This document shows, in pieces, positions 1-64,000 of a DNA stretch of 64,000 nucleotides. A model generated the notes under the pieces. The model worked only from the letters and a program-made list of their open reading frames with translations. It was not told the DNA's origin and did no database searches. The DNA lies in the NCBI GenBank assembly GCA_012026655.1, contig JAAILG010000612.1:1-64000 (forward strand), written 5' to 3'. The stretch's first letter is position 1. The number at the start of each line of letters is the position of its first letter. Both the position numbers and the translations under genes were made by a program. The DNA comes from Hydrolagus affinis. Lineage: Eukaryota.

Positions 1-2278
1 CATCAGGAAGGGTTACGTCAATTTGAGGTTTACTGAGGCTTACGTCTGCATCAAATTCACCTTTCACTTTGGGAAGACTTACGTCAAGATCCAATTTGGG
101 AGCTTTTCTGTCGGGTGCAGAAATTCCAAATTTGGGCATCTTCATATGGGGCATTTTGAATTTTCCTTTTGTTCCTCCAATATCTACATCAGGAGCCTCT
201 ATACTGACGTCCAATGACGGTACTTGTACATCAATCTCAGGTCCCTTGATATCTGCTTTTGCTTTGGGATGTGTAATTTCAATGTCTCGCTTTTTCAAAC
301 TGAGATCCACCTCAGGGCCTTTAAATTTCGGCACTGAAATCCCAAAATCTGGCATTTTTACTGTTGGCAACTTGAATTTGCCATCTGGGCCTTCAATGTT
401 TACTTCAGCTGAACCAATCTCCACATCCATCGTTGGTATGTTGATATCTACTTCTGGAACTTTGATATCAGCTGATACATCAGGCACTGTTACGTCAACT
501 TTGGCTTTTTGAAGGTTTACTTCTGTATCAATTTCACCTTTCAGCGTTTTACTTGCATCCACATCTGCTTTTGGCACTTCAGCCTCATGTTTCGATTTGG
601 GAACTTTGATATGAGGTGCAGAAAATCCAATTTTGAGGCCTTTATTGTGGGATAGTTTGTATTTTCCTTGTTTTCCACCTATCTTAGCATCTGAAAGCTC
701 CATATCTATTTCCAATGAAGGTATGTCTGTATGTATCTCAGGTCCCTTGATGCCTAGTTTTGATTTGGTAATTGTAGCATCACTGTTTGCCTTTTTCGAA
801 CCTATATCCTCTTCAGTGTCTTTGAACTTTGGCATTGATAACCCAAAATTTGGCATTTTTACCTTTGGCATTTTAAACTTTGCATCTAAACCTGCAATGT
901 CTTTTGCAGAACCAATCCCCACTTCCATTGTTGGTGGATGAATTTCAGTCTCTGGATCTTTGATATGCATTGATGCAGCAGGTAGAGTTACTTCAGCTTG
1001 GGATTTTGTGGGACTGAAGTGCTCATGTCTTATCTTGGGAAGCGTCTCTTTCACTGTGTCTATTTTCAAGGAAGCATCAGGATTTTGCATCTGAACAACC
1101 CCAATGCTGAATTGACCACCCACCGTGGATGTTTTTGTATCAACTTTGGAGGCATCATCTGATGGATAAGATATGTCAACGTTTTGAGCCATCACACCAA
1201 GTGTAGTCTTTTTAATTTTCTTCTCTTTCTTCAATTTGGTTTTCTTTTGTGCATCTTCAATTGTCCCAAAGGCATCTTTGGATAGAGATACCTGGCTGTG
1301 TACGTGGGATCCTTTCATTTCTGTTTCAATACTTTTAAGTGGAATGTTCATATCTGGCTGTTTCATGATTATATCTGTTTGAAATGGTTGTAATGTGACA
1401 TCAGTTGGCACATCGATGCTTTGGTGTTTCATTTGTACCGTATAGCCAAGTGTTGAAGAGCCTGCCTTGTCTTTGTGTTGACTCTGTGTTGTTGCCTGCT
1501 CTCTTGAAAAGTGCAGACTGTCTTTCAATTGTTCAGAAGCTTTAAGAGATACATTTTGTAATTTCTCACCCTCTGCCTTTGGTTGTGAAATTTCAATTGT
1601 TTTACTCTCATGGTATTGAGGTGGGAGTGAGTGTGATGTCGCTTCCTGTGGTAATGCAATGGCATCTTTGGGAGAAATTGTATCCGACATCAAAAATTTA
1701 GCAATTTTGAGCTTTGGTATTTTGTATTTTGCTTCTAAGTCCAGATTTGTTTCTTGTTTTTCATCTTTGGGCTTTTGCTCAGTCGGTTTGACTTCTGTCA
1801 TTATTTTGTCATCTTTAGTGTTCTGCAATGTTAAATCTACAATTATTTTTGAACTGCCTTGTTTTGCTGTTGAAAATTCATTGCTATCTGTGAAAACCAT
1901 TTGTGCCTCTTCAAGGACCTTTGTACTTGGACCAAGATGTGGAAATTTTATTTTTTTTCTTCGTTTCTTTACTTTCTGGGGTGATTCTGACAAATGTAAA
2001 TGCGATTCTAAATCTGTGCTTGTTACAGTGATTACCTGCTGATCACGATCTTCTGTTTCTGGTAAACTGTGAGATCTATCTAATTTGTCCATCTTTGTTT
2101 TTCTGCTATCTGGAAATGTAGAGCCAGAAAATGTTATATCTGATACCTTAGCAGATTTTGTCGTGCCCTGATTACCCATTTCCTGACGTTGTGTTTCTCT
2201 GTGTATTTTCATTTCTTCAGAATCAACCAGTTTTGTTTTTTGCTTATACAGGTCCGTAAAAATGTCTTCTTTTTCTCC
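1..2278 (-). CDS. AHNAK2: AHNAK2 giant exon, 5' part (continues beyond the window edge): post-PDZ linker, basic segments and the first AHNAK-type repeats
   Basis: Acceptor ttcttcatag|GGA at 2278 (phase 0). Frame reads GEKEDIFTDLYKQKTK...LDRSHSLPETEDRDQQVITVTSTDLESHL...KVKKRRKKIKFP..., resembling human AHNAK2 RSHSSSE..TSTDTE. It then enters AHNAK repeats (KFKMPKVKMPKFG, KGPEIDVQVPSLDV, KFKMPHMKMPKFGISAP, DVSLPKVKGE) and is still in frame at base 1. The ORF track lists no stop-terminated minus ORF here, consistent with an uninterrupted frame. Confidence 0.95.
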
Positions 2279-2449
2279 CTATGAAGAAATACAGATTATT
2301 ATTTCATCAGTTTATGTTTGAGAAGAAGCTATCTTTTTAGGATGTGTCAAATGTTGCCAACAACTAATGTTACAGTAGTTTTTGTTCATATCTCGGAGTG
2401 CGTTTTCAGTGAACCATTCGTTTATTTTTCTGCATTGAATTATAATCGT

Positions 2450-2878
2450 GTGTCAGCCTGGCTCAATTAATAGCACTCCACAAAATGGACGAATTGAGGT
2501 TGAAGCCTAACAATGGAACTTTAAGTTTGTTTCCTAGGCTGACACTAATAATAATAATAATAATAATCTCACATTTGTTGCATTGTTAAATGGAGTGCTG
2601 CATTGTCGGAGCCCACTTCCTTTGAATAAGATGATAAAACAAAGTTCTGTCTGCCTGTTCAGATAAACATTAAAGATCCTCCACTACCAATCGAGAAGAG
2701 AAAGGAGTTTCTCACTCAGATAAAAAAATTGGTCGCCCACTTCCAGACTCTCTAAATTGACTAGTGCATTTGCCTATGAACAGTCAGTCAGTGCATTTTT
2801 CAAACAAGTCTGTGAAATGACTTAAGGTGTTTTGACAGGAGAACCTGCTGTAACAAGTGCAAGAATGATTATTGTTAC
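2450..2878 (+). mobile_element. Deu-domain SINE copy in the last AHNAK2 intron (other copies at about 38030-38380 minus; 44795-44895, 51290-51632, 53425-53830, 57960-58280, 58960-59200 plus)
   Basis: ggagtgctgcattgtcggagcc...aagatgataaaacaaagttctgtctgcctgttcagataaacattaaagatcc...gagaagagaaaggagtttctc. Confidence 0.75.
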
Positions 2879-3242
2879 AAGGTATAATATTATGCCTAGT
2901 GGCTCAGACAATTGTGTAAAAAAATATTGTGGTAGAGCAATTCTGGGTTTGCCTCCCAGTGGGTACCTTCAGAGAGATTTATAAAATGAGCACCATGTTT
3001 TCAAAATTTGGAGTAGATGGGAAGAGGTAAGCAGGGTCTGGAGCTTACAAGATCATAAGAAAGATTCAGATGCAGAGATCCCTTTGATTTATTTGATCAC
3101 ATTTGTCCATTACCTTCTTCCTATTACAGCAATCAAGATGTTTCTTAAATGAGCTCAACAACAAAATACAACAAAATTACACTTGTATAGCGCCTTTCAC
3201 GTCAGGAGGACATTAAATGTTTCTCCTAGAAAGTAAACCTAC

Positions 3243-3424
3243 CACAATCGATTTAAAGTCTTTCACATCGACTTGCTCGGGTCCTATTGCAGCAGCTGCA
3301 GCACTCGGGATCTTTCGTTTCAGGCAGTATTGCATTTTGTATGGCTCGGAGTACTGCAAAATCTTGAGAGCGTCTTCAAATTTCATTTTATCAAAGTAAA
3401 CTGTTGCACTGACAAGTTGATCAC
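3243..3424 (-). CDS. AHNAK2: AHNAK2 exon, C-terminal half of the PDZ domain
   Basis: ttccttcag|GT GAT CAA...ATT GTG|gtaggt; 182 nt, phase 1 to 0. Encodes [40 protein letters not shown]..., matching the AHNAK2/periaxin PDZ motif [14 protein letters not shown]. Confidence 0.96.
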
Positions 3425-3609
3425 CTGAAGGAAAAATAAAAGAATTTGGTTAAGTTTTAAATGTTTACGATAACCTTCTTTAATTGAGATGTCATCAAGT
3501 ACAATAGGTATTTCATTTAATATAACAGTTTCAACTATAGCGAGGATGCATAAAAATAGCAAGGAGCGATTGTGGATTTGACTGTGAATGTGTCATGTGT
3601 TATGGTGGT

Positions 3610-3700
3610 TAGTTGGAGTTGAGATACAGATCAGTCATGATCTTATAGAATGGCAGAACAAGTACAAGGGGCTGAATGGCCTACTCCTGTTCCTATGTAC
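3610..3700 (+). mobile_element. CR1 3' end fragment
   Basis: agatcagtcatgatcttatagaatggcagaaca...aggggctgaatggcctactcctgttcctatgt, the same tail as the 60.5-61.5 kb CR1. Confidence 0.85.
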
Positions 3701-4033
3701 CAGCTAATTCCTTCCCTGATCGACGATTGATTGTCAATCACTTATTTCTGGTTCATCAACACTTTGAAACTAACTTGTTTCTCCTAACTTGGAAGGATTC
3801 AGTATAAATGTAAGAAGCTTGATGCTATGATGGGAGAGTGGATATTCTGGAGAAATGAGATCAGATGGGTTGAAGGGCCTTTTAAAATAATAATAATAAT
3901 TATTATAGGTCAGTGTTTATACTGCATTATTCATTTAAGAACTGAACTATAGGGGGAGCTCTCAGTCTTCCAGTTTTAAACTTTTAAGACTTTTTCCAAG
4001 TAAGCCAGGGGGAGGGAATATTTAATGTCTTAC

Positions 4034-4187
4034 CTTCTTTCATGTTTAATAGCTTTGCGGCAGGAGATTCTTTTTGCACATTCTTGATAAATATACCCTT
4101 ATCTTCTCCACCCTTCACACTGAATCCACTTGCACCTACTTCAGCTTCTGTTTTCAAAATCACTTCTATGTCGGTTTCCATTTCTCT
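4034..4187 (-). CDS. AHNAK2: AHNAK2 exon, N-terminal half of the PDZ domain
   Basis: ccttgcag|AGA GAA ATG...AAA GAA G|gtaaga; 154 nt. Encodes REMETDIEVILKTEAEVGASGFSVKGGEDKGIFIKNVQKESPAAKLLNMKEG (seen inside ORF 3984..4229), similar to human [45 protein letters not shown]. Confidence 0.96.
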
Positions 4188-4325
4188 CTGCAAGGAGGGT
4201 AAAAAGATTGTAAATTGTGCTTGATGCATGTAGCAGTATTTTTATGCTTTTCCATTTAATGCATTTGTTTCCAATCTATGTAAACGTTACAGAGCAATTA
4301 AAAGCAAGACGTTATTTAAACCCAC

Positions 4326-4448
4326 CGCTTCATGACTCATGCTTGCAGGTAACTGTTTCTTTGTTACGTTTTCTAACTCTCTTTTAAATTTTTCTTTTTT
4401 GTGATAAGTAAATTACTGAAATCCCTCATGCAGATTCTCCTCTGGCAC
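4326..4448 (-). other. AHNAK2: Candidate AHNAK2 cassette exon with an in-frame TAA and an internal start ATG (MSHEA)
   Basis: ttcagtag|GTG CCA GAG...CAG TAA...GCA AGC ATG AGT CAT GAA GCG|gtgggt; 123 nt, phase 0-0. TAA at 4415-4413. ATG at 4340 has A at -3 and is in frame with the PDZ exon. Position and MSHEA resemble human MSRPEA just before the PDZ. The acceptor pyrimidine tract is weak. Confidence 0.6.
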
Positions 4449-4628
4449 CTACTGAACAGAATTATGTAACTAGTTACACTGGGAGAATCTTCAAATCATT
4501 CATCAAAAAGCATTCCTAAATTGCAGTGTATGATGTTAGGATGCGCAAATTAAATAGTCTAAATTATGCCATATTTATAATGCACTTCATTTAATGCAAT
4601 GTTTGATGTTACAAGTATGGTTACATCT

Positions 4629-5030
4629 GTTTTACTTCCAAAACTATCCCACTACAATAAGCTACAGTATAACTCCAGTTACATTCCAATAAACATTTAA
4701 ACATTGGGTGGTCTATATTTGGGAGGTTTGGTCACAAGCTAAACCCTCAAGCATTATAAAGTTATGTATAAGTAGGATTTTATATGATTAATACATAACA
4801 AATACAGTAAACAACCACAAGGTCCTTGTTACTAACTTGAATTTAGTTGTATCTGTATTATCTGACGCCACAACTAAAATATGCCAATTTGTTAAACACT
4901 TAAGAGTTTAGCTTGCAATCAAACCTCCCAAAAATGGACCACACACGTTTAGAGGTTTATTGGAATTGGCTGCAATATAACAGTAGTTGTACTGTGCCTC
5001 ACTGTATTCAGCTAGTTTTAGAAGTAAAAT
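4629..5030. mobile_element. Foldback/MITE-like element with about 130-bp imperfect inverted arms
   Basis: Left arm ttttacttccaaaacta...ttccaataaacatttaaac...tggtctatatttgggaggtttggtcacaagctaaaccctcaag is the reverse complement of right arm cttaagagtttagcttgcaatcaaacctcccaaaaatggacca...gtttagaggtttattggaa...tagttttagaagtaaaa. Confidence 0.75.
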
Positions 5031-5689
5031 CAAATTGATGTCCTCAAAACTGAATTTGTACCATGCTTTTAACATGAGACCAATGCACTCTAGAAGTGTA
5101 TAGGGCTTAAACTAGGGAATTTTTTCATTTCATTTTCCATGTTTGTTTCAAGCGGAACAGTGCGCCTGATATACTTTATTTAATGCAGTAAATGGGATAG
5201 CGGCGTGACACGTTAGGAAATTATTTATTTGGGACCATAAAAGGTTTATAATTTGGATGTTTATCCAAATTGTAAAATATGACAGGTGCAAAGAGATCAA
5301 AGTGATTCTTGGTAGGTAACTGAATGGGTCACTGGTGCATGCACAACTTAGGCAATTGTACGATTCATTTAAAAAAAAGGACCCATCGAGATTGAATGTG
5401 TTTCTGAGACTGAAAATGTCCAGTTCATTCAGCCCTTTTAGTAACTAATTGACTGCTTATTGACCTGTTGTTGCTGAATCTGCCAATTGGACATGAGCAC
5501 AAACACATACATTACCATGCATCTGACTATAGCAGCTTCCAATTTTGCTGCTCAGACTTGATTATTGTCTGGCAGGCACTGACAATTGAGTTGTTATTTG
5601 CTAAACAATAATTTAGCACAGCAAAATTCCAATTACCATGCTGATAATTAATCAATTTTGTTATTACATGAACAATTTAATCTACTTAC

Positions 5690-5800
5690 CTTTTTGTCCC
5701 TGCCTCCGATTTCCTCTGTTAATGAGTAGTCATACACCGGTGAAGACCCTTGAGGCCTTGGTCTAACAGTTTCTACAAATTCAGTTGGCAGCTCACACAC
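5690..5800 (-). CDS. AHNAK2: AHNAK2 coding exon 3
   Basis: ctcgttctag|GTG TGT...AAA AAG|gtaagt; 111 nt, phase 0-0. Encodes VCELPTEFVETVRPRPQGSSPVYDYSLTEEIGGRDKK, containing the AHNAK2 motif RPRPQGSSPVY[DE]Y. Confidence 0.93.
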
Positions 5801-6316
5801 CTAGAACGAGGATATTGCAAATGTCACATCACAAAACCAAAAGGAAATCTTAAATTAAATAAAATGGCCTGGACATATTTTAGTTTCAATTGGGTATTTT
5901 TAATGAAAGACCATTTTGTTATCCAACCTACCATTGTTATCTAATGTTATCTGATTCAAATAATAATTATAAAAGTTTGTTTCATTTCCTCTGACTGCAC
6001 ACTAGCCATTTCTTATTACCGTATTAAGATCAAGGCCTTTTTAGGAAAAGATTAAACATTTCCCGCAATAAAAAGAATATTATTGGTTAGCATGTAATAT
6101 AAGAACTTTCATCCAAATTACTATTGTTTAAAGAAATGGGATACATTCAAATCATGTGTTTAATAATTTTTGAAAACACTAGTTTTTAAAATATTTACAC
6201 TCAGATATGCAGTGCCAATCTAAGATATATATAGCAGAGACTGTATCCTAGAACTATTTCATACTTGTTTCATACTTATAGTTGAATAGCTGATAATTTC
6301 ATAAATGATTACTTAC

Positions 6317-6369
6317 AGAATCATCATCTCCATCTTCTGCCTCGGTGTCCTTCAGACACTGGACAGATC
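6317..6369 (-). CDS. AHNAK2: AHNAK2 coding exon 2
   Basis: ttttttttccccctatag|GA TCT GTC...GAT TCT|gtaagt; 53 nt, phase 1 to 0. Encodes (G)SVQCLKDTEAEDGDDDS, comparable to human ...GAETEDDHS. Strong splice sites, and phases fit exons 1 and 3. Confidence 0.88.
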
Positions 6370-7889
6370 CTATAGGGGGAAAAAAAATGCTTAATAGCTG
6401 CAGGAAATAACAATACTTAAAATATTGTGATACTTAAAATATAAAGTTAAGATAGTCTTCACAAATGTCTTCACAAATGCTGTCTATCCACATTAAACAA
6501 GCCCTAACACAAGCTGTTGTATGCAAGATTTTCTTAAATCTCAGATTTCATGGCCACAGGCATCGGGTCCCAATAAATGCTTCAGTCTGAATTCTTTTCC
6601 CAACCACATTCTATGTGCACTAGTTGTCATGGCACCATCAGAAAACAAGACATACACTATCTTTATGGTAATAGTGTTTCTTAGCAATAAAAAGAAGGCA
6701 AAGTTTAGGACTGTGAAGAACAATTTCAGGACAGGCACCAGGAAATATTTCTTTACACACACAGAAGATAATTAATGATTGAAACAGGAAGGGCTTTGGA
6801 GGCTAGATTCATTGACAAAACAGCTTAATGTGATATTGCAGAACAGTCAGTGGGTCTTTTGAAGGATATTATGAAACTGGCCAAAGAACCTTATTCAATA
6901 ATCAAAGAGGGGTGGAGGGCAAGGGGGGTGGAGGAGGGAACATGACCGAAGGCACAGACGAAAAGGAAGATCTTCAGATGGGCTTTGATGGAGACAAGAG
7001 GGGGCGTGTAGCAGTGGAGTGCTGGGATGGAGCTCTGCAGCGTGGGGGCTGAAAAACTGATAGTGGAGCAGACAGTGACTAACAGGTTGGTGAAATTTTA
7101 ATAGGTCGCAAAGGCAGGATGAAAAAACAATTCAAATCTAATTCTAGCATACTGAGATTCTATCTAGTCAAAGCTGAATTGATTTCAACTGGTGGAGGGT
7201 CATGGTTTTATGAAGGGGCGCCAACAACTGAAGATTGTTATAAACACAGTAAATAATTCAGTTATCATAAAACACAACCTAATGACATCTTTATTGGTAT
7301 ATAATTATGCCGTTCTTAGTTATTGTGTTAAAACAAATGCCTAATATCTTTCTGTATTTGACATGCAATCCCGGATTTAGTTGGATTTGGTGGAATTAGC
7401 ACATTATCTAACTGTATGCAGGGCTACCATTAACTTCCAAATCTGAAATTATAGAATTGTTGAAGCATTTCTGGATGAATTACTTTATCGCAGTTGATGT
7501 GAAGCACCTCTCATACACTTTTTGGTTCAATAACTCCAAATTGTCATTGTTTGATGAGATAATCAATTTTTTTTAAAGTTTTAAATAGTTAACTGAAAAT
7601 CAAAAAGAAATTAACATTAGTCGTAATTATTTGTGTTGGAGGACTTGGTTGGAAAACTGATTTTTAAACACCGAAAGATAATTTTTATAACTATAAAACA
7701 TTTTAAAGTTTATATGATGTCATCCAACCATTCTTTCACCCTCCCAACTATTTTTATGATAAAAATTCTTTGGCCCCTTTTACAACATTTGATGGAAAAG
7801 TTGGAAAATGTTAGAAAATATCACCCTTAGAAATAAATCATCCTTTTATTTCCATTATCTACCAGCAGAGCAATGAAACATTAACTCTG

Positions 7890-8090
7890 GTTAAGATCCG
7901 TGTTAAACTCTGCGACCACATCACTCCCATCCTCGCCCAGCTCCATTGGCTCCCCCGCCCAACCATCGGTGGCCAAGCTTTCAGTCTCTCTGCCCCCACA
8001 TTGGTTTCAAGACCCTCCTCTTCGATTGTGTCTTCTGCCACCCTCCCAACTCTCTCACTCTCATGCCCCCATTTGTCCCACAAACTACAA
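7890..8090 (+). mobile_element. Decayed L2 fragment
   Basis: gaccacatcactcccatcctcgcccagctccattggctcccc reads DHITPILAQLHWLP, followed by ggtggccaagctttcagtctctctgccccc. Confidence 0.75.
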
Positions 8091-11000
8091 GCATTGAATA
8101 GAATGTCAAATCTGGAGAGCTTTTAACTATTTTGAATACTGAGGTTTAGACTGTGGATATGAACGAACATTGTGCAATTTTGCCAGATTACCATACAGTA
8201 TTGTCCTAGAATATTAAATGGCTGGTGTGAAATTTGTTACAGGGCAGATAGTACTTAGCCTGAGGAAGGAGTGGGTTTGGTAGATCAATTGGCTTTTCCC
8301 AATTTTACTTTTTCTTGGTCTCTTAAGACACCTTTTTATTCTTAATGGTTGAAATCAGTCAATTCAACAGAGACTGGCATTCATATCTGTAACTTCATGG
8401 TCTGCATGGTATAGGCCTGGATACCTTTGCTCACTTGATCCCCTTCCTTTCATCTTAAGGGAAAGAACCAATAGTTCACATCTGTGCTTCTCTTTAATAC
8501 CATCTGCTGGAAATGAACCATCTATTGGATCATAGATAGAGACTTGGATCTTGTCATTCTATGAAGCAATACAACTGTCCATATTGCCAACTACAGGTAC
8601 CTCACAAAAAGTCACTTTTGTCGTCCAAAAGACCAAACACTTTTAAATAAATTGCTCTTAATGCAAAATGCTTAAAATTCAATTTGCATAAGAACTCTTT
8701 TGACTAATGAAACAATTCCACGCACAAATACACAATGGTAGCATTATTGCAGAGATAAAAGAGAAATTTGAGAAATTTTCAACAACATGGCGCTGTACAC
8801 TTAATTTACTAATTCAATCCAGTGTGTTGGATAACTGACAAATCCCGTGAGCAAGTTGTGGTAAATAGTTGACCCTACCAAATGAAAGAGTAAGCAGGCA
8901 TGTAGCATTCCAAGCTAAAAATAATCAGCAGTTCGTGCACGTCACATGGTATAATCCCACTGACACTGACTCTATGTCTGACATGGTTAGTAAAACATAT
9001 TAAAGATTTCTACTGCTACTCAGAAACATGTGAGAGTCCGAAGTATGGTATTTCGAATGGTGGATATTTTAGCTGCTTCTGAGGCTACTGATGGTCAGAT
9101 GTGGGACATATTTAACTTACTCCTGGTTGATATTGGGAAATTTTTCCAATATTTATCTGCTGAAGTAAATTGTCGTGGCCTTGAGGTGTATTTTCTTCCA
9201 TTTTCTATGGTAGACCGAATGCAGTTCCATAGATCCAACACAGGAACAGTGCAGGAATCTATAGCATTGATAAACATTAGAATCTGCACTGGTCAACAAC
9301 AGCATCAACTTGCACTTATATAGTGCCCTCTGCGCTGGGTAGCGTTTCAGAGTGCTTAACAATGGCGGAGTCTGGCCAAGTTGGTATTGAGTTTCAGCCA
9401 GAAATTAAAAATTGGATGTGCAACAAGAGGAATTGCTAAGAGGAAACGTTTTTACCACTTTAAACTGGGAAACAAACTGTGGATAATATAATTTTTAAGC
9501 ATTTTAAGCAACATGGCAGTGTAGATTGTCTGCAAAATAATAATTAATTATATTTGTCTAGCATGTGTACTTCTAAAAAAAACAAAGACCATTGTCAATC
9601 ACGTTGAGAGGTCTATGGGAATGCATGTATACTGCAGTTGAATTCTGATAAATCCACAACATTTTTCCGGGGAATTTTATTATATGATCATGACTTGTAA
9701 TATAAATTCTAAACTGCAGGTGGAAATCATCAGTTGGCAAATCTATACAATGTGCCCATTTAAACACTCAAGTCCGAAGTTCCATCGAACCACTAAAATA
9801 AAACATTTGTTGCAAATATGTTTTCACTCAACTTTTAAATTGTCTTTACAGTAAATGAAAATCAAACTGAAACTTCCTCGCATTTATTGCGCCACTGATT
9901 GATGGTACTGTCTTCAAGGAACCGAAAACAAGGTGTAATGAAATATGTCACTTGAAGCACCATAATTTTTATTATGTAATAATAGTTAGTTGGCCCTTCT
10001 ATGGCTGCTCCCACTTCAAATGTAAAAGAATTTCAACCACTTTTTCAAGACAATATCTCTTCAAAGATGGAATAATTGGTGGTATTTTCTGCTGGAATCA
10101 TAATACTGTATTTTAATGTGTTTGAAAAACAACTCAGATTTTTACGAGAGTGAATGATGGATGGTTAGCTCAAGTAACAATCTCTACTTGGATCATTATT
10201 ATTATCTTTATTATTATTATCTCTATTACTGGAAGTAACATATTTAGAATAATAATCATTCTTGAATTTGATGTAGATTTTATTACATAATTGAAATGCC
10301 TCAGGGACTGCACAGGATTTACTGTGAAGTGTAGTGACTGTGTACTTGAAGGAGCACACTATTGCAGCAATCAACTCTATGGACATATTTATGTTTTTAA
10401 AAATATTTCATTAAAAATGTGGGAATTGAATCAATTAACCTCAGATTTTTTTTAAATTTAGTCAGTTACTGAAGTGATTAAATGTGCAGAAGCTAGGCTT
10501 ATTTGGCTTGATGTTGATGTATTCGAGGAAAAGAGTGAGCAAACAGTTAAATTGCTGATAGACAACCCCATTTCATTCCGGAGACCCTTAGAGCCAAGCC
10601 AGTACACAGCATATCTCCAACTAACCAATAAAAGCAAAATGTAGGTGTGTTTATTTTATATTCACTGAGTCAAGATTCTTCTGTGTCCCTGAATTCTAAC
10701 TAAATCAAATTTATACACAGAACTGAACAGGCCTGTCAAGTGCCGGCTCCACAAAGCTTTCAGCTAATTGCTATATTGATTTAAAAATGTTCATTCAATT
10801 ATAATTTAATTACTCAGTACAGCTTTAATTATGTGTTATTAAGAGGTGGATCTAAAACCCTCAACACTACATTTTTTAATTAAAAACCACTTCATTTGAA
10901 AAGCTATCCTATTTGAAGTAATTTGGTGCCTGTGTCTCAAGGTTCCATTTACACATGCCTTGTTCCAGCAATTTGACATCCTTATTTACCTCTATATTGC

Positions 11001-12581
11001 CTTGAAATTAAAATCAAATTGCCTATAACATAATAAGTAAAAGAAAATAGCAAGGCAAATTAGCAATTCTGTATACAGTATAACAAAAAGAGTGCAGTAT
11101 TGCTGGAAACTGAACATTCAAGGAAACAATAACAATATGCCAAATGTGGCATAATAATGTTTGGTAATACAGTACTGTGCTGGGTTATATTGTCTGTTGT
11201 AGCATTGCATTGTAAAACATTAAACACACCTTGCTGTTTATAACAACAACAGAAAACGCTCACATTTTGCTGATCAAATAGAATACTGTATCCCCAGCCC
11301 AAACCACAGGTTAGGTTAGTGTTCATACATCTGGATCACATTATATACAAAGACTTAAGCTGTCAAAATCAGAGGCAGGACTCAAATCCCGAAGGAGCTT
11401 TCGCAATACTAAGGTCACTTGCCAGAACTACACTGTAGATTGGCAAGACAGCAGCAAATGGGCAGACGTAAGCTTTATTCTGTTAACTGTATGTGAGCCT
11501 TCCAGCTCTGCACTATGCTATAAGTCAGTTCATTCTGTGATTAACACCTATACAAAGGAAAAGTATTACTGTACAACTGTGTAACATTAGACATATTCCA
11601 ATAAATGCAAAGAGCATTTATATCAGAGATCTATGCTGAGAACTACGTCAGTCCTGTAGACTTAAGTGAGAATAGTTAATGTGTGAGAATAATATTTGCA
11701 TGCAGTTATCAAAGTATCTCATGTTGACACATACTAAGTGTGTCAAGTGGCACCTCCATTACAACACAGAAAAATAGCCAGTTTGCTATAAACAGTGTCT
11801 TTTTGTCCTTAATTAGAAAATGGTCACACCGTTATTGTAATGACTCCCAAACTTGGTGTTGTAGAGAATAAGGGCTTACTGTGTTTAACTTTGTTTGTAC
11901 TTGTAACTTTGATATACAGTACTGTTGTTTTACATGGCATCAATACCTTAGCTTTCAGGACAAAATAACAAGGCTGGAAACAACCCTGCATATTACAAGA
12001 AGAGTGTAATATCCCTGGAAACTCAACATTTGAGTAAACAATACAACGTGTTCATTGCCAAGACCTCTTTGGCACCAAATTACAAACTTTGTAACACATT
12101 GTGGATGGAAAACATTGCAAAGCATCTATTTCTGTTTTAGTTAAACAATTCCTGTAAAAGACTTGATTCGTGTGTTTGACTAGTTTACAAAATACTCTGC
12201 CTATGGAAGGCTAGAAATGGGACAGATCCCAAGAATTCGCTACAATAAATAACGATTGTAAAGTAAGATGCTTTTATCCATGTGTTTCACATAATAAATC
12301 ACGCTCGTTCCATTGACAAAAGAGCATTAAAACATTCTCATCAGTATAATAAAACATGTGCTTTAAAATGGCCTGAGACAAAAAGCATTGCTTAGCCTGG
12401 GAAGTTTTAAAAAGAGTCAGTAAAATGGCAAACACTCAAACTATGCTGTTGAGCTTATGCATTGTAATTGTATTAAATTCCCCCAAATAATAATTAATGT
12501 TTCAAGCAGTTTATTCATTTTTTGAAAAAACATTGTGGGGTACAATTATGTTTCTGGTTTTCTCCCCACTGGTACCTATAT

Positions 12582-12868
12582 ATAATAATCCTTGCATTTA
12601 AAATAGAGCTATTCACAACTTCTAGACATCTCAAAGTGTAAAGTGAATTGACTGTATACTTGTGGGCGAAACGCAGCAGTCAGTGGCGCACAGCAGTATC
12701 CCACAAACATGGATTGAAATTACCAATTTATTATTATTATTTTTTAGGGATTATTATGCTTGTGGAGTAAGGAAACTCGCCCAAGGTTTTGCCCTGACTG
12801 GCCAGGATTTGAAGACAGGTCTCATGTTTGTAAAGCGAGTACTCTAACCACTAAGCTAAAGGACTCCA
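12582..12868 (-). mobile_element. tRNA-derived SINE followed by a (TA)n tract (about 12870-12924)
   Basis: ataataatccttgcattt...gagtactctaaccactaagctaaaggactcc. Confidence 0.9.
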
Positions 12869-15096
12869 CATATATATATATATAGTATATACTATATATG
12901 TGTATATGTGTATATATATATATGCCTCTCTGCTCCTAGTCTGACCTCCTGTTGCTGGGATGTCCACAGACACTGGCTGTCTCCTGATATTGTTAATGTG
13001 TGAGCCTTGGCAGTGAGTGTGGACAACTCATTTGACTTTGGTGGACATCACAGGTGAGGGCTGGCCTCGCCCCACACAGCTGTCGCACACATGCAAAATT
13101 CAGAAGAGCATACTGTAGAAGGACCAGAAGCAATAATCCTGGGTGGATTTCCCCCAAACCCAACCCAACTTGGAAAGTTTGGGGCAATTATGCAGCCTTG
13201 ACCGAGACCAGCAAACTCAGCTCTATTCACAGCACAATCAGAGCTGCTCCTTGAGCAGTTTATTTATGATTTCCATCCACTAATACGTGTGAAAGATGTA
13301 AACCACATGGAACTTGTACAGTAATCTGTTTTGGCAAACTGGTCAGTGGGCTATTTCTGCATTACCTAAGCTGTAACTGAAATGTTGCTTTCAACAATTC
13401 ATTTGTGAGCTCAGAACTGTGCAAATGCTGATTGAAGGTTTTTCCATTTTTCCAAATAGGTTTTCCTATACGCTTGGATTTTCTATTGGAGCACCAGATA
13501 TGTAAAGTCATGCAAAATAATTTCATAATTTAAATTTGCAAGGCATCACTGTTTTAAGTTGATGTTGCAATGTAATATTAACCATAACAACATCTGACTT
13601 TTGCAACAAAAAAAATCCACCATTTATTTTCGCCCACAAAATATAAGATCAATTCACTTTACAATATATTCTGCGAAGCATTTTGAGACGTCTGGATGAT
13701 GTGAAAAGCGCTATTTCAAATGCAACGATTATTATTACTATTTACTTTCAACACTAGCTTGTGAAACTTTTGTGAACTTTTGTGACAGTTTAGCACAGTA
13801 CTTCTGACGTGAAAGGCGCTCTAAAAATGTAATTTTGTTGTTGTTGTACTTTGCACCAGGGGGATTCTGCGTTCAAATTCCAGTATTCCATCATTTTGAA
13901 GTTGGCAAAAAAAAATAGCACGTGTAAAATATATTTTCCTTTGCAGGAAATCTGTGGGGGTTTTGTGTGGAGCTGAAGTGGGTCTAAAGAGAACGTGCCT
14001 GCGAGGATTGCCGCCTAGGATTGATTATTTTAAATGCTACCTTTCAAATAATTGTAATGTTAACAGAAATGTGCCAGCTAATTAATTTAATTTCTTCTCA
14101 CTTCACACTCGCACCTTGCTCAGACTTAAAACACCCTTTTATGACGCAGCATATGCAATACATTTAAGTAACCACAGACGTTAAGCTGAAGAGTTACTGC
14201 ATTTCCATTGCAATGTGGAAATTACTACACTTTTCCAAACACATTTTGGAGAAATGTTTGACAAATAGCAATTCCAATTTCAAGCAGTTTGCAATCTAAA
14301 TGACAAGGTACTCGATTCATATCATCTTTTCCTCCCATACAATATGATCATATTGCTCCTCAATTTGTGTGTAATTTTCTGGTTGAAATAAATAAAAATA
14401 AATCTAAAAATGTAGATTGCTAATAATCACTTCATTTCACCATCGACTGGAGAGACAGATTACTGCCTGCATTGCAACCCAGCCTGTACATGTTGTCTTG
14501 TATCATTTACGATTGCACAGACCTTGTGTTTTCAAGTCTAATTAAATTCAGACCTGGTGTGATTTCTACACACACCATGGAAATCAAAACCACAGTGTCC
14601 AACATGCTTCAAGTTCTTGCCCTTCAAATACACAGCAACATGACCAGATAGATCATTTACAACTGTCTTTTCTGAACACTTTTATTTAGGTTTCAAGTTT
14701 CTTTAGACCCAGACCCTTGTTTCCTGAGTGAAGTTTTCTTGGCAACCAGACAAAATAAATAGGAGTGGTGATATTTTCATCTAGCAGATCAAACAATCAT
14801 TAGCACACCAAAAAAACTAGTGTTTTTTTTTCCTCCAGATATCAGTATAGGTTCCCCACCCACCCACACACAGAAAAATGTATTTCCAATCGTGGCTTTA
14901 GGAACGAAACGTTCAAATAAGTACACATTCCTAGGGTTTGGCTTGAGCAGTGTAGAAACTTTACAAAATAACAAACACAGTATGATCCATATTTTCAGTA
15001 GGAAAGAGCCACTGGAATCCCAAATGCAGAGTAATGTCTGCGAGGAGAGCAGCAAAGAGGGGGTGGTGGGGGGGGAGTGCAAACTTAAAAACTTAC

Positions 15097-15330
15097 CAAA
15101 AGTAGATCTTTAGTTCTCAGGAAGTTCTAAGCCAGCCAAACTTGCTGAAATTGTAGAAACTGGCCCTGAAGTTGAACCAGCCCAGCCCCACAGCCCTGAC
15201 TCTACTGCTCTCTTTAACAGTGTGAGTGACAACCCTGCAGTGTTTTTGTGAGACTCGTTTCTTCTATGTAAGGATGAAGAGGGCGGTGCAAGGGAATTAA
15301 ATATGACTGGAGCTCTGGCAGACCAGCTGC
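15097..15330 (-). promoter_or_regulatory. Candidate internal promoter and non-coding alternative first exon in AHNAK2 intron 1
   Basis: Non-repetitive, GC-richer island with an E-box (15324), a GC box GGGCGG (15281) and a TATA-like TTAAAGA (15217-15211). These are followed by about 110 nt with no ATG, ending in a consensus donor TTG|GTAAGT at 15097/15096. Confidence 0.4.
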
Positions 15331-15847
15331 ACAACCAAATCTAAAGCACTGTAGGCAAGCCTAATATCCTTTGAAATCTAAACCCACAGTTTTAAAGGAA
15401 CAACTAGGCTGCTACATTTAGAGCAAAGATGAGCAATTACAGCTTCCCCTATTCCCAATCCCAGTTGTCCCAACATAACTCAACAGTTAGGAATATAGTG
15501 TAAACAGATCACTGGAACATCTTACCTTGCAATCTTTTGCCTCGAGGATATACTGTCTGAGGTATTGAAGTTAATAGCATTAATGATATACAGTACAGTC
15601 TTACTATCTTGTGGCTCACGACCTGTATTTAAATAGGATCCTTTACATAGACTAACATCTCGCGGAGTTTTTTTGTACAGTAAAGGAAGGCGTGGGAAGA
15701 GAGTTATTTCAGAGGGCACTTTTACAGATGTATTTAAAATTTCAAATGGAATTGAGAAAGTAAACCCTGAACAATACTTTCAGAATTCTGAAAACAATCT
15801 TGTCTGCTTGACTTCATTTAACACTTTCGTTTTCTAATTTTCTTATA

Positions 15848-16125
15848 TGGTTAGAGCACTCGCCTTACAAACGTGAGACCTGTGTTTCGAATCCAGGCAG
15901 GTCAGGGCGAAACCTTGGGCAAATTTCCTTACTCCACACGCCTAATAATAATAGGTCATTTCAATCGACTACTGTTTGTGGGGACACTGCTGTGTGCTAT
16001 TGGCTGCCGCATTCCGCCCACAAATACACAGCCAATTCACTTTACAGCATATTCTGTGAAGCGCTTTGAGACGTCTAGAAGACTTGAAAAGCTCTATATC
16101 AAAATGCAAGGATTATTATTATTAT
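15848..16125 (+). mobile_element. tRNA-derived SINE, near full length
   Basis: tggttagagcactcgccttacaaacgtgagacc...aaatgcaaggattattattatta. Confidence 0.92.
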
Positions 16126-16426
16126 ATAAAGATGTTTTCAACTGAGTTTGGAACAGTTGCCAGCAGGTGAATTGAGGGCCATTGCCATTGACAGTCAGTG
16201 TGCCATTGAAGTCTGTACCTTCAAAGTATCTCTTGTGTTCAATAGCAATACAGTACTTTGCTGTAATGTTCAGTTTTTTTTCTCTTAATGGTACAGTAGC
16301 AGTAATCCACTTTGATAATTAAACATCACTTAAGTGTACAATTGGGGCGGGTCAGTGCAATTATCAATCTGTCTCCTGAGGTGTTCAATTACACCAAAGA
16401 TAATGCCTACGTCTGCTCTTATTATT

Positions 16427-16526
16427 NNNNNNNNNNNNNNNNNNNNNNNNNNNNNNNNNNNNNNNNNNNNNNNNNNNNNNNNNNNNNNNNNNNNNNNNNN
16501 NNNNNNNNNNNNNNNNNNNNNNNNNN
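16427..16526. other. Assembly gap (100 N)
   Basis: Run of 100 N; the true length is unknown, so the intron 1 size is approximate. Confidence 0.99.
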
Positions 16527-19500
16527 GTAAGGGGGAGGGGGAATTGGAGGGGGGAAGCGCTGGGACAAAATATTTACCTTCATTGGAAATTATTTGAATT
16601 CGACAATTATCATTACTTCAATATTTTTTATATACCTATTCTAAAAATGTGCATGTGTTTAAAAAATATATACAGTATATCATCAAAAGTATGTTTAACA
16701 GTCTTAAAGGAATTGTGTAGAGTGTCCTGATTTGGGGGGATTTGTAAGTAGACATAAACAGCAAGAACCTGCAATTATATAGCTCCTTTCACGTTGTTAT
16801 ATGTCTGAAAGCAGAGGTGTTGTGGAGCCTGAGCAGGGTGGGAGATAGGGAATAGGGGGATGGCTAAAAGTATGATTAAAGACTTAAGTTTGTAGAATTG
16901 TTTTGAAATGAAGAAGGCGTGTACAGACAGATGGATTTAGGAGCAGAGTTCCATATCAAAAAGTTACCTTGTGTGCTTTCAAAATACCTGTAGCTTGTTT
17001 TACTAAGCTGGGTGTATCATCACCACTGTTACTCATTTGATGAACTGTTTGCAATGGAGACAGATTTTAACAAATATAATTTTTGGCGAAGTCAAAGAAA
17101 ACCTAATCAAATCAAGATCGCTTGGGTTAGTGAGAAAATGTCCACAACCCTTGCCCAAACAAACAACATGGGTTCCAACACACTTTTTTCCTCTGAAGGC
17201 AGCACTCCACCTACCATCAGCCTCGTCCCTACTTGGGTCTCGAACTGACAATCCTCTGACACAGAAATGGTAATTCTACCGACAGAACCGGTCTAGCTCC
17301 TTCAATAATGTTACTGTGACTCCCTGCTTACCTTCTTGAATTTGTAGTTTGAGTTTTCCATGCTTGGTAGTAATTATTTCTGCTGCAATGATTTTACTGA
17401 TGGATAAATATTTGTACACAGGGAATGACAGGTCAAGGCTCTACATTTCCTAAGCTTGAAATGTTTACTATCAAACCACTTTTTGCATATAAACTATCAG
17501 CACCTAACAATTTTACAAATCACAAGATTCGTGTTAGCTGATTATTTGTTTGCAATGATCTCAACTACAAATCTATTATTCTTCCTGCTTTGTTTTGTCA
17601 CAGCAGTCAAAACAATGATCAACATTTCAATGCATATTTGTTAATCGATTAATAAGCAGAAATAGTGGGCAGTAAAATTGCTTTGGAAAATGCGTTCCTT
17701 CATTTGACCCCTTATATAGTACTACTGAAAGTCTTGCTCAACTTTCAAAGTGATGGTATAGATAATTCAGAGCGTGGTCGTAAGAGGATAGTGCTCTTCA
17801 TGGGAAGGATAGGGATTGTTAAGTAGGAATATTGAGAAAGTGAGGGATGCCATTAGCATTCACTTTAGTGAGTGTGGTACAGTACTGACCTTGAGAAGGA
17901 TTGGGCAATGCTACATACCAGTAGTGTTTAATCTAGAAATTAAAAACAATAATGGTAATTTTTTTTATCATCCAAAAATGTAGAATGATAATCATATATA
18001 ATGTTGCTGCTAGTAATTGCTATTGTGATTGGGAAGTCCTATCACTATTCTGTTTAACCCACATAAAAGTTGGTTCATGAAAGGTCACATTCTAAGAGTA
18101 ATGAAAAAAAGTGCGTTAATTATATTATGTCCTCATGATGGAGTACACGGTCAAACGTCCATTATAATATTTTCATTTTTTAATTAACTTATTTGCGTAA
18201 TTTTCCCCAAAATTTATTCCTTTCAATGTCTGTGGTCTGTGTTTTCCTGACCAATATTTGTCCTCTGCCCTTCCAAAGGCAACAGTAACTTTTCCTTCGG
18301 CTGGGAGTACCATTCATTGTTACTTTGCCCAAATGGCCATAATACAGTATGTGGCAATATTGACGACGCATATTTAGATAATTCAACCACATTGGCATCT
18401 GTCACCTCTACTCTTTGCTCAGAAGATGCCCGTAGACATGCAAACCCTATGTGGGTTGAGGTGACTGTTCCTGTCTTGTGACCAATCAGTCAGGAATACA
18501 AACCTTTGCTGACTTTCAGGTCACAATCAGAGGCACTGAATTAAAACTGGAGCCTTCTCATTGTGTACAATTGAACACCACATTAAATATTGCAAGAGTT
18601 AAATAGTGACTGCTTTAAATATGTCCTAAAACCTAAAAGAAATCCATTGGTATGAATACTGGAGCCTCTTCTAACCTTATATGGACTGCATTCAGCTGGA
18701 GTAAACAGCTCCCAGCTGACCACTATTAAGTTTTATTTCCAAACAACCACAGTAATTGTTCTACAGTACTAAGTAATATTCTTGAGGGGAACTCGTGCTC
18801 CTTCTTCCCCCCACCCCACCACCACCCCCAGTTGCTACAAGGCATGCAGGATTATTCTTTGATTTGTTGCCAGGAAAATTGTTTTTTAAAAAAAAACAGT
18901 ACTGAAGACTGCCTGATCTGAAAGAGAATTTTAGGCGAAGCTTGTCTCACACACAGTGTGGGGCTTCTGAGGTCTTCTTTTCTGGTAGAAACTAGAATAG
19001 TCTGAATATAATCGCAGTGGAATGGCAACAATTATTTTACTGAGGACTTGCCTTTGTTGGTCTATCTGTGTTTGAAATTCTCAGTAGTTGTTTTTTTGAT
19101 CGAGGCATGAACCTACTCTTTATTTATTCCATATTATTCTTGTCTTCAGAGCTAAGAGGGGCATGGTTAATATCACCCCAGTTATTCAAACTTGCTCTTT
19201 TAACTGACTGAGTATATGAATGGGGAAATTGATACCAGAAAATACAGGAGTAGGCCATTCAACCCCTCAAGCCTATTCTGAGCTTTGCAGAATATATTGT
19301 AAAAGTGGATTGACTGTATTTTGCGGGTGAATTCTATTGTAAGAGGAAGTTTTATGAGCATGAGTTGCATCGAACAATTTTTAGACATTTTGGTTCACGA
19401 TTCAGAAATGTTACACTGGTTGTTCCGGAGGTTGATTCTTTATGTGTGTGTGTGTTTTCCTTGTATTTGTGTCTATATTATCAAACATTTCTACAGCAAA

Positions 19501-19659
19501 ATGGTTGTAAACAACAACTGAGAAGGGGGGAAAAAACCATTTGATTTGTACATAATCTAGGTTTCCAATTGGCACCTCATTAAACTAGCAAAGCTGCCGA
19601 CTTTCACTGTGTAGATTTGGTTTTTGTATCTGTATTCAAGTAGCGATACACACTCACCA

Positions 19660-19905
19660 TCTCCACACAGAACTCGTCTGCCTCTCCCACACCAGCCTGT
19701 CACTCCCATCCTGGCTCTCACCCTCCCTACTTTTAAAGCCCATCTTAAGACATACCTCTTTGATTTTTATCATTTTGCTCCCACTCCCTAACCACCACCT
19801 CCCCAACCGCCCACACCCGCCTCCCCTTGGATCCCCAGTCAGCTGTGTAAACTGCTTTGAGGTGTCTCCTGATGTGGTAGGCGCTACATGAGGTCAATTG
19901 AATTG
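19660..19905 (+). mobile_element. Decayed L2 3' fragment
   Basis: ttttaaagcccatcttaagacatacctctttga (FKAHLKTYLF) and the tail tgctttgaggtgtctcctgatgtggtaggcgctacat. Confidence 0.65.
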
Positions 19906-20234
19906 TATTCTAAAAAACAGAAAAGCAGGATGTATGTTTAATGACATAGTGCACAAATGAATACAGTACAAAGAGTTGGAAGAAATGACTCACCAGTCGA
20001 GCATCCAGGCATTTCCGAAAAGTGTATTTGGAAATATTGTTTTAACAATTATTTTATCGATTGAACGAATAGCTATTCTGCCGAAGTAAATTACTATTCA
20101 CAGAAATCCTATGAGACTTGTCAAATTGTTGGAAAAAGTGAATCTAGTGTGAATCCCTAACCTTTCAAGTGATTGCTTCAACAGTAATGATTATATCCCG
20201 TCTCTTTTAAAGAATACTCCTTGATACAAAATGA

Positions 20235-20319
20235 TTGTTTCAACAACAACAAAATTACATTTGTGTAGCGCCTTTCATGTCAGGAGGACGTCCCTTAGCG
20301 CTGTACAAATGTTTCAACA
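20235..20319 (-). mobile_element. About 65-bp L2-tail micro-insertion with target-site duplication TGTTTCAACA
   Basis: tgtttcaaca-acaacaaaattacatttgtgtagcgcctttcatgtcaggaggacgtcccttagcgctgtacaaa-tgtttcaaca. Confidence 0.8.
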
Positions 20320-20337
20320 GTAATGATCATTTCCTGT

Positions 20338-20465
20338 CAGGTTTCGCCCGCAAAATATAGTCAATTCACCTTACAGTATATTCTGTGAAGCGCTCTGAGA
20401 CGCCTAGAAGACGTGATAAGGTGCATCAAATGCAAGGATTATTATTAAGGATTATTATTATTATC
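20338..20465 (+). mobile_element. SINE 3' fragment (other partial copies near 13627, 20800, 25700, 30945, 31850, 35960, 39835, 40365, 52440)
   Basis: cagtatattctgtgaagcgctctgagacgcctagaagacgtg...aaatgcaaggattattatta. Confidence 0.8.
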
Positions 20466-21475
20466 AAGTCTTTTTTATCTGACATTTTGATCAGAATGTG
20501 AAATAGCTAATCCAATTATTGCCACTCCCTAAAGAAAAAACTGAGTCGACCATTTTCATGTAAGCTGCTAGCTAGCATTTTCTCTGTGATGTAAATGTCA
20601 CAACAATAATTCAGGTTTTCAAATGGTTCAATACAGTACTGTACTTTGAAAAGTCCTTTGTGGTTTCAGTCTTTCTCTCTCCAGTCTCTCACTCTCTCAG
20701 CCTCCTCTCTTTATTTCTATTTTTCTCTCTCCCTATCTCCATATCTCCCCATCTCCTTTTCTTTCTCTACCTTGTGAATGAGGTATGAAGTCACTAGTGC
20801 ATGTAATTGGCTGTCTGTTTCACCCACAAATTACAAAGTTACCATACTTTACACTATATTCTGTGTGAAGTGCTTTGAGACCGCTCAACGATGTGATAAG
20901 ATGCTATATCAAATGCAAGGATTTTTATAAATATACGCTGCACTAATTTGAGAAATATTTAATTATATGCATGAGTGGTAAACAGCTATAAATTGTGGGG
21001 TGGGTGGGGGGTCAATTTCTGGTGTGTAGCACTATTTTAGAGGAGTCAGAGTTCTTCATATTTTTCGCTAATTGAAGGAAAATGTAAAATATTTTGACCA
21101 ATTTCTGATTAACGCAAGATTACAGTAGACAGGAGTAGCGGATGGCAGTGTTGTATAATGAAAAATTTCAATGGAGAGCTGTCATTTTCCCTTATCTTGA
21201 GAAAGAAGCAATCCATATAATTGAACAGCAATTATTGAAGGAGGGAAGGAGCATAAGCAAGATGGTAAATATTGATTCCAGTGAAGCTGGAATCCAGGTG
21301 AAATCTTTGTAAAGTCACTGATTGGATGTGAAAATACACAAATACACTTTGAAGAAAACCATGTTTCTGTAATTTCCATGAACATAACAGCACAGAATGA
21401 GAAAATTGAGTTACAATTAACCATAACACAATGGCTCCAAAAAAAATGTTCTACCTCTAGGACCAATTTGAAATC

Positions 21476-21722
21476 ATTATAATAATCCTTGCATTTGATA
21501 TAGTGCTTTTCACGTCTTGAAGACGTCTCAAATCGCTTCACAGAATATGCTGTAAAGTGAATCAACGGTATATTTGTGGGCAAAACGCAGCAGCCAATCG
21601 TACACAGCAATGTCCCACACACAGTTGTGGATTGAAGTGACTCATTTTATTATTGCTGTTTTTTTTCTTGTGAGTTTATTGTCAGGCGTGCGCAGTAAAG
21701 AAACTTGCCCGAGGTTTCGCTC
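21476..21722 (-). mobile_element. tRNA-derived SINE, 5'-truncated
   Basis: Family tail and body in reverse; no head. Confidence 0.88.
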
Positions 21723-24684
21723 TTTGCTAAAGGTGGACAAGAGAAGAATTGCATTTAGCACGAAAAGTAGTGTATTTCAGGCAAGTGAGTAAGTTGCTCA
21801 GTTTTCAAATGTAATCAGTGTTTATTTATTTCAATACTCTATTCAAATCAGGCATTCAAGCCCAATTAAGGATGGCTTGAGCAGATAGTCAGATCTGTCC
21901 AACAATGCACATTTTGCATATTGTCAGTGGAACCAGCAAGATCCTCTTTCCTGTATAACTCCAGGGAATTTCTGATTGTCGAAAACTGCAGTGAAACAAA
22001 CAAAAAGGTTCTGTTTCAGGCAGTGGCAGAAATGTATGATAATAATAACCTGCTTTTCTGAACTTCACACAGTGAATGTTATCTCAACCCATCTTATGAA
22101 AGTGTGGATGGGCAGAAGAGGTATTTAATTTATAAGTATATGATTTGCATACTGTGAAGTGATACTGTGAAGCAATCACATGAAGACATTTTTATTGTCT
22201 CTTAACATTTTTTGCAGTTTGATCCTAATTAAATTTAATGTATTTTCCTCAAATGAAACAAATGATTCTCAGAATGTGCCACGCAGACATAAAGGGAAAG
22301 GATTTGAACCCTTTTCTTTAGACCAGCCATGATTGAAAATTATTCACATATGAACAAACATTCCTGGCACATGTATTTGTATGGAGTATATCAGATTGTG
22401 CCAGAGGGATGAATCATATCTCTGGCTGTGCTTCCCTGTAATGGGATACTGGATAAGTGCCTTTAATGTAAAAAAATATATTATATTTGCTGTAATAACT
22501 GTGTCAAAAAATTCAGCATTTACATTATTTAGAAATGCATCATTTACAATGCTGTCATTGTTTTTCTTTTTTCATAATGTAAATCATTTAGTTATAAAAC
22601 ATTGATGTTCAAAGCAGCTGATGCTAGAGAGGTTTAAGTAACTCACAGGCAAATGTATTCTTAACCATTTCACTGCCATTATCCTAGAGTATTTAGGATT
22701 TTGAGAAATGATAGAATATAGTAGAATATAGATTTGTTTAATGTTTAAACAGTACTGTTTACATGGGGTTGAGCTCCTTTGAAGCTTTTCGGCACATTTG
22801 GACATCATCCTGACACGAAAAGCGCTGTGATTTGTTGTTTGTTATTGGAAAAGAAATGGGTATAAATCAATCTAAATATTTCCTAAAAAGAGTGACAAGG
22901 AATTAGCAGACAGCCGTAACTCCCAACGACATGCTTTATACTCTCAATGCCAGTGGTCAATGTATTTACCTGTTAGGAATAAGATGCACTCACCTGTCAA
23001 AGCCAATTAATGTATTATTACGCAGAGAATCACCCACTGTGGCGTACCAAAAACTATGGAATAGCATTAGAAAGTTTCTTCAAAATTTTCTTTACTCATT
23101 TCAGCAAACAGGAGGGTTCAATTAATCTCATTCATCTCCCTCAGGCTATTGAATCCAAATCACAATCTCCAAACTACAGTATAATAGAATAACAGCAGTT
23201 AACAAATCCTAAAACACTAAAGTTTCTAAACACAGTCATATACTTTAACAAGCAGATTTATACGTCCTGAAATTTGCAGAATTTAAACCATTAGGGTGTT
23301 AGTTGTTTCTGAATTGCAGCACGTAATGTTTTTCCTTTGCATTTATGTACAATATTTAGCAAATGACCGAATTTTCAGGAAGTGAAATATGTTCTTAAAA
23401 AATCAAATAGTGTTGCAGTTTTATATCTTTATATGGGGTTAAATAAGACCAATTAGTAGAATCTTGTTGAGTTCCAGAGAAGCCTTTTAAACTAGACTGT
23501 CCAAAAATGCGGGTTGTTGCATGAACTTAATTGGAGTGGAACCAGCTCATTCCTGTTTGAGCTGTAAATAGTGAAATGACTGGTTGTCATTTTAGATTTT
23601 TGAAACAGCTTCAAAATGAAGAGAAGCACTGAGGGAGTCTGCTTCAATGTTTATATCATTAAAATGTAACTTAAAATTATCATTCTACAGTTGTTGCATA
23701 TACAGAAATGGTAATGCCACATTCATTTTTACCTAAGGCTGCCATTTATGATCGTAGCGTAGAATAGAATCATAGAATCATAGGGTTTTACAGCACTGAA
23801 GTAGGCCATTCAGCCCATTGTGCCTATTAGGAGAAAGATGACCGAAGGCGCGGTCGAAGAGAAAGGTCTTTAGCTGAAACTGGGAAGTGAGGGGGAGATT
23901 AGTCCAATTCGTTATCCAATTAGTCCCCTTCTCTGCTCTCTCCCCCCCTCTTTGCAAACATTTCCTAGCTAAGATCACAGTCCCAAGATCATAGCACACA
24001 TATGTTTGTTGCATCATAGCCTAATGTTACATTTAATCATATACTGTGGATTACGGTTTTGTTTATTTATTCAGTAGTAAGAGATTTAGTGGCTGACAAT
24101 TAAAAATTAGTATTCTGCGTTTACATTCCAAGCATAATGCTTGTCCTCTACATCAGCAAGAGTAATATATTTTACCTAAACTAGATGCCAAAATAAGATC
24201 TATTTCCAATTGTAGCTGTATCTCTTTTCACCCATTAGTTGCCCCAGGATATGATTAACAACAGGTTTTGTTCACAAATTTGTGTGAATTCAAACTAATG
24301 CGCTTTTGGGGCAGTTTATTCCAATACGCAATCGCTGACGGTAATGACTGTTGTTTGTTTGAGAGAATAGAATGTCAGTCCATCCAAAATGGTAGGAAAC
24401 TTTATACTTTTTGAAGGTTGGAGGGGATCCCAAAAAACCTCAAGAAAAGTAATTAATGAGGAAGATTATGTATATAAAGGGTGAGAAGTGGAAAGGACTG
24501 TGTGATGCGCCAACGAGAACTCATACAAAAAGCTCTCAGGTGAATGGCCAATTACCCTGCAGGATTGTTGGCTGGCTACACTGCCTCCAGGCTAAATATT
24601 AAAAGTAAAGATCCTTTTGGCAAACAAACTATTTTTATAAACAATGTTACTTTGCCAAATTTCATGATGTTACATTGTTTTATC

Positions 24685-24792
24685 AGTCCTGATCAAAGGT
24701 CGTCAACCTGAAACATCGACCTAACTCAGTTTCTTCTTTCTATAGATGTTGTCTGACCTGCTGAGTGTTCCCAGCGACTTTTGCTTTTATAT
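24685..24792 (+). mobile_element. Penelope-like terminal-repeat fragment with a degenerate hammerhead-like core
   Basis: CTGATCA-A-AGGT-cgtca-ACCT-GAAAC followed by ...tagatgttgtctgacctgctgagtgttcccagc, resembling the Penelope-type terminus common in cartilaginous fish. Confidence 0.55.
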
Positions 24793-26711
24793 TGTTTTTA
24801 TAAACGTGTTTGGTTAGTTAGGTAAAGATGATTGATGAGGGGGAAATGTTATGAGGCATGAATTATACTGATGGAAGCAGGCTGTTTGCAGTTGACTCTA
24901 AGCTAATATAGAACATCAGACTTTAACATAGACCTGGAGGGTTTGTTTTTGGTCTGTGGAGTTTGTGATACGCGCAGAAACCCTTCACCGTGCCAGCTAT
25001 TTACTCGCAGGCCCGTAAGGTGGTGTCTAATTTCTTGGAACCAAAGTACTACATCATGTATGGTTTCTGTTTGCCTGATATGCAGCTTGCCTTTTCTCCC
25101 CGAAGGGGTGCACCTTGCTTACCTACTCTCAGACACAGTTTGACGAGAGGCAAGGCTTGGAGACCCCAGAGTTGGCATTGAGATTCTGCTGGAGTTTCTT
25201 TAGCTAAATCTTCACCCTGTAATACACCAGAACATTGATAACCATCCTGCTGTTTGTCCATATTATATGCTTGGCTTGCAAGATTATCTAGAGCTGACTG
25301 GGTGAGTGGGGAGATAGTAGTTGACTGTAGTAGTTGAAGAATCACAGTCCACAGTGACTGGTCCAGTCCTCAAAGTCTTGATAACGTCCCTGGCTGGTCT
25401 ATCATTAACAGTGCCCTGACGTGTTATGGACTCCCTGGCTCAGTGGGGATGACTAAAACCACCACAGAATATTGACTTTCTGATTTTCCATTGCCAGGCA
25501 AATCACCGCTGACCCAACTGAGCCCCAGAGATGCTACTCCGCTCCCCCCCACCCCCCTCCACCCCTCCCTCCCCCCCCCCTCAGTGGAGGACAGGAAGAA
25601 CTAGAGGACAGGAGTGCAAAATTAACCAACTTCAAACAAAACTAGAGACTTCCTGGAAAACATCAGAAAGAGCAAGGAAATGGGATTAGCATATATAGAT
25701 ATAATAATAATAATCCTTACAGTTGATATAGCACCTTATCACGTCTTCGAAATGTCTCAAAGCACTTCACAGCATACACTGTAAAGTGAATTGACTGTAT
25801 ATTTTTGTGGGCGATATAGTACCAGGACAGATTAAAAAGGGGTCAAATTTATGCCCCCTCAAACATTAGCTGTAATGTTCTATGGTTCTATGTGTTGTGA
25901 ACGGTGACATAAATGATATAAGTGGCTTGTGATCTCCACTCTGTTTATGACTTTGAATATCATTGATGTGCGCAGGATAAGAAAACTGTGGGGAAAATTT
26001 GCCTGTGAAGTCCAGCAGTTTCACCCATGGCAATGAAAATATAAATTCTTGTCTAGTTTTGGCTCAGCTAAGATGGAAGGTCAAGCACATCAGCAAGATT
26101 TAATATATAATGGAGTGTTTGGATCCATGCCTAGAACAAAATGTTAGTGTGCACCATAACAATGGTTTCTTCTTTCAAGCAAGTCCAGGGCTCTGCTTTC
26201 AGACATTCAGGCAGAGATGAACGTCACACAATTTTTCTGCATCAACCAAGCAGCTGCATTAACTAACATGATTTGCTAGGTGTGTTGAAAATATTCAATT
26301 TATCATTGAATAAGCTAAATCAGCTAAATTGACAAAATGTGCTATTCAGATAGCAGTGAAGAGTAGGGAATTGCAAACAAATGGAAACATAATGCATTTT
26401 TTTCCCCCCCTTCCCTCCACCCCTCCAGTTTGGGTGCAAATGCTTGACTGTCCAGTACTATGGGAAGCCCTCCCAACATAAAAAGCGCTATACAAACATA
26501 ATTTGTTGTTGTTGTTTTAATGATACAGTACTCAGTAAATAAGTCAATGAATTTTTTTTTAAACATCATCTATTTTACCTATTGGGGGAACTGGCTGCAG
26601 ATTTGGTCTTGCATTACCTTAACTATAACATGAACGTCGCTAAACTTCAAAAAAATAGAATTTCAAATGCAAGGTTTATTTTTTGTTAAACGCAGAAAGC
26701 AAATAAATGAA

Positions 26712-27024
26712 TTATAATAATCCTTGCATTTTGATATGGCGCTTTTCATGTCTTCTAGATGTCTCAAAGTGCTTCTCAGAATACATTGTAAAGTGAATTG
26801 ACAGGAAATTTCTGGGCGAAACACGGCAGCCAATTGGGCACAGCAATATCCCACAAACAGTCATGGATTGAAATGACCAATTTTATTATTGTGTTTTTTT
26901 TTGGAGGGATTATTATTAGGCATGTGGAGTAAGGAAACTTGCCCAAGGTTTCACCCTGACCTGCCTGGATTCGAACACAGATCTCACGCATGTCAGGTGA
27001 GTGCTCTAACCACTGAGCTACAGA
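26712..27024 (-). mobile_element. tRNA-derived SINE, full length
   Basis: ataataatccttgcattttgatatggcgc...gagtgctctaaccactgagctacag. Confidence 0.92.
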
Positions 27025-27219
27025 ATTGAAACTATGCTGCGAGATGAGAAATCCCTCTGAATTTTTTTTTTGCAAAATGCCTGTGACAAACTGCTTCAGA
27101 GCACAAACAAATGTTCCCAGGGTCAAAACAGATTAGATCCAAACTTTTAAATCTTCCTGATGAGGTAGAAGGCACAAACATTTGTGACTGTTACTGATTC
27201 TGGCTAATCACACCTAACA

Positions 27220-27520
27220 AAACTATAGAAATTTACAACACAGAAGAAGGCTATTTGGCCCATCAGTTCTGTGCTGGCTTTTTAAAAAGTAAAATCTATT
27301 CAATGCCATGTAATTTCCCAAACCCTTGCAAATTACTTCTTTTTAGAAACTTACCTAGCTTCCTCTTGAAAACTGATATGGATTCTGACTCAACCAGGGA
27401 ACTGGCACCACAGTGCGCTTCCTAAATGTCTATAATTTTATTTCCTAGCCTCTCATTTGCTAATGATGTTAAATTTATGCCCTCTGGTCCCTGACTCACC
27501 ACGCAGTGGAAACAATATCT
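27220..27520 (-). mobile_element. CR1 3' fragment (further short minus-strand CR1 tails near 19240, 23765, 45880 and 58410)
   Basis: atagaaatttacaacacagaagaaggctatttggcccatc...ttcctcttgaaaactg...ttaaatttatgccctctggtcc is the reverse of a CR1 3' region. Confidence 0.7.
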
Positions 27521-27899
27521 TGCAGTAGCCTGCCTTTTATTAACGATAATGTAAGTCAGCATGTCTCATACAAAGACAGGAGGAACAATAAATCCTAATG
27601 GTCAGGCTCTGGCTGTGTACAACCTAGTGTAAATCAACAGCACTAAAGAAGGAAGGCATTCTACAGGCCCCTGAGATTTTTTAGAATATCATGACGTGAT
27701 ACATGTAATTTCACCTTGCACAAGTGATCGAGATGGGTGCCTTTTATTAATCTAATCTGGACCCTTGTGTAAAGACAGGATCTTTGCAAGCTGTTCTGGG
27801 ATGTAACCAGTTAGATCTGCCGAAAGATATCTCTTGTTGGTTTTGAAGGTCACGCTTTTAAGCAAAATCATGCTGTAAATTCAGCGTTAAAAATAATTG

Positions 27900-28456
27900 A
27901 TCAAGAATCGCTTTCCTGCACCTCCAGCTCCTCTGACCTTACCCAAATACCCAACATGCCAACACCCTCAGCCACGCTTTCTTCAACTATAGCCTCAATT
28001 AGTACAATATCTTTGCCAGTCTTCCCAGCTCTACTATCCACTAAATCCATCTAACTCAGAACTTTGCCACCCATATACTTATCCACTCTAAACTCAATTC
28101 CCTTATCACTGGCTCCCTGTGACTGAACATCCTCACACTTCATGCCTTGACACCTCCCTCCCCTACCTCTCCGAGCTGCTTACTGCCCTCGATTTGATTG
28201 GTTCCGACCTGTTGCTTGTGCCTCGTCTCTTGCGCTCCACCTTTGGCATCCATGCTTCCAGCCACTAAGCCCCCAAATTTTGGACCTCTCTCCTTCAATC
28301 CCACTGGCTCTCCTTCCCCTTTTTTGGATCACGCCTGAAGACTTTCCTCTTCAACTGTGCTTACGGTCACCTCATCCCTAATACTGCCTTGGCATCAGTG
28401 TTCTCAGTCGCTATCCTGTGAGAAGGATGCTATATAAATGTAAGTTATCATTGTTG
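27900..28456 (+). mobile_element. Decayed L2-type LINE 3' fragment
   Basis: ccctcccctacctctccgagctg...tccagccactaagcccccaaattttggacctctctcc...aagactttcctcttcaactgtgc...ggatgctatataaatgtaagtt, homologous to the 36475-36860 copy. Confidence 0.75.
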
Positions 28457-28879
28457 TGATTCTGTGCTGTGTACAAATTGTTTTGGGTAGGACAACAGCA
28501 GTGACAGGGAATATAATACTGGATTCAAAACCATGTCTCAGTACTGAAGTAACAGGTTTCTAACCTTTGGTGATACCGCTCTTCTGTTTATGAGATTGCA
28601 CATTACAAATCTAGTTGTACCATCTGACATGATTGGAATTGTCCATCATACATCACACTCTCTTATGTTCAGTATCTTGCAAACACAAACCAGATGACGG
28701 AAGTCTTTTGAAGAGATGTAGTGGGGTGGGTGAGGGTAAGGAACAATATAATAAAGAGGTAAAACATTTATTATAAAAGGTTTATAAGGAAAAATTCTTT
28801 GTTGGGAGCCCTGCATCAAACTTTCATTGTATTTTTTTGCTCTATACATATCTTTTTAACGCACTAAGCACTGTATAAA

Positions 28880-29110
28880 TATGTGTTTCAGTGACCACAC
28901 TAACAAGACAGTGATACTGTACGAGTCTACTGAAGAGCTGAGACAAGCTGTCGAAGATGCATTTTGCCTCGTCACTCCATCCCTGTTACTGAAGATGTTG
29001 CACCAAACATGGCGTCCAATGATTATCTGCCAGAAAATGATGGCGCTTCACTCTAAATACACTTAAACACTTGGATCGAGTAGAGTTACGCACTTCTAAA
29101 TACACTCGTC
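28880..29110 (+). mobile_element. Tc1/mariner-type transposase C-terminal remnant with a possible right TIR
   Basis: ORF 28881..29066 STEELRQAVEDAFCLVTPSLLLKMLHQTWRPMIICQ resembles the mariner/Tc1 C-terminal helix (ELRxAIEDAFxxITPxMLxxMxxxTWRRxxLC). It is followed by ttacgcacttctaaatacactcgt, which looks like a TIR. Confidence 0.6.
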
Positions 29111-30081
29111 CACATTCTTCCCCATGTTTGAGTTATTGGTTTGTGGACTGTAGAAAAACCACTTGGGGGTTGGGGGGAAGTAACAGAACTTTGTGGACAG
29201 CCCGCACCCACATCCAACAAAAAAATTGATTTTGCACCAAAAGATTCCATTAGCATGAGACAAAGAAAGATATCACATGGCACAGTTAGCGGACAGTGCA
29301 CACACCCGTCAAAACATTTATTGATTTTTCTTCATCCAAACGCACCAATAATAATAATAATAATCTTTGCATGGCACAAAGCAGACAACAGCCAAAAAAC
29401 AGTGTCATGAAATTGACGAGTTTAACTACAGATTTATGAGAGATTCCCTATGTGTCAATTCGATTTCCTCTCTTGCCCAATTGTTACAGTAAATGTAACT
29501 TTCCCATGGGTCTGAGCCCCTGCCTCAAACCTTAACCGATTGCTCATTTTTTTCTGGTACCATTTATAAGCCTTTGCCAGGTTTTTCTCAAAGATGGCTA
29601 GTTGCATTAAGATGTCTTAAATCATTCGTACACTCACTGGAGGCACTTATTCAAATGTATCTTATTTACAGAATACATCCTAACCATGTTCCAAACCCAA
29701 GCTACTCTGTCTAAAACAATGAGTTACGGTACATCTAAGCACATGCAGTTTTGAAACACATCATTGGATTAGTGTACAATATTCATGCCTCTCTTTCTGT
29801 TCGAAACGCATAAGTGCAATAGAAGCCACAATATAAGCGGTTAAAAAGTGTAGCTAGACAGCAAATAACAATCAATCTCTATATTCTCTCCCCACTCACC
29901 CACCCCCACCTCTCTCCCCTTGGTTTCCTTTTCTTTACATTTTAACGTTTGCGTCTTGTCTCGTTACATGCAACATGGACCAACCACGCCTTAAAAAGCT
30001 GCGGGTTATTGAGGATGCGCATCCAGAGCAACAGCAGAGCAAAGCAAAGCAGGTTACAAGCTAGAGATTAAGAAGCCCCAC

Positions 30082-30136
30082 CACTGGCTGGAGGCCCTCG
30101 CCAGTTAGCAAAGGGCAGGTGAAAACAGTCGCACAT
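30082..30136 (-). CDS. AHNAK2: AHNAK2 coding exon 1 (translation start of the long isoform)
   Basis: gccaagATG TGC GAC TGT TTT CAC CTG CCC TTT GCT AAC TGG CGA GGG CCT CCA GCC AGT G|gtgggg encodes MCDCFHLPFANWRGPPAS(G), matching the human N-terminus MCDCFHMVLPTWPGTPGS. The phase-1 donor fits exon 2. A second phase-1 GT lies 3 nt earlier. Confidence 0.9.
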
Positions 30137-30500
30137 CTTGGCAATCCTCTAGTAGTTTCCCAATCTACTTCTCCTGTCAGCCGGACGAGTTCTGAAGTAG
30201 AGAAAGGCAATATTCCATCCCGACAGGCTAGCTGGTAGTGCTGAAGCTCAGCATCGCTGCAGCTAGGAGAATAAATAAAAACGCTGACACACTGTCCACT
30301 CTCTCTCTCTCTCTCTCCCTGCCTCTCTCTCTCTCTCTTGCATCACTGAATGTGAATCCCTGGATAGGCACCAAATTATACAGGTCAGCTTTGTAATGCA
30401 TTACGCCAAATTGATCCAATCTGCAGAGGACATCCAGGTCGCTGCAGAAAATCCTGCCAAGCTACAAATCAACTTGCTTGTCTACTGTACCAATGCGTTT
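30137..30500 (-). promoter_or_regulatory. Putative AHNAK2 5' leader and proximal promoter, with a (GA)n tract at about 30298-30337
   Basis: Lies directly upstream of the start codon and is locally richer in GC/CpG. CCAAT words near 30416 and 30490. The TSS cannot be determined from sequence. Confidence 0.5.
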
Positions 30501-31087
30501 GGTGGTAGACAGTATCAGAAGAAACCTCACCTATTTCTCCCAACCCTTTGGAGAGTATCAATTGGTGGTAGTTTCTTGTTCATAGATTATGGGAACATTG
30601 AATGTCGTTTGTGGCTGCATGTTTGTAAATATATATATAGTACAGTATATAGATAGTGGTTCTGGATGCATTTAAGTTCTTTTGAATGGTTAAACTTTGA
30701 GGATACAGTAATTGCAATACTATTGGAAATGACATTGTGAACCAGGAGACTTTTTCTTACATGATGTGCACTTTAACAGCACTTTAATTGTTGGTTTTAA
30801 ATACTTTTTTTTTGCATTATTTGTATCTCAAGTGCTGACACATACAGTACAGCTCTGTGTAATGTTTATGCCATTAACAAAGTAAAGGTATTTGGACAAA
30901 TTGATCTATTTTGATACAAAGTCTGCTGGTTCATTAGGTTTTAAAATAATAATGATCCTTGGATTCGATTTAGCATTTTATCGTGTTGTTGAGAACATCT
31001 CAAAGTGCTTCATGAGATATGCTGTAAAGTGAATTGACTGTGTATTTTGTAGGCATGCAATTGCAAAGATGGAAAAAAAATCCTTTA

Positions 31088-31340
31088 TACAACAACAACA
31101 AAATTACATTTGTATAGCGCCTTTCACATCAGGAGAATGTCCCAAGGCATTGGACAGTCAGTGTTTCAGACCTGAGCTGGGGTCAGGATCAGGGTGAGTG
31201 GAGGAAAGGGAGGGGAGGAGAGTTGACCGATGAGATTGTTGAAGAGGAGGGTTTTAAGGTGGGACTTGAAGGAGGCTAGAGAGGGGGTGAGGCAGAGGGA
31301 TTGAGGGGTGGAATTCCAGAGGTTGGGGGCAGCCACTATT
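31088..31340 (-). mobile_element. L2-type LINE 3' fragment
   Basis: ORF text AAPNLWNSTPQSLCLTPSLASFKSHLKTLLF plus the (CAA)n-aaattacatttgtatagcgcctttcac tail. Confidence 0.8.
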
Positions 31341-34300
31341 TGCAAGCAAATTTCAGGTAAATAGAAAATGTGTAGAAAAAGTAGAATATTAACACAGGCA
31401 ATGTGATGGGGATGAGGTGAATCCATTACTGTGAGAAAGTTGCAGCCAAGTTAAGAACGTTTAAGCAGGAATGCTCTCTGTATAATAATTATGGTTCATA
31501 GTTATTGGAGTCATCCATTTTATTGCTGAGTTAAAGTGACAGCTATCAAACCACTTGTAGAAAGAATATTTTACATTTCCAATATATTTCATGCCAGTCC
31601 CACTTTGATTCATGAATTAAGAAATACTTGAACAATTCTAAGATAATGTATGGTTCGGATGTAAACCCCTTAGTATTTTATTAACCTGATGAATTGAAAC
31701 ATGAATGAAGACGGCTTCTTTTTAAACTGAACAAGTTGCCTTCATGTATTTGTAGTTATAAGATTCATCTGCAGCAGGTTATTTAGCAAACCCAAACCAA
31801 ATAGTGTATGAACACAATTTTATTTAAAGATATCTGGATACCATAATAATAAAAATAATAATAATATTCCTTGCATTTCATATAGCGCTTTTCGCTTCTT
31901 CTAGACATCTCAAAGCTCAAAATCTGTTTGATCGCTGCACTACCAAATATTTGCAAAGTAATGCATTCTCTAGGCATTCTGTGCTAGGGTTCCCATGTGT
32001 AAGTGTTTCTGGGTGGTGAGATGATCTGTGGAAGATGATCATCCGTTCATATCTCAGAAACTGGTCAGTTTATCTCGGTTTACATATTGGATATCCAACA
32101 TGCTTGTTGGCTCACACAGAGCCAAATGCAACCAAGGAGTCGTTTAATTTGTGAATTAGATACGTTGCGGATTACATTGGGTTTAATGCTCAGATAAGAG
32201 GCTGATCTGCTATTAAAGAAACGCTGGCAGTGATCGGGAAGGTGTTCCCAGGACTTAGGAGTCTAAAGTGAGAAGGTTGTGTGGTCCACAGAAGTAGCAG
32301 AAGCATGCAGGCAAACACATTCGCAACATATGAACTAGACAGACAGGAATAGAAAATAGCAGTGATTTTATTAGCAAATATGTTACATGATCTAGTGTAT
32401 TATTAGCCATGTCAATGACCTGCCCAGGGAACCTCCCAGCAGTCACGAGCCGGTTTTAAGATGCAAAACGCCATTGCATTCATCGTGGGAATGTCAATAT
32501 GTGTGACACGCCAAAGACCACAACCCCCGGACACCAGCCCCCACACCAATAAATTCAAAGTTATTCAAATTGAAATAATGCCAATTATTCACAACTCCTG
32601 GGACAATATTGATTGATTGCATTCACATCCAAGAATCCAACTGGTAATCACAGACTTGTGTGGGAACAGGTGGCCAAACGTAAAGTGTCAAAAGGGACTT
32701 CAAAACAGGCTTTAAAGTGAGGCAGCAGAGGGCAAAGTGGAGTTCCAGAGAGGTAAGATGTTTCTTTGTTTATTTTTTAAAAAAAGAAAAAACTGTTTTA
32801 CTCGCATGAAGTCTGAGCCATTATGAAGATATTGACATTTCAGGACTAACAGTCGAAAGTTGCTGACTGCAGAGGAACCGTGGCCATCCATTGGAGATCC
32901 GATTTCTGAATGTCCCACAATATAACTCACAGCCTTATTAATGAGTCATTTATTAGTTCCCACAGGATTTAACAAGGGAGATAAGTGCTATCAAAACAAT
33001 TGGTTTTATAAGTAACCTGCATCTATGAAAAATAACAGCATTTTTGGAGGGGAAGATGAACATGGATGAATAGAAGGATTCTCCAGTTATGAGAGCAATT
33101 ACTCCCCACCTTTCACCCACCCACTACCTATTTTCAACAAGAAATATCCATTTTCATCACCAAGGAATGAGCATGATTTTGTTTAACCAATTAGGCTAAT
33201 TTCCTGGGTATCTAGACCCAAATGCTGTACAATGGCAGCCTGCCTAGCAACATATGCTTTGAAAGCTGGTTAGGGCAGAAACGGTTTAATATCATTGTTA
33301 TTCTATCAGTGATGCCCAGTGAAATCTCTGCAAACTCCCATCAATACTTTAATAACTTGTTTTCATCGATTCAACCAAATGAAAGCACAAGAGAACTTGG
33401 TGTATGATTTTTAGATTTTATTGATTTCAACAGGTTTATTAAAATTGCTTCCTCCTCCAGGTGATTGCTCAATTATCCAAGTCATTAATGATGTAGATTC
33501 TGGGGTTTTGGAGAGTGGTTCACTCTTCACTGTTTTCAGGTTAAAGTGGGTTCCAGTCCACAGCTGGTGATTCCATCACTAGATGATCTTTTACAGCTCC
33601 TAGGCTACACGGTCTTTCTCATCTTGATGGAAGTCATACATGGTGGTACATTTGGGGGAAATCCATTGCTCTTTATCATTTCAGGAATTAAACGTTGCTA
33701 CAGTGATAAAGCATTTTTCTTTTCCATCTTTACTCAAGATCAAACTCAAGCTTCGAAAAAGCTTAAATCAATGTTCCCTCTAACATAAAGTGGGAGTCAG
33801 GTTACAAATGGAACCACTTTCGGTCTGCAACAGAACTGGACTTGGGCCACGATCATTCGGTTTTAATTCAACAAATTGGCTTTGCCCGTGCGTCATTTCC
33901 TTCTATTTGAAGGTCAGATATTTTGGATACTGCAGAACTCCTCACCCTTTATCTTATTAGAATTATACATTATTCTATATGTTTACATTTGGTAACAGAA
34001 ACCCCTAGAGAGGATTATTTTTAGAAAGAGTTATTACAAAATGCAAAATATAAGGCAATTTTTTTTAATGAACTAAAATGCGCAGTGCATAGATCCAAGC
34101 ATTTATCTGATTCCTCAAATTTTGGGGGGTGAACTTTACAGATCATTTTCAATGTAAAGATACCTAGTGGTGGTAAGAGCTATTGTTTCTTAATCAGTCA
34201 TACTTCTTAGCTGTTCATGCAAACTCCATATAATGTAGCTATTGGCACAAAATGTACTTCCTGGCAACTTGTGTTGGCATCTGTACAACTATAATAAGTC

Positions 34301-36474
34301 AGGTCTATAAATGAGTTAGTGATAAAATTGTTGAAATATTTTTCAAAGGCATTACCTCAGCATAGAATAGATAATAAAGCCTAAGCTAGGAATTGAAACT
34401 TAATAAAAGAACAATACCAAACACTTAATTTTAAAATACTGATCAGGATTTATAAACTACTGCAGTGGACTCATCATTTTAGGCTTTTTTAAATGTGCAA
34501 AATCTATATAATTCCTTCATTAGAATGGGCATGCGACACCCAAAAAGACACAAGTTTTAAGGTGACAACACAGGATGAAGTACAAGTCAGTGGTCTTTGA
34601 AGGAATGCAGAGAAAAATATTACAGTCTATTACAATTATTACTAAGATTATATGTTTTTCTAGTGACTGACGGTCGATTTAAATTAAACTGAATGGCTAA
34701 GTGCTTCAGTTACAGTCAATCATTACCACGGTTATTGCATAATCTTTGATTTTAAAAGCTGAGGGGCTGTATTTAATTTTATTTAGACAGCATGGAATGC
34801 ATTAGGTTAGGACACTATATTTCATTTCTTGCATTATCTTATTAATACACTACTTCTGTGCATTTGCAGAATTGTAACCACAATGTATACCGATAACTAT
34901 AGTATCACTGTAGTTAACTGGTACCTAGACTTGTTTAGATCCAGTTATATTAGTTAAGGGTTCTAGGTTATCTTATAGTAGTAAACTGTGACCTGTTTAC
35001 ATTTTTAAAAATTTTAAATGAACAATTCCTAATCTCAGGATGTGTTCACTCGGTGAAAGGAACTGAGTCGTAAAAATTAGATGTTTGATTTGTGGGTGAG
35101 GTGGATTGCCTAAATAAGTTATAAACAATCAAAGATACTTCAGATCCAACCATAATGTTTCCATTGCTGGAGTCAATGGCTGAGTAAAGAATACATGGCA
35201 TGAAAGGGCAGTATGAGAGAGTGGGTTTATTGGGAGTCAGCAAGAAATAGGAAGCAGATTGACTACACTAGCAGGAATTTATAAGTCCTGTTTCCTATTA
35301 GTAAAAGCATAAGTAACTCCTCATTATATTGGAGTCTATTGTTGCATTTTCTACACATTAGCAGCAGTTTTGCTAGTTTCACAACTGTTTTCTATTGAGG
35401 CACAAGTGGTCATTCGTAGTTCAGCCTTTATTTTGTGGGCAGGTGAAGAGAACTAGGTAACTTGGAATGTTTCAGGATAACAGGTGGTTTCTAGTTGTCT
35501 TGAAATGAAGAAAAAGGCAGAAGATAAGTTGAAAAGAGTAATCGACATCTAAAGGGATGATACAAAAGACCATTTAGATTTAACAGGATGGGATCTAACT
35601 CACTGTGATACCTTACATCGAAATAATCATTACTAAGAAACCCAGACATTGTAGAAGTTAGTAATTAATTACCATAGGCATTATGTGTAAACAGAGGGTG
35701 AATATGTTAGTATGTAAAACTATAAAGTTTGCTATGAGTCAGGAAACCAGCTGACAGAGTAATTTACCAGAATGATCAGAACAAGAGGGCGAAAGGTCAG
35801 TCATAAAGGGGATTGAGTGACAGGAATCAGAACTGGAGCCACAAAGATATAAAACAGTGGGGAATTTAAGTGAAACTTAAATGGTTTTAGCATACAACAC
35901 AAACCCCACAGATTGAAACAAGATGCGTAGAAAAAAAAATCTGTCACAAACTAAAGCATGCGCTTTGAGACGTCTAGACGACGCAAAAAGCGCTATATCA
36001 AATGCAAGGATTATTATTATTAGCTAATTTTATGCAGGAGTGTACATGATATTTTGAGAGGAAATAATGAAATTGGGTGAGGAGACATTATTCGTAGGGA
36101 TGTTTGATAAGTGGTGAAGTACTAGATGAAGAAAATTTTTGTCATGAGGATTTCAATTGACCATTTGTTACCATAGGTACATTTTTTGACAGAGTAAAAC
36201 TGTATTTCCTCCTCCCATTTAAATTAATCTAAACCTTTTCTCTAATCATTTCCAGGTGTTTAAAATGATATAATCCTAGGGGAGATTATAATGACACAGT
36301 GCACAGATTTTTCTGCTCTTTAACCATCAGTAACCTCTGAAATAGTATTATTTAACAGGTTGTCCTGCCAACCTTAGAATATAGTTGAGGTTCACAAACC
36401 ATTTAAAAATTAACTTTCCTAATTTGTGTTGTTATCTGACACTGTTGAATAATATAATAATCCTTGTGCCTTAT

Positions 36475-36860
36475 CAACAACAACAACAACTTTGATTTAT
36501 ATAGCGCCCTCCACGCCGGACGGCGTCTCAGAGCAAATCACAATAGCGGATCCTGGGACCGAGCCAGGGGCAGAGATAGAAAGGTGACCAAAGGTGCAGT
36601 CGAAGTGAAAGGTCTTTAGCTGTGATCTGAAACTGGGAAGAAAGGGGGCGAAGCGAAGGGAGTGAGGAAGGGAGTTCCAGAGCCTCGGGGCGTAGTGGCT
36701 GAAGGCACGGCCGCTGAGGGTGGAGCGGAGGATTTGGGGAGCATGGAGGAGGCCAGACCCAGTAGAGCAAAGGTAACGGGTGCTGGTTTGAGGAGAGAAG
36801 AGGTCAGAGAGGTAGGGGGTGCAGAGGAGTGGAGGGATTTGAAGACAATGACGTTGTCTT
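36475..36860 (-). mobile_element. L2-type LINE 3' fragment
   Basis: ORF 36497..36886 reads PYLSDL...GRAFSHYAPRLWNSLPHSLRFAP.LPSFRSQLKT, a typical L2 ORF2 C-terminus. The 3' end is ggcgctatataaatcaaag(ttg)n. Confidence 0.9.
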
Positions 36861-37203
36861 AACACGTCGTTGAGATGTCCCAACACACATCACAGAATAT
36901 ACTGTAAAGTGAAATTGACTTTATATTTTGAGGGCAAAACAAAGTAGCCAGTTTCGCACAGCAATGTCCCACAAACAGTCACGGATTGAGTGACCCCATT
37001 TTTGAAAAGCTTTTTTTTTACTGGATTATTACCCCCTGGAAAGCGATCCACCAATTGACTAACAACTGAGTTCCCACTTACTGCTAAGTAAACAGAGGTG
37101 TGTGGAGTAAACAAGTTTGCCTAAGGTTTCACCCTGGCTGGGAATCAAACCAGGTCCTCTCATTTGCAAGCTGAATGCTCTAGCCAATACTCTACAAGAC
37201 TCA
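36861..37203 (-). mobile_element. tRNA-derived SINE whose tail is interrupted by the L2 fragment (tail remnant at 36454-36474)
   Basis: Family body and head in reverse orientation; ataataatccttg lies on the far side of the L2. Confidence 0.8.
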
Positions 37204-40200
37204 CAATCTATTGTAGTCTTATATTTCAGCACTTCGATCCCACCCATTAAGCAGTACCTATCATGTTCTCACTGCATCCGACAATGTCAATTGTTAAGTA
37301 TATTATTTTAGATCTTATTACTCATCTCATTTGAACTCATTTATATTTACTTGCTTAGATTTTTTTATCGTTTTTAAACAGCAAGGCTGCTAGAGTGTAT
37401 TTTGTTTAACAGTGTGGGTGGGGTCAGTGTTGATGGAAATCTAAAAAAAACAGAAATCGTGTTTGAATGCCAAAGTGAACAAACTAATGTCTTTGTTTTC
37501 AAAAAGCAGCAGATTTCATCACATGTTAATTTTTATATGGTACTCTCCAAAAGCAACTTTTCCCATTATCCTGTGGTAAGTATTGGGTGGAGACCAATGC
37601 AGCACAGGAGGAAACTGAAACCTATTCCAGTTGCCTTGCCAAGTACTTAGCTGACTTATTATACATAGTGCATACATACTGCTGAACTAGACACTGCAAC
37701 ATGATTCAATTCTCTCTTCTCATCCCCTTCAGGAAATAAATGTTGAAGATGTGAGTGGAAATATTTCACGAAATGGGCAATTCAAGTACTGTATAGGTCA
37801 ATACCGACAAAGTACAGGATTATAGTAAATACTGCTTAAACAATGCAATATGTACATGGAACCTAAATCACATCAATTGACCCAGCTTTTGCAGTGAAAT
37901 TGTTTACTTGTAGGTTGGATGTGAATCAAGATTGCTGCAGCTATTTTATACAGCAATGTAATCTTTGCCCTTATGATTCATGCACATCTGAGCCAATGAG
38001 GTAATTTTCCAAATTGAACTATAATAAATAAATAATAATCCTTGTGTTTGACACAGAGCCTTATCACATCATTGAGATGTTGATGCTCAAAGTGCTTCAA
38101 AAGACAAACTGTACTGAAAACTGGTTGACTGTGTATGTTGTAGGCTAATGCAGCAGACAATTGTGCACAGAAGGTGTCCCACAAACAGTCATGCGGGGGT
38201 GTGGGGGGGGGGCAATTTTATTTGGGGGATTTGTTGGCTGGGACTTAAGGAAAAACTCGATTCTCTTTCGAATAGTGCCATGGGATCTTTAACGTCTATC
38301 AGAACAAGGCAGACAAGACCTCAGTTTAATGTCTCATCCAAAGACGGCAATACAGACAATGCAACATTGCAGTGGAGCTAAGTGCTTAATGGCTGAGTAA
38401 ACCCTATGTCATGATTTAGATTTCTCCATAGTATAAGAGCACATGGATTACAACACTCCGTTGATGATTTATTTGATGAATTGCATTTAAAGGGAAACTG
38501 CAGAATAACATTCTACAAAGACCATATTCATGATTATTTTCTGTGAAGCATAAATACATATCTCTGTGCAGCATAAATACATATCTCTGTGCATTTATTA
38601 ATTTTTTTTTAAAAAAACTTAAAATCTGAGACATGTAATTTTCTGATTGGGGCTCGATCAATCTTGGCCTTTTTATAAGGTTGTATAAAAGAATTAGAAG
38701 TTTGGTTCACGGCAGCGTTGCTGTACATTGAGGGTTATTGGAAACTCAAAACTGAGATGTTACATGTTATCTATAAATAACAAAACACACGTCTTAATTT
38801 TCCACCTGGATTTTTCGCAATAATGACACAAATGTTTCCATTCTCTAATAATTTCCCAAAAGAAAGACAGAAAGAAAAACCTCTTTTTTTGTGTGTGTTG
38901 AAAAACCTGAAAAATCCGAATCATTGAAAAATATTTTTGCAAGTTAAGCTTCAAGGAATAACGTTCATAGATAAAGGATCACTGACAACATGTAGCATTA
39001 CATTTAAATGCATTATTGTTAAAGAATGTGGAACTCTCCATTCATTTTCCTTCATGTTCGATAATTTATGTTCTACTGGTGTGGTCCTTGTGAAAAAAAA
39101 TAAGAAACACTTATCAACAGCTGCAATATTACTACTGTCTTCTATTTAGTCTAGTCTATATTTTACCTCCATAACATACCATTTAATCATCCACTTTTGT
39201 GCCTCTGAGGGTGAAACATATCTGTGGTGTAGAGCATGGAACTCTTATGTGACCTACAAAAAAGCATAGGAAAGCATATGCTCGGCTTCTGCTTTCCTGA
39301 ATATGAGATACTGTATATAAATTCAAATGTGATTTTGTTGTTGTTTGTTGGCTGTAGCATAAATATGAAGGCGATTATCTTCAGGAACAATAATACATGA
39401 TGTGTTCAGTAAACCAATTATACTGAGTCAAATGATGCAAGATATATCTAATCTAACTCACTCTGGATAAACTCTGGAAGTACTTCAGAGAGCTTTTGAT
39501 GGGAGTGATAATGGAAACAGAAGGAAGACATCTGTTTGTCTCAATGTGGCTAATTGCTATAATTGTATCATGAAACTCATGATGTTTAATTCACTTACCG
39601 TCAAATTTTTCAATCTCATGAACTTAAAGAAAAATATGATGTGACTCCCATTATATTTTATTCCCCTATTTTTCAAACAGTCTTTATTAATTTTATTTTA
39701 CTCCCCCGCCCTCCGGAATCACACTTTTTATTTTCCAATTTCTTCCCCTCTTATCCTTTCCTGAGCGTGTTTGATCCTTTTCCCATTGAAACTTTGATTA
39801 AAATGGATCCTTCAAAATTCACATAACATAATAAAGTAATAATAATTCTTGTATTTGATTTTGCACTTTTCCTGTCTTCTCAAACATTTGACATCTCAAA
39901 TGGCTCCACAGAATGTACTGGAAAGTGAATTGACTGTATATTTGTGGGAAAAATGCGGCAACCAATTGTACACAGCAGTGTCCCCACAAACAGTTGTGGA
40001 TTGAAGTGACAATTTTTTAATTTTTTTGCTGAAGTTGCAAAATATAAATAATTGTTTTACAAACCATTTTCTAGGTGTGATGAATCATAACCTTTACCGG
40101 GTATTTTTCATCCATAAATACACATTATATCTCTGGAACCAGATTTGTTCATCCTCTACATTTATCATCAGGTATAATTGATGGTTTAAGTCATGTGTTC

Positions 40201-43199
40201 ATTTAAAATAAGAACCAGTTACTGGGGTATTTAAATTAGAGCATAGTTTTCTAAATAGTGTTGCTAAAACGATCAATCGTTGGACCCCTCCCTCGACAAT
40301 CAGTAATTCTATAGAAATAGCCTGATGGAGTGAAAATCCCCTAACTCTGTATTTTGCAGAGGTTATAATAATAATAATAATCCTTCAATTTCTATTGTGT
40401 CTTATCATGGTGTGGAGAAGCCTCAAAGCACTTCAAAGTTATGATAATTATAACAGTCGCACAGACAGTCGTGGATTTCAGATTCTCCGTGCTTCAAGCT
40501 GAGTTGTGCCTTAACTCAGCTGCAAGTTCTGTATCTGTTCCCTATTATCTGACATTAAACTGCCAGTCACAACCACAAGGGCCACAATCCTGCAGGTGGT
40601 GTCTCCCTGTGATTTAGGGCTCACTGATCTAGAATGTACCAGTCTTACTGTTGTACCAATTACAATTCTGAAGCCTTTTTTACCCAGAGGCATTGATTGT
40701 TTTCTATTATAAGTTTCTTTCATCCTCATACAGGTTAGAATTTCATTGAATATCAGTGTACATTACTGTGATATTTGTTATAATAAATAAGTCAAACAAT
40801 GAGGACATGTTCACCTTGAAATGGTGTTTTAAAAAAAACAGCTTCAGATATCACATGTAACAACTGCCCATTTAGTTTGGATGGAAGAGTCACTCTCCAC
40901 TACCACTGGGAAAGCCACCGTCACCTTTAATGGCCGACCTTGTCTTGGGTTTCGATCTCATTTCAGTGAACAGCAAAGAGATAGGCAATAGTACGTGGTC
41001 GGAAAATAACTGTGGTCAACTTTGAAGTAACATGCGTATGTTTACACGTGACCAGTTATTACCACAGATTCGATCACAAAACCAAGGGTGTTCCACTTCT
41101 ATTTGTTGTGCAGCGCCTTTCTAAAATAAAACGCAGAGCAGAGGATGCCGATTCTGTTCCGCAGTCTGTTTCTGAGGAGAAATGTCCCCAAAACACAGTC
41201 CAATTCATTGAAATAAACAGCAGTGACAGTTAGCTATTTATTTCCAATCATTATTAAACGAATGCACTTTGGGAGAAATGCCTACAAACTACAATCGATT
41301 GTTTTTCAGATATTTTCCTCACAATCAGTTTCTCTATGTGCTGCACTTATTTAGCAAGACTGTACTTGTCCCATCGATTGTATATGCAAATTATTATGCA
41401 AGATCCTTTCTTTGTTGCAATCTGCGCGTTGTTAATTGATGAGAAAAAGATACTAAAATGTAAACCACCTCTTCTTCTCAACACTTAAACCTACTTTAAA
41501 CACTCATTTCTGTAATAGTTTTATTTGTTCTTTTGTATTATATTTTTCCTTTCACCTTGCTCACATTCTATTGATCATTATTATTGTTTTAATTTTTTTT
41601 AATTAAGCTCTGAGACACCACCTACATGATGTACTGTAGGTTAATGCATATTGTTGTCTATAGGGAAATACAATACATACTGTTTTGTGCTATCTTGTGT
41701 TTAACTGATCTTTCCATTTACTGTGCACAGGGTTTGAACTTCATGACTTCCTTCAGGTAGAATTCCCTCCCCAATCCAACTTGTCATCTCTTCCCTCCCC
41801 ACTCCAAATCACCCCAGGCTTGGGAGGATCCAGTTGTGCAAAGCTTTTTGAGACACCCTCCCGATATGAAAGGCTTTGCATCCATTTAAATCGCCTTGCA
41901 TTGTAATTTTGTTTTGATGAACCTTTTAGATATTTAGTATTGTTCCATATTTTACACATGAATTGCTTGATACATTTCAACTGGTGTAACAGGATACAGC
42001 TTGAAAAGACTGGGACAGGGACACATATCTCAATAATGTGGCCCTAGGGATCACTGAAAAGACAAGCAGCCCTTTAATTGGCATGCTAGCCATCAGGTCA
42101 GAAAATTCCCATAGCGTAATGCATAGTCCAACAACCTTGGTACAAGAAGCGATAATTAGCTCTGCATTCGATCTTCTGCTTCGGCTTCATTCGCTAAACT
42201 GCAGGCTGTAGGTTTATGCACATGTAGGCACATGTTAAACACAAGGCCGAGTTTATAAATCCACAATAATAAGTGTAAACTGACAAATGCTGCTGCTGAA
42301 TAAAAGTAAGGTCAAGTACCATGTGTTTCCTGCGCTGTGGAGTCACAATAGAACTATTATCCCCTGGTGGGTAATGGGCAACTGTGTTTTTGATGCACTA
42401 ACATACTTTCCCATGATATTAGTGTGGGGGAGGGAGACTTTGGATGGATTTGTTGCGTAATGTTAGCATGTTTGCATTATTTTTGTCACTTGAGTTCATG
42501 CCTGGACGAGTCATTGCACGTATTCCAGCATCCCTGATTCAAGAAGTCTCTGTGCAACTCATTAATCAGGGCCATTGGTTGCACGTGGCAATGTCTAACT
42601 CGGTGTTAGGAATAAACTTCAGATGTGAGTGGCACCAGCTTGCACCAGGGCTTAAGTGGGACCAGTCCATAAATAGACATGATGCAGTATTGAACAGCGT
42701 AGAAAATATATTATTTATTAATCAGGTGCAGAGACCAGTCAGGGAAGGAAAGAGCCGGAGAAATCCTCCAGTGAGGGTGTTTCAGGCCTGATTGTGTGTG
42801 TCAGTTAGACAACCAGTTTATCTCCAGAGATTTGGGTTCTTTCAACTAACAGGACTTGAGCCCACCAGGGTTTGAGTTGAGGACACATTTGCAGGAAGCA
42901 CAAACCTTACTGACGATTTCACCTTCAGCGGTACTTGAGCAGCTTTGCATCCCAGGAACTGTTACTGCAGGTTTGAGAAGTAAGCCAGGTGTGCCTGCTG
43001 CTCCAAAATACCAGTTGAAGCAACTGAAAACACAGCTGCGTTTTCATAATATGGTCGACTTGTGCAGGGTCCAGGAGGAATAGATTGCGCACATATCAAA
43101 ATGTGTACACAACCACAGAAAGCCTCCCTGTGTGTCCTCAGCCCCGTCATCTAATGTTCCATAAATATGAAGTTATAGCTTGGCAGGAATGCATTCCTG

Positions 43200-43465
43200 A
43201 TAAATAATAAATAAATAATCCTTGCATTTGATACAGCGCTTTTCACGTAAAGTGAACTGACTGTATCTTTTGGGGCAAAATACGACACCAGTTTCCCACA
43301 AACAGTCGTGGATTGAAGTGACCAATTTTCATGATTTTTTTTATTTGAGGGATTTATTATCAGGCCTGTGGAGTAAGGAAACTTGACAAGGTTTGGCCCT
43401 GCTGGAATCAAACCCAGGTCTCTCACTTTAGAGGCGAGTGCCTCTAACCACTGACCTACGGGACT
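43200..43465 (-). mobile_element. tRNA-derived SINE with an internal deletion
   Basis: ataatccttgcatttgatacagcgcttttcacg...gagtgcctctaaccactgacctacgggact. Confidence 0.88.
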
Positions 43466-43739
43466 ATCACTGAAGAGTCCCTGCAGCAAGACTAACACAC
43501 ACTGAAATAACAGGTTTTCTAAGCTCTAGGACTTCTGAAGCCCAGGTCACAAGGAATCAACCTATTTTGCACCTCAACGACAAAGTGAGTGATCGATCTC
43601 CCATGAAGAAGCAGCAGTAGGAATCCAGAAGCAAACATCTGGACCAACTGGTAGATAAAGCGGTAATGACACAGATTTAGAAGCAATTAGAGGAAGAGCA
43701 AGACAGCTTGAAGCAACTGGAATGGCTATGGAAATCAGA

Positions 43740-43995
43740 AGTACTGAATAATACTGAATATTGCCATTCAGTCCAGCGACAGCCATTGAGACAAGCAGCT
43801 GAGTTGTCTTGGATTCTTGTTCTAATTAACAGTGAGTCCTTGATTTTCTTGAATGTTTCCATTGCTCCTGGGACCTCTCGACTTCTAAGACGGCAGCAGC
43901 TCTCCCTTCCACATGATGTGCAGCTTTTGCCTCGTGTGGCTTGTTTCATTGCCAAAGATTCTACTTTTGACTTTTAATCTCTCACCGAGAAACAA
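43740..43995 (-). mobile_element. Old CR1-like 3' fragment; related plus-strand copy at about 46240-46392
   Basis: Both copies share ...caatgaaacaag.cac.cgaggcaaa...tgcacatc.tgtgg.agggagag...caatggaaacattcaagaa (HRVV...METFKK), in opposite orientation. Confidence 0.6.
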
Positions 43996-44231
43996 ATTAA
44001 TTTCCCTTCTTACAACTAATGCTCAGCATGTTCCCTGATTTAGAGCAGTAAAGATTTGCATGTGTGTATTTGTGAATCATTAATGTGATTATAGCCAGGT
44101 TTACCTCACAGATTCGATAATCTGCACTAAACTGCACATTCATCTGCATATAAGGCACTCTGAAAAATAGTCTGTTTGTTTGTGCGAAGCAATAACACAC
44201 AACTGCATCTAAGGAAACTATAGTATCCTTA

Positions 44232-44529
44232 AATAATAACAATAATCCTTGCATTTGATATAGCGCTTTTCACGTCTTCTAGACATCACAAAACGCTTCA
44301 CAGAATATACTGTAAAATTAATTGACTGTATATTTTGTGGGTGAAACGCGGTAGCCAATTGCGCACAACAGTGTTCCACAAGCAATTATGGATTGAAATT
44401 ACCATTTTTTTTGGAAGGATCATTACCAGGCGTAAGGAAACTTGTCCAAGGTTTCGCCCTGCCTGAAATCGAACCCAGGTCTCTCACTTGCAAGGCGAGT
44501 GCTCTAACCAACTGAGTTATAGGACTCCA
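44232..44529 (-). mobile_element. tRNA-derived SINE, full length
   Basis: Reverse-orientation family copy ending ...gagtgctctaaccaactgagttataggactcc. Confidence 0.92.
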
Positions 44530-44965
44530 AAGAAGATTAATTGATTGTAGCTTCATTATAACTATCTCAGGTGTTGGAGTTTCAGATGTGTCGATTTCTA
44601 AATAGGATATAGTATGCTGTCAGTCATGCATGCACTCTCCTTTGGGGAGAAAGGCAAGGAACAACCTAGATTTGTGGGCGTCTCCATTTATTTTGAGAGG
44701 AGACGTGCTTAGAAACAGTGATGTACTTGTTCTTTGTTTCCAATGAGCACCCACACCCCAAAGTGGAATGCTCACCTGTTGAGCAGATATAGTGTGTCAG
44801 CCTGATTCAGTCACTAGCACTCCTGCCTCTGAGTCACAAGCATTGTTGGCGACACCATCCTTTAAATGAAACATTAACCCGAGGTCCAGTTTAAACTTCG
44901 AGTTGAAAGCTCAAAATGAATTAAATAAACATAAAAGTAGTTTGGTTCTGATATGGAGCAGTCTA

Positions 44966-45296
44966 GCAATCTTGTAGCTCAGTGGTTAGAGCACTCGCCC
45001 TACAAGCGTGAGACCTGTGTTCAAATCCAGGTAGATCAGGGCGAAACCTTCGGCACGTTTCCTTACTCCACACGCTTAATAATAATCCCTCCAAAAAAAC
45101 ACAATAATAAAATTGGTCATTTCAATCCACGGCTGTTTGTGGGACACTGCTGTGCGCAGTTGGCTGCTGCGTTTTGCTCACAAATACACAGTCAATTCAC
45201 TTTACAATAAATTCTGTGAAGCGTTTTGAGACGTCGATAAGATGTGAAAAGCACTACATTAAATGCAAGGATTATTAGTATACAATTATTATTATA
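44966..45296 (+). mobile_element. tRNA-derived SINE, full length
   Basis: tgtagctcagtggttagagcactcgccctacaagcgtgagacc...aaatgcaaggattatta. Confidence 0.92.
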
Positions 45297-46394
45297 AAAT
45301 CTTCTGCTGGTATAAAAATCACCATCTCTATTCTGTATAATCCAGGTGATGGTGGATATTTTTGGAAACTCCCAGGGTGGATGAGATCTGTGCAAAGAAA
45401 ATTAACACCTCAATTCTTGAACAAAGCCTGAAGAATGTTGCTTCAGTTCACATTTCACATTTAAAACATATCAATAAATGCCAATCTAAAACAAGCCCCA
45501 CAACTTTTCAAATGTCAGAGACTTCAAACAGTTTTAGAATTCAACTTTCCCACCTTTGTTATTGCAGGGCAGTTGCAGGGCAGTTAAACTGAGTCACAAC
45601 TAACAACATAACTGTGACAAACCCAGTTGCCTCAAGCTGTCCTGCTCCTCCTTTTATCAACAATAATTAAATGCAAGGATTAATATGCAACGATTAGTGC
45701 AATATTGTGTCAGTAGTATTGAAATAAAATACCTTTGGAAGTAATTACTTATCCACACTTTTGGCACTTTCAGGATGGATTTCTCCACTTCCAAAATTTG
45801 TCCACTCGTACCTTTACCCACATTGCACTTTGCTTGACCCTCCCTCTCCTCGTTGCTCTGATCCATCGACTCCTTGACATGGGAACAAAGGAACAGGGGG
45901 AAGCTGTTCAGCTCCTCGAGCCTGTTCTGCCATTCTATTAGATATGGGCTGATTGAATAGAATTATTATTATTATTATTCATTCATTAGTATGTACATTA
46001 GTACATTTGATACAGTGATTTATTACATCTTTGAGACATCTAATCTTGTGCCTAACCCTGTTGATCAAGGTCAACCATTAAAAGCATTGCACCCAATAAT
46101 GCACTTCTGATCAGGCATTTACCAAGTGTACTACAGCCTCCTCGCTACCTACTCTGCACCTTTCGCCCATGTCTTGTTGCAGTACTACAACAAGAACAAC
46201 ATTTAAATTATATTTGTACTAGAAAGTTAAATTAATTTAACTTGTTGAGAGGGTAAAACTTGAAAGTGTAATCTTTGACAATGAAACAAGTCACCCGAGG
46301 CAAACAATGCACATCGTGTGGTAGGGAGAGTTAATGCAGCCTTGTAAGTGGAGAAATCCAGAGACAATGGAAACATTCAAGAACATCAATGGCT

Positions 46395-46640
46395 CACCAC
46401 GGATTGACTTCAAAATCCTTCTCACCTACCGATATCTAAACTCCCCTCCCCACATCCCATACCTCTGTGATATTCTCCGCACTTACTCTCCTATTCACTA
46501 TCACCACTCGGTTAAGTCAGGCCTCCCGATCACTCCCTACCTTCAGCCATAGAGTCCCTGACCTCCAGAACTTCCTTCCCAGACCCTTTTCCCCCTCTGT
46601 CATATTTAAAAGTCCTCAGAAAACGTACCCAGTCACCTCC
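46395..46640 (+). mobile_element. Decayed L2 fragment
   Basis: RIDFKILLTYR...PYLCDIL in ORF 46334..46552 is an L2 ORF2-like segment. Confidence 0.6.
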
Positions 46641-47004
46641 CGGGTGACACTCAAAACTCTTAACCAGCTAAGGGATTTTGACATGTGTCAGGTTTCCAGG
46701 CAACCAAAATGAAAATAAAAATACAGGTGAAGATATGAATCAATTTGCAGCGCAGCCGTTCATTTTCCAAAGGCACAAAATCTGTTGTGGTGGATACGGT
46801 GCATTAAAACAAAAACAAAACATATGGGCGATTGACAATGACACAATACATTTTGCTGCCAATTTTCTCCCCTCCCTCCTCTTCTCCAAAAAATGCTGAC
46901 TCATGCTCATGTATAGTTCCCAGGACATCAGGAATAACTTGACACTTCGGTCAAGTGACCTTTCTTCATGTTTGAGCCAAGTCATGACTATTGGTAAACT
47001 TGTG

Positions 47005-47465
47005 TGTCCGCTTGGCTCAGTGTTAGCCCTCTCGCCTCTGAGTCAGAAGGTTGTGGGTTCAAGTCCCACGATTTGAACAACAAATTGCATTTATATAGCG
47101 CCTTTCATGTTGGAGGATGTCCTCGCACCACAAACTTGCTTAGTCTAAGGCGACACTCCAGTGCTGGCCATGTATTGCATTGACGGAGGTGCCATCCTTC
47201 GGATGTGACGTTCAGGTGCATGTTAAGCATCTCACGGCTTAATTCGAAAAGAAAAAGTAGTTTCTCCCAGTGCCCAGGCTAACAATTGCTCAAATAAAAA
47301 CAATGAGTTGTTCATTCCATGGCTCTTTGTGGGACTTTGATGGGCGCAATTATTCTGCCGTGTTTTCTACAATAGGCAGTCAATCCATTTTTCGAAGTAC
47401 TTTGTGATATCCTTCTGATGGGACAGAGCACCACACTAAATGCAAAGATTATTAATAGTATTATT
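47005..47465 (+). mobile_element. Older tRNA-headed Deu-domain SINE (AmnSINE1/SacSINE1-like)
   Basis: Head ttggctcagtgttagccctctcgcctctgagtcagaaggttgtgggttcaagtcccac; central tgcattgacggaggtgccatccttcggatg...gttcaggtg...ttcgaaaaga...tttctcccagtg, as in the Deu domain; L2-like tail. Confidence 0.8.
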
Positions 47466-50400
47466 ATTTGCCCTTGAAGAGTACCATAATCTTTAGGATC
47501 CTGTTGTTCCCCAATGTATACAGACATGTACTTTCATGTAGGGGATCAGTTGATAGATAACACGCAACAGTGCGAAATACTGAATATTTTATTCTCTCCA
47601 TAACCCAGGGGCACTGTGCCCAATTGCAACCATTGAACCAGCCCTGATTGAAATCAGCATACGTAGCACAGGCCAGGAATACAACACATTTTTGTTCGGT
47701 GCTAACACTAAGCATCGCTTTTTAACCAATAGACTATCAAGAGAGCCCCCCCACCACCCGTAAGTGTTCAGTTTGACGCCTCAAATGAAAATCACAGCAA
47801 CGTTGGAGTTAATGAGTCAAAAAAAAATGTTTACATTGATTTGAGTCACATGAAGTACGTAGTAGAAATTCCATCTAAAATTAGGGTCTACAGCTGTTTA
47901 GGCTGGTGCCAAGCACGTGTGTGCTTAAAGTTAAAGAAACAGGGCAGTGTTCAGAATTGGTTTTGAGCTGCGATCGAGCTCCAAAACACTGGTAGATATG
48001 TTATTCATCGAGTATTCGTCATCTCAGACTCACTTTGAACAGAATGCTCCATTTCTGGGAGATTAAACTCTGTTCATGATCTGGGCAGATTCTACACCGC
48101 CCGCGGTAAGAAACAAAATAAAATGTGCACTGTGAACGTTTGCACAGGGGGTAGTGGTTTGGATGTGGTGAATCACAACTTATTTTCTTGACTGCGCACA
48201 AACTCTCAAGGTTAGAGTCTACGTCTTAAAGGGGTTTCTTCCCTTTCAGACCGCCACAGAGGGTGAGGGGATGGACATCACCTTCGAGGTAACAGGGTAA
48301 GTGCAGCAGCAACAGCTGCTATGTTCAGTATGTGTAATATGCATAACCCTGTACACCTGTTTACGCCTATTGTTGATCAAGGTGAACCAACAAGTTGCCT
48401 CCAAATACATTGCACCCATAAAAGCACTTCTTCATCAGGAAGAATGTAACACATGTACATAGCCTCTTCTCTGCACTCCCCCTACCACTCTCCCCCACCC
48501 CAACATACAAACCTCACCCCCCACCAACACCCACCCAACCACTTTCCACCCTGTCCTGTTATGGTATTTCAGTACCACAATCTCAAATTTAGAAAAGTGT
48601 CCCTTTTATCACCAGCAATGAGAATTTGTCAGGATTAATACCAAACAAGAGAGTGACTGCGCTTGAATGAAATGCCTTTCTAAATCCTGAGTCACATTTC
48701 GTTTGAGATAATGATGGAACAGATGCAGAAACAAGTTGCTTCTGTATCCAGCAAACATTGCATTTCCATATCTTTAGAAAAATTTGCAGTTTTATCAAGA
48801 GCTAATTGATTAATGTCAGTGCTATTGTCTTTGAATAAAAAAAACTTTGTGAAGAAATGCGATTTTGGAGTACAATGACACAATTTTGTACTCATTCGGC
48901 CTCCATAATAACCAAACCCTACATCCATCTCAAAGCCGGTTGAGCTTTTTTGTGCCAAATGTGTTATTATATAACGTCTCACACCAAATGAAATGTGCCT
49001 ACCAACCTTCAATTATAAAGCTCAATCCAAAAGGAATTTGATTCAGTAGTCATAATACAGTATAATGTTGCTGGCTGAATATTTACCAACCTTTTAGTTT
49101 AGCATGAAATTAGTCATTCTTTTTATGCTGGTGTATGTTATTATTATAAACCCTTCTTTTAAAAGCAATGCCATCACTCTTGCAAACTAGATGCCGCTGC
49201 TTAGAAACTGCTGATTTTTCTATAGTGAACCTTCTGGCTTTGCTGCAATGATCAAAGATCATTCGTTTTCTGGGAAGTAGCAATTTAGTGGATGTATTAT
49301 TCATGCGGGTGAGTGACTGAGTGAGTGCATGGATGTCTGTGGCAGCAAGAACAACTTAAATGCATTGAGAAACTGTACTTAAAAAATCTGAAATGGCAGA
49401 ACTGCTCATTGTTTATTTCCAATAGCAAGACATGTAATAGTTACTAATGGTTCACTGTGAAATATATCTGATGTATGGAATATATTTGATGTGTGGAATG
49501 TGAACATAAAAGATATGCATTTTGGTAACAGTTCATAAGTATCTAATTTGAAAATCCATAGGCTTTGCAATTCTGTATGATCTGCACTTGATTTCTGAAA
49601 GACATGAAAAATATGACAAGAAAATAGTAACCCAGACCTTGATACTGTCGCTGTAGGTAGCTGCTGCCTATTCAGAACACTGGTGTTTTGCTAGTGCAGC
49701 ACTATATATTGTAGGCCAGGTATATACAGTATTCCATTTGCCCTCTAAAAAGATGACACCAATAAACATTTGAAACCACGGGCTTAATCGAATTACAGAA
49801 GAGGCACTCCCATTTCTGAATGTTTCTTTACTTCTAGTTACTTTCAGAGGAGCAGGGATAGTCCATAATCTACCCACAGACAAAATGTTGTCTCCCTTTT
49901 ATTACCTCCCATGGTGTCACTCCCACAATATCTTATTCTAGAAGCATTAAGTAAAAGCCAAAATAATGAGGCTGTGATTCATCCAACCTTGCACTGAAGA
50001 CCAAAAAGTGTACGAGGTTGGGAATTACTCAGGCTGCATTTATGTGGCAATGCAAAGTCCATTGAAGCATGAAATGCAATCCTGCGAGGACAGTGCCAAA
50101 ATTGTCAGATGGTGGGTCACACTCCCGTAGATCATGCCAATGTTGCTTTGCTGAAATCACATGAGCCTTCTAATAGGACCTGCATGAAAAGTGTTCAGAA
50201 TGGTGAGAAGACTTAACCCTTGCAGAAGATAAAACCATCGTGGTTAACCATGCTGGCTGTTTGACTTCATCATTCCAGAATACCCTCGCTACAAACTTCA
50301 TGTTATAGCAACAACCGATTTCCAAAATGAATCCAGTAATGGCTCTGGCTGTTACTGCTCTTCCAGAAAACCTGAGTCACTCATTACTTACCCCAGCATC

Positions 50401-53021
50401 CATATAAATAAAACTACTTTGTGGTGTTTGTCCTGAAATTGTCCTTCAGAATCCTGATATTGTGCTCTGTTGTCTTCCTACTTTTGGGTGTCTGAATGAA
50501 TTCTCTGGGGTGGTCTTTTGCATGAAATCAATGCAACTGTCATTGATACATTGAAAATCATTGCACCCTAGTCCTTGAAGGTAAACCTGGGAAACAAACT
50601 TTTCACAGCAAAGTTAGTTTGCAAATCCTTACTGGATTGGATATAGCCTTAATGTTGTAGAATAGAGACCTTAAATCTGAGACCATGGAATCTGAAGCAT
50701 TCAAAGTATTTTTTTTGTTTAAAACCTTATTAACTAAAATAAGAATTTAGGAATATTTTCAAACATAAAGGCCATTGTGTTGGAATAACAGTTTATGACT
50801 CAGATCCACATTACTCTGACTGTGCCAGGGAAACTGGGAGAATCGCCAAGATATGAAGCAGACATTATACACTACGTCTGAAAACATTCCCGAGTCTCAA
50901 AAAAGAAAATGTACGCTGAACTGACTGTAACAAGTAGATGTTGGTTTATCTTGATAAATACGTTCATCTTATATCTGTTAGTGATAAACTTTTTGAATAA
51001 ATATTAGAAAAATTAGAATCCTAAATCCTTATTCTAACTCCAAACCTCTTGTAGATCTCAATGGATAGCATGCAGAGGCCTTATATTTCTTATGGTCTTC
51101 AGACTAAAGGGCTTTGATTTAAAATTCACTACCATTCGGAATTGTATGTAATGTTTCAATGCAACTGTCATTTGGAAGCTGGTTTTCGTCAGTTTTGCTT
51201 TGTGTGTGTAGAAAACAATGGTTTCTAAACTGTGACCTTAATTTTCAAAACAAAGGATTTTTAAAGCTAAAACTATAGGATTAAGTGGTAACTTTACTCA
51301 GTTGATAACACTCTCCCTTCGAGTTCAACTCTTGCTTTGGGTCTTCCAGCTCATTAGTCTAGGCTAGGCTAACAATCCATTGCTGGGGGAATGCTGCATT
51401 TTCAAAGGTACAGTCCTTCGAAAGAGACTTTAAACTGAGGTCCCATTTGTCTATTCAGGGGACGTTAAAGATCCCATGACATTAGTCGAAAAGAGAAGAA
51501 CGTTTCTCCCATTGTGGCCAACAATCCTACTGATAAAATTGGTCATTTACTCCAACACTTCAAAGGACAAAAGGCTTTTTGAGACGTCTCAGGAAAATGA
51601 TAAGGTCCTCATATCAAAGGCAAGGGTTATCATTGCGAGATATTTCGACCTGCTCCACGCAAACCAGGGATCAAATCTGGGTCTTCATAACTCAGTTTGA
51701 CTCATCACGTATAATGTGATGCGTTCACAAATTGGGCCACTGATAGAAAATGTAATCAGATTCGTATTGCAAATGGAATTGATGTAATGCCTCCCTACAG
51801 TAAATGCACTGCAGAGAATGAGTCAGCGGATCTGTGAGACATATAGGTTGCCTCTGCCAAAGTTTCCACTTCCTAAATACAATCTTAGCACTGTCTTCTT
51901 GGCAATTCCAGGAATGATGAAGGAGGTAGGAAAGTGACACGAGGGTTAATACCTGATTATTATGGAATCCTGTTGGAAAATATTATGGATTACTCCCAGA
52001 AATGGTCTGGATCCTGGATCTGGATCCTGGATGTAGGTAAGTATTTTCCTTGGGAGATAGATAAATTATTTGGTAAATTGAAATTAATGATGAGCTAATG
52101 AAACAGAATCGATAGTTATTTTCTACATTTTCCTGGAATGAAACCTAACTATAACTTACTCTAAAAGCTTTAAGATTTATGCACATATATGCTCACATAT
52201 GAACAGGCGAGCCAGCAATTGTAAGTGTGAGCAAGGTATGAACTAAACAGCACAATAGGTTTAAGGTGGTTTACTTTGAGTTCTGGGACCTGTATTCAAA
52301 GATGGCCAAGAGAGGGAGATAGAGAGACAGTGTGAATGTCTGACAAAATGAAGCATTGTGTGTGTGTTGGAGGTGAGGGGCGGGGGTCTGTAAATAATAT
52401 TCCCACTCTCTTGGGGAGGGGTCGCTGTATGCAATTTGTCACTACATTTTCCAGTGTATCCTGTGAAGCGCTTTGAGATGTCTCGAAGGCGTAATAAGGA
52501 GCCTTATCAAATGCAAGGATTATTATTATTGTACACGACCCTTCATGCACGATAATATATGAACAGAGAGATGCCTGATTTACCTCACCTTTAGACATTA
52601 GCCAATTCCCAGGTCTATTACCGTTAGGTTACATCACAATGTTACTGTAACTGGCACAAGAAGGTACCAACGGATTCTAATTTTCTCAAGAATTTCAGAT
52701 ACAAAAGTTATTCTCTTTGCCTGCACCAGTCCCAGTACACAATGACGAGCTTTGTTTATTGTGTTTGTTTATTTTCTTCCTTCAAGTCAACAAGGTTCAG
52801 AATAGGCAGCTTGCGTAAGACTTTCAGAAACCCTAACAATGATGGGAATTCCCGGAATGTCCAGTGTGAATATCATTGCTTTGCAATTTACATGCGGGTC
52901 TGACAATGCTATCAGAATTCACTGCAAGTCACTTAAAATGCCAAGTCTAAAACAGGCGGGGGCTCCATCTTGAGCACAACAGCTCGCCCTTGTAAGTTCT
53001 CATTCACATTTTGAATGATTA

Positions 53022-53245
53022 TATTATAATAATAAGCCTTGCGTTTGATACAGCGCTTTCCACATCTTATCAATGTCTCAAAGCGCTTCACAGAATATAC
53101 TGTAAAGTGAATTGACTGTATATTTCTGGGTGAAACGCGGCAGTCAATTGCGCACAGCAGTGACCCACAAACAGTCGTGGATTTTTAGAAGACATGAAGA
53201 CATGAAAAGTGCTACATCAAATGCAAGGATATTATTATTATTATC
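53022..53245. mobile_element. Chimeric SINE: minus-strand 3' half fused to a plus-strand tail
   Basis: ataataagccttgcgtttgatacagcgc...cagtcgtggatt|tagaagacatg...aaaagtgctacatcaaatgcaaggatattattatta. Confidence 0.8.
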
Positions 53246-54831
53246 CTATAAAATTGTCAAAAACTAGTCTTACTGTTGTTGTGGTTGTTGATAGCAATTG
53301 TTAACACAAGCACTTTGCTTATATAACAAATACTGCTGAGCATCAAATGGATCAGTAAGTCTAGACATGGTTATGTACTCAAACACCAATCTCAGCTAAA
53401 GTTTATATCGGTGATATTTGTGTAGCAGCCAAGCTCATTTGGAGGCAATATTACTGCTGAGTCAGAAGATTATGGGTTCAAGGTAACACATTAGGACTTT
53501 GAACTCATGATCTGGGCTGATATTTCAACGCAGTTGTGGGAAGTGCTGCATTGTTGAGGTGGTATCCTTCAGGTGAGATATTAAAATTAGACACCTCTCT
53601 CTCTGTTTAAATACCCCAGGGTCCAAATCCCTGCCTTTCCAATCGCCTTGGGAAATCCTCCAGACGTGAATGGCGATAAACAAATGTAATTTTATATTGC
53701 ATTGTTTGGCATATTCAAAAGGAGAAGGGAATTTCGCCCAGTATCCTGGGCAGCAACCCTCAAATAAAATTGGTTATTCACTGTTTTGGAGACATCGTTG
53801 TGTGGGAATTGGCTGTTGCATTTGTCTCAAATTTTTTTTTGTCTACAACAAAATAACAACAAAATTACATTTGTATAGCGCGTTTCACATCAGGGGGAAC
53901 GTCCCAAGGCTCTACATGTTGCAATATACCCTATCAAAGAGCAAGTGCTTTGAGACATTCTCCTGATGTGAAAGGTTCAATATCCAAATGTAAGAACTGT
54001 TGTCATCAGTATACATATTAATTCTCAGTTAGCTCCCACTGCACACTGTAGGTTAGCTGAGTGTGCCATCTGATGGAAGAGAAGAGAGTAGCCGCTCTAT
54101 AGTACCTACATCATTCCTTTTTGAATTGTGGAACAGCATTGACAGTTACAAAGATGATTTTGAACATGGCTACCCTTCTCACCACTCTTCCTGGGTAAAT
54201 GAGGAAATGGCAACTATATACAGTTTTATGAATTATCATCAGTGGTGGCCTGCAAAACGATTGAACGATTAGGATTCTAATTCAGACGGTTTCAGTCAGA
54301 CCCATCTAACAATACTTGTGTTATTTTTACATCCTGGTTTGAATTACTGCATTATGTTACTGTATAACAATCCAATTGTCATTAGACAGTACTACACATC
54401 ATGGTTTCTACCCACGCGAGCATCACATATTCGCTCATTTACACAGCAGGAATGAGAACCTCCTAGGATTCAAAATGTGTAAATTATCAAAGCTGCCATT
54501 TATTTAGAAATGAGAGCGTAACACACTCTACGGCTTTTATGTAGCTCATTTCAGACAAGACAGAACGGGAGACTAAAGAGGCAAATTTATACAACTGATT
54601 TATACTCATTAATCCCACGTGACGAACTAGAGTTGTCTGCATGTAACAGAATTTTTTTTCCAAAGGATGCTTCTATCAGGAGTCACTGTAACTGGATTTT
54701 AATTATTATTGAGGAAATATTTGGCCATGTGCTGTGACAAATTATCACGAGTAATAACTATTACATCAGATACTTCAAATATCTCCCTTCTTCCAAATTC
54801 ATAAAATTTACACGTTGAGTCCTGTAGCTGT

Positions 54832-55134
54832 GGAGTCCTGTAGCTGAGTGGTTAGAGCACTCGCCTTACAAGCGAGAGACCTGGGTTAAATTCCCAGCAG
54901 GTCAGGGTGAAACCTTGAGCAAGTTTCCTTACTCCACAAGCCTAATAATAATCCCTCAAAAACAAACAATAATAAATTGGTCACTTCAATCCACTCCTGT
55001 TTGTGGGACACTGCTGTGTGCTATTGGCTGCCGCGTTTTGCTTAATTCACTTTATGGCATATTCTGTGAATTGTTTTGAGACATCTAGAAGTCGTGAAAA
55101 GCGCTATATCAAATGAAAAGATTATTATTATTAT
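54832..55134 (+). mobile_element. Full-length tRNA-derived SINE (dominant family, L2-like tail, (TTA)n end)
   Basis: Head GGAGTCCTGTAGCTGAGTGGTTAGAGCACTCGCCTTACAAGCGAGAGACCTGGGTTAAATTCCCAG (A and B boxes), body ...tgtttgtgggacactgctgtg..., tail gtgaaaagcgctatatcaaatg...attattatta. Confidence 0.92.
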
Positions 55135-55850
55135 AAAGAAATGGATTTTCCGTTATTTGGGGGAAAGTAATGACTGGATAATGACAGGAGGAATATCAGA
55201 AAGCCAACTGTAGGGACATTAATCGGATTAAAGATAGGAGCTACAATGTTCCTCTTCAGGACACACATACTAAAATCAGTTACCAAAATGTGGAAAAGAG
55301 CAATTAAGGCTGTTAATTGCTGCTGGAAGCCAATTTATGCGAGTATCCTGCAATTTACCATTCAAAGCAAAGTCTGAGCCACAGCACACACACAGGCATC
55401 TTTACATATGGTCTGAACAAGCAGTGATTGGTCATGTGCTCCCAGGCTACTGGTTTATTGAAGAGCATTCAAGTTCTGATTATTGGAGTGGTATTTGCTG
55501 CTGTTATTTCGTCAAAGGGATAAAGATCGTAAAGGAGACAAGAGACAATTGGCAGAGGACTTGACCCATGTGAGACCATAACCTCTGGTTAGTAGCTTTC
55601 TTTCACCTTAGAGCAGTCTCAGTGAAGAGGCTATGTTGGGTCTCAAATTCACATGGTTTTGCGATTGCTATGATTAAAAACAAAATAAGCCCAAAAGAGA
55701 AAATAGAAACCCACCCACACATGACAGGCATTGTTTTTCTAAGACAAAACATTAGGGTGTTTATAAAAGCAGAATCATATCTCCCTTCACGGGGATTTCA
55801 ATGGAGAAATCAAGAAGATGCTTGCAAAAAATCCCCAGACACACCCCATT

Positions 55851-56146
55851 AGAGTACTGTAGCTCAGTGGTTAGAGCACTCGCCTTACAAGAGAGACCCG
55901 GGTTCAATTCCAGGCAGTGCGAAACATTGAGCAAGTTTCTTTACTCCATAGGCCTAATAATAATCTCAAAAAAAATAACAAATTGGTCACTTCAATCCAC
56001 GATTAGTTTGTGGGACACTGCTGTGCGCAATTGGTTGCAATGTTTCGCCCACAAATATACAGTCAATTCACTTTACTGTCGAGCGCTTTGAGATGTCTAG
56101 AAGATGTGAAAAGCGCTATGTCAAATGCAAGGATTATTATTATTAT
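55851..56146 (+). mobile_element. tRNA-derived SINE, full length
   Basis: Same head, body and tail as the 54832 copy. Confidence 0.92.
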
Positions 56147-57223
56147 ACAAAACTAAACCGAGGGCAGCAAAATTACGGCCGGAGCAGAGATAAACTGGCT
56201 GGAAAGAATATTGCCACAATCGAGCAATATCGCAGAGATCTGCCCTGACTGTCAATCCGCTGGAACAGCACCACGAGGATTGTTCATTCTTGAGCTAATT
56301 TTCTATGCCTAACCAGATGTTAAGCCAAAGCTTGCACACAGGAAACCAACATAACATGACACACTGAATCTGAGACATTCTTGAGCCTCTCTAATGCACT
56401 GCAAATGCACTGTTCCTTTCTTTAGGCGTAAGTAGATTTCAAGTAGCATCTGCTGCGGTGGGGATTGTTGGATACAAACGTTCTTGGCTCCACCGTTCAG
56501 CAACTCAAAATAAATTTCTGGGTGGTTGCTAAGACATCTGTCCTTGTTGCTTGCAAACTTGATATGGAGAAAAGAATACAGTACTTTGTCATAGAACACT
56601 ACCAATTATGAACACAAGGTGGCAGTATATTAACCATAAATAAACTATGAGTTGTGATTTGAACATGTCAGGCAATTGTACAGCACTGTGGGAGAGAGAC
56701 TGACTGGGTTTTTGGAATGATAGTTATTTCACTATGACAAATGATAGTCATTATGTGGGATATCAGTTACTCAATAACACACCAATTTCAGCAGGATTGT
56801 TTTGTCTGAAACCGGGTAGTTTCACAAGTGGGTGGCAAAATTGGACCAGTTCTGGGAAATGGCTGAGATACATAAAAGTATTTTCTGTAGTGTGCAAACT
56901 TTGTGTTAATCGGTTATCTATGGACCCTAAGAACTCAAAATAATTTCTGCGGCTCAGCGGATGGAATCGGACTCAGAAAACGTTGCATCAGTAACCAATG
57001 ACACAATCAGCGCGCAGGAAATTACAATGGTGCAAATGTACACCAAGACAGTGATATTACAGCAACATTAAACAGATATATAATGTCACAAAAAACATGG
57101 AATTAAACAACTTGAAATGCAATGGCTACTCAAATATAATACGTAAGAATTGTATTACAATTCAAATACAATTGTAAATGCAACTCACATTTGCAATATT
57201 ATTACACTTACGTCACTCCTCAA

Positions 57224-57858
57224 ACTTGTACATTGATAAATGTAGTAGTCACATAAATGTTTTCTACCAGCAATGAATTAAAGATGTTATTTATTTACAC
57301 CATTATGTATCGCAGTGTTCTTTTATGTTTTTTTAAAGTATTAATTATTCTTTAAAATGTTTATGAACTAAAAACTAGTTCTACTGAATTCTCTGTAATG
57401 TGTTACTGGGAGCCTGGATTCATATTTATCATTGCAAATACTCATTAAAAAAAAAATTGCGTGCTATTTTGCCAATCTGCTACGACAATCTGCATAGCAA
57501 TGGCAGCTCTCTATGCTGAAATGCCAATATTCTCTTCCTTCAGATCCCAATCTATGATTTGAAACTGGTGTCTCAGTTACAGCAGAGGGCATATTTCTCA
57601 GTGGAGGCCACAGGGCTGATTTGTCCAACTAATGTATTGCAGCAACTTGACACTAACAGCAGGTGCATCCTATGATGTCCAGTCAGCAATTTGCTCCTAA
57701 GCAGACCTTCCAGCCCTATGCTGTAGTTTAGGTCTGGGTGCCAAATATAGCCTCTCTCCATTTAAATGTTTCCTCTGCAATTGAAAAATTTGAATATGTT
57801 TCATCGCAATTTGGATGTACTGTATTTATGTGACTACTACATTTATCAAAGTACAAGT
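57224..57858. mobile_element. MITE-like non-autonomous DNA transposon with 35-bp terminal inverted repeats
   Basis: ACTTGTACATTGATAAATGTAGTAGTCACATAAAT (57224-57258) versus ATTTATGTGACTACTACATTTATCAAAGTACAAGT (57824-57858): 34/35 complementary. No coding capacity between the arms. Confidence 0.75.
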
Positions 57859-59226
57859 GATAAACTGATCAACACTTTGGACCATGATCTGCTCGGAAAT
57901 TAGCAGAGTGCTTAAGTGAGGTGAATACTGTACATTGTGTAATATTTTCTATTGGACAGGATTAGGAAACCCACTTTAGGACTTTGACCTCACAACCACA
58001 ACAAAATTAACTTTGTAAAGCGCCTGTTACGTTGGCAGGACATCCCAAGTCGCTGGGACATCCCAAGGTCCAAGTTAGTACTCCTGTTCAGGTGGACGTC
58101 AATGATCCCGTGGCTCCACAATCCCCTGGATTAAACTGGTCAAACTCACTTCCTTGTTGTTTGTTAGGCATCACTCTAGGGTAAATGGGTGGCTCATAGT
58201 GTGTAGTCACTTCACACCACCATTCACTTTGCAGGAACTCCTGTGAAGGCTTTGGGATGCGACTTGAAAGAGCTAGAAAATCACAAGAGGAAAAGTTTCT
58301 TCTTCAGATGTTCATTTGGATTTTCTCAATCCAGCAACCACAGTGAATTTGAATTTAAGGGTACAGTACTATTAAATTTGTGCTTCATTTTTTTTCCATA
58401 TCCACTTAGAAAGGACATACAGGCCATTTTCTGTGCCAGTGATTATCACTCCACACTAGCTCCGCTAATCAACCTCTTTCAACCCTCTCTATTACATCTT
58501 CCTGCCTGTATGTAAAAATACGTTATTGCTTTTGGCTTCAACCACAGTTTCCTTCAGTGAATTCCACATTCTCATCTCTCTGTGGAAAGAAGTTCCTCCT
58601 AAACTTCCTACTGGTTCTCATATTGATGCCCTCTTGTTCTGAACCCACTGATAACTGATCATTCTTGTAAATAGTAACGTAACTTAATATTTCAGGCATA
58701 AAATATCACAAACATCAACTGCAGTGTGTGGAGGGAAACAGCCATCGAAACGTGTTTTGTTATTGGAAATAAAGCTGGCCTCAGGATAACACTATATTGC
58801 AATAGTTCTGAGAATTGTCTCAGATGTTTGTGACTGAGATCTTATGTGAGGAAAGTTTGGCTACCAGACCGAATCTTGACACAAATGGTTTTATTTCTGT
58901 AAGATGCTGTGAGATGTATTAACTAATAAGGCTGTAGCAAATACACATTATTTATATCTCCAGTGCAGTGCTGGGATGTGCTTTAGTGTTGGAGGCGACA
59001 TCCTTCAGATGAAATGTTGAACTGTCTCTTCAGGTGGAGATAAATGGTCCCATAGCTCTATGGTATTACAGAAGAGAAGGGAATTTCTCTTGGTGTCTTA
59101 TTTAACAATCCCACAAATTAGTCATTCACTTTGTATCTGTTTTGTGGGACAAATTCACTGTGTACCAAGTGAATGCTGTATTTGCCAACAAAACACACAG
59201 CCATTATGCTCTATGATGCTGCATCT

Positions 59227-59435
59227 GGAGTCCTGCAGCTCAGTGGTTAGAGCACTTGCCTTGCAAACGAATGATCTGGGTTCGATCGCAGACAGGGCAA
59301 AACCTTACTCCGCACGCCTGACAATAATCCCTCGAAAAAAAGCAATGCTAAATTGGTCACTTCGATCCACGACCGTTTGTGGGACACTGCTGTGTGCAAT
59401 CGGCTGCCATTGGCTTTACAGTATATTCTGTATAT
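59227..59435 (+). mobile_element. tRNA-derived SINE, 3'-deleted, adjoining an older Deu-type SINE
   Basis: ggagtcctgcagctcagtggttagagcacttgccttgcaa...gggacactgctgtgtgcaatcggctgcc. Confidence 0.85.
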
Positions 59436-60077
59436 ATTCTTGGACGGACGGACAGATAGATACAGATCAGATTCATGAGAGTTTTACCCAATAAAATGGA
59501 AGTATTATTATGATGATTTATCATCTTTTAACTTGAATCATGAGACTGGGACACTCATGTGCGTTTCTAGGGTACTGCTGCTGTATTACCAGCTGTGGGT
59601 GTGTGTTTATGTGTAACCAGCTCAAGGTCAGACAGATACTGAGGTACATTTGCAGCCTGTCAGTATCAGTGCTGTGATGTGGAGCTGAGGGAGGGAGGGA
59701 GAGAGAGAAAGAGAGACAGAATAATTTTAAGGAGTGGTATGATTGACATGCCTGAGGCTGGGCTGTGCCTGGGTAGAGCCTTTCTTGGGTGACGTTTGGA
59801 GGTTGGGCACTGACACACAGTGTGTTCAGGAAGGCAATAGCAGCAGCAGCAGCAAACAGCGGTAACTGTGTGACAGGCAGCCACAGAGACTGTGACACAA
59901 GGAACAGCAGCAATAACAGGAACAACAGCCCCAGCTCTCCCAGCCTCACCCACCCTCTAGGCTTGGGCAGGAGTGGAGGGGAGATTATCTACTGTATTGA
60001 TTCCCAGTAAGTTATTCCCACAATCTGGCTCTGTCGAGGTGTTCATTATTGTCCAGGTGCTGCTGTGGCTCCTGATA

Positions 60078-60190
60078 CCCTCTTTCCTCTCCTCCTTCCC
60101 TCCCTCCCTCTCCCTCTCCTCTCCTCCTTCCCTCCCTCCCTCTCCCTCTCCTCTCCTCCTTCCCTCCCTCCCTCTCCCTCTTCGCCCCCT
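60078..60190. repeat. Polypyrimidine (CCT/CTCC)-rich low-complexity tract
   Basis: About 110 nt of nearly pure C/T on the plus strand. Confidence 0.95.
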
Positions 60191-60293
60191 GATTGTGAAA
60201 GATTAACCTCCCAAGTTTCTTAATCCATCAGGTTTCCTGCGGATGTTTTGTTTTAAGTACTTTTAAAAATGTATGCAGCGAGTTGTATATATA

Positions 60294-60460
60294 CTGTCTG
60301 TGTGTGTATATCTGTGTGTGTGTATGTCTATGTGTGTGTGTGTAAGTCTGTGTGTGTGTGTATATCTTTCCTGTGTGTGTGTATATCTCTCTGTATGTGT
60401 GTGTATGCCTGTGTGTGTGTGTGTCTGTGTGTGTATGTGTGAATGTCTGCATCTGTGTGT
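60294..60460. repeat. Imperfect (TG)n microsatellite
   Basis: Seen directly in the sequence. Confidence 0.95.
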
Positions 60461-60539
60461 AACTTGTTTCTTGTTAAGGGTGTTTGCAGGTTTCTCCAGT
60501 CTGTTGGGTGGGTAATTGAATCAATTTTATTACAGTACT

Positions 60540-61518
60540 ATTCTACTTACGATCTATATCAATTATCTAAACGAGGACATAGAACTTAAAATATCTAAAT
60601 TCTCGGATGATACAAAGCTAGGTGGGAGAGTAAGCTCCAAGGATGCCACAAAAACAATGCAACAGGATATAGATAGGCTGGGTAAGTGGGCAAGAAGGTG
60701 GCAGATGGAATATAATGTGGGGAAGTGTGAAGTTATTCACCTAGGTAGTAAAAACAGAAAAGCGGATTATTTTCTAGAGGAGGCGAAACTAGATAGTGTT
60801 AGTGTTCGGAGTGATTTGGGTGTCCCTGTACACCAGTCGCAAAAGGTTAGTATGCTGGTACAGCAAGCAACTAGGAAGGCTAATGGTATGTTGGTGTTCA
60901 TTGCAAAAGGGTTAGAATACAAGAGTAGGGAAGTCTTGCTGCAACTGTTTAGGGCCTTGGTGTGACCACATCTAGAATATTGTGTGCAGTTTTGGTCTCC
61001 TTATTTAAGAAAAAGGTGCTCACCTTAGAGACGGTGCAGCGTAGATTCACTAAATTGGTTCCTGGGATGAGGAGGTTGACCTATGAGGATAGGTTGAGTA
61101 AACTCTTATACTCTAGAATATAAAGGAATTAGAGGTGATCTTATAGAAATCTATAAGAATCTTCAGGGCCACGACAGAGTAGACAGTGGGAGACTGTTTC
61201 CCCCGGTTGGAGAAACTATAACTAAGGGTCACAGTTTTAAGATTAAGGTCAGCCCTTTCGCACAGAGTTGAAGAAACACTTCTTTGCTCAGAGGGTAGTA
61301 AATTTATGGAATTCTCTAACCCAAACGGCTGTAGATGCTCAGTCCTTGAACATATTCAAGACTGAGATTGATAAAAATTTCTGATGATTAGAGGGATTAA
61401 GGGATATGGGGATAAGGCGGGCAGATGGAGTTAAATTAGAAGATCAGCTATGATCTTATTGAATGGTAGGGCACACTTAAGGGGCCGAATGGCCTACTGC
61501 TGCTTCCTATGTTCCTAA
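60540..61518 (+). mobile_element. CR1-type LINE, 5'-truncated (ORF2 reverse transcriptase C-terminal part plus 3' UTR)
   Basis: Translates IYINYLNEDIELKISKFSDDTKLGG (FADD motif)...WQMEYNVGKCEVIHLG...LFRALV*PHLEYCVQFWSP...RVVNLWNSL, with a stop at 60963 and frameshifts. Ends ggccgaatggcctactgctgcttcctatgttcct. Confidence 0.95.
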
Positions 61519-62433
61519 ATTGGATGAGGTTTGTGTAAGTAACATAATACAGTATAATAATAAGAATCATTGCATTTGATATAGACAGATGTCTAGTAAT
61601 AGCTCTTAATGTAATATCTCGCTTCATCTCTTCGATTCAGTGCGACTTACGATGTTTGCAGGCGCTTGTATTTGTATTTGATACAAAAAAATAACAAAAG
61701 GCAAAGGGAGAAACATTGGGTACACACCATTGTTTCAATTGTATGTCAGTGAGTTAGTTCATTGTGAGTTAATCTTGAAATACTTTGGACGGGTGATCGA
61801 TGGCTACACAAAGATATCTTGCAATTTTTTTTGAAACAGAAAGAGATTGTATTCGCAATTGTATTGTACTGTAAACAGTTGGGTAATTGTATACTCCTGC
61901 ATGTTATTATCTTTCCTCCTTGCGAACCCTCTGTATGAAAGGAACCTGGTGAAATAATCCATAGACTGGTCAGGTTGCCTCGATCGTCTGTTTATTTTTT
62001 GTCACTTCCTAGTATGAAGTCATTCCAGTGCTCCCTTAAAAAAACAGTTTGAGCTTCTGAAACTAAAGTGTTGTTCACTCTAGTTTCGTTTCAGCAGCAG
62101 TCAATCAGCCATCTCAAGCTCTCAAGGAGCAGGCATTGAGAAGAGGTTAAGATAAAATAACTTGAGGTTATTTTTGTTTCGGGGTAATTTTCTAACAAGT
62201 TTTCTGTGGATGGAAAGGTAATGAATTTTATATTTTCCGAGTGGAAGCATTGAGAGCACTTTTAAAGTTTGGCTTATTTGATATATCAACGCGAAGCCCA
62301 TTCGACATTATTAGGTTCTGTATAGAGTATTAAGAACATCTTAATTTCACTTAACAGAAGTTGTACTGAGCTTGAAATTGAATGATGGCTCACAATGTAC
62401 ACAGTAACAGACATCATATGTTTCCGTACATCA

Positions 62434-62735
62434 CTCGCAAGGCGAGTGCTCTAACCACTGAGTCCTGTAGTCCTGGGTTTGATTCCCGGTAGAGAGAAAT
62501 GTTGGGCAAGTTTCCTTATTCCACTCGCCTGATAATAATCCTTCCACAAAAAAAATACTAATTTGGTCACTCAATCCATGACTGTTTGTGGGACACTCCC
62601 GTGCACAATTGGCTGCCGCGTTTAGCCTTTAAACATACAGTCACCACACTTTATAGTATATTCTATAAAGCGCTTTGAGACATCTAGAAGACGTGAAAAG
62701 TGCTATATCAAATGCAAGGATTATTATGATTATGA
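62434..62735 (+). mobile_element. tRNA-derived SINE with a rearranged (inverted) head
   Basis: Body and tail match the family; 62434-62462 is the reverse complement of the A-box/anticodon segment. Confidence 0.85.
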
Positions 62736-63041
62736 TCATGTGTGCAGACATGCACTTATCAACTCTTTTTAAAAAAAATCAATTGTATTTGTACTCACTT
62801 CCACAGAGACTATGGAGCACTGACAGTGAGCTATACAGATGCTTCTCTACACACTCCATAAACCTTCCCACTCCATCTTCTCCTGTCAGGAGATGTCCAC
62901 CTAACAGCCAACACCAAACTTGCAGTTTGAGTAAAGGAGGTTTCTGTGGCTCCAAAATGTTTCAATGGCCCACCAGTATTCACTACCGATTGTTTACATC
63001 TGATTAAGAGGCATGATGTGTGAGAAACCATAGGTCTGTAT

Positions 63042-63348
63042 AGGAGTCCTATAGCTCAGTGGTTAGAGCACCCACCTTACAAAAGCTGGGTTTCATTCCA
63101 AGCAGGGCAAAACCTTGGGCAAGTTTCCTTACTCCACACACCTGATAATAATCCCTTACGAAAAAATTTTTATAAATTGGTCATTTCAATCAACAACTGT
63201 TTGTGGGACACCGCTGTGTGCAATTGGCTGCCGCTTTTCGCCCACAAATATACAGTCAATTCACTCTACAGTATATTCTGTGTAGTGCCTTGAGATATTT
63301 AGAAGACGTGGAAAGAGTTATATCAAATGTAAGGATTATTATTATTAC
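63042..63348 (+). mobile_element. tRNA-derived SINE, full length
   Basis: ggagtcctatagctcagtggttagagcac...aaatgtaaggattattattatta. Confidence 0.92.
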
Positions 63349-64000
63349 CTAGTTTGGGTCACCATTTTCAGGAGATGAGGAATAAGACAAAAATGGGAAA
63401 CGAAAAATAAAGTGCAGAAATGTTTGTCTTGTTAAGAGTCCACCAAACAACCGACCCATCTAAAGGAAGTGTGCGACAAAATGAAATTGACCAGGGTAAT
63501 TTTGTCAACAACCACCACTTTCCTTGCAAACATGATGTAGTATTCTCTTTAATATGCAAATAATGTTTCTTGTTTCTTTAACCCGATAGATTTTGTTTTA
63601 TCTTATAGATTTCTCGTTCCCTTTTACAGATTGAAGGAAACTGTTGGTTCAAGAACTGAAGGTCACATGGGAAGCAACAGAAACATTTCACATTAGGCAT
63701 CTGGAAGGTGGGGGGGAGAAGCCAGCTCCACGTATAAGAACATTTAAAAATATCACATGTATGCTCAAAAAATTCTGAATTTTCCCTCATGAGTAAAACT
63801 GTAACAGGATTAGATACGAAGAAACTAACCCCCTACTATCAAACCTTTGTCTCCACATAGATAGAGTGGGATGTGCAGTGCCCACAAGCTAGAAGTATAA
63901 TAACAAACTGGGTTATTAAACTGGGAATGCAAATTTTCTATTTTTAGTTAGGTCTACCTCAAGTACTCGTTTATGCATAATAACTCCATAGTTATACAAT

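What the first reader, a model, noticed from the sequence alone, without database searches (positions are those of the whole stretch)
4326..4448. Stop-plus-restart cassette exon: possible splicing switch between AHNAK2 N-termini and an 84-aa micropeptide
Seen in the sequence: a 123-nt phase 0-0 exon-like segment between exon 3 and the PDZ exon. It is open in the AHNAK2 frame except for one TAA (4415-4413), and 75 nt after the start of that TAA comes a good-context ATG (agcATGa, MSHEA) in frame with the PDZ. The acceptor is a CAG-TAG NAGNAG whose first AG would also put a stop in frame. Recalled: human AHNAK2 reads through the equivalent exon in its long isoform and starts a shorter isoform at MSRPE. 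Inference: here, skipping gives the full MCDCF-PDZ-repeat protein. Inclusion would cut the N-terminus off as an 84-aa product (MCDCFHLPFANW...RPRPQGSSPVYDY...EGFQ*) or uORF, with the giant protein starting at MSHEA, or would trigger NMD.
Basis: partly seen in the sequence, partly recalled or inferred. Interest (0 to 1): 0.7.

Follow-up and report, generated by a model that had tools for sequence, protein, structure and literature searches.

The report
Skipped, stop-broken AHNAK2 exon in chimaeras
In this chimaera (ratfish-type fish) and close relatives, one optional exon of the giant scaffold gene AHNAK2, still coding in sharks and bony vertebrates, carries a real stop codon, and the gene likely makes its protein by skipping it, so this is likely ordinary exon decay rather than a new micro-protein switch.

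Summary
In detail: 4448-4326 is AHNAK2 exon 4, with one in-frame TAA (4415-4413) and an in-frame Met (MSHEA). The stop is real: unchanged in organism A's contig and in a second sample's, and not among organism B's listed changes. The exon is old and coding elsewhere: open in sharks (18 of 36 aligned residues match catshark) and annotated both in and out in three teleosts. RNA of organism B has zero depth on it. Layout fits need 3-4 reads joining exon 3 to exon 5 (deduced from depth, one sample). Seven of 8 Callorhinchus milii models also join exon 3 to exon 5; the eighth starts at a Met in exon 5. Best reading: an ancestral cassette exon made dispensable in chimaeras, because the long form skips it and exon 5 has its own Met, then disabled. 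No inclusion or 84-aa peptide was seen. A start-exon role in short transcripts or a regulated poison exon is not excluded. The scan had no earlier AHNAK2 note, only a similar decayed DACH2 exon. Interest is low.

The parts
30082..30136 (-). AHNAK2 coding exon 1 (MCDCF N-terminus, 55 nt)
   Evidence: 17/18 residues identical to C. milii X1
6317..6369 (-). exon 2 (53 nt)
   Evidence: tblastn with shark proteins; RNA depth in X14
5690..5800 (-). exon 3 (111 nt, RPRPQGSSP motif), donor AAG|GTAAGT 9/9
   Evidence: RNA depth
4326..4448 (-). exon 4 remnant: orthologue of the cassette exon, weakest acceptor of exons 2-6 (10 of 17 pyrimidines), donor GCG|GTGGGT 6/9
   Evidence: zero RNA depth
4413..4415 (-). 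in-frame TAA, 87 nt before the exon 4 donor
   Evidence: unchanged in X2 and X9
4338..4340 (-). in-frame ATG (MSHEA), homologous to the conserved exon-4 Met
4449..4454 (-). CAG-TAG tandem acceptor; the first AG would add an in-frame TAG
4034..4187 (-). exon 5, first half of the PDZ domain; carries an in-frame ATG (METD) at 4181-4179
   Evidence: Pfam PDZ above cut-off; best PDB match human AHNAK2 PDZ 4cn0
3243..3424 (-). exon 6, second half of the PDZ domain (182 nt)
2..2278 (-). start of the giant repeat exon 7, open for 759 codons to the contig end

Best explanation
The segment is AHNAK2 exon 4 with a real stop codon; chimaeras likely make the long protein by splicing exon 3 straight to exon 5, and the exon is likely a dispensable remnant whose stop has no selected role. 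Steps: (1) shown in gene models: exon 4 is coding in sharks and bony vertebrates and is annotated both in and out in three teleosts. (2) Shown thinly: chimaera RNA skips it, and C. milii models skip it. (3) Shown: the PDZ domain starts in exon 5, and exon 5 in chimaeras has its own in-frame Met. (4) Inferred: with the long form skipping and a short form able to start at the exon-5 Met, the exon lost its constraint and picked up a stop. (5) Inferred: any stray inclusion would be removed by nonsense-mediated decay.
For: TAA shared with organism A and a second sample. RNA depth on exons 2, 3 and 5 and zero on 4188-4727 and 4848-5687. All 380 fitting layouts for X15 need exactly 1 read crossing 5690>4187; X14 needs 2-3. 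C. milii X1 and X3-X8 (7 of 8 RefSeq isoforms seen) join exon 3 to exon 5, and X2 starts at the exon-5 Met. Salminus, Astyanax and Ictalurus each have an X1 with the exon and an X2 without it. Exon 4 has the weakest acceptor of exons 2-6, and no in-frame AG after the stop has a pyrimidine tract (3-5 of 17). Of 111 exon-4-containing models, 90 have the exon-4 Met; 18 of the 21 without it have a Met further on at the exon-5 position, against 38 of the 90 with it (kin share labels, so few independent events).
Against: The RNA is 3-4 reads from one sample of unknown tissue, 27-30% of each run read. The tool printed no joint (it needs 3 reads); the junction is deduced from binned depth. The 95% bound on inclusion is still 0.31-0.41, and one X14 read could overhang 4-7 nt into exon 4 if short overhangs are clipped. 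NMD would hide inclusion. Acceptor, donor and ATG are all intact, and the peptide is still 41-44% identical to two sharks, above the 24-27% of a coding linker in exon 7. That means either a young stop or remaining constraint. C. milii genomic exon 4 could not be read, and the C. milii rows are predicted models.
Confidence: 0.52

Rival explanations
1. The long form skips the exon, but it is kept as 5' UTR plus start codon (MSHEA) of a short isoform that would come from an internal promoter. The stop is harmless there because it lies upstream of the start.
For: The exon-4 Met is in 90 of 111 exon-4-containing models. 22 of 217 proteins begin at that position (about 4 of them look like paralogues or other starts), among them Rhincodon, Heptranchias, Hemiscyllium, Microcaecilia and Ictalurus X4. 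ATG, donor and frame are intact in the window. Human isoform 3 is 605 kDa against 616 kDa (PMC8833689, passages).
Against: No read on the exon. The one short C. milii model starts at the exon-5 Met, not at an exon-4 Met. No 500-nt window between 4200 and 15500 reached 12 CpG (a weak test). Models that start late may simply be truncated.
Confidence: 0.28
2. A regulated poison exon: the former coding cassette would be included on cue to send the long mRNA to nonsense-mediated decay.
For: The stop lies 87 nt before the next junction, past the 50-nt rule (rule as stated in PMC3176834 and PMC10187673, passages). Both tandem acceptors give a stop. NMD would explain the missing reads. C. milii X2 could be an inclusion transcript annotated from the next Met (not checkable here).
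Against: The stop is not conserved outside chimaeras. Exon 4 shows 1 change in 123 nt against 24 in 1412 intronic nt in organism A, P = 0.38, so no raised conservation is seen, with little power. No inclusion was observed.
Confidence: 0.13
3. One reading: inclusion would give a stable 84-aa peptide with the Cys-rich N-terminus, and the giant protein would restart at MSHEA.
For: The arithmetic works, the N-terminal 73 residues are highly conserved (67/73 to C. milii), and the Met is in adequate context.
Against: No inclusion read. No protein of 130 aa or less with the exon-3 motif among 215 fetched, and a search of 73-2000 aa with exon 3 gave 3 hits, all 267 aa or longer (weak, 8 candidates). 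Reinitiation favours small uORFs and does not protect from NMD (PMC10187673, passages; it tested 9 and 561 codons). Five out-of-frame ATGs lie between the first ATG and MSHEA. That 73 residues are conserved is explained by the long protein.
Confidence: 0.05
4. The TAA is an assembly error or a rare allele, and the exon is a normal coding cassette.
For: The frame is otherwise open and as close to sharks as sharks are to each other (15-18 against 17-21 identities).
Against: The same letters stand in X2 (organism A) and X9; X7's listed changes miss the stop.
Confidence: 0.01

Closest known systems
Callorhinchus milii AHNAK2 RefSeq models XP_007886406.1-XP_007886414.1 (X1-X8)
   Same: Exons 1-3, 5 and 6 are 82-95% identical to the window. 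Seven of 8 join exon 3 to exon 5 exactly as deduced here; X2 starts at the exon-5 Met.
AHNAK2 exon-4 cassette in otophysan teleost models (Salminus XP_072534045.1/46.1, Astyanax XP_015458859.3/XP_049337500.1, Ictalurus XP_047010162.2/63.2)
   Same: Same exon position between the RPRPQGSSP exon and the PDZ exon, same Met near its end, annotated both in and out.
   Different: There the exon is open (38-39 aa), so inclusion gives a longer protein; here inclusion would stop at codon 85.
Elasmobranch AHNAK2 (Scyliorhinus torazame GCB65793.1, Chiloscyllium plagiosum XP_043553525.1, unnamed Logan P0001)
   Same: Clear homology over the exon, including the Met.
   Different: Open and 32-37 aa by my cut; the window's copy is 41 codons with a stop. 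Three other shark models start at the exon-4 Met.
Human AHNAK2 isoforms 1 and 3; AHNAK/periaxin family
   Same: At least seven exons, six small and one giant, with an N-terminal PDZ (PMC10682155, passages); a form about 11 kDa shorter exists (PMC8833689, passages). PDZ matches 4cn0 and 4cmz.
   Different: The primate exon is read through (P0008). How the human short form arises was not found in the passages read.
Conserved poison (NMD cassette) exons such as those of RBM39
   Same: Cassette with a premature stop more than 50 nt before a junction.
   Different: Those are often highly conserved with their flanks and have transcript support (PMC3176834, passages, which also says conservation is not universal). 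Here the stop is lineage-limited and inclusion unseen.

Membership tests
AHNAK2 orthologue | PDZ domain closest to AHNAK2 rather than periaxin | tested here: met
   4cn0 E 2.4e-13 against 4cmz E 4.1e-9; Pfam PDZ above cut-off; a separate periaxin-like locus exists in G000
AHNAK2 orthologue | MCDCF N-terminus and RPRPQGSSP exon before the PDZ, then a giant repeat exon | tested here: met
   67/73 to C. milii X1; 759 open codons to the contig end
AHNAK2 orthologue | Conserved neighbouring genes | not tested
   not examined
Alternatively spliced cassette exon | Skipped form exists | tested here: met
   3-4 reads deduced from depth; C. milii models
Alternatively spliced cassette exon | Included form exists in the same lineage | tested here: inconclusive
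   zero depth on the exon in X14 and X15, but the 95% bound on inclusion is 0.31-0.41; met only in teleost models
Regulated poison exon (AS-NMD) | Premature stop more than 50 nt before a downstream junction | tested here: met
   87 nt
Regulated poison exon (AS-NMD) | Stop conserved across distant lineages | tested here: not met
   open in sharks and bony vertebrates; C. milii DNA not available
Regulated poison exon (AS-NMD) | Raised nucleotide conservation of the exon | tested here: inconclusive
   1/123 against 24/1412, P = 0.38; flanks not scored separately
Regulated poison exon (AS-NMD) | Inclusion rises when NMD is blocked | not testable with these tools
   needs an experiment
uORF with reinitiation | Short uORF | tested here: not met
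   84 codons against a mammalian mean of 16 (PMC10187673)
Micropeptide | A short product on record, or translation evidence | tested here: inconclusive
   none among 215 proteins or; no ribosome or mass-spectrometry data available
Decayed (pseudo-) exon | Homology to a coding exon plus a disabling change | tested here: met
Decayed (pseudo-) exon | Neutral rate of change, splice signals eroding | tested here: inconclusive
   rate not different from introns, little power; splice sites and ATG still intact

The most novel reading that the evidence does not exclude
Chimaeras turned an ancient coding cassette exon of AHNAK2 into a regulated switch: tissue-specific inclusion removes the long, Cys-rich-N-terminus form by NMD or cuts it to an 84-aa peptide, while the short PDZ-giant form starts at MSHEA or METD.
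Probability: 0.15. Interest if true: 0.5.

Novelty: new member of a known kind. Interest (0 to 1): 0.2.

Why it matters
It matters little as biology: lineage-limited loss of coding in an optional exon is ordinary. It is useful for annotation, since the chimaera gene is intact and should be modelled 3>5, not as a pseudogene or a split gene. The side result is of more use. An in-frame Met just ahead of the PDZ is kept in 108 of 111 vertebrate models, in exon 4 or exon 5, which points to an old long/short N-terminus pair in AHNAK2 that could be tested in human or zebrafish cells. If inclusion proved regulated, it would be a dated case of a coding exon becoming a poison exon.

Tried and rejected
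Assembly error: rejected. A second AHNAK2 copy with an open exon: none found; the DNA search gave one match and the other PDZ exon checked is periaxin-like (one weaker match on C30793 was not examined). Rescue by an acceptor after the stop: three in-frame AGs exist, with 3-5 of 17 pyrimidines, rejected as unlikely. No RNA holder was listed by the run search; the two RNA runs came in as additions from organism B's study. X11 did not cover the exon, and X1's longest listed pieces did not span the stop. Seven of the 15 listed runs were laid (X1, X2, X7, X9, X11, X14, X15). A full enumeration of X14 layouts outgrew its limit and was replaced by an integer program. Searches used exon 6 one base off (3423-3242 for 3424-3243), outside the fitted bins. 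Coelacanth: both models seen start at an exon-5 Met and say nothing on exon 4. Literature: searches listed no title or abstract opening on AHNAK2 exon-4 splicing, its acylation, or chimaera AHNAK2 (only the top 8-30 rows of each were seen; none of the 15 listed of 1,431 held 'ahnak2'). De Morree 2012 is not held and was seen only as cited in PMC10682155. No supplements were opened; splicing tables there could bear on the human exon.

Full report
Setting. The window is the first 64 kb of contig C612 of a 1.11-Gb genome. The gene on the minus strand is AHNAK2: exon 5 matches the human AHNAK2 PDZ structure 4cn0 better than periaxin, and exons 1-3, 5 and 6 are 82-95% identical to Callorhinchus milii and 65-89% to two sharks where alignable. 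The linker of the giant exon is 76% identical to C. milii, so the species is a chimaera other than C. milii (inferred). The exons are 30136-30082, 6369-6317, 5800-5690, 4448-4326, 4187-4034, 3424-3243 and 2278 to the contig end.

Observation. All points are confirmed: 123 nt, phase 0-0, one TAA at 4415-4413, an in-frame ATG 75 nt later, and a CAG-TAG acceptor whose first AG gives a stop. Inclusion would end the frame at codon 85, 87 nt before the next junction. Skipping gives 944 open codons to the contig end. Exon 5 has a second in-frame ATG in strong context.

Is the stop real? Yes. Organism A's contig spans 4008-5807 in one piece at depth 28.2 with 27 substitutions. All are listed; one lies in the exon (4440, Glu to Asp) and none at the stop. 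An unlabelled sample's contig over 4258-4476 has none. Organism B's contig at depth 41.9 has 7, of which 6 are listed (4437 is silent) and none is at the stop. These relatives are close (27 changes in 1800 nt for organism A), so this does not date the stop deeply. The DNA search found one copy in the genome, and the other PDZ exon checked is periaxin-like.

What the exon is. It is an old coding exon. Three elasmobranch proteins carry it open, with 18/36, 17/36 and 15/32 identities to the window's copy and 0 of 500 shuffles reaching each score; among themselves they share 17-21. Of 215 proteins fetched, 121 could be measured between the exon-3 motif and the PDZ. 98 had the full exon, 11 a shorter form (mostly birds) and 12 a skip-length join. 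The skip-length set includes seven C. milii isoforms and one X2 each of Salminus, Astyanax and Ictalurus, whose X1 models include the exon, open. So the exon is optional in teleost models, and C. milii models never use it: X1 and X3-X8 join exon 3 to exon 5, and X2 starts at the exon-5 Met. These are predicted models. That RefSeq isoforms rest on RNA is my recollection and was not checked.

RNA. Two raw-read runs of one sample of organism B were laid, with 27% and 30% of each read. Depth falls on exons 2, 3 and 5 and is zero in the bin 4312-4468 in both. At 60-nt bins X14 has depth only on 4008-4187 and 5688-5807, apart from one repeat read. The tool printed no joint because it needs 3 reads. 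Fitting 101-nt reads from the skip or inclusion form to the bins, all 380 fitting layouts for X15 hold exactly one read across 5690>4187, and X14 needs 2-3. This is 3-4 skip reads and none on the exon body. The 95% bound on inclusion is 0.31-0.41 if reads are independent and both forms equally stable, which they may not be. One X14 read could instead overhang 4-7 nt into exon 4 if short overhangs are clipped. The data show skipping; they do not show that inclusion is absent.

Why the stop is tolerated (inferred). The PDZ match begins at residue 7 of exon 5, so skipping loses only linker. An internal Met just before the PDZ looks conserved: 108 of 111 exon-4-containing models have one, 90 at the exon-4 position, and 18 of the other 21 at the exon-5 position (birds, marsupials and a few others, so few independent events). 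Twenty-two of 217 proteins begin at the exon-4 position, among them three sharks and Ictalurus X4; Ictalurus X3 begins at the exon-5 Met. A human form about 11 kDa shorter is reported (PMC8833689, passages), matching the Met at residue 101 of the monkey protein. Chimaeras have a Met in exon 5, where the four named shark models seen mostly do not (Rhincodon has one at its third codon). Exon 4 was therefore likely needed neither by the long form nor by a short form. Its acceptor is the weakest of exons 2-6, and no usable in-frame acceptor follows the stop.

Against this reading. Acceptor, donor and ATG are intact, and the peptide is still 41-44% identical to two sharks, more than a coding linker of exon 7 (24-27%). 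The stretch between the stop and the Met is also similar, which no present use would explain. The stop may thus be young relative to the roughly 400-million-year split from sharks. Chimaera and Callorhinchus split about 187 million years ago (PMC12952989, passages), and whether C. milii shares the stop could not be read. Change in the exon against introns in organism A is 1/123 against 24/1412 (P = 0.38), which tells nothing either way.

Rivals. Use as the start exon of a short isoform from an internal promoter (0.28) is compatible with skipping and is the main alternative. A regulated poison exon (0.13) meets the 50-nt rule but lacks deep conservation of the stop and any observed inclusion. 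The 84-aa peptide with restart (0.05) has no record, and reinitiation favours small uORFs and does not prevent NMD (PMC10187673, passages). An error is refuted (0.01). The first two readings share the core claim, a real stop in an exon that the long form skips, at about 0.8.

Known and new. The skip form is already in C. milii RefSeq models. My searches (top rows only) listed nothing on this exon; de Morree 2012 was not available. The scan's own notes had nothing near this place and no AHNAK2 entry, only a decayed DACH2 cassette exon in sharks and a poison exon in a chimaera splicing-factor gene (unchecked). Verdict: a new instance of an ordinary thing, interest 0.2.

Noticed in passing
proteins P0034, P0084, P0085: Models of Rhincodon, Heptranchias and Hemiscyllium all start at the exon-4 Met. 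This could be an internal promoter, truncated models, or parallel stops upstream in these sharks.
   Followed up: no
window 2072 and 1918 (exon 7), run X7: Organism B's DNA contig shows a 4-nt insertion behind 2072 (a frameshift, 24 nt from the contig's end) and a 6-nt insertion behind 1918; RNA of the same organism label shows neither (0 of 2 and 0 of 1 reads). An allele or a contig artefact.
   Followed up: no
window 5690, run X2: Organism A changes the last base of exon 3 (donor position -1, G to T on the coding strand).
   Followed up: no
window 30136-30082: The MCDC(F/L)H start is kept from chimaera to monkey. The two cysteines might be a lipid anchor that the short form lacks (recalled analogy, untested; one search listed no paper on it).
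   Followed up: partly
G000:C179720:534-701 (L004): Periaxin-like PDZ exon, closer to four shark proteins named AHNAK-like than to AHNAK2.
   Followed up: partly
window 4630-5029 and about 5140-5370: Intron 3 holds an inverted self-match (67% over 400 nt) and short dispersed repeats with many copies in the genome, possibly MITE-like.
   Followed up: no
window 3168-3213 and about 3530-3840: Very high-copy repeats in introns 6 and 5, also abundant in the RNA reads.
   Followed up: no
bird proteins such as P0009, P0038-P0046: Birds have a shortened segment (66 against 80-93 residues between motifs) without the exon-4 Met, a possible separate erosion of the same exon.
   Followed up: partly
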